A stretch of DNA of 47,065 nucleotides from a virus (lineage: Duplodnaviria; Caudoviricetes): IMG/VR virus record IMGVR_UViG_3300025723_001637, positions 1 through 47,065 of that record, one strand, 5' to 3'. Made by a program: the position numbers and the translations under genes. The notes beneath the pieces were generated by a model. It did no database searches, had not been told where the DNA came from, and saw nothing but the letters and a program-made list of their open reading frames with translations. This document shows positions 1 to 47,065 of this stretch, piece by piece (the stretch's first letter is position 1; every line of letters starts with the position of its first letter).

Positions 1-2
1 GG

Positions 3-863
3 TCCAGCACCTCAGCAGAAAGAAAAGCCATTAGAGACGGAGATAGTTGCTCAAATCCTTACACCTCAGGCCTAACTGGAAGTCAAACTATTGCATTTGA
101 TGCCAATCAATTTGTGTATGAAAGTATCAATGTCTTGGCCTATGCTCGTAACGCCGCAGGAGTAGCCTACAGTCCCACAGTGTTGTCCTGGACTCCTACA
201 ATTTGTTTGGCCGAAGGCACACTGGTAACTCTAGCCGACGGCGGCACCAAGGCCATTGAGAACATCACTATGAGTGATAGTATCCAGGTTTGGGATTTTG
301 ATACGGCAGCGGCTACAGCCGCTACACCGTTGTGGATCAAACGCCAAGAGTCCACTACACAGTATAACTTGATTAGGTTCAGCGACGGAAGTGAACTCAA
401 AACTGTTAGCCAACACCGTATCTTCAACAAAGAAGCAGGCGCATTTACATACCCAATGACTGATGATACTCCCGTTGGAACTACTACAGTCAAAGCAGAT
501 GGATCCGAAGTCACTGTGGTCAGTAAGCGGATTGTTTACGAAAAAGTCAACTACTACAATGTGGTAACTGCTGGTGGCTACATGAACTTGTATGCCAACA
601 GTATATTGACTTCTTTACGATTCAACAATATCTATCCTATTGCCAACATGCGCTATGTCAAAGATGGTCGCACATTAAGACCCGCCACTGAGTTTAGCAC
701 AGCTGGTATTGCAGATCGTTGGATCACAGGCCTACGCTTGCCTGAGCAAACTACTGCACTAGATGAGCTCAAGAAATATATTACTCGTATGGAACGGAAC
801 GAAGCAGGGTTACAGCCATTAAGTGTGGCACCAAACTGGAAATTAGGAAAATTAAAAATATAG
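3..863 (+). CDS. Hint-domain (Hedgehog/intein-like) protein, 5'-truncated; probable virion or tail-associated protein
   Basis: Frame is open from base 3. An FN3-like 'LAYARNAAGVAYS' precedes a Hint start 'TI/CLAEGTLVTLADGGTKAIENI' (Cys at 204-206), then 'KTVSQHRIF' and 'YYNVVT..NLYANSILTS'. Confidence 0.8.
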   Translation, partial: SSTSAERKAIRDGDSCSNPYTSGLTGSQTIAFDANQFVYESINVLAYARNAAGVAYSPTVLSWTPTICLAEGTLVTLADGGTKAIENITMSDSIQVWDFDTAAATAATPLWIKRQESTTQYNLIRFSDGSELKTVSQHRIFNKEAGAFTYPMTDDTPVGTTTVKADGSEVTVVSKRIVYEKVNYYNVVTAGGYMNLYANSILTSLRFNNIYPIANMRYVKDGRTLRPATEFSTAGIADRWITGLRLPEQTTALDELKKYITRMERNEAGLQPLSVAPNWKLGKLKI

Positions 864-973
864 TATGTCCTTGGTAGTAATTACATACAACGTTGCTTAC
901 TATCAGCTAAGATTTGGATTTTAGCCGCTTGGAATAATTTTTTTGATATAAATAATGGTATAAAGGGGTTGAT

Positions 974-1891
974 ATGCCAATAGCTCAAAATATACCAGTT
1001 GCTCCCAGTTCTGTAGAAATTCGCCAGGCACAACGTGCTCAAGAACGTGCATTACGAGAAGCACACGAAGCTCAACTTATCACAGAGGCTCAACAACGAA
1101 TCAAGGTTATACCCAAATATCACTGGCGCAGAGATCCACCCGACGCTAGAGATCACATATACCAACCGGTGCAATCTCTAGCTACCAGCTGGGCCAATAG
1201 ATTTACCAAACCTGGCATGTCCAAAATAGATCTACGCATTTATGCCAGCCCTATTGATGATCAAGGCAATCTAGGTTCATGCACCGGTAATGCCATTGCA
1301 GGTGCTATTGATTTATTAGATAAAAAGATCAACAAAGTTGAACGGGTAAGTAGATTGTTTATCTACTACCAAGAAAGGTTGCTGGAAGGAGATATCCATC
1401 AAGACAATGGAGCATACATACGTGATGGCATTAAGGCTTGCTATACCTGGGGTGCTCCCTCTGAAAATCTTTGGCCTTACAATGTATTAAAATTTGCAGT
1501 GCAGCCCACTCCGCAAGCATATTCAGATGCACTCACTAGAAAAATTACCAGTTATGCTCGCTGTACAGATTTTGCCGCGGTTAAAAATGCGATCAGCACA
1601 GGTCATCCTGTGATAGTGGGATTTGATGTTTACAGTAGTTTTGAATCAGATGCGGTAGCGCAGACTGGCATGATGACATATCCTGATACTCAACATGAAC
1701 AACTGCTGGGCGGTCATGCAGTTTGTTTGATTGGGTACGATGATAGCTTGAACGGTGGAAGATTCATTGCTCGCAATTCGTGGGGAACAGGCTGGGGCGA
1801 CAAAGGTTATTTTTACATGCCCTATCAGGTAATTCAAAATACCGCAATGAGTTCTGATTTTTGGACTATTAATACAGTTCATAATCCATAA
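974..1891 (+). CDS. Papain-like cysteine protease (peptidase C1A)
   Basis: QGNLGSCTGNA (Gln/Cys), GGHAV (His), RNSWGTGWGDKGYF (Asn); TATAAATA upstream near 947-954. Confidence 0.93.
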   Translation: MPIAQNIPVAPSSVEIRQAQRAQERALREAHEAQLITEAQQRIKVIPKYHWRRDPPDARDHIYQPVQSLATSWANRFTKPGMSKIDLRIYASPIDDQGNLGSCTGNAIAGAIDLLDKKINKVERVSRLFIYYQERLLEGDIHQDNGAYIRDGIKACYTWGAPSENLWPYNVLKFAVQPTPQAYSDALTRKITSYARCTDFAAVKNAISTGHPVIVGFDVYSSFESDAVAQTGMMTYPDTQHEQLLGGHAVCLIGYDDSLNGGRFIARNSWGTGWGDKGYFYMPYQVIQNTAMSSDFWTINTVHNP

Positions 1892-1910
1892 AAAACCACA
1901 AGGAGCTAGC

Positions 1911-2207
1911 ATGGGATTCACAGTCAAAGGCACAACAACCATTGAGACACAACAGGCAGGAGCCACACAAAGTTTCAACAACTACGGCATCACTGCAGGA
2001 GATGGCGTATTCTCAGATGCGGCCTCAGTTACTACAGGCACTCCGGGATGGACAGATATACAAGTGGGTTGGTATGCCTACGGCGCTGACTTAGTAAATG
2101 GAATAATCACTGCCATTGATCATGCAACCGGTGCAGTATCAGTGAGTTTGGGTCAGTTTGATCCTGGACATCTCTACACTTTTTCTTCTACACCGTTTCC
2201 AGTCTAA
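1911..2207 (+). CDS. Hypothetical protein, Gly/Thr-rich, possibly structural
   Basis: ORF with AGGAG Shine-Dalgarno. Confidence 0.7.
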   Translation: MGFTVKGTTTIETQQAGATQSFNNYGITAGDGVFSDAASVTTGTPGWTDIQVGWYAYGADLVNGIITAIDHATGAVSVSLGQFDPGHLYTFSSTPFPV

Positions 2208-2554
2208 TTAGATATTTTGATATGTCTGCATGCACCACGGAATTTGTATCCTGTGCAAGAGCATGATAAATGACCAGACTTTTCAGTCACAGTGTACTTG
2301 TCGCCTTTTGAACCTGTTACTGTCCAAGATTTTCCAGCAGGAGGCAATTCCTCATCTACAGAGAAATCTGTGGTATTGGGTACTTCTCGGAATTTACGCC
2401 CACGTAAATCCAACTTCAATGGTGTTGAAAATTTGAACAATTCTGTTTTGCCAGCAGGAATATAAGCATAGGCCCGGCTTTTTGAATCATCCATGAAGTA
2501 GGTATGATTGGGAGTTTTTTCTTGCCACTTGGTAATTTCTTGAAATACTTTCAT
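2204..2554 (-). CDS. SWIM zinc-finger protein
   Basis: C-terminal 'VTGSKGDKYTV...CSCTGYKFRGACRH' (CxC-x8-CxH). Confidence 0.75.
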   Translation of the reverse strand: MKVFQEITKWQEKTPNHTYFMDDSKSRAYAYIPAGKTELFKFSTPLKLDLRGRKFREVPNTTDFSVDEELPPAGKSWTVTGSKGDKYTVTEKSGHLSCSCTGYKFRGACRHIKISN

Positions 2555-2560
2555 ACTGTT

Positions 2561-2740
2561 TCACTCGGTTTGTTGTTTTACAAAATCCATGAGCTCACCG
2601 TAAAATTCTTCATATGCACCGGCAACCTCATCATCAAGGTTGTCGTAATTGTCTCCTAGCACTTTGATGCAATGTAGGAGACCTGGTTGTCCCATTTCAC
2701 GGTGGATATTTGCTATAATCTGAAATGCACTGACTGCCAT
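2561..2740 (-). CDS. Hypothetical small protein
   Basis: Start reassigned to MAVSAF at 2740, downstream of an AAGGAG SD and a sigma70 promoter. Confidence 0.7.
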   Translation of the reverse strand: MAVSAFQIIANIHREMGQPGLLHCIKVLGDNYDNLDDEVAGAYEEFYGELMDFVKQQTE

Positions 2741-2770
2741 ATGTTGCTCCTTGTTTTTTAATATATCTAT

Positions 2771-2799
2771 ATTATAACAAAAGGATACTTTTTGGTCAA
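2771..2799 (-). promoter_or_regulatory. Sigma70-type (early) promoter
   Basis: TTGACC-17 nt-TATAAT with extended -10 TG. Confidence 0.8.
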
Positions 2800-3857
2800 C
2801 CAACTAATAACCCTTGATTTTGCAGGGTTTTTAGGGCACAATTTGCTGACATTGCCCAACTAAATTCTTTTCTAATAATATTACTGTTTTTTAGGGCATT
2901 TTGGGCCAGAAATGCATTGTGAGTTTTACTCAACATCATACACTCTGCAAGATGCGAAACACTGGGTTGTGCCCATACTCCCCAATTGTTGTCTGTTTCA
3001 GGATAGTGTGATCGATAAGTATCACATGTGACAGGAACTAGATCATAGTCCACAGGAACCATACTGGAAGTTATGTGTTGCAGATATTCAGTGTGCCCAC
3101 TGTAGTTGGTTGTGATTATGGGCAGTCCCGAAGCAGCAGCTTCAATTATAGGCAGGCCCCAGGCTTCTCCTTTGGTGGCTGCAACCAAAATATCACATTG
3201 ATTGTAGATTGCAGACATATTTTCTACTGCTCCTATTACCGCAGTGACATTATCTAATTGTAATGTTTTTACCAGTTGTTCTATTTCATTAATTCCGGGT
3301 TTGAGATAGTGAGATTTGATTATGAGTTCAATTGCAGGGTCGTTGCCAAATGCAACTGCAAAAGCGCGAATTGTTTCTTCCAAACTTTTCCGAGTTTCAT
3401 ACTTGCCTACAAATAAAAATCTAAAAGGGCGAGTATGTTTACTACGACTAAATGGATGATACATGTCAGGATCTACACCTTCGGGCACAATATGAATTTT
3501 GTTAGATGCTATGTTGTGTGCCAGTAAGATCTGTGCTCCCCAAGAACTAGGCACCCAAACACTGTCAGCTGGTGTTAAATTAATCTTAACTGTGGTGGGT
3601 ATTTTTGTGCTTTCAAATACACACCACTGAACATTGTGTCCTAAAAAAAACTCATGTATGTTTCCAGCGATAAAACTTATGTTGACATCATCAGGTTTGC
3701 TTTTGCTTATTGCGTCATAAAACTGTTGTTGATTTTCAAAATCTACTTCTTCTACCATATTGCCGATACCTTGTATACGACCAATGGCATCTGCAAAACC
3801 TGCAAAGTGTATACCAATACCTAAATTGTTACGTTTGCCAATCAGTCGTATTTTCAT
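2796..3857 (-). CDS. Glycosyltransferase, GT-B fold (GT4-like)
   Basis: 'FLFVGKYETRK', 'GEAWGLPIIEAAASGLPIITT' (E-x7-E), 'FSW'; ATGA overlap with the upstream gene puts the start at 3857. Confidence 0.9.
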   Translation of the reverse strand: MKIRLIGKRNNLGIGIHFAGFADAIGRIQGIGNMVEEVDFENQQQFYDAISKSKPDDVNISFIAGNIHEFFLGHNVQWCVFESTKIPTTVKINLTPADSVWVPSSWGAQILLAHNIASNKIHIVPEGVDPDMYHPFSRSKHTRPFRFLFVGKYETRKSLEETIRAFAVAFGNDPAIELIIKSHYLKPGINEIEQLVKTLQLDNVTAVIGAVENMSAIYNQCDILVAATKGEAWGLPIIEAAASGLPIITTNYSGHTEYLQHITSSMVPVDYDLVPVTCDTYRSHYPETDNNWGVWAQPSVSHLAECMMLSKTHNAFLAQNALKNSNIIRKEFSWAMSANCALKTLQNQGLLVG

Positions 3858-4300
3858 TTGTAAATCCATCCAAGGTCTTGTATTTTATGCATCCATGTAA
3901 ACACCGGCACTTCAAATTGTAATCTCCAAATTCCATTCCAACCAAGATAGTCATGACATTTTAGTTCCTCGGCCAAGATAATATTTTGATTTTTTTGTTC
4001 AGTGGCCCAGGGTTCCGGATAAATGGGATGATACAATCCTGCCCATATAAATTTTGGATCTGCAATACCAAAAAAACTTAGGTGTTCTATAACAACTGCG
4101 GTATCAGGATCATTATTGGTTTTGTTTACCAGTTCAACACTAATCTCTGATGTAGTGTGTGTTGAAAAACAAAAATCAAATTTGGTAGTACTGGTCAACG
4201 TCACAGAGTTGAGATTATTGTTGACTCCAAGATTAATCATTGGTGGATCAATTTTGTAAACTGGTCTAACAGTTAATGATAGTTCAACTGGGTATATCAT
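3854..4300 (-). CDS. Hypothetical protein
   Basis: ORF overlapping both the radical SAM and glycosyltransferase genes. Confidence 0.7.
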   Translation of the reverse strand: MIYPVELSLTVRPVYKIDPPMINLGVNNNLNSVTLTSTTKFDFCFSTHTTSEISVELVNKTNNDPDTAVVIEHLSFFGIADPKFIWAGLYHPIYPEPWATEQKNQNIILAEELKCHDYLGWNGIWRLQFEVPVFTWMHKIQDLGWIYK

Positions 4301-5591
4301 ATCCAAATTGAGTTAAAATACTATTCCATTCGGGGTATAGTTCTCGAGCATCATACCCGTACACACGATCCCATTTTTCACAATGACGAACCATGGCTTC
4401 CAACTGAGTCTCAGCGTCGACCGGATCTGGTGTGTTCAATACTGACAAACACATTTCTGCTTCTTCTTTGATTATTAATTGAAAATTGTTTATGTTACTG
4501 GCATTGTAATCCCCAGTAGCAATAATATGATCAAACTGCGACAAAAAATTTTTGTATTTTATTTTATAAAGTTCTTTGATTTCTTGTGGCAATATTTCAG
4601 CACACAAAAATCTTGGAGACTCACACAGATTGCTTTTAATTATAAATTTATTTTCCAGAGCGTATTGTAGTAGTTCAGTATAATATCCAATGGTCAATAT
4701 ACTAGGAGCAGGTCTCAATGACACAGTTATACTTGAGTTATTGCACCACTGTTGATATTTTTTGATATTGTCTAATACCTGACTTGTATCGGTTCCTTGT
4801 CGCTGATAAGCATTATGATTGTCCACAGTTTCTAAACTGATTTCCAATCCGACTCTGCGAAATTTACTCAATTTATCTAGTAACTCTGCACGAAAAACAG
4901 TGCCATTGGTTACAAAACTAAAACAAAGATCAAATCTTTTGTGTTCAATCATGGTATCGACTAAATCATCAAATCGGCGAGTCAGTAAAGTTTCTCCTCC
5001 CATAAAGTGAATATTATTTAAGTTAGGAATATCCAATAGTTGCAGTTTAAAGTTTTCCCAGACGTTGGAGTTTCTTGTCCAATCAGTGCCCAGGTATTTG
5101 TCACTGGATTGTATTCCCCACTGAACGTGTTGACTGGCAATAGTGCTGCTGGCTTCAGGACGACACATTTTACAAGCTAAATTACAAAAATTTCCTAAAT
5201 CTACGTGTAGATCCACTGGTTGTGTAGCAGTAGTAGTGCTGGAAAAATGTTTGAAGCCCGGGCTTTGCTGAAAACTAGGATCAAAAGCAGTGCGGGTAAA
5301 TATCACACTTTTTTGATTGCTCCTAAGTCTACGACTAGTTGCACCGTGAGTTTCTTCTGCATAGCATCTCTGGCACTCTGATAATTTTTCATTGCCTAAA
5401 ATTTTTTGTCTAAAATTTTTCACTGGATCACTGTTAAACCATTCGTTTATGCTCATTGTGGCAATGTTAAATTTTTTTTCTAAAGGTGAATATAATTTAT
5501 GTGCTTCTTGACAACAAATACCCAGGCTGCCGTCCCAATAGATATGTATTTCGTACCAAGGTGTGTTGCAAAAAATATTTTTATTGGGCAT
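4284..5591 (-). CDS. Radical SAM protein with N-terminal SPASM/twitch-like Cys cluster
   Basis: CNLACKMC (CxxxCxxC), 'FMGGETL', 'VTNGT'; N-terminal 'FCNTPW...GICC...CQRC'. Confidence 0.9.
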   Translation of the reverse strand: MPNKNIFCNTPWYEIHIYWDGSLGICCQEAHKLYSPLEKKFNIATMSINEWFNSDPVKNFRQKILGNEKLSECQRCYAEETHGATSRRLRSNQKSVIFTRTAFDPSFQQSPGFKHFSSTTTATQPVDLHVDLGNFCNLACKMCRPEASSTIASQHVQWGIQSSDKYLGTDWTRNSNVWENFKLQLLDIPNLNNIHFMGGETLLTRRFDDLVDTMIEHKRFDLCFSFVTNGTVFRAELLDKLSKFRRVGLEISLETVDNHNAYQRQGTDTSQVLDNIKKYQQWCNNSSITVSLRPAPSILTIGYYTELLQYALENKFIIKSNLCESPRFLCAEILPQEIKELYKIKYKNFLSQFDHIIATGDYNASNINNFQLIIKEEAEMCLSVLNTPDPVDAETQLEAMVRHCEKWDRVYGYDARELYPEWNSILTQFGYDIPS

Positions 5592-5647
5592 TTGTTTTTA
5601 TATATGTGAATAACCATAAGTATAACATATTCTGTGGAAAAAAAGCA

Positions 5648-7207
5648 ATGCGCGACCTACTTGATTTAATAGATAATTTAACTGAAAGCCGAGGCCTTAG
5701 TGCTCGTAACCCTGGAGAAGTATATTCTCGTGGCGATAGTGCCGACGATAAAATTATCTTCCAAGGTTTGACATTTTATCCAGAAGTTGGTAGCTATGCT
5801 AATTCACAAGAAATGATTGATGCATTTACTCAATTACAGGATAGACTTGGTCGTGAGATCGAGCAAGTGAATCGTCCAAACGCTAGAACTCGTGCATTTG
5901 GTATTGCCGAATTTGATACTGCGGTAGGGCGTAGATACTTGGCTAAATTTGCCGAAGAAATCAAACCTGTTCGCACACAAAATACATTTTTTCAAACCAA
6001 AGATATCCCCGGTGGGTTCAGCCAAACTGATGCACGAGGATCAAAAGAAAAAGCAGGGTACAAGCCCAGCGACGTGCTGACTGAATTTAAAAGTCAAACT
6101 CCAGAAAGTATCTTGGCACAGATTGCAGCCAAGTTTGGCGAACAGAGCGATGAGTATCGTGCAGCCACTATTATTGCCTCTACAGATCGATTTCCTGTGA
6201 GCGTGCCTGCTGGCAACATGGATTTCACTGGATTTCGTGACTATTTTTGTGAAATGTTGCAACCTATTGTGTTGATACGTGGTATCCCTGTAAAGGGCAA
6301 CGCAGCCAAAGCAGCAGAAATTTTCATGGGACAAGATGGCTTTGCTGGATCTGTTGTGAGTTTCAATCAAAATGTCAGCGGTGGCTTATACGACAGCTTG
6401 TTGATCAGTCCCGAAGGCAAGCAAATCAAACTCAGTTCAAAAGGTGCCAAAGGTGCTATGGCCAGTAGCATAAATTTGCTGACCAGTGTGCGTGAACTTG
6501 AAGCTGCAGGAATGACACAATTTCGTAAACAGTATGCTGATGTGATTGAGATATTAGAAACCATCGACAAGGGAGATCACAATTCTGGACCATTGGCCTT
6601 GGCAGTTGAACAAAAACTTATAACTCCTGCTGAAGTTGCAGAAATCATGAGTCTAAAACAGTATGCCGGTGTCAAAGATTTTGACATTGACAGCGTCAAC
6701 ATATCTAAAAACTTGAAAAAGATCTATAAAGATCGCAAAGCAGATGATCCTGCCAAAGTCGTGCCGCTGAATCACATGGTGGCCAGTATTGCCTACAAAG
6801 TGGTTAACCATATCAACATGACCACCAACTTCAGCGATGCGGCAGCAGACATTCTTAATAACTCTGCATTTGTGCAGATGTATACCGAAGCCAAAAATGC
6901 CAAAACAGAATTTATCATTCAAGGATTCAACACTGTATGGCCCAGCAAGTTGTTTACTGAAGTCACCCTAGAAGCACAAAAAAGTTATTCCAGTACTTCT
7001 AGTTCAAGTGGTAAGTTGGTATTTAACATCAACAAAGAGCCCAAGATCGAACCCAATGTGGAAAAAGATGCTGTTACAGGCAACTCAGAACGAGATCAAG
7101 CTGGTGAATTGGTTGATTATATTCCACCGCGTAGCAATGTCAAAGCTTATCAAGAACCCGAAAAACTAGGCACCGAAAAGACCCTGGGTCGCAAGCGTCA
7201 ACGATAA
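5648..7207 (+). CDS. Hypothetical protein, putative virion (head) protein
   Basis: Start reassigned to MRDLLDLIDNLTES, an N-terminus with an L-x-E site like those cut by T4-type prohead proteases; TAAGTA upstream. Confidence 0.65.
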   Translation: MRDLLDLIDNLTESRGLSARNPGEVYSRGDSADDKIIFQGLTFYPEVGSYANSQEMIDAFTQLQDRLGREIEQVNRPNARTRAFGIAEFDTAVGRRYLAKFAEEIKPVRTQNTFFQTKDIPGGFSQTDARGSKEKAGYKPSDVLTEFKSQTPESILAQIAAKFGEQSDEYRAATIIASTDRFPVSVPAGNMDFTGFRDYFCEMLQPIVLIRGIPVKGNAAKAAEIFMGQDGFAGSVVSFNQNVSGGLYDSLLISPEGKQIKLSSKGAKGAMASSINLLTSVRELEAAGMTQFRKQYADVIEILETIDKGDHNSGPLALAVEQKLITPAEVAEIMSLKQYAGVKDFDIDSVNISKNLKKIYKDRKADDPAKVVPLNHMVASIAYKVVNHINMTTNFSDAAADILNNSAFVQMYTEAKNAKTEFIIQGFNTVWPSKLFTEVTLEAQKSYSSTSSSSGKLVFNINKEPKIEPNVEKDAVTGNSERDQAGELVDYIPPRSNVKAYQEPEKLGTEKTLGRKRQR

Positions 7208-7783
7208 TTATTTTTTGAGATCACTGACATAATCGCAGATGTTGAGTTTGAGTGCTTCATCGGCGCCTAGCCAAACATCCTGCGGTGGCAATAGATATTT
7301 GCGTATGGCCTTGTCATCCAGTCCTGTAGCAGTTTTATACAGATCCAACATGCGCTGAAAAGTGAGTTCATACTCTTTTACCTGTGCAAACAGCTCATGA
7401 GCCTTGCCATCACTGCCCCAACTGTACTGATGACTCAGTATGCTTGTGTTGGGTGTGAGCACTCTACGACCTGCCGCGCCAGCAATGAATATGCAAAGTC
7501 CTGCGCTGGCTATTTGTCCTAGTCCCACAGTTTTCACAGGAATCTCACTGGCTCTCATGACATCTATCAGTGCAAAAGCAGATTGAAGATCACCACCTTC
7601 ACTGCAAATCATTAGCAGTAGTTCTTTGGCTTTCTTTTTGCGCACATGATTTTCTACCAGAATCCATTCAATGATTGGCTTGATGGATTCGGAACTGACT
7701 GGTTCCATAAAAACATACATGCCGGTATCATTCAACAGTTGTGAATGATCTTTTACCATAGTGTCATTGTCTGATGTGGCCAT
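7208..7783 (-). CDS. clpP: ATP-dependent Clp protease proteolytic subunit
   Basis: 'ICSEGG', 'GLGQIASAG' (Ser), 'ILSHQ' (His), 'DVWLGADEALKLNICD'. Confidence 0.9.
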   Translation of the reverse strand: MATSDNDTMVKDHSQLLNDTGMYVFMEPVSSESIKPIIEWILVENHVRKKKAKELLLMICSEGGDLQSAFALIDVMRASEIPVKTVGLGQIASAGLCIFIAGAAGRRVLTPNTSILSHQYSWGSDGKAHELFAQVKEYELTFQRMLDLYKTATGLDDKAIRKYLLPPQDVWLGADEALKLNICDYVSDLKK

Positions 7784-7847
7784 ATTAGTTTAGTGAGTGT
7801 ATACATGTATTATAGCATGTTATAATGGTTCTGCAACTACTTATGGC

Positions 7848-7878
7848 AAAAAAATCCAGTATCAAAATACTGGATTTT
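7848..7878 (-). terminator. Rho-independent terminator after the phasin-like gene
   Basis: Inverted repeat AAAATCCAGTAT-caaa-ATACTGGATTTT; the minus strand ends in a T7 run. Confidence 0.75.
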
Positions 7879-7896
7879 GGTAGAACAATCGCTGGT

Positions 7897-8166
7897 TTAT
7901 TTTTTACTTGGAGTAAATGCTTCAACCATTTTGTCCATGATTTTTACATAGTCAATCTTGGTAGCAGATTGTGCCGCTTTGACAGATTCACTGATCAAGG
8001 TTGTCATTGTATCTGTGCCTGCTTTGGCAGCTTTTTTGGTATATTCTGATTGTGCATCAACAAAATCATTGAGTGCGGCTGCAATATCTTTGTTTTGAAC
8101 AAAAGTGTTGACGAAAGTTTTTTTGCCAGTTTGGATGGCGTCGATTGTGGAATCAATTGCAAACAT
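7897..8166 (-). CDS. Phasin-like small amphipathic helical protein
   Basis: 89 aa, Ala/Thr/Lys-rich and helical (MFAIDSTIDAIQTGKKTFVNTFV...FVDAQSEYTKKAAKA); own promoter, SD and terminator. Family call is by recall, not search. Confidence 0.6.
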   Translation of the reverse strand: MFAIDSTIDAIQTGKKTFVNTFVQNKDIAAALNDFVDAQSEYTKKAAKAGTDTMTTLISESVKAAQSATKIDYVKIMDKMVEAFTPSKK

Positions 8167-8171
8167 TTTAT

Positions 8172-8190
8172 TTTCCTTTATTAAGCGAAA
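8172..8190 (-). promoter_or_regulatory. ROSE-like SD-sequestering hairpin
   Basis: UUUC-G-CUU-aaua-AAG-GAAA; U(U/C)GCU with a bulged G opposite the SD. Confidence 0.5.
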
Positions 8191-8228
8191 TGTTATCAAG
8201 ACCCGCCCCATGCAGCGTCTTGTATGTT

Positions 8229-8260
8229 ATTATATATGATAATTATCGTGCAATGCAACA
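8229..8260 (-). promoter_or_regulatory. Promoter with overlapping PhaR-like operator
   Basis: TTGCAT-18 nt-TATAAT; TGTTGCATTGCACGA (TGC-N3-GCA) overlaps the -35. Confidence 0.55.
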
Positions 8261-8261
8261 A

Positions 8262-8969
8262 CTATTTGTAGTGAATGGTCACTAATTTTAGCAATTCAAA
8301 TATTTTCAAGTACACCCAGCCGATGTCGATTTCCCACCATTTACGGCTGAGTCTTGGATTACCGGGGGCAATATGGTGATTGTTGTGCAACTCCTCGCCA
8401 CCCACAAGAATACCCCAAGGTACAAGATTATGACTATGATCGTGTGTTTTTGCATTTCTATATCCTATCCAATGTGCTAGGCCGTTTATGACTCCTGCTG
8501 CCCAGAATGGAATCCAAATCATCTGGATTCCCCAAATTACAAATCCCCAGGCCCCAAATACTGCAACATCTATAATCAACATTAGCATTATGCCCAATCG
8601 ACTGTGTTTGCTGTAGATTTCTTTTTCAATCCAATCATCCGGAGTGCCACGACCGTAAAATTTAACCATATCCAGATCTTTTACTGCTTTGCTGTATAAC
8701 CCTGCACCGGTAAACAACACACGCCAAATACCATCCACGTGCGGGCTGTGTGGATCTCCGTATCTATCACTGTATCTATGATGTTTTCTGTGTACTGCTA
8801 CCCATTGTTTGGTGATCATGCCTGTGGTCAGCCATAACCAGAAGCGCATAAAATGAGAAAGCACTGGATGAAAGTCCAGTGCTCTGTGAGCTTGTGCACG
8901 ATGCAAGTACAGTGTGACACATACTATAGTGATATGTGTCATCACCAAGGTAGTGATAATTTCATTCAT
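8262..8969 (-). CDS. Membrane fatty-acid desaturase (delta-9/DesA-like)
   Basis: Three His boxes: HRAQAH, HRKHH, HNNHH; 'WWEIDIGW'; transmembrane segments. Confidence 0.92.
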   Translation of the reverse strand: MNEIITTLVMTHITIVCVTLYLHRAQAHRALDFHPVLSHFMRFWLWLTTGMITKQWVAVHRKHHRYSDRYGDPHSPHVDGIWRVLFTGAGLYSKAVKDLDMVKFYGRGTPDDWIEKEIYSKHSRLGIMLMLIIDVAVFGAWGFVIWGIQMIWIPFWAAGVINGLAHWIGYRNAKTHDHSHNLVPWGILVGGEELHNNHHIAPGNPRLSRKWWEIDIGWVYLKIFELLKLVTIHYK

Positions 8970-8984
8970 TGCTACTATTTAGCA

Positions 8985-9293
8985 TCAGGCAGTTGCAACT
9001 GACTTCAATCGGGGTTCTGCATAGTTTTCTTCTACAACTAGATTATTGTCTCGTGCAAAATTCAAAGCAAATTCCCAGGCCAGTGGCTCAATATTTTGAA
9101 CTTCAGGATCTATTGCGACACATCTGACGCCATTGACCAGCACAGGCATGATATATTTGGAATATTTTACAGTTCTGATACCTGGTGGACTTTTGGTGCC
9201 ACAAAAGGCCAAGGTTGAACACAATCTTTCACTCCAGTCACTGGGTCGGAACAATGCGCCTGCGTTGGTTACACCTTGGATCAAGTATTTCAT
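8985..9293 (-). CDS. DUF3579-like protein
   Basis: 'IQGVT..G.LFRPSDWSERL...FALNFARDNNL' matches the betaproteobacterial DUF3579 signature. Confidence 0.8.
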   Translation of the reverse strand: MKYLIQGVTNAGALFRPSDWSERLCSTLAFCGTKSPPGIRTVKYSKYIMPVLVNGVRCVAIDPEVQNIEPLAWEFALNFARDNNLVVEENYAEPRLKSVATA

Positions 9294-9349
9294 TTGAAAC
9301 GTTCAGGGTAGTTTAGTCTTTCCCATTCTTCATCACTTACGGGCCACAT
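9290..9349 (-). CDS. 19-aa microprotein MWPVSDEEWERLNYPERFK
   Basis: Hand-translated; ATGA overlap with the DUF3579 start; begins 2 nt after the upstream stop. Confidence 0.5.
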   Translation of the reverse strand: MWPVSDEEWERLNYPERFK

Positions 9350-9351
9350 GA

Positions 9352-9438
9352 TTATTTCCCGTTGTGTGATAATCGTGCTTGGCGAGCTTCAGCAATAGCT
9401 TCAAGAATACTGTTGAAAAATTGTTTGAGTGTGTTCAT
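9352..9438 (-). CDS. 28-aa microprotein MNTLKQFFNSILEAIAEARQARLSHNGK
   Basis: Hand-translated; AGGA upstream; amphipathic helix pattern. Confidence 0.6.
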   Translation of the reverse strand: MNTLKQFFNSILEAIAEARQARLSHNGK

Positions 9439-9440
9439 TT

Positions 9441-9554
9441 TTATATCATCCTGTAGGTTTTGGTAAAATCATGCACATAGCGAGCAGCCTGTGCTTGACG
9501 TGATCGAATTGTTCTGATCATGGCGCGACGTAGAAATCTTCGAATTATTCTCAT
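9441..9554 (-). CDS. 37-aa Arg-rich microprotein MRIIRRFLRRAMIRTIRSRQAQAARYVHDFTKTYRMI
   Basis: Hand-translated; ATGA overlap with the upstream ORF. Confidence 0.6.
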   Translation of the reverse strand: MRIIRRFLRRAMIRTIRSRQAQAARYVHDFTKTYRMI

Positions 9555-9700
9555 AGTGTGCCATCATATCGTTGCTGGTTGTAGTATCTACACCAAAATT
9601 CTACTTCAGCGTTGCTTTTGGGTTGCTTGGAGGCAACAAATTTTTCCAAGCCAGATTGATAACCGGTGCCAAATAATTTATTGATAATTTTTTTAAACAT
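9551..9700 (-). CDS. 49-aa microprotein MFKKIINKLFGTGYQSGLEKFVASKQPKSNAEVEFWCRYYNQQRYDGTL
   Basis: Hand-translated; TAAGGA SD, TATAAATA promoter and 5' hairpin upstream. Confidence 0.7.
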   Translation of the reverse strand: MFKKIINKLFGTGYQSGLEKFVASKQPKSNAEVEFWCRYYNQQRYDGTL

Positions 9701-9745
9701 TGTGTGTTTCCTTAAATGGTAGATACTCATGGTTTCTACTAATAG

Positions 9746-9776
9746 TATTTATACTAATAATATTGCACCGCACATA
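9746..9776 (-). promoter_or_regulatory. TATAAATA late-type promoter with adjacent PhaR-like box
   Basis: TATAAATA at 9746-9753; ATGTGCGGTGCAA (TG-TGC-N3-GCAA) at about 9763-9775, in a divergent intergenic region. Confidence 0.55.
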
Positions 9777-9834
9777 AATGCTATTTTTTTTAGGGTTTTT
9801 GTTTTTAGAGTAAATAAAATGAAGGAGATAGCAA

Positions 9835-10176
9835 ATGCTAACATTTTTAAAGAAATTCTTATCACTCAAACCCAGGGTCATTCCAGAACCAGCTGCGCCA
9901 TACAAAGTAGAAGCACCTGTGCCTGCTAGCGCAGAAGCCGTCAAGACACCAGTAAAATGTGGATGCGGCCGTAGCTCAAGTGGCGAGTGTGTGGGATTAC
10001 ATGCCCTTAGTGCAGAACAGTGGGCAGTCAGTGATAAAAATCCAAACAAGATTGTGGTAGAAGAAAAACCAGTCAAGTCAACGCCAGTTAAAAAAACCCC
10101 AGCTAAAAAAACTGCAGCTAAACCCAAAACTCCTGCTAAACCACGTGCCCCACGCAAGCCCAAAGCGTCAAGCTAA
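9835..10176 (+). CDS. CDGSH-like Cys3His motif protein with Lys/Ala/Pro-rich tail
   Basis: Amphipathic N-terminus MLTFLKKFLSL; CGCGRSSSGECVGLH; tail KKTPAKKTAAKPKTPAKPRAPRKPK; AAGGAG SD. Confidence 0.65.
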   Translation: MLTFLKKFLSLKPRVIPEPAAPYKVEAPVPASAEAVKTPVKCGCGRSSSGECVGLHALSAEQWAVSDKNPNKIVVEEKPVKSTPVKKTPAKKTAAKPKTPAKPRAPRKPKASS

Positions 10177-10455
10177 CATTCGCACAAGGCCAACAGAATC
10201 TATGCTGACCAGCAGGATGTAATTGGCCAACATACCAAAAGATTTCCTAGTGTAACTGGCCCAAGCATACATAGCACAACCGCTAATCCAAATTGGATAT
10301 AAAACAAGTAGTGGGGGGTTGGGCACAGTAAGCGACATTGTGATACTACAGCCAATGCTAATGGCCCAGGCCATTAACTCAATGGCAAAACGAAAGCGAT
10401 TGCTAGCATAGTCATCTCTAATCCATCCTAGTATATTAAAAATTATATCATTCAT
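10168..10455 (-). CDS. Small membrane protein
   Basis: About three hydrophobic segments; start MNDIIF overlaps the uvsE stop. Confidence 0.7.
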   Translation of the reverse strand: MNDIIFNILGWIRDDYASNRFRFAIELMAWAISIGCSITMSLTVPNPPLLVLYPIWISGCAMYAWASYTRKSFGMLANYILLVSIDSVGLVRMLA

Positions 10456-11479
10456 TAGCAACTTTCTGTTGGTACAACTGGGCACTGGCCAAGTTTTTTC
10501 CTTTGGCCTCTACTTGTATATCAAACTTATCGCTGAATGTCAGTGCCCAGGCATTGCTGGCACTATTCCACATGAAGTCAGAATGTGCTCGTAGTTTTTG
10601 TTTTTTGTAACCTACACTGAGTAATTGTTGTAGATCTGGTCTAACAAAGGGATCGTGATCAACCAAAAGATCTTCACGGCTAACACTGTAATGCATAGCA
10701 GGACGAACACCGCGCCAAGAGTCAATAACCCGCTGCGTACGAGGATCCTCCAGTGTGATATATTCTCCTGTGTTGATCCAGTGATGATGTATGTCCAGCA
10801 CCAAAGCCACATGCTCAGCCACAGCCAAAGTAACGTCAAGTCCATTTGATATCTCGTCATTTTCGATGGTAATTAAATTTCTAGCCTCTGGCGTGAGACG
10901 GCCCAGAGTTCTTAGAAATTTGGCAGGTCCACCTTTACCTGACAAATGCACATTGATCTTGAATCCGGAATCATGCCATGTAGCACCATAGCCCATCCAT
11001 CTGGCCATGTCTGCATGATATTCAAATTCCAAAATACTACGCTCTACAATTTCATCTGCTTCAGAAGCCAGTACACAAAACTGACCAGGATGAAAGCTCA
11101 ATCTCACATCTAGTCTACGTGCTGTTTCGCCAATGGGTGCAAATATTCTAGCAAGATGATCCTGTATCTCTTGGCGTTGCCACCAGGCTATCCAATTGGG
11201 TTCGGTGTAGCCTTGTAACATTTCACTACCCAGGCGAACCATTCTGCGCTCAGCAGGCAGCGTGGCCACACGCTCAATCAGTTTCACTGCTGCTGCGGCA
11301 TTGTGATTCATGATATCCCATTGACGTTGGTCAGCATCGCCGGGATGCTCGCGCAACCAGCGCATGGTAGTTGATCTTCCGTTTAGGTCACGGTCCACAG
11401 CATTGACTTTCATGCCCCCACATTCTGAGGGATCATTTAGCCATTTGCAACAAAAACCCATGCGTTGTATTGTAGTCAT
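10448..11479 (-). CDS. uvsE: UV-damage endonuclease (UvsE/UVDE)
   Basis: 'RLSFHPGQFCVLAS', 'INVHLSG', 'ITIENDE', 'LDIHHHW', 'RAHSD', 'DIQVEAKGKNLA'. Confidence 0.93.
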   Translation of the reverse strand: MTTIQRMGFCCKWLNDPSECGGMKVNAVDRDLNGRSTTMRWLREHPGDADQRQWDIMNHNAAAAVKLIERVATLPAERRMVRLGSEMLQGYTEPNWIAWWQRQEIQDHLARIFAPIGETARRLDVRLSFHPGQFCVLASEADEIVERSILEFEYHADMARWMGYGATWHDSGFKINVHLSGKGGPAKFLRTLGRLTPEARNLITIENDEISNGLDVTLAVAEHVALVLDIHHHWINTGEYITLEDPRTQRVIDSWRGVRPAMHYSVSREDLLVDHDPFVRPDLQQLLSVGYKKQKLRAHSDFMWNSASNAWALTFSDKFDIQVEAKGKNLASAQLYQQKVANE

Positions 11480-11484
11480 AGTGT

Positions 11485-11513
11485 ATTATACTACATAAGC
11501 ACATATAAGTCAA
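11485..11513 (-). promoter_or_regulatory. Sigma70 promoter for uvsE (leaderless)
   Basis: TTGACT-17 nt-TATAAT, then 5 nt, then ATG. Confidence 0.75.
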
Positions 11514-12067
11514 GTAGACAGCATTTCAATCACATTGCTCATTGAGTCTTTGGTCAAATTATCCAATCCGTCATATATTTTGCCAATTTTTGCTGCATGG
11601 TCTACCAAAACCCATTGAGTGTTAGGATGATTTATGATCAATTGTTTAAACAAGTTGTGATAGTGATTGTACCGAACTTCTAGCAACCTGTCTGAAATTT
11701 TTAGTCTGTCCTGTAGATCAAATCCCAGTAACAAAATAATATTATTAAAACCAGCAGCCAAATGCATGGCTATAATTTCTTCTTGACGATCTATATCGTG
11801 TATGAATTTACCTTCATATAGTTTTACTCCATCTGGACGATTGAGTAGTGCATATATATCTTTTGGTATATAAAAATTACAGTGTTTTTGAAATTGTCGC
11901 TTCAACAAGATTTCTGCCTGTTTCATGTCATGACATATTACATTGTCTGTGGAATAGGCCCGCCAGGTTCGCCAACTGCCCCAAAAACTGCCAATATTTT
12001 TTAACTGTGCAAGATCTTGTGTGGGATCCAAAAGTGTGTCATCTGCCAATACCCACCCTATATTCAT
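11510..12067 (-). CDS. Hypothetical protein
   Basis: ATGA-coupled ORF containing an 'IILLLGFDL' motif. Confidence 0.65.
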   Translation of the reverse strand: MNIGWVLADDTLLDPTQDLAQLKNIGSFWGSWRTWRAYSTDNVICHDMKQAEILLKRQFQKHCNFYIPKDIYALLNRPDGVKLYEGKFIHDIDRQEEIIAMHLAAGFNNIILLLGFDLQDRLKISDRLLEVRYNHYHNLFKQLIINHPNTQWVLVDHAAKIGKIYDGLDNLTKDSMSNVIEMLST

Positions 12068-13107
12068 TCTGCACTCCGTAATTCTTGCCAATTAAATCCA
12101 CCAATGCACATCCATGCAAACACTCGATCAGATCCAGGATTGGAATTGAATACCATGTCGCCTCGTGTGCCGGACCAACCAGGCACCTGTGCTGCATGAC
12201 TAAACTTGTGCACACCTACTTGTAGTTTTTTTAACATGGTTAGGCCAGTGCTGTCAATTTCTAGATACGGTGTACGATTCACTCCCAAGCACAATGTTTG
12301 ATCTCTACTGGTACCAATAAATGCATGTTTGGATTTGTGTTTGCCAATTATGACAGCAACTTCTTCGTCCCATACGCTCAACGCAGCTTCGGGTAGTTCG
12401 GTATTGACTCCTAATCTACCATTTACAACACTGACAGTATTATTGATGTGTGCTTCGCCTTGAACTGAGAGTTGTCTAAGAGTGCCAAGAGATTGTAAAT
12501 TTGATTCAACTATGGCAGAACTCAATCTATTGCCAGTGATCACATAATCGCCACCAATGCTGACACTGTCAAAATCAATACCTTTTTGTCCTATTTGATC
12601 GGCAACCTGTTGCACCAGTTGATCACGCCAAGCATCAGACAGCTTGGCAAGAGTAGCGTCACTGATATTATTGGCCAAAGTGGCCCAGGCAGAATTATCA
12701 GTATTAATACTACCTAACACTGCCAAATCTCTAATGATAGCAGATCCTGTTACGCTGATTTCAGCCGCAGTCAATTGATTTTCTACCACCGTGGTGTCAT
12801 CCATAATGGTCAGTTGACAGCTAGTTGCCTGGTCCGAAATACCAGTACTGACAAAATCTGTCAAAATTTGTTTTTTGATATTTGTCATGTTTGTGTCAAC
12901 TCGTTGGCAAATTATAGAGTTTATATCGATGCTGCCAATCCTGGAAATTGTTTCAAGAGTCACTGTTTGATTTATCATGTGCTCAATTCGGGCCAACCAC
13001 TCTTGATCTTGACACAGACTTTCTACAGTACTCAATATATTTTTTTCAACTGCTTGTTCTACTAAACTTTGAATCAGTACAGGGTCAATGGTAATAGCAT
13101 TAGTCAT
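12064..13107 (-). CDS. Hypothetical protein, tail-fibre-like C-terminus
   Basis: 'RLGVNTELPEAALSV' and 'GTRGDMVFNSNP...FAWMC...W' motifs typical of phage fibre or structural proteins. Confidence 0.6.
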   Translation of the reverse strand: MTNAITIDPVLIQSLVEQAVEKNILSTVESLCQDQEWLARIEHMINQTVTLETISRIGSIDINSIICQRVDTNMTNIKKQILTDFVSTGISDQATSCQLTIMDDTTVVENQLTAAEISVTGSAIIRDLAVLGSINTDNSAWATLANNISDATLAKLSDAWRDQLVQQVADQIGQKGIDFDSVSIGGDYVITGNRLSSAIVESNLQSLGTLRQLSVQGEAHINNTVSVVNGRLGVNTELPEAALSVWDEEVAVIIGKHKSKHAFIGTSRDQTLCLGVNRTPYLEIDSTGLTMLKKLQVGVHKFSHAAQVPGWSGTRGDMVFNSNPGSDRVFAWMCIGGFNWQELRSAE

Positions 13108-14029
13108 GCTTTCTCCTTAGGTCCAATGTTACACAATGAAATCCACCACCCAGGGTTCTACTGTGGCGTAGTGTTCTTGGAATCACTGTGAAATTCTTTT
13201 TGAGCAAGATTTCTATCAATTGATCTTGCGCTGCATCAACTATGACAGTGGTAGGGTTCACAACCAGCATATTCAGTCCAATCCATTTGGAAGCATAGGG
13301 GTATTGGTAAAAATTTTGTGACACAATCTGATCATCATTGATCCAAATTTTTTCCCAATCTCTGAATGCATTAGGACAATTTTGCCGGGTTACCCTGGAA
13401 CCATTTAATAACACCAAACCTTCCCTCAAAGGAACTATGGTTGAATCAATATGCACACCTGAATAAAAATTGCAAATTTCTATACTCGAAGTTGTAGGTA
13501 AATTGCTCAACAGCCAATACCATGCTAGCTTATTGCCAGATGCACTTTCTAAAAAAAGGTATCTATCTTTGCCTAATCTCAGTACATTGGCTGCGTCTAA
13601 CACAAGACCAGAATTTTTAGGCATGGTCAATATTTTTTCTGCTCGATCAATAACAAAATCCAATGCGTCAATTTCCTGGTCTCGGCATGGATACATCATT
13701 GCAGTATCAATCACTGTGGTGCCTGCAATCAACAAACGATCTCGGGGACAATAATTATACATTCCGCCTAATTCTTGGAAATTCATATCTTTGGGACGAT
13801 GTACTTTGACACCAAGATTGGTCAAAGTATTGGCCAGCTCATCCAAGTCTTGATTGGCTTCATCAATGATCCATTGAGGTACAGGACCCGAAGGCACAGG
13901 AGTTTCGGTCCATAAAGTTTTGGTACTTTCCAAAGCAAACACAGGATCTGTACTGGGCCAATTTGCCCAAGTTGCAGTGCCTACTACTACTTCTTCCAAT
14001 GGATCCCATTCATTGTAACTACTAATCAT
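13100..14029 (-). CDS. Amidinotransferase (glycine/inosamine-phosphate family)
   Basis: 'NEWDPLEEVVVG', 'YCPRD', 'DAANV', 'HIDST', 'GGGFHCVTLD' (Asp-His-Cys triad). Confidence 0.92.
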   Translation of the reverse strand: MISSYNEWDPLEEVVVGTATWANWPSTDPVFALESTKTLWTETPVPSGPVPQWIIDEANQDLDELANTLTNLGVKVHRPKDMNFQELGGMYNYCPRDRLLIAGTTVIDTAMMYPCRDQEIDALDFVIDRAEKILTMPKNSGLVLDAANVLRLGKDRYLFLESASGNKLAWYWLLSNLPTTSSIEICNFYSGVHIDSTIVPLREGLVLLNGSRVTRQNCPNAFRDWEKIWINDDQIVSQNFYQYPYASKWIGLNMLVVNPTTVIVDAAQDQLIEILLKKNFTVIPRTLRHSRTLGGGFHCVTLDLRRKHD

Positions 14030-14546
14030 TTATGTGTCCTGTAATTTGTAAAGTATAACGAGGTGTTATTCCCAAGTTAGCAGCCATGTGAGGAGTATCA
14101 TATGGCCATTCCACCGTGGCACCAGCTCTCCAGTCTACAAATGGCTGATCCATCAGTTCAGCATAGTGTCCTGGCTGCCAGTCTTCCAAAAATATTATAG
14201 CACGTCTTATGGTGTGCTCGCGACCTTGCAGATTAAATAGTTTAACATATTTTTTATACAAATCTCCGTGTGTGGGTAGCACAGTACCAGTGGTCATACG
14301 ATAATAACTCGTTCCAATGTCTTTCCATCCTTTGCCTTGGAAAATATCAATAAATCTTGAATTCCACGAAGGTTGTTTGTGACGCATATCACACATTTCT
14401 CCGGTGAATCGATTTGAATAGCCAGCCTTGGTCCAAAGTGCCAGATTGTCTGGATCATTGAATTCTTCATGAGTGTACAACAGATCCTTGAATTCGTTAT
14501 CCCAAAATTTTGCCAAATGATATTTTTTAATTACGTGAATTGACAT
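14022..14546 (-). CDS. 2OG-Fe(II) oxygenase-like (cupin) protein
   Basis: 'VLPTHGD' (HxD) and 'PHMAANLGITPRYTLQIT' (distal His and Arg). Confidence 0.7.
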   Translation of the reverse strand: MSIHVIKKYHLAKFWDNEFKDLLYTHEEFNDPDNLALWTKAGYSNRFTGEMCDMRHKQPSWNSRFIDIFQGKGWKDIGTSYYRMTTGTVLPTHGDLYKKYVKLFNLQGREHTIRRAIIFLEDWQPGHYAELMDQPFVDWRAGATVEWPYDTPHMAANLGITPRYTLQITGHIND

Positions 14547-14585
14547 ATTATATTCCTAGATAGGATTGCATATAAATAACAACCT

Positions 14586-15701
14586 ATGAGTATTCCATTG
14601 GACCGTTTATATCACTATATTGAAAATATTGCAGAAGAAATCTACGGTGATACAGTAATAATTTATCGTTTTTTCCCGCATGGATCAAAAAAACTATCCA
14701 ATCTTACACAACTACAAAATCAGTTTTGGATCAAGAAAGATCTGGCTCTACTACCAAACATTTATTGTTATGATCAAGAACCACTGAATTATGACTTGTA
14801 CCAGAATTATGTTCTTGAACCAAATTTTGACTTTCCAGAACCAGAACACACAAAAAACTTACAGATATACTACAATGGGCATAGTCCTGCAATACTGATA
14901 CACAGTGAGCAAAGATCAGCAAACTTGATCAAATATCAACAAAATCAGTTTGTCACTGTGTATTATTGGGCACACGCTTTGATTGCGTTGGACTGGTATC
15001 GTTATGCTGGACATGTAAAAATAGAAAAGAAACCAAACAAACTTTTTTTAATTTATAATCGTGCCTGGACAAACACCAGAGAATACAGATTGAAATTTGC
15101 TGATTTGTTGATTGAGCAAACATTGACTCAGCAGTGCCAAACATTGGTGGCCTATACCGATCAACAGATTCCTTACTTTGAACATAAATTTGAAAATCCC
15201 ATTTGGCAACCCAGTAACAAACTTGAAAACTATTTTGAGAATAATCAAACCAGCAGTTGCTACAGTGCAGATTTTGATATTGCCGATTATCAAAATACTC
15301 ACATTGAAGTAGTGTTAGAAACACTGTTTGATGATGACAGATTACATCTAACAGAAAAATCATTGAGACCCATTGCTTGTGGTCAACCATTTATACTATG
15401 TGCCACACATGGCAGCTTGGCGTATCTTCGCAGTTATGGATTTAGAACCTTCGGCGATGTCATTGATGAAAGCTACGATGAGATTCTGGATCCATTGGAG
15501 AGATTACAGGCAGTTGTTCTGACCATGAAAAAAATTGCAGATTGGAGCCCATTACAATTAAAAAATAATCTAGAAAAATTATATTTCATTGCAGAACACA
15601 ATCGACAACATTTTTTCAGTCATACATTTTTTTCTTGTGTGACATCTGAATTAAAAAATAATTTATCAACTGCATTTAATGTTTTTGGAGTTGAGAATTA
15701 A
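14586..15701 (+). CDS. Hypothetical protein, putative glycosyltransferase-like
   Basis: 'VVLET...LTEKSLRPIACGQPFI...LRSYGFRTF..VIDESYD'; paralog of 40302-41249. Confidence 0.6.
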   Translation: MSIPLDRLYHYIENIAEEIYGDTVIIYRFFPHGSKKLSNLTQLQNQFWIKKDLALLPNIYCYDQEPLNYDLYQNYVLEPNFDFPEPEHTKNLQIYYNGHSPAILIHSEQRSANLIKYQQNQFVTVYYWAHALIALDWYRYAGHVKIEKKPNKLFLIYNRAWTNTREYRLKFADLLIEQTLTQQCQTLVAYTDQQIPYFEHKFENPIWQPSNKLENYFENNQTSSCYSADFDIADYQNTHIEVVLETLFDDDRLHLTEKSLRPIACGQPFILCATHGSLAYLRSYGFRTFGDVIDESYDEILDPLERLQAVVLTMKKIADWSPLQLKNNLEKLYFIAEHNRQHFFSHTFFSCVTSELKNNLSTAFNVFGVEN

Positions 15702-15708
15702 ATAATGG

Positions 15709-15957
15709 ATGTATTACGCTTTTGTAATTTTTTTACTACCGTTTTTTGCTTGCGCCAGTGAGATAGATACCTGTAATCAAATTCATGAGGTCAATCAAAA
15801 ACATCTGTGTTTGGCAGTAGCCACATTGAGTGTGGGAGATTGTGAAAAAATAACCAATTTGGATCAGAAAATGACTTGTATTTTCAAAGTCAGAAATGGA
15901 CAGCGTCAAGCCAATGGGTTTCATCCAATGGCAAATAAACACCAGACTTCTCGCTAA
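15709..15957 (+). CDS. Small exported Cys-rich protein
   Basis: Hydrophobic N-terminus and repeated C-x-x-I...C units. Confidence 0.6.
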   Translation: MYYAFVIFLLPFFACASEIDTCNQIHEVNQKHLCLAVATLSVGDCEKITNLDQKMTCIFKVRNGQRQANGFHPMANKHQTSR

Positions 15958-15998
15958 GTATTCTTTACTGTGTTATAATAGATCATAGGATAATTTTT

Positions 15999-16712
15999 AT
16001 GAATAAAATAATATCAATTTTGGCACTGTCTTTGACCATTCATGCCATGGCAACTACTGTGACGGCAAAATCGTGGCTAGTGGCTGACGGAACTGCCAAT
16101 GTGATTCAAAGCAAAAACAGTTTGGAACAGCGCAGTATTGGAAGCATTACAAAGTTAATGACTGTCATGGTTATTTTAGATGCCAATCAAAATCTTTATG
16201 AATCTTTAGGATCACTGAATCGACAGGAACTGATTCAATTTGCACTGATTAAATCAGACAACAATGCTGCTCGTGTTTTATGTGACAATTATCCTGGCGG
16301 TAATGTGGCCTGCATCACAGCCATGAATAAACGAGCACAGTCTTTGGGCATGAGTCATACTAATTTTGTAGAGCCCAGTGGACTCAGCATAATGAATGTG
16401 AGTACTGCCCAAGATCTTTTGAAACTGGTGTACACTGCCCAAAACTATCCGGCTATTGTTCGAGCCAGCCAAACCGCAGAGTTAAAAATACATGTCAACA
16501 ACAAATATTTGACTATAAAAAACACCAACCATACCATCATGCATGATCCTGAAAAATTCTTGGTCAGCAAAACTGGATATATTCACGCTGCAGGTGGGTG
16601 CATCGTGATAATGAAAGAGACACCACTGGGACGTCGGATTGCTATTTTGCTAGGCAGTCAAAGTGTAAAAACACGTATACCCGAAGTTGAATCTTTAATA
16701 AAATTACAGTGA
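15999..16712 (+). CDS. D-alanyl-D-alanine endo/carboxypeptidase (peptidase S11, PBP7-like)
   Basis: Signal peptide; SITK (SxxK), SDN (SxN), KTG; 'NFVEPSGLS..NVSTAQDL'. Confidence 0.92.
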   Translation: MNKIISILALSLTIHAMATTVTAKSWLVADGTANVIQSKNSLEQRSIGSITKLMTVMVILDANQNLYESLGSLNRQELIQFALIKSDNNAARVLCDNYPGGNVACITAMNKRAQSLGMSHTNFVEPSGLSIMNVSTAQDLLKLVYTAQNYPAIVRASQTAELKIHVNNKYLTIKNTNHTIMHDPEKFLVSKTGYIHAAGGCIVIMKETPLGRRIAILLGSQSVKTRIPEVESLIKLQ

Positions 16713-16721
16713 TTTGTACAC

Positions 16722-17075
16722 TTAACGCTGAATTTCCCAAGTCCATGAATTACCTGGGTCAGTTGTTATCAACTGATCAATACGCTCAGCCAATTCATTG
16801 TAAAAACTGTCCATTTCTGAATTCCATGCACCCTGTAACTGATTTATCAAGGTACAACAGTACTTCCAATTTTTTTGTTGATAATTTTTTATAAGTGCGG
16901 CATGTAAATTTTGCCAACTCTCAACCAGTGGCAGTCTATCCAATGGCACTGATTCTACAACACAATAAGCGGTTGATCGGATTCCTTGATTGACAAAAAC
17001 AAAGGTATCTAGTTCTAGCACTGTAAATCTATCGCCTAGTTGTTCTGCACGTTCTTTGCCAAATATTATGTTCAT
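16722..17075 (-). CDS. Hypothetical protein
   Basis: ORF with AAGGA SD; 'FTVLELD' followed by a TPR-like helical pair. Confidence 0.7.
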   Translation of the reverse strand: MNIIFGKERAEQLGDRFTVLELDTFVFVNQGIRSTAYCVVESVPLDRLPLVESWQNLHAALIKNYQQKNWKYCCTLINQLQGAWNSEMDSFYNELAERIDQLITTDPGNSWTWEIQR

Positions 17076-17099
17076 GTAAAATCCTTTTAAATATGTATC

Positions 17100-17882
17100 A
17101 TGACTTTTGCATTTGATTTAATTTCAGACCTACATGTTGAAACATGGAACTCTTTTGACTGGACTGGCCAAGCCACAAGTCCAGTTTGTGTTGTTGTTGG
17201 CGACATAGCCAAAAATCTAGATTCAACCATTATGGTATTAAAACATCTTGCCAGTTGTTATCAAGCTGTTTTTTATATCGATGGCAATGACGAACACAGA
17301 TATCAATTACACGACTTGAATCTTAGCTACAGAGAACTTTCTGTCAAATTGGCAGGTATACAAAATCTTGTTTACATGAGAGACACTATTGTTGTCATAA
17401 ACGGGGTGGCAATTTTAGGAGCCAACGGATGGTGGAGTTACGATTTTGATCCCAGAATAGACATTGATCAAACTCAGGCATGGTGCAGAGATTATTATAA
17501 TATCAATCAAATTGCCATCAACAACATAGCGTCAGAAGCCTACAACGATGCGGCATATTTGATCAACAGTATAAAAAAATTACAAACACATCCAGACATC
17601 AAATCTATTGTTATTGCCACACACACTGTGCCTGCAGCATGGTTGATTGAACATGATATTTCACTGTCTTCTCAGACGCGATTTAATATCACTGGAAATC
17701 CTCATTTAGAACTTGCACTGCAAGAAGATACTGAGAGTAAAATTCATACTTGGTGTTTTGGCCATTATCATCAACCCGTGGATCGTATCGTCGATGGCAT
17801 TCGTTTTACCAACAACTGCAAAGGACGAAGCAACACCAAATGGTGCCAGCATCCATACTTTCCTAAACGTATTGAAATTTAA
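17100..17882 (+). CDS. Calcineurin-like metallophosphoesterase
   Basis: 'ISDLH', 'VGDI', 'DGNDEH', 'THTVP', 'FGHYH'. Confidence 0.9.
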   Translation: MTFAFDLISDLHVETWNSFDWTGQATSPVCVVVGDIAKNLDSTIMVLKHLASCYQAVFYIDGNDEHRYQLHDLNLSYRELSVKLAGIQNLVYMRDTIVVINGVAILGANGWWSYDFDPRIDIDQTQAWCRDYYNINQIAINNIASEAYNDAAYLINSIKKLQTHPDIKSIVIATHTVPAAWLIEHDISLSSQTRFNITGNPHLELALQEDTESKIHTWCFGHYHQPVDRIVDGIRFTNNCKGRSNTKWCQHPYFPKRIEI

Positions 17883-18191
17883 TCAGACTATTTCGGGCTC
17901 TAATTTAAGTTGCAGTGGATAATTTTGGCTTCTTGCAGACATAGTAACTTCTACACCTTTTTGTTCTGCAATTTCATAAGGAAGCACTGCCACTACTGCA
18001 CTGCCTTGGGTATGTATATTTTCTGTGATTTGCAACGCCGTATCTGTGGAATAACTAAACACAGTTATTAGACTTTCAATTACAAATTCTGCCGAAGTTG
18101 TGTTGTCATTGAGATATATTACTCGGAACATTGGTGGTTCTTTAATTTCGTGATTTATTTGTATTTTATTCTCTACATCCGACTGTGACAT
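17883..18191 (-). CDS. clpS: ClpS N-degron adaptor
   Basis: 'EPPMFRVIYLNDNTTSAEFVI', 'IHTQGSAVVAVLPYEIAEQK', 'YPLQLKLE'; start MSQSD after a GAGGA SD. Confidence 0.92.
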   Translation of the reverse strand: MSQSDVENKIQINHEIKEPPMFRVIYLNDNTTSAEFVIESLITVFSYSTDTALQITENIHTQGSAVVAVLPYEIAEQKGVEVTMSARSQNYPLQLKLEPEIV

Positions 18192-18216
18192 ACTGGTTCC
18201 TCTGTGATTATATCTG

Positions 18217-18240
18217 TACAGTGGGGTTACCCCCACTGTA
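18217..18240. other. Perfect 10-bp hairpin between hsp20 and clpS
   Basis: TACAGTGGGG-ttac-CCCCACTGTA, overlapping a minus-strand TAAATA. Confidence 0.65.
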
Positions 18241-18253
18241 TTTAACTTTTATA

Positions 18254-18712
18254 TTATTTTGTATATGTGATAGCAATAGTTTTTGGTTTCATTTCCTCAG
18301 GTATCTGACGTGTTAAATTAATTGTTAGTACTCCTAATTCAAGTTGTGCATCGGTGATTTCCACGTGGTCAGCCAATTGAAATTCTCTACGGAAATTTCT
18401 TTCGCTGATACCTTTGTGAAGATAAATCAAAGAGTTATCAGTATCTTGAGAAATTTCTTTTTGGTGCTGACCCTCAACAATCAAGAGATTTTTGTCTTTG
18501 GTAACTGACAAATTATCCTGGGCAAAACCTGCCACTGCAATACTAATTTTGTACTCATCGTCATTGACTTGTACAATGTCATAAGGCGGATAATTGGTGG
18601 AAGATTGTTGAGCATTGAGTCGCATCAAATCATCAAATAGATTATCAAAACCTATTCCAAATTTGTGTATTTGTGGAATATCAAAACTACGAAGCGAGAG
18701 GGTTTTTGTCAT
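18254..18712 (-). CDS. Small heat-shock protein Hsp20 (IbpA-like)
   Basis: 'IGFD', 'NYPPYDIV', 'IAVAGF', 'YLHKGISERNFRREFQLADHV', 'GVLTINL...IPEEMKPKTIAI'. Confidence 0.95.
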   Translation of the reverse strand: MTKTLSLRSFDIPQIHKFGIGFDNLFDDLMRLNAQQSSTNYPPYDIVQVNDDEYKISIAVAGFAQDNLSVTKDKNLLIVEGQHQKEISQDTDNSLIYLHKGISERNFRREFQLADHVEITDAQLELGVLTINLTRQIPEEMKPKTIAITYTK

Positions 18713-18786
18713 TTGTTTTCTCCTTTGTTAAGCAAGATGACTAAGCAGTAGACCCAACCATTGGCATCTACACAGTATTTATTATA
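18713..18786 (-). promoter_or_regulatory. hsp20 leader: TATAAT/TAAATA promoter, 5' hairpin, ROSE-like thermometer
   Basis: GTAGA...TCTAC hairpin at 18748-18771; CUU-G-CUU-aaca-AAG-GAG at 18720-18736. Confidence 0.7.
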
Positions 18787-18814
18787 CAACAAAGTCAATT
18801 ATAACAAAAGAGAA

Positions 18815-19036
18815 TTAGAACAATTTCTTTGGTAGTGTCTGTGCTTCAACTTGTTTTTTCCAACGGTTTTTGGCAGCAGATTTTTTGCGTTTTCTAGCAG
18901 TAGTGGGCTTTTCGTAAAATTCTTTGGCTCGCAGATCATTGAGCAATCCATCGTCTTGAATTTTTTTCTTAAACTTGCGTAGAGCCTTGTCTACATTGCC
19001 ATCTTTAACAATGACTGATCGACCATACAGTTTCAT
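18815..19036 (-). CDS. rpsU: Ribosomal protein bS21
   Basis: '[18 protein letters not shown]...[22 protein letters not shown]'. Confidence 0.93.
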
Positions 19037-20235
19037 GAGTTTTGTTGCGCCAGTGTCATAGGAGTATTTATCAGCTCTTTATTGATAACAACCCGCAATA
19101 TATTTTGTTTTCGGTACCTTGGCAAGTCAAACATGTGTGGTAATAGCACACGTTCTAACTCAGTTTGTAGTCCACGTGCACCAGTTTTTGACTGCAATGT
19201 TCTTTCAGCAATAATATTTAGACTTTCAGGATCAAATTCCAAAGACACCCCGTCTTGACCAAACAACCATTTGTATTGACTTACAAAATTGTTCTTTATA
19301 CCAGTCAAGATATCTATTAATTGCAATTTGGTCAAATCATGTAATGTTACATGACTTCCAAATCTGCCCACAAATTCAGGTATAATACCATAACGTACCA
19401 GATCATCAGGAGACACTGTGTCAGACAACAACGATTCATTGGTGACCATGGCACCAAAGCCAATGGATGTGCCCTTTAAGCGATTTCGAACAATTGAATC
19501 AAGTCCGACGAAAGCACCACTGGCAATGAACAAAATATTGGTTGTGTCAATTTCAACAGTTTCAGCTGAGGCCGATTTTCTAGTGCCATACACAGGCACT
19601 TTACACTTGGTGCCTTCTACCAATTTTAATAGTGCCTGTTGTACTCCTTCGCCGCTGACATCTCGAGTGACTATGGCACTTTCACTTTTCCTGGCTATTT
19701 TGTCAACTTCATCAATGAATATTATGCCACGTTGACAACGATATATATCGCCATTGGCAACAGCATACAATCTTCCTACCAAACTTTCTACATCATCGCC
19801 TACATATCCTGCTTCAGTCAGCGAGGTAGCATCTGCTACCACAAAAGGAACATCTAAGTATTTGGCCACTGACTTGGCAAGTAAAGTTTTGCCTGTGCCA
19901 GTGGGCCCAATCATCAAAATATTTACTTTTTGTATTTCAATATCTAAATCCACATTTGCTATGCGTTTGTAATGATTGGCGATGGCAACTGACAGTACCA
20001 TCTTGGCAAAATCTTGTCCTATCACATACTGATCTAAAAAGTCTTTGATTTCGCTAGGATCTGGTAGTTCACTTGCAGCACCGGTATCTGCTGTGACTTT
20101 CTTTCTATCTTTCAATAAATTTTCACAAAAGTCCACGCATGAATCGCATATGGCTGCATTGTTGCCAACTATGAGTTTGACCACTTGATCTTTGTGTTTG
20201 GCACAAAAACTACAATGAACTATGGAATCTGCCAT
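19033..20235 (-). CDS. clpX: ClpX ATP-binding subunit
   Basis: C4 zinc finger (CSFC...CDSC), Walker A GPTGTGKT, '[11 protein letters not shown]', 'IFIDEVDKI', '[14 protein letters not shown]', IGF loop, 'GARGL'. Confidence 0.96.
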
Positions 20236-20236
20236 G

Positions 20237-21706
20237 TTATGTTGTTTTAGTGTTTAGCCTATGAGCTATACCATCTTTTTCTGACTCACTTAATAGATCA
20301 GGATCATATTCTCCAGAATCTATTTGGTTTATCAAATGGTCAATATATGCTTCGTCGTACACATAACTGTCACTGACCGTTTTGTCAACTTCAATCCAGG
20401 TATTGCCATTGAATTTGTACAATACACTTGGCAAGCGATCAGTTCTCAGCCACATATCGCCTTTTTTAATCCAATCAGTAGGAAATGATGAGCCAAACCC
20501 TCGCATGACACCATTGGCTTGTGGTGCCTCGTTGTCAGCAACCAATCCCAGTTCATCATAATTGGCACGGTGTTGTTCTTTGATAAAACTATGAATCTGA
20601 TTGTGTACCCAATGGTCATGATCAATTTCATTTTCAAATTCTATCTGTGTGCCGCTAGTAGCATCTGCTACATCACAGTTTTTGTTGGGGCAAAATGGAC
20701 CTATACCAGGAGCAACAATTAGCGGCGTTCCACATTTGTAACAAGGGTCGAGAGTGGGATCTGACTCAGAGAACAACGATGATGTGGTTACTGTATTTTC
20801 TGGTGGTATAGGGATAGATTTTCTAAAAGCCTCCATGTATTCTTCTGCTGGCAGGCCATCATCTGTTTCGTAGGCTTTTTCTTCTGGCGTAGGTTTTTCA
20901 CCAACATCTGCTACATAGGGATCAGAGGTATTTTCATCCGTTTCTTTTTGTTCTCGTGCCCAACCAAAAGTCATTTGACTTGCCAACAACATAATAACTG
21001 CCAGTGGATCAAATACAATAACAATTAAGATAATGATCCAGGTAACTGCTCGTTCCAGCATTGACGCATCTGGAGCGGTACCGTAGATAAAGGCAGCGAT
21101 ATACTTAATAGGGCCAACTTCGGCATCGACCTTGCGTACTTCAGCACGTATTGGAGCCGCTTGGTCGTTAAGACTAGCAATAATTTTCTGCTGGGCCTCA
21201 ATGTCTTTGGCAAGCAAACCGCGGTCCTTTTGCTGACTCTTACGGACAGCGTTGGCCTTGTCCGCACCGCCTTCTGTTGTTGAGCGTGCCATGATCTGGT
21301 CCACCGCTTCATCCATCTGTTTAAGTTGTTTGCGGTCGGCTTCGATATTCTCTCGGGAAGTTTTGATCTTTTCATCAAAGATTGCGATTTTACTTTGAAC
21401 GTCGCCTGATACAAGATTCTGGTCATTGTGTGCTTTGGAAAGGAATCCAAAAATACCCATAGATGTGATCAGCATTAATACAATGACTGCGGTAGTCATG
21501 TAATATCGTATAAACCCAGGTGCACGTTCCCAGTTGGCTTTTAACCATGAGGCACACACAAGTTTGCCAATTTCCAGTGCTGACCCCATGATGACAATGG
21601 GCATGGCGGCCGCAGAAAAAATAGCAGTTAAGCCCACCACCGAGTAATAAATTGCTACGCCCGATATTGTTAGACCGGTGAGCAAAAGAAGATATGCTAG
21701 TATCAT
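20237..21706 (-). CDS. Membrane protein with coiled coil and zinc ribbon
   Basis: N-terminal transmembrane helices, coiled coil, a further TM 'IVIVFDPLAV', CYKC...CPNKNC, acidic C-terminus. Confidence 0.7.
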   Translation of the reverse strand: MILAYLLLLTGLTISGVAIYYSVVGLTAIFSAAAMPIVIMGSALEIGKLVCASWLKANWERAPGFIRYYMTTAVIVLMLITSMGIFGFLSKAHNDQNLVSGDVQSKIAIFDEKIKTSRENIEADRKQLKQMDEAVDQIMARSTTEGGADKANAVRKSQQKDRGLLAKDIEAQQKIIASLNDQAAPIRAEVRKVDAEVGPIKYIAAFIYGTAPDASMLERAVTWIIILIVIVFDPLAVIMLLASQMTFGWAREQKETDENTSDPYVADVGEKPTPEEKAYETDDGLPAEEYMEAFRKSIPIPPENTVTTSSLFSESDPTLDPCYKCGTPLIVAPGIGPFCPNKNCDVADATSGTQIEFENEIDHDHWVHNQIHSFIKEQHRANYDELGLVADNEAPQANGVMRGFGSSFPTDWIKKGDMWLRTDRLPSVLYKFNGNTWIEVDKTVSDSYVYDEAYIDHLINQIDSGEYDPDLLSESEKDGIAHRLNTKTT

Positions 21707-21727
21707 AAGTTAGTATTTACCGTATTT

Positions 21728-22279
21728 TTAACTCCAAACTCGATGTTTTTCTGCCACCCATTCTGACCCATCATATTCATCTATTTGCCAGTCAACATCG
21801 GCAGGAATTTCTACAATTTTTAATTTGGCATGCTCGCCACTGGCGTCAGCGCCCATTTCTTGTACCACTTTGACCAGCACAGGATCATCTCTGTCAATAT
21901 CTCGTTCCCAGTATTCATGACCACATACCATTATGAGCGGGCCTTTTTTAAATTGAGTATCCCTATCTGGTTGGTCTTCCAAGGTAAAAGCAATGCTGCT
22001 CAGTGTGAGATATTTAACTTTGGCCTCATGACTTAGACCAAACCCGCCATGCTGATCATTAATTACCACACGTCGGATACCTTTTAAATGTCTTATTAGT
22101 TCGTTGTATTCAGGATTTGATTCATCTTGATCTGGATCCATGTACTGCGAGGCCATGTCGCACATGCAGCTAAAACAAGTGGGGCAAAAAGACACTGGTA
22201 GCATACCAAAATTGCCTTCTACGCCACCTTCATCTTCTGTGTATTCGCAACTACACACACTGCAACGATGATTGGTCAT
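21728..22279 (-). CDS. Hypothetical phage protein with N-terminal Cys cluster
   Basis: CSVC...CPTCFSCMC followed by 'VVINDQHGGFGLS...KIVEIPADVDWQIDEYDG'. Confidence 0.7.
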   Translation of the reverse strand: MTNHRCSVCSCEYTEDEGGVEGNFGMLPVSFCPTCFSCMCDMASQYMDPDQDESNPEYNELIRHLKGIRRVVINDQHGGFGLSHEAKVKYLTLSSIAFTLEDQPDRDTQFKKGPLIMVCGHEYWERDIDRDDPVLVKVVQEMGADASGEHAKLKIVEIPADVDWQIDEYDGSEWVAEKHRVWS

Positions 22280-22491
22280 TTGCAAGTCTCTAGATATTGA
22301 TCAAAGACTTTTGTGGCTTCATCAAAATCCACTGCCCACACCTTGGCAAAAATTGTACCATCATTGATTTTGATATCAAACGGAATAACACCATTGAATC
22401 TAAAATCATCAGGAACTTCAGTGGTCACTGTGTATTCATTTAAATTTTTAACTCTATTAATTAATGCATCAACTATGTCCATTGTACTCAT
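22276..22491 (-). CDS. Hypothetical protein (full-length copy of a duplicated gene)
   Basis: AAGGA SD; paralog at 24083-24238. Confidence 0.75.
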   Translation of the reverse strand: MSTMDIVDALINRVKNLNEYTVTTEVPDDFRFNGVIPFDIKINDGTIFAKVWAVDFDEATKVFDQYLETCK

Positions 22492-22503
22492 TTTTTTCCT
22501 TTG

Positions 22504-24081
22504 TTAACATAAAGCCTTTTCCCACTCATTGGGATTGTATCCTTGATACAGATTAAGACGTAACCATTCATAGTAGTTTGGCATATTATCAGATACTAAA
22601 TCATGTTTCTTTTCATTGTATAAAATTGTGTGTCGGACCAGTTCATGCAGATTAGAATCCAATTTGGTTTCCAAAGACAATTTCCATCCAGCCGACAGTC
22701 CGGCCCACACAAAGTCTGCGTAAAAAATATGTCCTCCTAATGATTTGAAAAAACTATAATCTTTATTGTACATCTTATCTTTTACCAAATCCGTATGATT
22801 TAGTTGTTTCCCAAGATTGCTGCAGTATTTCCAAAAATCAGTGTCAGTGCGTTGTGTCAATGTAAAATGAACCAATAAAAATTCGTAGATATTATCAAAC
22901 ATACTACTCATCATAGAATTGTGTTTGTGCCAATTCAATGTGTTGGTTTTAAGAATTTTACTCAAACTCTTAATGGCATTAATTGTGGTAAACACCACGT
23001 TGGATTCCATTGGTTCAATGAAACCATTGCTCATTCCTATACTTATAACATTACCAGCAGCAGCGTTTTCCAGTCGCTGAGGAGTCCATCGTATAAGTCT
23101 AGGGCCAGATCTGATATCATTGGTCAATTGTGTTTTGAAATAATCTAATGCAGACAACTCGTCGGTATGTTTACTGCTGAAACAGTATCCGTTGCCCATA
23201 CGATGGTAAAGTCCAATTTGGAACCGCCAACCATTGGGTTCTGCAATGCTGTGAGTATGATTCAGCATCTCTATGGCAGGATCTTTATAATTGGTTTGAC
23301 ATACCCAAACTCTATCTATTGGATAATTATATTGTTTTTTTGCCCAACCCAGTTGATTAATCAACATACCACTTAGTCCAGTGGCATCCACAAACACATC
23401 GGCTTCAATCTGATATCCATTGTCCAAAGTCACAGACTCAACAGTGTCGCCATCATGATTTATTTTTACCACAGTAGACACAATATGATTTACACCCAAT
23501 GGAATTGCTATCTGATCACGTATAAATGCTCCAATTTTTTCCGCATTGATATGATGTGAGTGATTCCACGGGCTACTGAACAAAGACTGACCATCCTGCA
23601 TGAAACTTACATTTTTGTTCATGTAATGATAATGACTCTGAGAAAACCTATCCAAACGATCAATGACCTTGGTTCTCAGCATTTCTCCAAGGTGGTCATA
23701 GCTTTGAGTCTGACGTTGCTGACTTTTGGGTCTAAAATTTAATATACTGCGTGGTTGGTACACATCATGAAGAAAGCGATCTTCAGGAATAGGATACGTA
23801 AATCCAAAATATACAGATTCTCCTTGATTCAGCGTCCAATTAGTAAATTTGTTTCCTAGCTTGTGTACTGCGCCTATCTTGGGCATCCATTCATATTCTG
23901 GAACGCCCAACATGTTCAAAAAGTCAACAAAATGTGGACTCACTGACTCGCCTACTCCAATGATAGGAATAGATGGAGACTCAATCAAAGTTACATCTAT
24001 GTCTTTGTTAAAAGTTGCAAGATAGGCAGCTGCCATCCAGCCTGATGCTCCTCCGCCTATGATTGCCAGTTTTCTAAGCAT
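22504..24081 (-). CDS. Tryptophan halogenase-family flavoprotein
   Basis: 'IIGGGASGWMAA', 'IGVGES', 'ADVFVDATG', 'GWRFQIGL..RMGNGY', 'GFIEPMES'; start reassigned to MLRKL. Confidence 0.88.
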   Translation of the reverse strand: MLRKLAIIGGGASGWMAAAYLATFNKDIDVTLIESPSIPIIGVGESVSPHFVDFLNMLGVPEYEWMPKIGAVHKLGNKFTNWTLNQGESVYFGFTYPIPEDRFLHDVYQPRSILNFRPKSQQRQTQSYDHLGEMLRTKVIDRLDRFSQSHYHYMNKNVSFMQDGQSLFSSPWNHSHHINAEKIGAFIRDQIAIPLGVNHIVSTVVKINHDGDTVESVTLDNGYQIEADVFVDATGLSGMLINQLGWAKKQYNYPIDRVWVCQTNYKDPAIEMLNHTHSIAEPNGWRFQIGLYHRMGNGYCFSSKHTDELSALDYFKTQLTNDIRSGPRLIRWTPQRLENAAAGNVISIGMSNGFIEPMESNVVFTTINAIKSLSKILKTNTLNWHKHNSMMSSMFDNIYEFLLVHFTLTQRTDTDFWKYCSNLGKQLNHTDLVKDKMYNKDYSFFKSLGGHIFYADFVWAGLSAGWKLSLETKLDSNLHELVRHTILYNEKKHDLVSDNMPNYYEWLRLNLYQGYNPNEWEKALC

Positions 24082-24082
24082 C

Positions 24083-24238
24083 TTAGTCTTTTGGCAGACC
24101 AGTGGCTTCAGTGATGGACATATCAAAAGGTATCACACCATTAAATCTAAAGTTTTCTGGAACATCAGTGGTAATCGTATATTCATTTAGATTTTTTGCT
24201 CTGGTAATCAGCGCATCAACCATGTCTTTGTTGCTCAT
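24083..24238 (-). CDS. Truncated paralog (51 aa) of 22276-22491
   Basis: Hand-translated MSNKDMVDALITRAKNLNEYTITTDVPENFRFNGVIPFDMSITEATGLPKD; AAGGA SD. Confidence 0.75.
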   Translation of the reverse strand: MSNKDMVDALITRAKNLNEYTITTDVPENFRFNGVIPFDMSITEATGLPKD

Positions 24239-24249
24239 TGCGTATCCTT

Positions 24250-24423
24250 TTACGATTTGTCGGACTTGTTTTTATGATTGCCACTGCTTCTGCCGCGACC
24301 TTCAGACTCAATGATCCGAACAAATCCACGAATAAATTCGCCGCGCTTGTGTGGATCTAAAATCAATGCCGCTGAGCGTTTGATTTGTTTGGGTAATTTA
24401 ATTGCTTTTGAATCGTATGCCAT
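24250..24423 (-). CDS. 57-aa basic hypothetical protein
   Basis: Hand-translated MAYDSKAIKLPKQIKRSAALILDPHKRGEFIRGF...; AAGGA SD. Confidence 0.7.
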   Translation of the reverse strand: MAYDSKAIKLPKQIKRSAALILDPHKRGEFIRGFVRIIESEGRGRSSGNHKNKSDKS

Positions 24424-24436
24424 ATATTCCTTTTAG

Positions 24437-24949
24437 TTAATCTTCTTCTTTGAAATCAATGAGATTGCCATCTGCATCTGCGCAGATAATACGCTCAATG
24501 GTGCCATCTTCACTGGTAACTTCTAACGGGCCCCATACCCAAACTTCGGACTCGTCTAAAAACCAACCTTCATCTATGTCTTCCAAGGCATAAGAACCTT
24601 CTTCACTGACAAGTTCTTGAATGCGTTCAATTTCCTCTTCGTTGTCGGTGCCTTCGACAATGGTTTCGCCCCAGCATCCGCCATCGTACATTTCTACAAG
24701 TTCTGTATTTTCAATGTTTCCTGTATAGCAATTGTTTAGATCAATACTATCTTTTTTACCGCCTTCGCCACTTGAAGAAACAAATTTAAATTCTGGGAAA
24801 TTATCATCAGATGTTTCAACTGAGTATTCACAAAAACGATACCCGTCAATTACTGTAACTTTTATATCGTTATCTGGATGACGATTTAGAAAAAGTTCGC
24901 GTTGTTCGCAACTTTTCTTGTAGTGTGTTTTAACAGTCCACCATGCCAT
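24437..24949 (-). CDS. Acidic hypothetical protein
   Basis: ORF in a tightly packed minus-strand run. Confidence 0.75.
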   Translation of the reverse strand: MAWWTVKTHYKKSCEQRELFLNRHPDNDIKVTVIDGYRFCEYSVETSDDNFPEFKFVSSSGEGGKKDSIDLNNCYTGNIENTELVEMYDGGCWGETIVEGTDNEEEIERIQELVSEEGSYALEDIDEGWFLDESEVWVWGPLEVTSEDGTIERIICADADGNLIDFKEED

Positions 24950-24952
24950 AAT

Positions 24953-25144
24953 TTATTCCCTGGTCATTGATGCAGCTTCGGTGATCACTGCAATGAGATC
25001 ATCCAAGGTATTGCAAAGAATCTTTGAAGTAGCCCAATCATCTTCTTCATTCCTTCCGCCGATTTCAACCATGAAACCGTTGTCATACATGTTAACAGTA
25101 AAGTTGTCACTGACTTTTGCTAATTTATCACTAATTTTTGCCAT
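24953..25144 (-). CDS. Hypothetical protein
   Basis: ORF with AAGGA SD. Confidence 0.75.
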   Translation of the reverse strand: MAKISDKLAKVSDNFTVNMYDNGFMVEIGGRNEEDDWATSKILCNTLDDLIAVITEAASMTRE

Positions 25145-25379
25145 TTTGTTTTTCCTTTAGTTGTTTATCTAACTCTCTCCAAGCTTCTTCTTCCTCGGGT
25201 GTAATGGCCTCGTGGTCGACTTTCTTGGTTAATTGCCATGAACCGTCTTTGAGATCAGTCCACACTATTACATCTCCTTCACGCCAACCTGCTTCAGCAA
25301 GTAGGTCTTCTGGAAATGTTAATATACCATCACCTGTTGCTGAATCTTCTTCAATGGTCAATGTCCACGATTTATTCAT
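25131..25379 (-). CDS. AbrB/MazE/SpoVT-like small protein
   Basis: 'DGILTFPEDLLAEAGWREGDVIVW' swapped-hairpin pattern. Confidence 0.6.
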   Translation of the reverse strand: MNKSWTLTIEEDSATGDGILTFPEDLLAEAGWREGDVIVWTDLKDGSWQLTKKVDHEAITPEEEEAWRELDKQLKEKQNGKN

Positions 25380-25380
25380 A

Positions 25381-25485
25381 TCAAAATATCTGTAGTATAA
25401 CTGTAATAGCAATCAACATAAGTGCTATGTCACCTTCGCCGGTCAACAATGCACATAGTATACCAATGCTGAGCCAAAAAATCAC
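25381..25485 (-). CDS. Possible 34-aa membrane microprotein
   Basis: GTG start; IFWLSIGILCALLTGEGDIALMLIAITVILQIF fills the gap. Confidence 0.4.
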   Translation of the reverse strand: MIFWLSIGILCALLTGEGDIALMLIAITVILQIF

Positions 25486-25534
25486 GACGGCATACCGATC
25501 AACAGCTCAATAACAATTACTATAACTGCTTGCA

Positions 25535-26965
25535 TTACAATTTCTCCCCTGCTTCAAAACCACGGAATCTTATAAATCTTGGAAATCTCAATGAGTATGA
25601 TCCGTCTTGATTTTGAGTAACTGCATCAGCTTGTACTTCAACCACTCGACCGAGCAAATCGCCCCGGGCACTCCAATACTGATCACGATCGCTATCAGAC
25701 AAGCCACTACCAACATTAACACGTATAGCTCTATCATTGTCGACTCCTTCACAAATTATAGCACCCAACCTGCCTGCATTGCGACCAGTGCCTTCTTCGA
25801 ATCCTGTGATATTGAGGTCTACAGTTATGGTGGGTTTCCATTTCATCCAGGCACTGCTGCGTTTGCACTCATAGGGTGCATCTATATCTTTGATCATGAT
25901 ACCTTCGTAGCCTTGCTCCACACTGGCCTCGGCAAATCTACGCATGACATCATGTCCTTCGGCAGTGTCCAAATCAACTGTCATGCCTGGCATGATTCTG
26001 ATGCAGTCTGTTGTATCCAGTAGAGGCGTGTACATATCAAGCATTTCTAATCGTCTGGCCTGATTCTGTTTGTATACGCCTTCTCTAAATGCTGGCAGTG
26101 GCACAATATCAAATACATGATATACCATGCCATCTGTTTTAGCATCACTTTTGCGATGTGCTTGACGCATGAGATGTTGGAAACTTTCGCCCACAATCTC
26201 GCCATCCAACACATAGCCGACACCCTTACCGATATTAAAACTTGGTAATTTGTTTAAAAGCGGTGTCAACGCTTCAGAGATTTGTGGAAAGTTTTCAAAC
26301 GGCTTGCCGTTGCGACTGAACAAGTTTACTGTGTTACTGGTCACAACTGCCAGTACTCGCACACCATCCAACTTGACTTCCAGGCGTTTGGTGCCTTTTA
26401 GTTTGGCAGGATGATCATTTGAGTCTTGTGCCAGTTGACAACTAAACACAGGAATCTTCCATGCTGTTTTGCCCAGCACTTTGTTCAGTGTTTTTTCGCT
26501 AATACCACAGCGTAGATCTTTGATGATAACTCTGCGACACAGACCATTCCATTCATCACTGTCAAACTCTTGACTCATCTGCTCAATGGATTCTCGAGCA
26601 GCATTGCCAGTGACACTACGAAGGCGTAGGGCTTCTAATAATCCCCAAAATGAGGGCCATGGATTAGCCCGGCCTTCGAGCCCAACTGTTTCGGGAACTT
26701 GTCTTACTCCAAACACATAAAATGGATTGTAGGCCTGATAGCAGTTGAACAAAAAACATTCAGCATTGGCACTGCCTAGGCGGGCTGCCATGAGTGCTTT
26801 TTCGATTACTTTTTCTTTGTGTATTCTACTATCACTGCTTTCGAGATCGCGGATCCAATCAGCCGCCAATTTAAGTCCTTTGAATTTTTCATCGGAGAAA
26901 TCTACTCCTACGCCGTCGAGACTCATATATTTACGCTTTCCTGAAGCTGTCATAAAGGCTGGCAT
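25535..26965 (-). CDS. ATP-dependent DNA ligase
   Basis: KLDGVR, 'FSRNGK', 'LDGEI', 'YHVFD', 'EGIMIKD', 'WMKWK', 'VGSG', 'SLRFPRF'; exact start uncertain. Confidence 0.95.
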   Translation of the reverse strand: MPAFMTASGKRKYMSLDGVGVDFSDEKFKGLKLAADWIRDLESSDSRIHKEKVIEKALMAARLGSANAECFLFNCYQAYNPFYVFGVRQVPETVGLEGRANPWPSFWGLLEALRLRSVTGNAARESIEQMSQEFDSDEWNGLCRRVIIKDLRCGISEKTLNKVLGKTAWKIPVFSCQLAQDSNDHPAKLKGTKRLEVKLDGVRVLAVVTSNTVNLFSRNGKPFENFPQISEALTPLLNKLPSFNIGKGVGYVLDGEIVGESFQHLMRQAHRKSDAKTDGMVYHVFDIVPLPAFREGVYKQNQARRLEMLDMYTPLLDTTDCIRIMPGMTVDLDTAEGHDVMRRFAEASVEQGYEGIMIKDIDAPYECKRSSAWMKWKPTITVDLNITGFEEGTGRNAGRLGAIICEGVDNDRAIRVNVGSGLSDSDRDQYWSARGDLLGRVVEVQADAVTQNQDGSYSLRFPRFIRFRGFEAGEKL

Positions 26966-27738
26966 TATCGTATGGTCACTTGACCAATCACTGCACCCGG
27001 TTTTTGTAGTGCCGCATCTCTGCGAGCTTTGTATTCCTCGTTGTCAACCGGCAACAAATTCACCGTGGTCACTGCAGATGTTGTTTCCGCAATTGGCGCC
27101 ACCACAGGAGCAGGTGCGGCCTGGCTCACTGGACGAGATTTAGTCTGCGGTTGTGTTTCGCGATCCAGCTCACGTTGTAATGCTTCGTCCGAATCATTGC
27201 TTTGACTTTGTTGTTGCAAGCGATCCTTGAGCAATCTATTGGCATCTCCCACTGGATAACGCACCAGGATAAATGTTCTGTAGTTGCGATTTTCGCTGAC
27301 AACTCGGGCATCTTCAATTCTGTAGCCTGTCATCACAGTGTTGGCAATGATTTTCTTCACAGTCAAACTGGTCTTGTCTGTGACCACTGATCCTGCGTTG
27401 TCTGATTTTTGTTGCTTGACCATGGCATTCAATGCACCATTTAAGGTGTCTGCCAATTTCATCTGACTGTCTAAAACTGCTTTTTCACGACTCATGGCCA
27501 AGTCAGAACTGTAGCCTGTGCCAGCAAACCAAATATAGTCGTCGGTAGCAGCAGGAGGTTTGATATACCAACTAGGTAAATCAATTGTAAGTGGGCTATC
27601 TACCTTGCCGGCGGCCGCAATGGTCTGATCCTTGGTCACAGGAGGTGTCGGCGACGGAATTGCGGCTGTGTTGAGTGGAACGGTTGTAGAACAACCTACC
27701 AGGGCCGCAACTGCGGTAGCAATAATTAGACGTTTCAT
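26965..27738 (-). CDS. Lipoprotein (LPP20-like)
   Basis: Lipobox LVGC; 'LPSWY...AGTGYSSDLAMSREKA'; AGGAG SD. Confidence 0.75.
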   Translation of the reverse strand: MKRLIIATAVAALVGCSTTVPLNTAAIPSPTPPVTKDQTIAAAGKVDSPLTIDLPSWYIKPPAATDDYIWFAGTGYSSDLAMSREKAVLDSQMKLADTLNGALNAMVKQQKSDNAGSVVTDKTSLTVKKIIANTVMTGYRIEDARVVSENRNYRTFILVRYPVGDANRLLKDRLQQQSQSNDSDEALQRELDRETQPQTKSRPVSQAAPAPVVAPIAETTSAVTTVNLLPVDNEEYKARRDAALQKPGAVIGQVTIR

Positions 27739-27770
27739 GATTTCTCCTGTGGATGTGATCTAATAAAATA

Positions 27771-27799
27771 ATTGTAACAGATTCTTTACCATTTGTCAA
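27771..27799 (-). promoter_or_regulatory. Sigma70 promoter
   Basis: TTGACA-17 nt-TACAAT. Confidence 0.7.
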
Positions 27800-28349
27800 C
27801 TACTTGCCATTCGTCATCACGAATTCGGCAAATGATACCTTGTCGTTGTATGATATCTCCCACACTGGGTTCAGTTTCTATAAACCACCGACAAAAGGTA
27901 TTCTTGTATTCAAATCTACGTGGGTAGGTAGGATGTGGTGCGACTTCACTTTCCCGTATTTGATCACCAATCTTTACTGCATGAGTTCGGGCTATGCTTT
28001 GATCAGTGCAAACCATGTCTTGTTCCACACTTACAGAATTCACACCAGATTGAGTTAGAAATTTTCTACGACTGGAGTTCAAGGCCTGGGTGCACAGTGG
28101 GTCAGTATTTGGAACTCGTGGTCCAACGGCTTCGCCTTCAATGGTGTACCATTCTCCAGCCACTTGCGCTCGAAAGTTTACCACACATTTGTTTTGCGTG
28201 TCTCCCACAGGCGTCACTGTTTTTTGTATGTTGGCAATGGCCACCATTTGATCTTGAACACGATTGTTCATGGCAATACGACTGTAACAGTCAGCCTGAG
28301 CTGAATTCACAAACAATGCTAGAACGATTAAAGATAGCCTGCTGGACAT
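27786..28349 (-). CDS. Exported hypothetical protein
   Basis: Signal peptide ending AQA-DC; six Cys; GAGG SD. Confidence 0.7.
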   Translation of the reverse strand: MSSRLSLIVLALFVNSAQADCYSRIAMNNRVQDQMVAIANIQKTVTPVGDTQNKCVVNFRAQVAGEWYTIEGEAVGPRVPNTDPLCTQALNSSRRKFLTQSGVNSVSVEQDMVCTDQSIARTHAVKIGDQIRESEVAPHPTYPRRFEYKNTFCRWFIETEPSVGDIIQRQGIICRIRDDEWQVVDKW

Positions 28350-28579
28350 GTTGACCTCAACCACCAAATGGTATTTTTAACATTGTTGACCCACTGCCGA
28401 TCTTGGGCAGTTTCGGGCCAACCTCGACGACTGGTTTGAAATATGGCAAATTGTTGTTCCAGATATGGAATCTGTGTTCTGGCAGTGGCACAGGTAGGAG
28501 GGCCATAACTGACTGGTACTGGCGGTACTGTGCTACACCCAACAACTGCCATTGCCAAAAATACTGCCAAGATTTTCAT
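28328..28579 (-). CDS. Small lipoprotein
   Basis: MKILAVFLAMAVVGC lipobox. Confidence 0.65.
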   Translation of the reverse strand: MKILAVFLAMAVVGCSTVPPVPVSYGPPTCATARTQIPYLEQQFAIFQTSRRGWPETAQDRQWVNNVKNTIWWLRSTCPAGYL

Positions 28580-28584
28580 CTGCT

Positions 28585-28989
28585 TCACCATGAACTGTTG
28601 TAAAACACTCGCATGCCCATGAACAACTCATATCGAGCAGTCTTGATAAATTCCAAATCTTGTGCTTGATAGTATTCGGCAGAATCATCACCAAAGAAGA
28701 ATCCCGATGTTTGAGGCAGTGCATTATCCAGCACATCTTGCTCAAGATTGTCAAGATCTTCACGGAACAATTCTAGCTCATCGCCATTGAAACTACCTTC
28801 GTTGCCACGCCGGTTCCACAATTGTCGCATCCACCCGTGTAGGTTAGGATGCTTGCGCCAATAGGCCAATTCTCTAGGTGCAGTGACATTGGGGTTTACA
28901 GCTTCGCCATCAATGTATTCGGCACCCTTGTAGAACTCACTAGACTGGCCTTGCTTGACTGCGGCATACGCATACATATCTAATCCCAT
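28585..28989 (-). CDS. Conserved phage hypothetical protein
   Basis: 'MGLDMY...YWRKHPNLHGWM...LPQTSGFFFG...YNSSW'. Confidence 0.8.
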   Translation of the reverse strand: MGLDMYAYAAVKQGQSSEFYKGAEYIDGEAVNPNVTAPRELAYWRKHPNLHGWMRQLWNRRGNEGSFNGDELELFREDLDNLEQDVLDNALPQTSGFFFGDDSAEYYQAQDLEFIKTARYELFMGMRVFYNSSW

Positions 28990-28990
28990 A

Positions 28991-29182
28991 TCATACTCCT
29001 TTTAAATTTTTAATATAATTAATTACCCGGCTAGCCTCAGGAAATCCTTGATCTTGCTTGCCACGCATGACGGCTTCTTCCAACTGTTGTTGCATGTGCT
29101 GAACTGCCGTAAAGTATATGCCCACCTGTGCTGTGGTCAGTATCATGTCAGAACGATACGTGAATATTTTTTTAGGTTCCAT
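28991..29182 (-). CDS. Hypothetical protein
   Basis: TAATG-coupled ORF. Confidence 0.65.
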   Translation of the reverse strand: MEPKKIFTYRSDMILTTAQVGIYFTAVQHMQQQLEEAVMRGKQDQGFPEASRVINYIKNLKGV

Positions 29183-29442
29183 TACAGTGCTCCAAGATAG
29201 GGACTGTAGATTTCTTCTTCAGCCTCAGCACGTTCAGCAGGCACCACAAAATCAAATGCATACTCATTGCCTATCACATTGATTCGCACACACCCAGGAT
29301 AGTCATGTGCCAGCCTATGATAGATTGTGCGAGCCTGTGCTTCGTTGCACTTGACAAAAAGAGTGCCATTGTAAAATTCAGCGTGGCCACAAAATCCCAT
29401 GGCACCGGCTACCTTGTTTAGAATTGTGTTTTCAAATATCAT
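29182..29442 (-). CDS. Hypothetical protein
   Basis: ORF with AAGGA SD. Confidence 0.7.
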   Translation of the reverse strand: MIFENTILNKVAGAMGFCGHAEFYNGTLFVKCNEAQARTIYHRLAHDYPGCVRINVIGNEYAFDFVVPAERAEAEEEIYSPYLGAL

Positions 29443-29452
29443 GTTTGATTCC

Positions 29453-29707
29453 TTACATTTTGTTTGACAATTTAACTGTCAAATTTTTACTGTTACGACT
29501 GAATTTTGCCACAGGTGTTGTAGCACCAGCCATAAAGAAAAGACCATTGATGACATGCAATAGTTTCACATCATCGCCCCAGATGCCGCCGACGGCAGTA
29601 ACGGTTAGAGTTTTATATGTTTTATATTCACGAGTGCGAACATAATATTTTTCGTACGATCTCAAAATTGATCGTACCATTTTTTCTGCTGGAAATGAAA
29701 CTATCAT
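29453..29707 (-). CDS. Hypothetical protein
   Basis: ORF with AGGAG SD. Confidence 0.65.
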   Translation of the reverse strand: MIVSFPAEKMVRSILRSYEKYYVRTREYKTYKTLTVTAVGGIWGDDVKLLHVINGLFFMAGATTPVAKFSRNSKNLTVKLSNKM

Positions 29708-29709
29708 TG

Positions 29710-29910
29710 TTAACTCCTGACAATGTCAAAAATACTATTTTGCAAACGAGCCACGTCTTCACGTTCAACGTAAAAATCTGTGGTGGGGTCATAGTACTCG
29801 CCGGCCTTGGGATCATAGTAGAGAACCTGACCGTTGGGATAGTGAAATGGCCCTTCAAGTCCTGCACGAGGACCGTAGTCGTTGTTGTGTTTGAAAACAT
29901 AGTAGGACAT
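29710..29910 (-). CDS. Hypothetical protein
   Basis: 'GLEGPFHYPNGQVLYYDPKAGEYYDPTTDFY'; AAGAG upstream. Confidence 0.75.
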   Translation of the reverse strand: MSYYVFKHNNDYGPRAGLEGPFHYPNGQVLYYDPKAGEYYDPTTDFYVEREDVARLQNSIFDIVRS

Positions 29911-29919
29911 GTTGACTCC

Positions 29920-30192
29920 TTAAACTAGATCAACTTGAATTTGACGATTACGAATAGTAGCACCAAGCCCGACAGGCATGATACCACCACCTTGTTTTTC
30001 TGCTTGGCGAATATTAGCCAATTTTTCCATGGCCTCCCAACACAGACTGCGAGCATTGACTGTGGCAAACTGCTCGCTCATTTGCTGAATTGTCATGTAC
30101 ATACCGATGTCATTCTCGGAGCCATCGCCTTTGAAAATTACACGGAATTTTTGGCTGTTTTTAAAGCCTTTGATAATCTGTTTTCTGCGCAT
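29920..30192 (-). CDS. Hypothetical protein (first gene after an early promoter)
   Basis: AAGGAG SD. Confidence 0.75.
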   Translation of the reverse strand: MRRKQIIKGFKNSQKFRVIFKGDGSENDIGMYMTIQQMSEQFATVNARSLCWEAMEKLANIRQAEKQGGGIMPVGLGATIRNRQIQVDLV

Positions 30193-30200
30193 TTTTGGGC

Positions 30201-30280
30201 TCCTTTGTTTCTTACTATGCTGTTATTATAGCAAATTGGGTGTTTTTGGTCAACCGTTTTGTGTTGTTTTTGCACAACAC
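30201..30280 (-). promoter_or_regulatory. Early promoter cassette 1
   Basis: GTGTTG-N8-CAACAC, then TTGACC-17 nt-TATAAT, then AACAGCATAGTAAGAAA and SD. Confidence 0.85.
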
Positions 30281-30681
30281 TATGCTTCCAGGGCTCTGCG
30301 CAGAACAATTTCTTGCTGGGCAAAGGCCTGAATTTCCCAGGGTTGATCAAGATATGGATAATCTTTGCGATAGTAACGACCATTCCACTTTCGACCTTTT
30401 TTGGTGATTTTTAGTGTGCCACGGGCCAATTGTGCCACGTGAGTAAGTTCGTGTGCCAGGGTGGCGCCTAATGCCAGTAAGTCTTTGCAAGGGCGAAGCA
30501 CAACCAAATAAGTGTCAATGCCTGTGAGTGGCACAGTGGTGCCTAGATCTTCTAATTCTGGATCCAATTTGATGTGGAGTAATTTACGACTTCTAGTGAG
30601 ATTTAACTGTGCCAACATGGATGGCAAAAGATTTTCAACATACCGGGCGGCACGACTGCGACCTTCAACGTAAAATTCCAT
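30280..30681 (-). CDS. Zincin-like metallopeptidase
   Basis: 'TLAHELTHVAQ' (HExxH) and 'PWEIQA'. Confidence 0.75.
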   Translation of the reverse strand: MEFYVEGRSRAARYVENLLPSMLAQLNLTRSRKLLHIKLDPELEDLGTTVPLTGIDTYLVVLRPCKDLLALGATLAHELTHVAQLARGTLKITKKGRKWNGRYYRKDYPYLDQPWEIQAFAQQEIVLRRALEA

Positions 30682-30686
30682 GTGAA

Positions 30687-30763
30687 CTCCTGTTTTCTTA
30701 CTATGCTGTTATTATAGCAAATGAGCGATTTTGTGTCAAATTCAGTGTGGCTTTTGCACAACA
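30687..30763 (-). promoter_or_regulatory. Early promoter cassette 2
   Basis: TGTTG-N8-CCACA, then TTGACA-17 nt-TATAAT; shares ATTTGCTATAATAACAGCATAGTAAGAAA with cassette 1. Confidence 0.85.
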
Positions 30764-30982
30764 TCAAGTTCCGTAGGTGCCCCATGCTGGCATTTGACTA
30801 AACCATTCTTGAGCTCCATAACTCATATCTGTATATTCCATTTTGCCTTGTTGCATTTTGACGATTTCCGCTCGCTCTTGAATCATCTTGTCTAGACGTT
30901 TTTTATTAAAGTCGCCGGTGTATTCGGAAAACATATGGATGTTGAAATCAACAGTTTCTAATACCTTGTCTACATTTTTCAT
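30764..30982 (-). CDS. Hypothetical protein
   Basis: ORF with AAGGA SD. Confidence 0.7.
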   Translation of the reverse strand: MKNVDKVLETVDFNIHMFSEYTGDFNKKRLDKMIQERAEIVKMQQGKMEYTDMSYGAQEWFSQMPAWGTYGT

Positions 30983-30991
30983 GTGGGATCC

Positions 30992-31219
30992 TTACAACAA
31001 TTTTACAATTAAACCTACTGTATAAATTACAAGTATTGTGGCATTGATCACTATCAAACTGGGTTTCTGCCACATGATGGCCACAACGAGCCAAATTAGG
31101 GTGCCAACGTTGAGTAATATTGGTCCTAATGGATAATAGTTGAGTGAAGTAAACAAGGCTCCCACAATGCAAACTGCGGTAGCCAACCATTCTAAATAAA
31201 AGTCTATTTTGCGATTCAT
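30992..31219 (-). CDS. Small membrane protein (3 TM)
   Basis: Hydrophobic; leaderless start 6 nt after the -10. Confidence 0.7.
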   Translation of the reverse strand: MNRKIDFYLEWLATAVCIVGALFTSLNYYPLGPILLNVGTLIWLVVAIMWQKPSLIVINATILVIYTVGLIVKLL

Positions 31220-31225
31220 GCAGCA

Positions 31226-31280
31226 ATTGTAGCATGATGCAATTTTGATGTCAAATTGATATGTTGCGTAAATGCAACAC
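31226..31280 (-). promoter_or_regulatory. Early promoter cassette 3
   Basis: TGTTG-N8-CAACA, then TTGACA-17 nt-TACAAT. Confidence 0.8.
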
Positions 31281-32258
31281 TTATGTGTTCAGACCTTTGG
31301 CCCAGTGTGTATGAGTGGTAGGCGATACTATGTTGGCTGCCTCGCTTGAAGTATATGTAGCAGGAATTAAATTTGCACTAGGGGTAGCAGGAATAGGATT
31401 GGCCGGAATCGTGTTATTGGTGGTCACTCCTGCACTGCGTAGTGCTTGCATGTTGCGGCCTTCTCTGAGAACTCCTACTATGCATTGGCCAGTCAACGTG
31501 CTTTGATCAGACAGTGCTTCAATATAGGCTGACATGCCACCTTCTGCTGTATCCAATGCATAGGTAGGTAAGCTATAAATAAAACCAAATACAGAATTTT
31601 GCGAATTAGCAGTTTGTTGAGCAAAATTTACATTGGCAGAATATTGTACGTATTGTTCATTGGCAAACTGTTGCCCCATACCAAACCATTGATTATTCAT
31701 AGTGGTGGTTTGTTGAGGATATGATGTTACCAAGGAAGCTATATCGCTTTGAGCGCCTGGTATAAGTGCTTGATTAAAACAAGCACTTTCGTCATCATAA
31801 CGTCCTGCATATCGGCCACTTGGGATAATCACATAATATCCAAGATCTGTAGGAATGTTATACACACCGTTTACACAATTTAACATTACTTGATAGGTAG
31901 CCTCTAGCGTGCTAGTATTCATGGTAGAGATGTTGACTACGGCATTGGCCATAGGATCTGTATATCCAATGCCTGACGGTGCACCAATGGCATTGACTAT
32001 GTTTGTGTTAGAAGTTGAAAAACTTCCATTGTTAAAAGTTGTAGTATAGTAACTTGCTATGTCATTAGGCACTGGTTGAGACAGTGCGGTCACCAGTGGT
32101 AAATCTTTTGTGGTTTCCAAGGCTGATATCACATTTGCCATGACCGGCAACGGATTATTAGAAATGCCTGAAATTTGTTGAAATGCCACACTCAATGCTT
32201 TATTGGCCAAGGCTTGATCAGGCGGAATAATTTGTTGTAATCTATCGAGTGCAATCAT
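31281..32258 (-). CDS. Putative virion structural protein
   Basis: Asn/Thr/Ser/Ala-rich with low charge; in the run downstream of PAAR. Confidence 0.6.
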   Translation of the reverse strand: MIALDRLQQIIPPDQALANKALSVAFQQISGISNNPLPVMANVISALETTKDLPLVTALSQPVPNDIASYYTTTFNNGSFSTSNTNIVNAIGAPSGIGYTDPMANAVVNISTMNTSTLEATYQVMLNCVNGVYNIPTDLGYYVIIPSGRYAGRYDDESACFNQALIPGAQSDIASLVTSYPQQTTTMNNQWFGMGQQFANEQYVQYSANVNFAQQTANSQNSVFGFIYSLPTYALDTAEGGMSAYIEALSDQSTLTGQCIVGVLREGRNMQALRSAGVTTNNTIPANPIPATPSANLIPATYTSSEAANIVSPTTHTHWAKGLNT

Positions 32259-33241
32259 GTCACAGTACTCACTACGTAAGCAGGCAATTGTGTGGCCAAT
32301 TCTGCATTGACGTCACCAGCACTGGTAAGGTACACAGGCTGAATACCATTGGTAGTCGGCACTGTCATACTTTGAAAACTGTTAGGAAACAACTTGACTG
32401 GATTGAGTAAATCTGCCATGGTTGTAATGCCCACAGTTTTGACATTCAACACACTTAAAATTTGAGCCAATGTCGATCCTGTAATCTGTGTCATAGCAGT
32501 ATACATTAATTTCTGATCCGAATCGCCGACTGCTATGTTGGTGTTTGATAAATTAACCACAGTATCTTGCGAGATACCAACCAAGGTAAACGCCACACTC
32601 AATGCAGGAATAATTCCCACCACATTGTAAATTTGTCTGACCAATGCCAATGGGCTGCCGAGATCATCCAAGTTATTGGTGTTGATTAATTGTCCAAGAT
32701 TGGAAAGATCTTGTCCAAATGCCTGAGTAGCTAAATTGACTGAACTCACCGATCCAGTAATCATGGCATCCATACCAGTGAATGTATTGCCAAGATATGT
32801 TTGCCCATTTATGGCACTGTTGACAATGGTACCAAGTTGTCCATTATATCCTTGTACCTGGCTTAAAGTTTGGCAAAATTTACTAACATCCCCTTCACCT
32901 AATATTTTATTAGCTGAGTTGATTACCACCGATGTAAATCCTACAATAAGATTGCTGACTTGATCTTCTGGGCTGAGAGTTAAAGTGTATGTACTAGGAA
33001 TCGAATCGGCCAATGCAGGACACGTATTGGCCGCTAACAGATTCAAAGCTACCACAGTACTAGGCGAAAGAACAGATAGTCCTGTATTGATCACGGTCAA
33101 AATTGTGTTGATTATATTGACATTGCTGTAGTTACTGATTGCATTGGTTAACCCAGCATTTATGGCAAGTCCTTGATTTTGTAACAGTCCTGCACCGGCA
33201 TTAACCTGTAATGGAGTTAATATACTAGGATTATCGGCCAT
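32255..33241 (-). CDS. Putative virion structural protein
   Basis: Similar composition; adjacent to PAAR. Confidence 0.6.
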   Translation of the reverse strand: MADNPSILTPLQVNAGAGLLQNQGLAINAGLTNAISNYSNVNIINTILTVINTGLSVLSPSTVVALNLLAANTCPALADSIPSTYTLTLSPEDQVSNLIVGFTSVVINSANKILGEGDVSKFCQTLSQVQGYNGQLGTIVNSAINGQTYLGNTFTGMDAMITGSVSSVNLATQAFGQDLSNLGQLINTNNLDDLGSPLALVRQIYNVVGIIPALSVAFTLVGISQDTVVNLSNTNIAVGDSDQKLMYTAMTQITGSTLAQILSVLNVKTVGITTMADLLNPVKLFPNSFQSMTVPTTNGIQPVYLTSAGDVNAELATQLPAYVVSTVT

Positions 33242-33245
33242 TAAT

Positions 33246-33536
33246 TTATCCTACTATCACATCAAAACTGCCAAGACTTCGACTATGAAAACATGAATCA
33301 AAATCTCCAGTGGTGCAAATAGGTCTACCATTAACCAACACTGTAGGATTTGTACTTGTGGTTTGTGCATGACAGTGCAATGGAGGACAGTTAGGAACTC
33401 CGCAACAAAAATGTGGAGTCACTGCCTCGCCTAATGTGGCCACTGGTCTACCATTGACTAACACTGTTGGATCGCCTGACATAATAATACCACCCATGAT
33501 GTTGGCATCTCCTACTCGTTGCACTGGCCCTGGCAT
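33246..33536 (-). CDS. PAAR-like spike tip protein
   Basis: 'QRVGD', 'VLVNGRPVATLG..VTPH', 'VLVNGRPICTTGD..SCFH'. Confidence 0.88.
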   Translation of the reverse strand: MPGPVQRVGDANIMGGIIMSGDPTVLVNGRPVATLGEAVTPHFCCGVPNCPPLHCHAQTTSTNPTVLVNGRPICTTGDFDSCFHSRSLGSFDVIVG

Positions 33537-33539
33537 GTT

Positions 33540-33845
33540 TTATCCTAATAAAATTTTACTACTGTTGCGAACTGCTTTGATTCCGGTAGTTGCTTCCAGA
33601 TAATGATCACAAACTTCTTCACGTGTTTCACAGATCATTGCAATTGCTGTTTTATTTATAGTGATATTTTGTTTGGGATCACCAGTGAACACTGTAAAAA
33701 TCAGTTGTATGCCTTTTTCAGTTGGGACCGCACTAAGTGGATTTTCTACCACATAATGATCTTGATTGTCTTGTGTAATTTTGGCAACCACCTCATCTGC
33801 ATTGGTTAGTTTTAGTGTATAAACTTTGTTTAATTCAATATTCAT
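33540..33845 (-). CDS. Hypothetical protein (Sm-like pattern)
   Basis: 'TLKLTNADEVVAK...YLEATTGI'; start reassigned to MNIELNK. Confidence 0.7.
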   Translation of the reverse strand: MNIELNKVYTLKLTNADEVVAKITQDNQDHYVVENPLSAVPTEKGIQLIFTVFTGDPKQNITINKTAIAMICETREEVCDHYLEATTGIKAVRNSSKILLG

Positions 33846-34071
33846 GTTGACCTTGTAAGTGTTGGCGAAGTTCTGTAAACCCACCAATATAATTATCGTC
33901 AATAAAAATCTGGGGCAAAGTTCTTGCAGTGGGCACTGCCTCTAACAGTTGTTCCTTGGTATAATTTTTATTGATGTTGCGTTCTTGGTAATCTATTCCT
34001 TTTGATTCAAGCAGATTTTTTGCTTGAACACAATAGGGGCAGTGATCTTTGCTCCATACTATAGCTGTCAT
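33835..34071 (-). CDS. Glutaredoxin
   Basis: CPYC, 'RTLPQIFI', 'IGGF'. Confidence 0.95.
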   Translation of the reverse strand: MTAIVWSKDHCPYCVQAKNLLESKGIDYQERNINKNYTKEQLLEAVPTARTLPQIFIDDNYIGGFTELRQHLQGQHEY

Positions 34072-34082
34072 GATTGTTTTCC

Positions 34083-35183
34083 TTATAAATTTGGTAATTC
34101 GTCATAGTCAAGCTGATCGCTCATAACTCCAATGACATAATTAGTAGACTCTGATTCTTGAAGTGCTGTTTGCTTGTTTGACGTATTGGCATGTTTGTTG
34201 AACCAAGGTATAGGTGTGGTTTTGGGGGCAGGTGTAAGATATTTGATTCCAATATCTTTCAAAGCCGCTGCGGCAGTATAGTCAACAAATTCTTTTAGTA
34301 TCGCGGCATTTAACCCAATCACTGGTCCTTTGTTGAACAAATAATCGGCCCACTGTTTTTCTTCTCGAATAACATCTAGATAGAGTTGGTAGACTTCCGA
34401 CTCACACTGAGCCTTTATACTTGCAAACCGCGGATCTTCTTTGACTACCTGATTTATAATCCAAGCAGTCCAGTCCTTATGCAGTAATTCATCTTGCAAA
34501 ATCAAACTGATTATATTTCCATTGCCAATGAATATGCGATTCTCTACCATGGCCAAACTGGTAGCAAATGACACCATGAAACGGAAAGCTTCCAGTGCAT
34601 AGCTGGCATTCAGTGCCAACCATATAGCTCGGATATGTTCTTCTTCTGAATATTGCCCAGTGGTTTCTTTTAGGCAATTCATCATGTGCAGTTTATCATA
34701 GTAGTCGCCAACACTGCTGGCCATATCTATAATTTCCTGCGTGTCGTGAATGGTGTTAAACACATCTTTGGGCACATTATAGATATTTCTAATAATATGA
34801 CTGTAGCTACGACTATGTATATTTGTTTCAAAAAAGCCCCAATTGTACATCAAACTCTCAAGCTCAGGAATACTGCAAACAGGAGTGAATACTTGCGTGG
34901 GGCCACGGCCCTGTAAACTGTCCAAAGCAGTTTGCCTCAACAAATTACTAGTAAAAATATGTTTGACAGTGTCTGTAGCATCTTTGAAATCTTGACTGTC
35001 CTTGGTCAAATTTATTTCTTCTGGGATCCAAAAGAATCCACGAGCTTCTTGTTCAAACTTGGTGAGTTTGTTGTATTTGACTTCTTCAAATCTTTGTATG
35101 GTCACTGGGCCGGCTGGATCCAGAAACATTTTGCGTGTTAAATATTCAGTTTTTGTTTTTAAATTGTATTGTGCTTTGCTCAT
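34083..35183 (-). CDS. nrdB: Ribonucleotide reductase class Ia beta subunit
   Basis: 'FFWIPEE', 'LDSLQGR', 'ETNIHSRSY', 'LEAFRFMVSF', 'DELLH', 'QESESTNY'. Confidence 0.96.
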   Translation of the reverse strand: MSKAQYNLKTKTEYLTRKMFLDPAGPVTIQRFEEVKYNKLTKFEQEARGFFWIPEEINLTKDSQDFKDATDTVKHIFTSNLLRQTALDSLQGRGPTQVFTPVCSIPELESLMYNWGFFETNIHSRSYSHIIRNIYNVPKDVFNTIHDTQEIIDMASSVGDYYDKLHMMNCLKETTGQYSEEEHIRAIWLALNASYALEAFRFMVSFATSLAMVENRIFIGNGNIISLILQDELLHKDWTAWIINQVVKEDPRFASIKAQCESEVYQLYLDVIREEKQWADYLFNKGPVIGLNAAILKEFVDYTAAAALKDIGIKYLTPAPKTTPIPWFNKHANTSNKQTALQESESTNYVIGVMSDQLDYDELPNL

Positions 35184-37495
35184 AATTTGCAACTTTCGCA
35201 ATCTTCTTCTGCGCTGAAATCAATCAGTTCTAAAGGAGCATCTTCCTCAACTGACTTTGATCCTTGTTTGTTGATCAGGCTATAATAAAAAGTTTTTAAC
35301 CCCCATGCATGTGCTTGCATTAGATTTTTAGCAATCAAAGTGGTCGGAACTTTGCGTCCTTCAAAATGTGCAGGATTGTAGAATGTATTGGTACTGATAC
35401 TTTGATCCACATATGCTGCCAACACTGCTGCAGTTTTCAAATAACCATCACAATCTTTTTGTTCCCACATCAATTGATATTTGTTTTTGAGTTTGTGATA
35501 TTCTGGAACTACCTGTGTTAAACTGCCAGCCTTGGATTCTTTCACTGAAATAAGACTCATGGGCATTTCAATGCCATTGGTTGAGTTGATTACCACACTG
35601 GAACTTTCTACTGGTGCAATGGCCATCTGTGTGGCATTGCGTACACCATAGCCTCGCATGGCTCCACGTAATCCTTCCCAGTTTAATTCTGGTGTAAAGT
35701 CTGCTAGTTCATTGACACCTTTGGCTCGGCGTTCCCAAGGAAACACTCCTTTACCGTACCAGGTATGATCACTGTGCTCACAACGCCCACGTTCCTGGGC
35801 TAATTCTACGCTGGCCTCTGTAAGATAATAGGCCTGATGTTCCATCCAAGTTTTGACATCTTGAAGTGCATCCTTTTCTCCATATCGAAATCCTCGTTTG
35901 GCATGCCAGTAAGCAAGATTGGTAATTCCAATTCCCAGTGGTCTAATTTCGTCATTGCTTAACTTAGACTGGATAGATAGGAAATCTTGGTAATCGAGAA
36001 TGTTATTGAGACTACGATGCAATATGCGGCAGGCACGGCGCATGTCTTCTGGATTGCGGAACGCACCCCAATTGATCGAGCCGAGTGTGCAAAGGGCTAT
36101 CCTGCCGGTATCATCATCTAATCTCTTAAAACTCTTTGTGGGAAGAAGAATCTCGCAACATAAATTTGACTGATAGATGGTGTGATACTCAGGATCAAAC
36201 GGACCTTGATTCTGAACGTTGTCGATAAACACCAAGTAGATGCGACCGGTATCAGTGCGCTCTTTTAAGATGCCTCCCCGGAACACATCATCTGCACTCA
36301 TGGTCTTGGTTCTCAAGCCCGGAGTGTTTTCGTATTTCACATACAGTTTTTCAAATTCTGTTGTGTTTCGATAAAAGGCTTCATATAAGTCAGGTACTTG
36401 ATTCGGGTCAAAGAACGTGATATTTTCTTTGTTTTTAAACCTTCTCCAAAAGAATGCGCTAAGGACAACTCCGTAATCCATAAATCTAACTCTTGTTTCT
36501 TCTGTGCCTTGATTGTTTTTAAGAACAATAAGGTCATCAAACTGAAGATGCCAAATGGGATAAAATACTGTAGCACTTGCATTGCGAATACCTCCTTGAC
36601 TGCAACTTCTCAAATCACCAAACCACTTTTTCAAGAATGGTATCATGCCAGTGTGCATGATTTCCCCGCCTCGTATTGGACTCCCCAAAGGGCGCAAACG
36701 ACCAATTTCTAAACCTATGCCAGCACGTTTGCTGGCATATTTGGCCATCATCTCACCGGAGGCAAATATTGAATCGAGATCATCGTCTGATCTAATAAGC
36801 ACACAACTGCTAAACTGCTTAGTAGGAGTACCAAGCCCAGCCAGCACAGGTGTTGCAAGTGTGAATAGTCCATCACTTGCAGCTTGATAATACTCTTTAA
36901 TATAACGCATTCTAGCTGTGTTTGGCTCTTCCGTATGGAACACAGTAGCGGCTGCCACCATGTATCTAACTTGAGGTGTTTCATATATTTCCTTTGTTGC
37001 ACGATTTTTTACAAGATATTTTTCAATCATCTGCTCTATAGCTGCATACGAGTACGATTCATCTTTGTCATGATCGATCATGTCGTTCATGCGATTCCAA
37101 TCTTCTTCACTATACCATTCTAATAATTCTGCGGTATACAAACCTGTTGCCACATTCTTCTTTACAATTTCATAAAGGTGCGGTGGGTCATAAGCACCAT
37201 AAACATCTTTACGTAACATCGATAAACGTTGCTTACCTGCTACAAACTGATAGTTGGTATGTCCTACATCAGGATTGGTTTCTACATCGATCAGATCCAC
37301 AATGGCTCTCAGTGTGATTCCGTCAATTTCTTTGGTTGTAATTCCATCGTAAAAATGCAATTGTGCTTTGATTTCAATCATGCTCTGACTTACATCTGCT
37401 GTTCCCTTGCATATTTTGGCTACTTGTGCCTGCCATTTTTCAATCATCAATGGCTCTCGGTGGCCGCTTCTCTTAACTACTGATATTTGCGTCAT
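35180..37495 (-). CDS. nrdA: Ribonucleotide reductase class Ia alpha subunit
   Basis: ATP cone 'VVKRSG', 'FSSCVL', 'CSQGGIR', 'SNLCCEI', 'LCTLG', 'KTFYY', C-terminal CESC; no intein or intron. Confidence 0.97.
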   Translation of the reverse strand: MTQISVVKRSGHREPLMIEKWQAQVAKICKGTADVSQSMIEIKAQLHFYDGITTKEIDGITLRAIVDLIDVETNPDVGHTNYQFVAGKQRLSMLRKDVYGAYDPPHLYEIVKKNVATGLYTAELLEWYSEEDWNRMNDMIDHDKDESYSYAAIEQMIEKYLVKNRATKEIYETPQVRYMVAAATVFHTEEPNTARMRYIKEYYQAASDGLFTLATPVLAGLGTPTKQFSSCVLIRSDDDLDSIFASGEMMAKYASKRAGIGLEIGRLRPLGSPIRGGEIMHTGMIPFLKKWFGDLRSCSQGGIRNASATVFYPIWHLQFDDLIVLKNNQGTEETRVRFMDYGVVLSAFFWRRFKNKENITFFDPNQVPDLYEAFYRNTTEFEKLYVKYENTPGLRTKTMSADDVFRGGILKERTDTGRIYLVFIDNVQNQGPFDPEYHTIYQSNLCCEILLPTKSFKRLDDDTGRIALCTLGSINWGAFRNPEDMRRACRILHRSLNNILDYQDFLSIQSKLSNDEIRPLGIGITNLAYWHAKRGFRYGEKDALQDVKTWMEHQAYYLTEASVELAQERGRCEHSDHTWYGKGVFPWERRAKGVNELADFTPELNWEGLRGAMRGYGVRNATQMAIAPVESSSVVINSTNGIEMPMSLISVKESKAGSLTQVVPEYHKLKNKYQLMWEQKDCDGYLKTAAVLAAYVDQSISTNTFYNPAHFEGRKVPTTLIAKNLMQAHAWGLKTFYYSLINKQGSKSVEEDAPLELIDFSAEEDCESCKL

Positions 37496-37511
37496 CTTAC
37501 TCTCGTTGTTG

Positions 37512-37940
37512 TTATAGATACTGGGCCTGTATCTGTTGTTGAGTTAACTGTTTTTTAACTTTTACCTCTAGGTTGGTATTTACAATAGTATTCTTTTCCC
37601 AATTCAATATATATTTTGTTTGATCTATTAGGACTAAATTGTAATCCTGATTGGATAAAATCAAGCTTGCAGTAGCCATATCTTTGCGATCTAACATAGT
37701 TATAGTATACAGTATTCCAAGTCCTCTTGCAACATCACAGTAGATATTATCGCTCAATAGTTGCCATGGATCCGGCCAGTCTGTAACATCGTCCCAATGC
37801 AAATGATAAGGATGCCAAGGAGTGGTCAGCCACCAATTGTTAATGGCCATCAACGCTTCATCCAAAGGACAAATTTGGCAAAGAGTTCTTAGACCAGCCC
37901 AAGAATCAAGTCTGTCAGAAAATTCAGTAGGCCACATCAA
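37512..37940 (-). CDS. Hypothetical protein
   Basis: Trp-rich ORF ('WPDPWQLL'), ATGA-coupled to the fibre gene. Confidence 0.7.
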   Translation of the reverse strand: MMWPTEFSDRLDSWAGLRTLCQICPLDEALMAINNWWLTTPWHPYHLHWDDVTDWPDPWQLLSDNIYCDVARGLGILYTITMLDRKDMATASLILSNQDYNLVLIDQTKYILNWEKNTIVNTNLEVKVKKQLTQQQIQAQYL

Positions 37941-39565
37941 GCAAGATGGGTGATTGAATAAGTCATTGTTCCATTGATACTGTTGTTAGATGTGTACTGC
38001 ACATTTACAGTATTTGAAGTTTGGCTAACTGACAATGATACACCGGTGCCAGGTGACCCTAGTGTACTCACACCTTGATAGTGTCCTGTGTTTTCTACAA
38101 AATCTTCAGTGTAGGTCAAATCACTTGATCCACTGTTAGTGGATACCATCATGGTTCCGGTGCGATAACCTGTGCCTCGCACAATGGTATAGGTCAAACT
38201 AAATGCCTTGGTTACAGTTGTATCAATGGAAAAAATAGTAACAGTGGTATTGTTTTGTATTTCAATAGTTTGCCCAGTTTCTATTACATAACTGCCTAGA
38301 GCCAGTTGTGATCCATTGGTTATTGCTATACTAGCCGATTGATAATTGGTGCCCGGAGTGGTCAAATCTATTCTTGGATATACTGCCGAGTATTGATCAC
38401 TGCGCTGGAACATATCACTGATACTGATATTGTTACCATTTTCTATTCGAATTATACTGCTTGATGGATTTGTTGCGCCATTGAACTGATTTGCAACATC
38501 ATAAAAAATATTATGTCCTGAAGCATTCAGCGTGGCATACACACCAAAAATAATGCCCTCAGCATAGATAATATCAAACATATTGCTGGTTATTCTAACA
38601 CCAGTGGGACCAGTAATGGTTGGCGCACCTGTGCCTAGTAATATTCCTTGATACAAAGTATTGAACTTGCTGTTGGTAACTGTGATGCCTTGAATTTGTT
38701 GATCACTGTTAATTCCCCATACGGTGCCATTGAACAAACATCCATCAAAAACAATTTGATTTGTAATTAGACTAACACTACTGCCAAAGGTAACACATGA
38801 TGTACCAGCTGATGCATTAATCAAAGTTGCTTTTGACAGCGGACCGTTGAAGCTGACATTTTGAAATCTACAATCTAATGCATCATTGATCAAAAAGACT
38901 GAGGTTGTATTATTGATATTTTGAAAACCCATATCACTGATAGTGATATACCCAGGCGGTATAGCACCATTGGTACCAATATTGGCACCCACCTGTTGCA
39001 GACTATCTGCAGTTTGTGCTACCAGCTGACCAGTGCCGCCGTCCATGCGTATAATACTACCATTGATGCCATCGCCATACAGTGTGGCATAAGGCGGTAT
39101 GTTAATGGTCCCAGTTACCCTGTAAATACCTGCAGGAAAAAATAAATTTCGTCTGATTTGAGGATTAACTTCTCTACAGTATAATTGATACAGTGCACGA
39201 TTTATAGCAGCAGTATCGTCAGTGACACCATCGCCCACTGCACCAAAATCAGTTACAGTAGCAAATTGATCAAGCCAGACCTGTAAACTTTGAGTAACCG
39301 GAGTTCCAGCACTTGTTCCAGTCTGTACAGTGTAACCTGCGGCAGCTCCTTTGTAGGTGTAAACACTATTAATAGCCAAAATGTTACTAAATTCAGTAAG
39401 AATCTCTGTATTGCCTATCACAGGGGCACCCTGTTCTAATGTGCCGTTACCGATGTATAGCTGTCTAGTATCTGTGCTCCAGCCCAATTCAGCACCCGCT
39501 AGTTGGGGTAAATCTATATTCAACCCTAAGCGGTTGGTTATTTGACTGATCTGTACAATGGCCAC
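37937..39565 (-). CDS. Tail fibre/spike protein with pectate-lyase-like beta-helix
   Basis: Mtd-N-like 'LPQLAGAELGWSTDTRQLYIGNG'; 'TVTDFGAVGDGVTDDTAAINRA...LFFPAGIY'; GTG start. Confidence 0.8.
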   Translation of the reverse strand: MAIVQISQITNRLGLNIDLPQLAGAELGWSTDTRQLYIGNGTLEQGAPVIGNTEILTEFSNILAINSVYTYKGAAAGYTVQTGTSAGTPVTQSLQVWLDQFATVTDFGAVGDGVTDDTAAINRALYQLYCREVNPQIRRNLFFPAGIYRVTGTINIPPYATLYGDGINGSIIRMDGGTGQLVAQTADSLQQVGANIGTNGAIPPGYITISDMGFQNINNTTSVFLINDALDCRFQNVSFNGPLSKATLINASAGTSCVTFGSSVSLITNQIVFDGCLFNGTVWGINSDQQIQGITVTNSKFNTLYQGILLGTGAPTITGPTGVRITSNMFDIIYAEGIIFGVYATLNASGHNIFYDVANQFNGATNPSSSIIRIENGNNISISDMFQRSDQYSAVYPRIDLTTPGTNYQSASIAITNGSQLALGSYVIETGQTIEIQNNTTVTIFSIDTTVTKAFSLTYTIVRGTGYRTGTMMVSTNSGSSDLTYTEDFVENTGHYQGVSTLGSPGTGVSLSVSQTSNTVNVQYTSNNSINGTMTYSITHLA

Positions 39566-39592
39566 AATGTTGTCCTTGAAATTATGGTGTAT

Positions 39593-40300
39593 TTAGTTGG
39601 ACAAATAGTATAATTCTAAACGACGCCACCACTGGTCAGACCAGTAGTCAAAATCTTTGGATTCCAACACAAATTCTTGATACACAGGAATACCAGCATG
39701 CGGACCTGTATCCTGCGGCTTTACACACATCAGTACAACACCCTTGCGTATGTTCGTGCCGTAAACTTCATTGTGTGCTAGTGCATAGGCTGTAAGTTGT
39801 AGGTAATAATCTTCAATCCATTCTTGCTTTTTTGGTTTATTCGTTTGCTTGTAATCTAGTATGCTTTCTTCACCTAAGTGTATGCCCACACCATCTGTGG
39901 TCCCTGCGTACAAACCAGGAAAATAAAGAGGTATTTCTACTCCCCATATTTCATTAACATTACACAATCCTTGATCAATCACACACTGTGCCATCTTGTA
40001 ACTATCCCATCCGTAAGGATTTGATCCACGATCAGGCATAGCACCTTCTTTGATATAGCGTTCAAGATAGGTGTGCATTCGGGTGCCACGATTGGCGGCC
40101 TCTGTAGTAATAGCCTGCGCACGATCTACACCAACACGACGGCGCCACTCATTGAGAGCTTGTTTTTTTTCTTCTGGTTTTGTTTTATCTAGTACAGTGG
40201 TTACACTAGGGACTCGTTGACCATTGGGAGTAAGATATAATCGCTTGCCATCTACTGATTCTCTTGATAATGCATGGTATTTAAATTTTTGAGTATACAT
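39593..40300 (-). CDS. PD-(D/E)XK exonuclease (Cas4-like phage family)
   Basis: 'VPSVTTVL', 'RGTRMH', 'YAGTTD', 'ILDYKQ', 'QLTAYA'. Confidence 0.88.
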   Translation of the reverse strand: MYTQKFKYHALSRESVDGKRLYLTPNGQRVPSVTTVLDKTKPEEKKQALNEWRRRVGVDRAQAITTEAANRGTRMHTYLERYIKEGAMPDRGSNPYGWDSYKMAQCVIDQGLCNVNEIWGVEIPLYFPGLYAGTTDGVGIHLGEESILDYKQTNKPKKQEWIEDYYLQLTAYALAHNEVYGTNIRKGVVLMCVKPQDTGPHAGIPVYQEFVLESKDFDYWSDQWWRRLELYYLSN

Positions 40301-40301
40301 A

Positions 40302-41249
40302 TTAATTTTTAAAATAATGAGTGATGTTGTGTTGGGCTATTTTGTACATGCGATTAATTTTATCTTTTTTGTCAGAGCTGTTGTAAAGTTCTGTCAATGA
40401 TGATAGCATATTTTGGATGCGTCGAGTTGGATTAGTTTCGCTATCGTAACTTTCATCCAATACATCATTGAACGTATAAAAGCCTCGATCTCTAAGTTTT
40501 TGTAAACTGTTGGCATCTTCAATTAATACAAAAGGTTTTCCAGTAGCCAAACATCTTGCCGTTTTTTCTGTAAAAAATCCATTGTTTCTAGGATCAGTTT
40601 CTGCTATGACTTCTATTTCAAATTCGCCCCAAATTTCGTGATAGGTATCATATGATCGAACCCATCCATAATCGGCTGGAGCATCTTGATTACCATTGAA
40701 TTTCTTTTGTTTGACCCATTCTAATTCTTCCGAGAACCAGTCAGGAGTAATTGTGTTATACTCTTTGTAAATTTCTTCCATGTTGGGTCGGAATATTAAA
40801 AATGTATCGCCGGTAAAAGTTTTATCAATTTCGTACAATAGTCGTAATCGATGAGGTCTAAAACTTCCAATTACTGTGCCTATAAATTTTGCGTCTGTTT
40901 TTCTAACAAACTGATTTTGTTCTACTGCATGAGCCAGTCGAATTTTACCTGCATTAAAAATACTTTTTTCGCATTCAATGTAAGTGAACCCGTTATTTTT
41001 CCATGGATAATGTGTTTGTACAATGACTGAAGATTTGTCTATGGCCAATTGATCGCAAAGAAAATCAAAAAAATCTAATAGCCCGCTAACACCAATATTT
41101 TGACCATCGGTGGCATTTATAATTATTTTTTGATTTTTATAGTATATTGAAAACCAATCTAGTAGAATTTCTTTATGTGCAGATGAAAATCCATACCTAT
41201 AGATATTAGTTGTCATGTATACATGACCGGAATCAACCGAATCAATCAT
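40302..41249 (-). CDS. Hypothetical protein, putative glycosyltransferase-like
   Basis: 'VIAET...FTEKTARCLATGKPFV...GFYTFNDVLDESYD'; paralog of 14586-15701. Confidence 0.6.
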   Translation of the reverse strand: MIDSVDSGHVYMTTNIYRYGFSSAHKEILLDWFSIYYKNQKIIINATDGQNIGVSGLLDFFDFLCDQLAIDKSSVIVQTHYPWKNNGFTYIECEKSIFNAGKIRLAHAVEQNQFVRKTDAKFIGTVIGSFRPHRLRLLYEIDKTFTGDTFLIFRPNMEEIYKEYNTITPDWFSEELEWVKQKKFNGNQDAPADYGWVRSYDTYHEIWGEFEIEVIAETDPRNNGFFTEKTARCLATGKPFVLIEDANSLQKLRDRGFYTFNDVLDESYDSETNPTRRIQNMLSSLTELYNSSDKKDKINRMYKIAQHNITHYFKN

Positions 41250-41570
41250 TTATACTCTAAAGCTTTCTCCGCAACCGCAACGGTCGCGTTCATTGGGATT
41301 GATAAATTCAAAGCCTTCGTTGAGGCCTTGTCGAACGTAATCTACAGTTAGTCCATTTAAGTAAACACTGCTTTTGGGATCTACAAATAATCGGCATCCC
41401 TGACACTCAATGCATTGATCATCAACGGTAGGACAATCTACGTATTCTAACACATAAGCAAGCCCGCTACAACCTGTGGTTCTTACTCCAAGTCGAATAC
41501 CTTCGCCACGACCACGTTTTTCTATAACCTGTTTTACCTTGTTGGCGGCCCGTTCAGTTAGCGAGATCAT
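41250..41570 (-). CDS. iscA: Fe-S cluster A-type carrier
   Basis: 'TTGCSGLAY', '[14 protein letters not shown]'. Confidence 0.95.
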
Positions 41571-41940
41571 GTTTTATTTTGTAATCTGCAACCGCTGCTT
41601 TGATGGCATCTTCTGCTAGGATTGAGCAGTGGATCTTGACTGGTGGAAGTGCAAGCTCTTGAGCAATCTCGCTATTCTTAATCTGTGCCGCGGCGTCAAG
41701 TGTTTTACCTTTAACCCATTCTGTGACCAACGAACTTGAAGCAATCGCAGACCCGCAACCATATGTCTTGAATCTCGCATCTGTGATGATACCATCTTTG
41801 ACCTTTATTTGTAGTTTCATTACATCACCGCAAGCCGGCGCTCCTACCATACCTGTGCCTACGTCTGTGTCATCCTTAGAGAAGGAACCCACGTTACGTG
41901 GGTTCTCATAGTGGTCAATCAATTGAGCTGAATATGCCAT
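41554..41940 (-). CDS. iscU: Fe-S cluster scaffold
   Basis: '[10 protein letters not shown]', 'APACGD', '[10 protein letters not shown]', 'LPPVKIHCS'. Confidence 0.97.
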
Positions 41941-42072
41941 TTATTGTACTACTTCTGTGTGTTTGTGTTTAATACTTTTTTTAAGAAGTTTAAACCAGAT
42001 TTTTTTTGCTTTGACAAGATCATGACGAATTTCGGCACGATTAAGTTTTAAGATTAATTTACGTGTTTTCAT
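41941..42072 (-). CDS. 43-aa basic microprotein
   Basis: Hand-translated MKTRKLILKLNRAEIRHDLVKAKKIWFKLLKKSIKHKHTEVVQ; abuts both neighbours with no gap. Confidence 0.65.
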   Translation of the reverse strand: MKTRKLILKLNRAEIRHDLVKAKKIWFKLLKKSIKHKHTEVVQ

Positions 42073-42381
42073 TTAGTTTGGTACCAATACTATTTTCTTT
42101 GTGTTTGTTGCAGGATCAATCATTTCTTGCCAATGATACCCAACTGGAGGTTGCTGAACAACACTCACAGGTGGTTGAACAATAACCGGTTGTGGTTCAA
42201 CATAAACAGTATTAGGGCGACTTAATTCGTATCCAATTACTCCACCAATCAGTGCAGGAGCAACCCACCCACCGCCGCTGTAATATCCACCGTGCCAGCC
42301 GCCTCGATAACAACAATGTGCTTGTGCACTTGCTGATCCCAATACAGCCAATAATGATAGTGCTAAAAATATTTTTTTCAT
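42073..42381 (-). CDS. Exported Gly/Pro-rich protein
   Basis: Signal peptide ending AQA; GGWH/GGY repeats; PQPV/PPV tract; AAGGAG SD. Confidence 0.75.
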   Translation of the reverse strand: MKKIFLALSLLAVLGSASAQAHCCYRGGWHGGYYSGGGWVAPALIGGVIGYELSRPNTVYVEPQPVIVQPPVSVVQQPPVGYHWQEMIDPATNTKKIVLVPN

Positions 42382-42422
42382 GACATTCTCCTTGGTTATA
42401 ATAATATAACGCCTTAGGCAAG

Positions 42423-42456
42423 TATTTAGTATACTGCCTTTAGACTAAAATGTCAA
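42423..42456 (-). promoter_or_regulatory. Overlapping sigma70 and TAAATA promoter for the iscU-iscA unit
   Basis: TTGACA-17 nt-TATACT, overlapping TAAATA. Confidence 0.7.
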
Positions 42457-42466
42457 GATATTTTGA

Positions 42467-42820
42467 TTATTTCATGCCTCGGCGCATGGCTTTTTTGGCA
42501 TTTTGATCTACTATGTCTTGAGCTTGATCCACTGACATTGCAGCACTAGCAGGATCCTCGTTGCCCCGGAACCGAACCACACCAGAATTTGGATCCAGTG
42601 GTTCCAAAATATTACTCAATGGTTCTTGACTGATCAAATCACCCAAGTTTTGTGATGTAACATTGACACCCATACTTTTGGCTATGTCAATAAATGCATC
42701 TTGACTGATTTCTTTTTTGGCAGATTCATCACCCGCACGTCCACTCAAAAACATACTGATGGCTGCTAATTTTTTTGCGTTAGCAGCCACTGGATTTTCT
42801 TCAACCTCAAAGATTTTCAT
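42467..42820 (-). CDS. Hypothetical protein, putative head protein
   Basis: MKIFEV N-terminus; TAATG-coupled. Confidence 0.65.
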   Translation of the reverse strand: MKIFEVEENPVAANAKKLAAISMFLSGRAGDESAKKEISQDAFIDIAKSMGVNVTSQNLGDLISQEPLSNILEPLDPNSGVVRFRGNEDPASAAMSVDQAQDIVDQNAKKAMRRGMK

Positions 42821-43764
42821 TATCTACGACCACGGCCTAATGCGGCACCTGCAGGTTTAACAGGAGGTTCCATGTCGTCAATATCTGGTAGTTCATCCGC
42901 TGGATTGATCTCAGGTTGTGGAGCTTCTCCAGCCATTCCAGCATCCATGCTGTCTTGACCAGGAACCATTGGCGCTTGCCCAGTGACTACACCCAATGCC
43001 TGTTCGAGTTGTTGTTTTGCACCTTGCAAGTTTTGTAGTAATCCGGCCAACGCAGCAGTTGCATCCGTATTGAATTGCATGGCTTGATCTACGCCAATTT
43101 GGTCTCGGATCTGTTGCATCAAGGCAGGTAAATCTTTGAACTGCATACTACTGACTTCTTCGCTCATCTTTTGAACCTGATCGACCATGTCTTGACTAGC
43201 CAATACAACTTGAGCTTGTTGAATTTCGCTTTCACGTAGGGTACGATACAAATTACGACGCAAACGATTTTCCATTTGTTGTTGTGGCATCATGGCCACA
43301 GAAGCTACCATTTGTTGTTCATCTGGATTGAGATTTTGTCCTGCAGCTGCTTTTTTCATTGCGGCTTGTTGTTTGGGGTCTTTGATTGATGCAATCTTTT
43401 TAGCGGCAGCAGCAGCCTGAGCACTGGCAACTGTGGGATTTACTGGAGGCATGCCAGATGCTGATTGTGCTTGGTTTTGATTTGCTCCTGCAGTGGATCC
43501 CATGGATACTGTGGGCGTTTCACGCAGTTTGCTTTTCAGGCCCTGTTCCATCATTACCAATTTTAAATAAGCTGGATTATTTTCACTATTGTGAAATTCA
43601 GGTTGGCGACGGTGTTCGGTGATCAATGATCTCACACGACCTAGCATGTGTCGAGCTTGAGAGCGTGTTAGTTGGTCAAAACCAACTCGGCCGCCGAAAT
43701 AACTTTCCATTACTTTAGCGACTTGCTTTGTTTGTTGTGGCACGGCCAGTTCTTGCAGTTTCAT
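42820..43764 (-). CDS. Putative prohead core/scaffold-like protein
   Basis: Gln/Ala/Met-rich and helical; MKLQEL, LRET and LRES sites; TAAATA and GAGGA upstream. Confidence 0.55.
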   Translation of the reverse strand: MKLQELAVPQQTKQVAKVMESYFGGRVGFDQLTRSQARHMLGRVRSLITEHRRQPEFHNSENNPAYLKLVMMEQGLKSKLRETPTVSMGSTAGANQNQAQSASGMPPVNPTVASAQAAAAAKKIASIKDPKQQAAMKKAAAGQNLNPDEQQMVASVAMMPQQQMENRLRRNLYRTLRESEIQQAQVVLASQDMVDQVQKMSEEVSSMQFKDLPALMQQIRDQIGVDQAMQFNTDATAALAGLLQNLQGAKQQLEQALGVVTGQAPMVPGQDSMDAGMAGEAPQPEINPADELPDIDDMEPPVKPAGAALGRGRR

Positions 43765-44212
43765 TTAAGAATCCTCGTTGTTGTCTATATTTAGCCCAAT
43801 TAACACATTTATTAAGTTCTATTTCTAGGGCTTTTTTGTATATAATTTTGGTTTCCAATTTGGTACCAATATCTTCTCTAAATTGAGCACGACGACTGTG
43901 ATCTGCAATTGAGGATCTTACAAAAATATCGTTTTTTAATAGCTCGAGCTTGCGGTCAATGGCTTGTAGTTCTCGAGCTAGATTATAATTGCCAAATTTA
44001 TCTGCTATACACCAGCTGGCTGCATTGCGAGTGGTAGAAAATTCACCCATGCGTTGTTCACCACAATATACTGTGTATCCTGGTTTCATGGATCGTATCT
44101 GATATCTACCAAACAATTCATAGTCGCCGTTGTCATTTTGCCATAGAATATTGTTTTCTAGTGCATGAAATTCTTTTAGAATAATACGTTCAAAATCTTG
44201 ATCTTTTATCAT
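43715..44212 (-). CDS. Hypothetical protein
   Basis: ATGA-coupled ORF. Confidence 0.7.
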   Translation of the reverse strand: MIKDQDFERIILKEFHALENNILWQNDNGDYELFGRYQIRSMKPGYTVYCGEQRMGEFSTTRNAASWCIADKFGNYNLARELQAIDRKLELLKNDIFVRSSIADHSRRAQFREDIGTKLETKIIYKKALEIELNKCVNWAKYRQQRGFLNETARTGRATTNKASR

Positions 44213-44472
44213 TTAAAAACATAATGTGTTAGCAGATAACCCACAGTAGCAGTAAAGAATCCAATTACGCCTATGCCCCACCCTATCAGCTGATCTGTAC
44301 GTTTGTCAGCCATTTTTTCAACCATGGCATGCACTTCCACTATCATGATTTTGAGACCAGAAAGCTTGTCTTCTAACACTGTTAGTTTTGTTTCCAAAGC
44401 ATTATAACGCTCAGCGCAAAGTTCTACGTGCGCTTCCAAACTTTTCTTTTCAATGTCGGTGGTTTCCAGCAT
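44209..44472 (-). CDS. Coiled-coil protein with C-terminal TM
   Basis: 'LEAHVELCAERY' coiled coil followed by a hydrophobic tail. Confidence 0.7.
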   Translation of the reverse strand: MLETTDIEKKSLEAHVELCAERYNALETKLTVLEDKLSGLKIMIVEVHAMVEKMADKRTDQLIGWGIGVIGFFTATVGYLLTHYVFK

Positions 44473-44487
44473 AATATTTTTCCCAGA

Positions 44488-44910
44488 TCAATTATTTATG
44501 GCCACAGGGTCAAACCATATGTTTTGCTCTGACCCTGAAGTTATAATGATTGACGGTAACTCTCTTTGATTGTCTAGATCTATAATCATTGGTACGCCTT
44601 CGGAATCTAACCTTAACACCTGTGTGGGATCCAGTCTGTCCCCAAACACACCTTCAGTTTCTGTAGCAAATTCAAATTGCCACGACTGATTTACGCATAC
44701 AGGATATGTAAGATCAAACAACTGAGTACGCATGGACAAGATCTGTGTGATGGTCTCCCAATTTCTCTGTTGATTTCTTGCTCGATTCCAGGCCACAGTG
44801 TCTGTAATCCAGGATCCTGTGCGATCCTGGAAAGGTATTCGTGCTGATTTTGCATGTCCTGTGACACCTGTGGCGGTGATATCAAAAAGTGTTCTACAGA
44901 TAAATCGCAT
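44488..44910 (-). CDS. Hypothetical protein
   Basis: 'TLFDITATGV...RNQQRNWET'; start probably MRFIC. Confidence 0.7.
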   Translation of the reverse strand: MRFICRTLFDITATGVTGHAKSARIPFQDRTGSWITDTVAWNRARNQQRNWETITQILSMRTQLFDLTYPVCVNQSWQFEFATETEGVFGDRLDPTQVLRLDSEGVPMIIDLDNQRELPSIIITSGSEQNIWFDPVAINN

Positions 44911-44921
44911 TAAAATTGCGA

Positions 44922-45170
44922 TCAACTTTTACCGAGCTGATAGATAACTTTTGCTTGTTCCAGCACATCTTGTAAAGCAGGATTTGTTTTGGCAGCTCTG
45001 CGTATTTGTCCCCAGAGCTGATCTTCTTTTAATTGTGCGTGTATGTCTATGGCTCTAGGACTTTGGCTATGCAACTGTCGTTGAGCAGAACCATGCTCTC
45101 TGACATAGACTGTTTCGCCACCATCTGGTGATTCGTATATAACCGCTTCAGTGATTTTGTTGACCATCAT
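44922..45170 (-). CDS. Hypothetical protein
   Basis: 'IYESPDGGETVYVR'; TAAATA 8 nt before the ATG. Confidence 0.7.
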   Translation of the reverse strand: MMVNKITEAVIYESPDGGETVYVREHGSAQRQLHSQSPRAIDIHAQLKEDQLWGQIRRAAKTNPALQDVLEQAKVIYQLGKS

Positions 45171-45192
45171 AATATGTGTATTTAACGTCAAC

Positions 45193-45220
45193 AAAAAACC
45201 CCAGGTTTTATTCTGGGGTT
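45193..45220 (-). terminator. Rho-independent terminator
   Basis: AACCCCAG-loop-CTGGGGTT followed by a T run on the minus strand. Confidence 0.8.
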
Positions 45221-45239
45221 GTTTTAAATCAGTTAGTTA

Positions 45240-45656
45240 TTACTGAGTTGTGAATGATGCTGTAGCAGAAACGTTACCAGTTGAAATACCGATATTCAAT
45301 CCACCTGTTGCATTGGCTTGCTGAGCTGCAGCAACCAAAGTTGTTGTAGTGTATGCTCCTGTGGGGAACAATGCAATGTTCAACACTTGTGGATTACCAG
45401 GGCTAACTTGATACATAGCAACTGTGCTGGTTTGTTGGATAGCTTGCAACACGTTGGAAACATAGCCATAAGCATTTCCTGCACCTGCTACGCCCAATGA
45501 ACTGTTGGCAGTCAATGAGAAAAAGTCAAGTTTGGGGCCTTGAAAATTGGTTACGCTTGCGTTAGCAAGATTTGCGCCTTGTGCAACTGAACCGTTTAGT
45601 ACGTCTGTTGCAAATACTGGTTGTACACCACCTGATACTGGGACAATATATGCCAT
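45240..45656 (-). CDS. Probable abundant virion structural protein
   Basis: Ala/Thr/Gly/Asn-rich; TAAATA, GNRA hairpin, TAAGGAG SD and own terminator. Confidence 0.65.
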   Translation of the reverse strand: MAYIVPVSGGVQPVFATDVLNGSVAQGANLANASVTNFQGPKLDFFSLTANSSLGVAGAGNAYGYVSNVLQAIQQTSTVAMYQVSPGNPQVLNIALFPTGAYTTTTLVAAAQQANATGGLNIGISTGNVSATASFTTQ

Positions 45657-45724
45657 TTGAAAATCTCCTTAATATGTAGGCTCTCGCCTTACTTTTATTT
45701 ATCTTTTGGAGATAAAATTAAGGG

Positions 45725-47065
45725 TCAGGCAATCAGTTCAGGATTGTTTAGTGCACGATTGCCAGCTGAGAATCCAAATCTATTGACCAGTTTTGCGCGG
45801 CCTGCAGGAGTTGCTAGTACCCATCCTTCTTGCCCTGGCTGTTGGCGATCCAGTTGTTGTAGCAAATCGCTTTTGAGATCATGCAGGCCTAAAAATGCAG
45901 TAAAGGCTGCACTGACACCGTCCATGTTGCTTCTTGGACTCTGCAAATATTCTACTATGTTGTTGAATTTTCTAGGTGTCACATTGGCCTTTAACCAGTC
46001 GCCAAATCCAGGCAACAAATTGTTGAAGTTTGTGGTGATTCTTGAATTGATATAACGTTTGCACAGTGCTGGTAGATCAGTTATGCCATGACTGCGAAGA
46101 TCTATTGGGCTAAACAATTGATCAATTGCTGGGCCTTTTTCTTTCAATAACTGCTTGAGTTCTGCAACCAACTTAGCATTGGGTTTTACGTTTTGTATTT
46201 CTTTTACATTAGGAGTTATCAGCAACAGTCCAGGTACCGGGCGTAGTTTGACATCTCCCAAGGGCTCTGCAGGACTTGTTGGGTCAGCAATCTTGGTGTG
46301 TATAGCCACACCCACTTCACTGTTACCAATTTGTTGTCCAAGATTGCTGTTTGCAGGAATTTTATATTCAATGAAGTTGGGCCTGAACACATATGCGCCT
46401 GCTATTTCTGGTGGAGTTTGTGTGTACAACAAATCGCCTTGGATGTATCCTCGGAAGTTAGCTGGTACTGCGGCACTCAACAAGGGCCACAGTTTCACAT
46501 AGATAGCAATTAGATCGCCACGTTCTCCACCACGCTGATTCATGATTTTGGCAATTTGTTCTGGGCTGGTGGCCAGGCCATCGTAACCTTTGGCCAGGAA
46601 TCCAGACTTGTCTGTGAGCACAAACTCTCCAGTGGGTTTGCGTCCAAATATGATAGCAGGTTTGCCATCCCATTTTACAGTGGTAGTGCTGGCAGTATCT
46701 GCAGCTGCATCTGCTATGATTTGCAGTGCTTCTCGTATGCCGCGACTGCCTTTTTCAAACACCAGGTCTTCAAGATGTTCAATACGTACATCTTTGGCAG
46801 ATTCTACTAGAGGTCTCATGCCTTGATTTACAATACGATCTCTTAATCTTGCCAAGAAGTTTGTGTCTGATTCACCACGAGTTTCAAAAAATGGTACACC
46901 TTGATTGGCAAAATGTTCTCGGGCATCTGCTAGTTTGGCATCACGTTTGGGATCGTTAGCTAATGCTTGTATGATTGTTTCCACACTGTACAAATCATCT
47001 CGGGTAGCAGATTTGTTCAACAACAGTTTGGCCACTTTGTCAGGATCATCTGTGATCACTTGATT
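45725..47065 (-). CDS. Hypothetical protein with ligase-like KWDG motif (DUF6267-like), 5'-truncated
   Basis: Frame open to the window end; 'RIEHLEDLVF', 'TVKWDGKPAIIFG', 'YIQGDLLY', 'EGWV', 'KLVNR'. Confidence 0.65.
   Translation of the reverse strand, partial: NQVITDDPDKVAKLLLNKSATRDDLYSVETIIQALANDPKRDAKLADAREHFANQGVPFFETRGESDTNFLARLRDRIVNQGMRPLVESAKDVRIEHLEDLVFEKGSRGIREALQIIADAAADTASTTTVKWDGKPAIIFGRKPTGEFVLTDKSGFLAKGYDGLATSPEQIAKIMNQRGGERGDLIAIYVKLWPLLSAAVPANFRGYIQGDLLYTQTPPEIAGAYVFRPNFIEYKIPANSNLGQQIGNSEVGVAIHTKIADPTSPAEPLGDVKLRPVPGLLLITPNVKEIQNVKPNAKLVAELKQLLKEKGPAIDQLFSPIDLRSHGITDLPALCKRYINSRITTNFNNLLPGFGDWLKANVTPRKFNNIVEYLQSPRSNMDGVSAAFTAFLGLHDLKSDLLQQLDRQQPGQEGWVLATPAGRAKLVNRFGFSAGNRALNNPELIA

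Follow-up and report, generated by a model that had tools for sequence, protein, structure and literature searches.

The stretch of DNA analysed here, hereafter the window, comprises 47,065 nt. A sequence-only reading had described a cluster of a phasin-like gene, a desaturase gene, a DUF3579 gene, four coupled microprotein genes (mp1-mp4) and a divergent gene for a protein with a PAKK-type tail, with TGC-N3-GCA boxes at two promoters. All of these genes and both boxes were verified in the window (Table 1).

Table 1. Genes and regulatory elements of the phage locus
Feature	Position	Strand	Remarks
Phasin-like gene, 89 aa	7897..8166	-	amphipathic helical hairpin; large phage-only family
5'-UTR RNA hairpin of phasin-like gene	8196..8223	-	conserved; compensatory changes, G-U pairs
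-10 hexamer TATAAT, sigma70-type	8229..8234	-	18 nt from left half of box 1
Box 1, predicted PhaR-type operator	8245..8261		overlaps -35 position; core TGC-N3-GCA 8249-8257
DesA-type fatty-acid desaturase	8262..8969	-	own TAAATA element at 8976-8981
Palindrome TAGTGA-N4-TCACTA	8269..8284		conserved; inside desaturase 3' end
DUF3579 gene	8985..9293	-	E 2e-30
mp4, 19 aa	9290..9349	-	in-frame fusion to DUF3579 in relative L101
mp3, 28 aa	9352..9438	-	look-alikes after mp1 in most relatives
mp2, 37 aa	9441..9554	-	basic, amphipathic; look-alike in L519
mp1, 49 aa	9551..9700	-	DUF3563-like, 3,444 homologues in the family; first of the genes that follow box 2
Microprotein promoter	9726..9751	-	conserved AGTAGAAACCATGAG 9726-9739 and TAAATA 9746-9751
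Box 2, predicted PhaR-type operator	9760..9776		core TGC-N3-GCA 9764-9772
PAKK protein gene, divergent	9835..10176	+	N-terminal anchor helix, APYKVE motif, Cys/His insert, K/A/P tail

Boxes and promoters in phages and hosts

Both boxes contain an exact TGCRNYGCA core and agree with the three published PhaR motifs, TG[N]TGC[N]3GCAA (PMC3206438), YTKNTGCRNYGCANMAR (PMC12849132) and WNWD2NYGCRNYGCRNH2WNW (PMC12542648). Box 1 differs from YTKNTGCRNYGCANMAR by two mismatches and box 2 by three. With a matrix trained on bacterial phasin promoters alone (host-only matrix; 30 training loci, with L366 at a wrong offset), box 1 was the best site of the window at 18.6 bits, and box 2 reached 13.2 bits and rank 4, ranks 2 and 3 lying inside ORFs. 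By the phage matrix box 2 scored only 7.0 bits; most relatives have a stronger variant. Within the window the bare TGC-N3-GCA 9-mer was not enriched (13 observed versus 18.4 expected), and both TGCRNYGCA (5 versus 5.6) and the published 17-mer with 3 mismatches (73 versus 73.6) occurred at chance. Since the 9-mer is at chance level, the significance of the boxes derives only from their conservation in relatives and hosts.

This conservation was found. Sites of at least 10 bits by the host-only matrix were present at 37 of 57 phasin-like promoters of related phages versus 2 of 593 background sequences; this count replaces an earlier one of 40/57, which was partly circular because its matrix had been trained on 32 of those sites. 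At the mp1 promoters of relatives, 15 of 23 carried a box of at least 10 bits, against a background of 9/589 at 6 bits or more, often 7-29 kb away from the first box. The phage-built matrix in turn recovered 28 of 30 Burkholderiales phaP promoters (background 7/707). The box was also found at 14 of 19 bacterial DUF3563 promoters versus 10 of 386 background sequences, and the phaR promoter of the bacterial genome G120 has a site of 15.8 bits. A blind scan of bacterial genomes with the phage consensus yielded 120 loci, 12 of them directly upstream of a Phasin_2 gene, and also found a PHB depolymerase gene. In 18 phage records all 11 zero-mismatch sites lay at the phasin-like promoter; of 14 further sites with one mismatch that were retrieved from phage genomes, most fell within ORFs. 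The proposal that the TGC boxes are of the PhaR type is thus supported at the level of sequence by the reciprocal matrices, the blind scan and the published motifs.

The PHB_acc_N family (phaR) was found in none of the 18 related phage records, in which phage PhaR was looked for by PF07879 alone; host PhaR is therefore the likely reader of the boxes, as had been suggested. No phaC or phaZ-type family was detected in 5 near-complete related phages. A strong box is missing at 17 of the 57 phasin-like and 8 of the 23 mp1 promoters of relatives, so that PhaR control appears to be dispensable in many lineages.

Among the predicted promoters a box half precedes the -10 hexamer by 17-18 nt in 32 of 38 cases, and promoters devoid of a box have TTGACT or TTGATT at the position of the box half in 10 of 14. 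The box-1 promoter escaped the scan with the sigma70 consensus, as its -35 element matches at only three of six positions. Two further conserved promoter elements point to additional regulators; these elements are apparently phage-specific. As an operator of Burkholderiales the palindrome TAGTGA-N4-TCACTA was ruled out, being found in 5 of 151 genomes, below the reversed control. The 5'-UTR hairpin of the phasin-like gene had no match in Rfam.

Proteins encoded at the locus

A Shine-Dalgarno site and the lengths of homologues support the start codon of the 89-aa gene. AlphaFold2 placed helices at residues 2-22, 26-69 and 73-84 (pLDDT 83), and the hydrophobic moment of the helices exceeded that of shuffled sequences in 85-89 of 91 family members. 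The description as phasin-like held in a weaker form, as a match to Phasin_2 (PF09361) of 16.9 bits against a cut-off of 24.9; this cut-off was not reached in the family, in which the best of 149 distant members scored 22.6 bits. Phasin_2 was the commonest Pfam match of the family, with 28 of 91 close members at E<=0.05 (best E 1.8e-4) and 8 of the 149 distant members at E<=0.005, most of these in a common register, and in the genomes G002 and G005 it scored on this gene and nowhere else genome-wide. In profile and fold comparisons of the kind that the sequence-only reading had proposed, hhalign against phasins gave a probability of 16% with a widened profile (E 0.0016; reversed control E 0.14) and of 0.6% with narrower ones, Foldseek found no match in the PDB at E<=0.001, and a PDB sequence search none below E 0.04. 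VIA-align returned generic helices only (best Z 8.7), with no phasin among the best 50. The three nearest named Atlas clusters, which serve as leads only, were PHA-granule proteins (scores 0.82-0.87). A profile search run without a positive control gave no homologue in 201 Burkholderiales genomes, and no cultured phage with this gene was found. A LacI-HTH fusion to the phasin-like domain (P0212) was set aside as a lone sequence on a 943-nt contig. The 89-aa protein is best described as a predicted amphipathic, weakly phasin-like protein. Phasins are homo-oligomers. The chances that the 89-aa protein coats PHB granules appear evenly balanced.

The genes mp1-mp4 are coupled by overlaps of 4 nt or gaps of 2 nt. 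Relative to L101 their codon changes comprise 20 synonymous and 4 non-synonymous ones; the small genes are under purifying selection. Amphipathic N-termini had been claimed for three of the microproteins; this held for mp2 (single-sequence shuffle p 0.013) and, at the family level, for mp1 (p 0.10 alone, the shuffle being beaten in 114 of 120 members), and the single sequences of mp3 (0.15) and mp4 (0.82) were not significant. In hhalign mp1 matched DUF3563 (PF12086) at 80.6% and E 1.3e-5, with mp1 itself lacking any Pfam match and 0 of 17 members of its family exceeding the PF12086 cut-off. A true DUF3563 gene lies inside the corresponding operon of the related phage L085, and G120 harbors an mp1-plus-small-ORF pair resembling that of the phage. 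Thus mp1 appears to be related to DUF3563 at the profile level and to have the predicted operator in common with it, and the host family DUF3563 probably belongs to the PhaR regulon. Our literature search found no paper naming DUF3563.

At 41 of the 57 loci the PAKK gene is conserved as a divergent partner, retaining the tail and an N-terminal hydrophobic anchor, and in relatives it and the phasin-like gene are usually immediate head-to-head neighbours. The anchors of these 41 proteins are amphipathic in 23 and of transmembrane type in 18, so that a membrane fits as well as a granule. In 38 members no PHA-related Pfam family was found, the histone-like HC2 being the only match (in 5), and the Atlas matches were unnamed viral clusters. 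PhaM of C. necator likewise combines a hydrophobic or amphipathic N-terminal anchor with a histone-like PAKK(A) tail (reviewed in PMC9049629), although at 32 kDa it is larger than the phage protein of about 100 aa. K/A/P tails are common and hence not diagnostic. The same arrangement of N-terminal anchor and histone-like PAKK(A) tail is known from PhaF.

The desaturase is supported as such by PF00487 (E 2.6e-13; 50.8 bits, cut-off 29.7) and by three His boxes in its translation; it is shorter than the host copies, and its match to NF049918 spans profile positions 10-239 of 385 and scores 395 bits (cut-off 400). It is a recurrent neighbour, at 8 of the 57 loci. Among 52 viral desaturase loci, dereplicated from 80 fetched, a box was found upstream in none within 300 nt and in two within 1,500 nt, and 2 of 20 host desA promoters had one; these counts rule out the desaturase as a regulon member. 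TAA[AG]TA lies at most 20 nt from the desaturase ATG in 26 of 36 parsable loci. DUF3579 has homologues in 65 of 101 Burkholderiales genomes, and no cultured phage with it was found; its presence at 1 of the 52 desaturase loci and a host box count of 1/25 rule it out likewise. Both genes are lineage-specific passengers, and the module is therefore smaller than first proposed: what relatives conserve is the phasin-like gene together with mp1 and the PAKK gene, and the desaturase and DUF3579 genes, which had been counted among them, drop out. Lake RNA contigs from two runs numbered 12 on 4.5 kb at these genes versus 3 on a 20-kb control; they provide neither gene ranking nor strand and are only a weak hint because the runs had been chosen with this stretch.

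A proposed circuit and its alternatives

The PhaR (PhbF/AniA)-phaP repression circuit has been described in R. eutropha (PMC12849132), H. seropedicae (PMC3206438), B. diazoefficiens (PMC10888616) and S. meliloti (PMC12542648); PhaR is also able to activate (PMC12849132). The phage promoters resemble this circuit in a 17-bp palindrome with a TGCRNYGCA core by a sigma70-type -35 position, before a gene for a small amphipathic helical protein, and either matrix, phage or host, can stand in for the other. They differ in that no phaR, phaC or phaZ family was found in the related phage records searched, and in that the phage has a single box per promoter, against mostly two at host phaP promoters, encodes a protein of 89 aa below the Phasin_2 cut-off, and adds phage-specific elements and a 5' hairpin.

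We consider it moderately probable that the phage genes are controlled by host PhaR and act at the granule surface. A freshwater jumbo-phage lineage of ~350 kb has retained PhaR-type operators at two promoters, and its host would be a PHB-storing betaproteobacterium. Control of both promoters by host PhaR is the part that we regard as highly probable; PhaR would presumably bind and repress them until growing PHB granules sequester it. Derepression would then yield the weakly phasin-like amphipathic protein and the DUF3563-like microprotein operon, both predicted to act at the granule surface. The remaining steps are the most conjectural: as a viral phasin, the 89-aa protein could alter the access of host PhaR, PhaP and PhaZ to the granule, so that stored carbon would support infection, and the divergent PAKK protein might anchor to granule or membrane and bind DNA. 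In this lineage the conserved head-to-head pair was separated by insertion of the desaturase and DUF3579 genes, which stand outside the circuit.

PhaR might instead do no more for the phage than sense the carbon status of the host, with the 89-aa protein and the microproteins acting on membranes, lipids or host proteins and the phasin likeness reflecting amphipathic convergence. Phasin homology below every threshold, the alternation of PAKK anchors between amphipathic and transmembrane types and the desaturase as a recurrent neighbour (8/57) would fit this, as would PhaR regulons that reach beyond PHB genes (PMC12542648). Box and protein, however, indicate phasins independently; Phasin_2 is the commonest match and singles the gene out in two genomes, and all three nearest named Atlas clusters (0.82-0.87, leads only) are PHA-granule proteins. 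We regard the sensor role alone as rather unlikely. That a regulator other than PhaR, encoded by the phage or not, reads the palindromes through a coincidentally shared sequence is improbable. This view could draw on the two further conserved, apparently phage-specific elements flanking these promoters and on the use of PF07879 alone in looking for a phage PhaR, but the matrices are interchangeable between phage and host, the box recurs at the DUF3563 homologues of mp1 in hosts, and in a PhaR-bearing host binding of PhaR to the sites would be expected in any case.

That the boxes act as decoys, hundreds of replicating genomes titrating PhaR and derepressing host phaP and phaZ with only incidental regulation of phage genes, seems very improbable. 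The absence of depolymerase families from the phages themselves (0/5) and the repression of depolymerase genes by PhaR in S. meliloti (PMC12542648) would suit such a role; a density of about two strong sites in 350 kb, without arrays, does not, and the fixed -35 placement with a canonical -35 upon loss of the box fits an operator. Most strongly disfavoured is the view of the boxes as neutral relics of the capture of phaP-like and DUF3563 genes from a host, which we consider extremely improbable. Host DUF3563 genes with the box, the mp1-plus-small-ORF pair of G120 and the loss of boxes in ~30% of lineages could be explained in this way, but the palindrome has stayed near-perfect, and its offset fixed, among phages whose proteins are only 50-65% identical.

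Beyond the host-PhaR-controlled action at the granule surface that we favour, a widespread clade of freshwater jumbo phages might possess a PHB-granule toolkit of its own, with a viral phasin coating granules and displacing PhaR and PhaP, a PhaM-like protein tethering phage DNA to granules, and modulators of the DUF3563-like kind, switched by the granule sensor of the host and commandeering granules to fuel infection; we put this forward as a tentative and somewhat doubtful extension. Use of host nutrient sensors by phages is documented for phosphate by the pho boxes of cyanophages and host PhoBR (PMC10976474). There too phage promoters carry the site of a host transcription factor and would read nutrient status; PhoBR is a two-component activator responding to phosphate, whereas here a carbon-storage organelle and repressor sequestration are proposed. 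Our literature search found no paper on a phage reading PhaR or encoding a phasin. If the proposed circuit holds, infection would be geared to a major bacterial carbon reserve and might drain it. Viral phasin-like proteins could also serve PHA biotechnology. In IMG/VR an estimated ~710 stretches match the phasin-like family, which is common in lakes; PHB-storing Betaproteobacteria are abundant there.

Boxes at the phage promoters

The sequence-only reading had placed TGC-N3-GCA boxes at two promoters; all its genes and both boxes were found in place (Table), and four non-circular tests together with published motifs identify the boxes, at sequence level, as PhaR-type. A matrix built from the phage boxes reached at least 10 bits in 28 of 30 Burkholderiales phaP promoters versus 7 of 707 background windows. 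Conversely, a matrix built from bacterial phasin promoters alone scored 37 of 57 phage promoters against 2/593 in the background, and put position 8245 at the top of the window with 18.6 bits and 9760 in fourth place with 13.2 bits, ranks 2 and 3 falling inside ORFs. Blind scanning of bacterial genomes with the phage consensus (120 loci sampled from about 6,000; 143 of 206 flanking ORFs profiled) yielded 12 loci with a Phasin_2 gene directly downstream, versus 1-6 such genes per phasin-bearing genome. Finally, the phaR promoter of the bacterial genome G120 carries a 15.8-bit site. Published reports give the PhaR motif as TG[N]TGC[N]3GCAA (PMC3206438), WNWD2NYGCRNYGCRNH2WNW (PMC12542648), NGCN3GC[GA]N3 (PMC10888616) and YTKNTGCRNYGCANMAR (PMC12849132).

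The bare 9-mer TGC-N3-GCA was not above chance in the window (13 observed, 18.4 expected). Conservation in related phages, by which the boxes were to be judged, holds for box 1. From 175 fetched loci of the 89-aa phasin-like family, one being the window's own record (L096), 57 with at least 150 nt upstream and less than 85% identity were kept; TGC-N3-GCA is present in 33 of these promoters, within the palindrome ATGTTGCRNYGCAACAT and with few exceptions 87-105 nt upstream of the ATG. The left box half lies 17-18 nt before the -10 hexamer in 32 of the 38 box-bearing promoters having a -10, and box-less promoters show TTGACT or TTGATT at the same place (10/14). Hence, the box replaces the -35, the arrangement expected of a repressor site. 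In 21 promoters it is directly followed by a TAAATA-type element, which resembles T4 late promoters. The 5'-UTR hairpin, without a match in Rfam, shows compensatory changes in 6 of 10 pairs and frequent G-U pairs, and may stabilize the mRNA or bind a protein. The palindrome TAGTGA-N4-TCACTA between the PAKK and phasin-like promoters has an exact single-copy match in 5/5 phage records; in the window it lies within the desaturase reading frame.

Since PHB_acc_N, the phaR family, was absent from 18/18 phage records (control matched), the reader of the box likely is the host's PhaR. The proposed search for phaC and phaZ found no PhaC_N, PHB_depo_C or Esterase_PHB in five near-complete related phage records (controls matched). 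Control of both phage promoters by host PhaR is a well supported and probable reading of the sequence.

Features of the module and other genes of the window
Feature	Position	Strand	Remark
ClpP, protease-related, AAA, Hsp20, tryptophan halogenase-like and NifU-like genes	7208-7783, 16722-20235, 22504-24126, 41554-41940		
Phasin-like gene	7897-8166	-	89 aa
Hairpin	8196-8223	-	5'-UTR
Box 1	8245-8261		phasin-like promoter
Desaturase	8262-8969	-	
Palindrome	8269-8284		TAGTGA-N4-TCACTA
DUF3579 gene	8985-9293	-	
mp4	9290-9349	-	separate ORF
mp3	9352-9438	-	
mp2	9441-9554	-	
mp1	9551-9700	-	
TCAGTAGAAACCAYGAG element	9726-9741		
Box 2	9760-9776		mp1 promoter
PAKK gene	9835-10176	+	Lys/Ala/Pro tail
Cys/His insert	about 9955-10010		in PAKK protein

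The microprotein operon and DUF3563

The four microproteins (mp1-mp4) are coupled, each overlapping the next by 4 nt or standing 2 nt away from it. They differ from those of the close relative L101 by 20 synonymous and 4 non-synonymous codon changes and thus are real genes. All 11 zero-mismatch sites in 18 related records lie at the phasin-like promoter, and in four phage genomes (G002, G004, G009, G010) the next strong site (22-23 bits) directly precedes the mp1 operon, 7-29 kb off. At least 10 bits were reached by 15 of 23 mp1 promoters (dereplicated from 25 loci in 40 records), compared with 9/589 in the background at 6 bits or more. Conservation of box 2 thus does not depend on linkage, although in the window this box is of a weaker type that scores 7.0 bits with the phage matrix.

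The core of the element TCAGTAGAAACCAYGAG occurs at 18/23 mp1 promoters. In the phages G002, G004 and G011 it forms two direct repeats 42-43 bp apart with a PhaR-type box between them, and none was found elsewhere in these genomes.

Although mp1 itself has no Pfam match, its profile aligned with DUF3563 (80.6%, E 1.3e-5). Bacterial DUF3563 genes (L332-L350, Burkholderiales) have a PhaR-type box upstream in 14/19 cases versus 10/386 in the background, so this uncharacterized family likely belongs to the host PhaR regulon, judging from its promoters. Our literature search on DUF3563 found no report. Locus L085 unites box, phasin-like gene, mp1, a true DUF3563 (33 bits) and a small ORF in one operon, in this order; in G120 an mp1 homologue is followed by a small ORF and has no more than a degenerate site (5.1 bits). 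In L101 (1660-2028) mp4 is fused in frame to DUF3579; for the split form in the window there is a matching RNA contig. The microprotein operon of relatives repeatedly includes a GNAT acetyltransferase (GNAT/ferritin-like loci L453:2099-2653 and 3828-4529; L001:2690-3259).

The phasin-like protein and its partners

Whether the 89-aa protein, noted as phasin-like, is a phasin was answered only in part. It is amphipathic along its length, with a predicted fold of a helical hairpin plus third helix (pLDDT 83). Phasin_2 was the family's most frequent Pfam match (28/91; 8/149 in a wider set), mostly over profile positions 45-98, a register also returned by hhalign, and in 2/5 phage genomes the 89-aa gene was the only Phasin_2-scoring stretch. 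The nearest named Atlas clusters were Phasin_2, PHB_acc and PhaE, with lead-level scores. No family member, however, passed the Phasin_2 cut-off; hhalign gave a probability of 16% (E 0.0016; reversed control 0.14) and 0.6% with narrower profiles, and fold searches were uninformative. The protein plausibly works like a phasin, although family membership is not demonstrable. A single sequence, P0212, in which the phasin-like domain's C-terminal part is fused to a LacI HTH, may be a chimera.

As a conserved partner, the PAKK gene is present at 41/57 loci; in 32 it and the phasin-like gene are immediate head-to-head neighbours. In relatives it shares one intergenic region with box 1. In the window the microprotein-DUF3579-desaturase block separates the pair, so that the PAKK gene faces box 2. 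L453 has the same block plus GNAT and ferritin-like genes, the latter preceding box 1. The PAKK protein's N-terminus is amphipathic in 23 and of transmembrane type in 18 homologues; 30 contain P[YF]K[VIL][ED]. Its layout of N-terminal anchor and PAKK-type tail resembles PhaM, which is described as having hydrophobic segments at its N-terminus and PAKKA motifs at its C-terminus that attach granules to the nucleoid (PMC9049629). A granule domain is not detectable in the PAKK protein. In 8/41 homologues an insert CGCGRS-x2-G-x-C-x-GLH without Pfam match is found. We regard it as reminiscent of CDGSH iron-sulfur motifs.

Desaturase and DUF3579, also assigned to the module by the sequence-only reading, had to be removed. 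No PhaR-type box lies within 300 nt of the desaturase at any of 52 viral loci, host copies have one in 2/20 cases, and the gene usually carries its own TAA[AG]TA element (26/36); occurring at 8/57 loci of the phasin-like gene, it is a loose neighbour. DUF3579 occurs at 1/52 viral desaturase loci, and 1/25 host copies have a box. Read-through from box 2 into both genes is possible in the window's lineage.

Proposed function, host and relatives

Free host PhaR would most likely block the -35 of the two phage promoters. PHB synthesis would sequester PhaR away from them, and the phage would then make predicted amphipathic granule-surface proteins. Chances that these coat granules are about even; mobilization of stored carbon is speculative and would need host enzymes. 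Nascent granules are reported to sequester PhaR, which represses phaP1 near -35/-10 but activates phaP3 (PMC12849132). The nearest precedent is host PhoBR control of cyanophage genes (PMC10976474). Our literature search for phages with phasin, PhaR or PHB granules found no report.

Lake RNA contigs map to the genes for the phasin-like protein, desaturase, DUF3579, microproteins and PAKK protein (12 on 4.5 kb versus 3 on a 20-kb control). This is only a weak hint of expression, since the two runs were chosen using this very stretch and contigs give neither strand nor level.

DUF3579 homologues in 65/101 and desaturase homologues in 33/41 Burkholderiales genomes, the order being taken from the Cupriavidus genome G019, suggest a betaproteobacterial host. 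The window, a single virus record of 47 kb, has genes of phage type for ribonucleotide reductase, DNA ligase, Hsp20, UvdE and virion proteins. Its relatives, identified by their 89-aa gene, include complete records of 347-353 kb; no cultured phage carries the 89-aa gene. ClpP (26/57 loci) and UvdE (30/57) are frequent neighbours of the module, and the ClpP-to-NifU-like genes constitute a proteostasis-rich auxiliary set. A different, T4-like phage group (L003-L015) has a more distant 89-aa family member between replication genes and Hsp20, in some followed by mp1, with another structured leader instead of a PhaR box.
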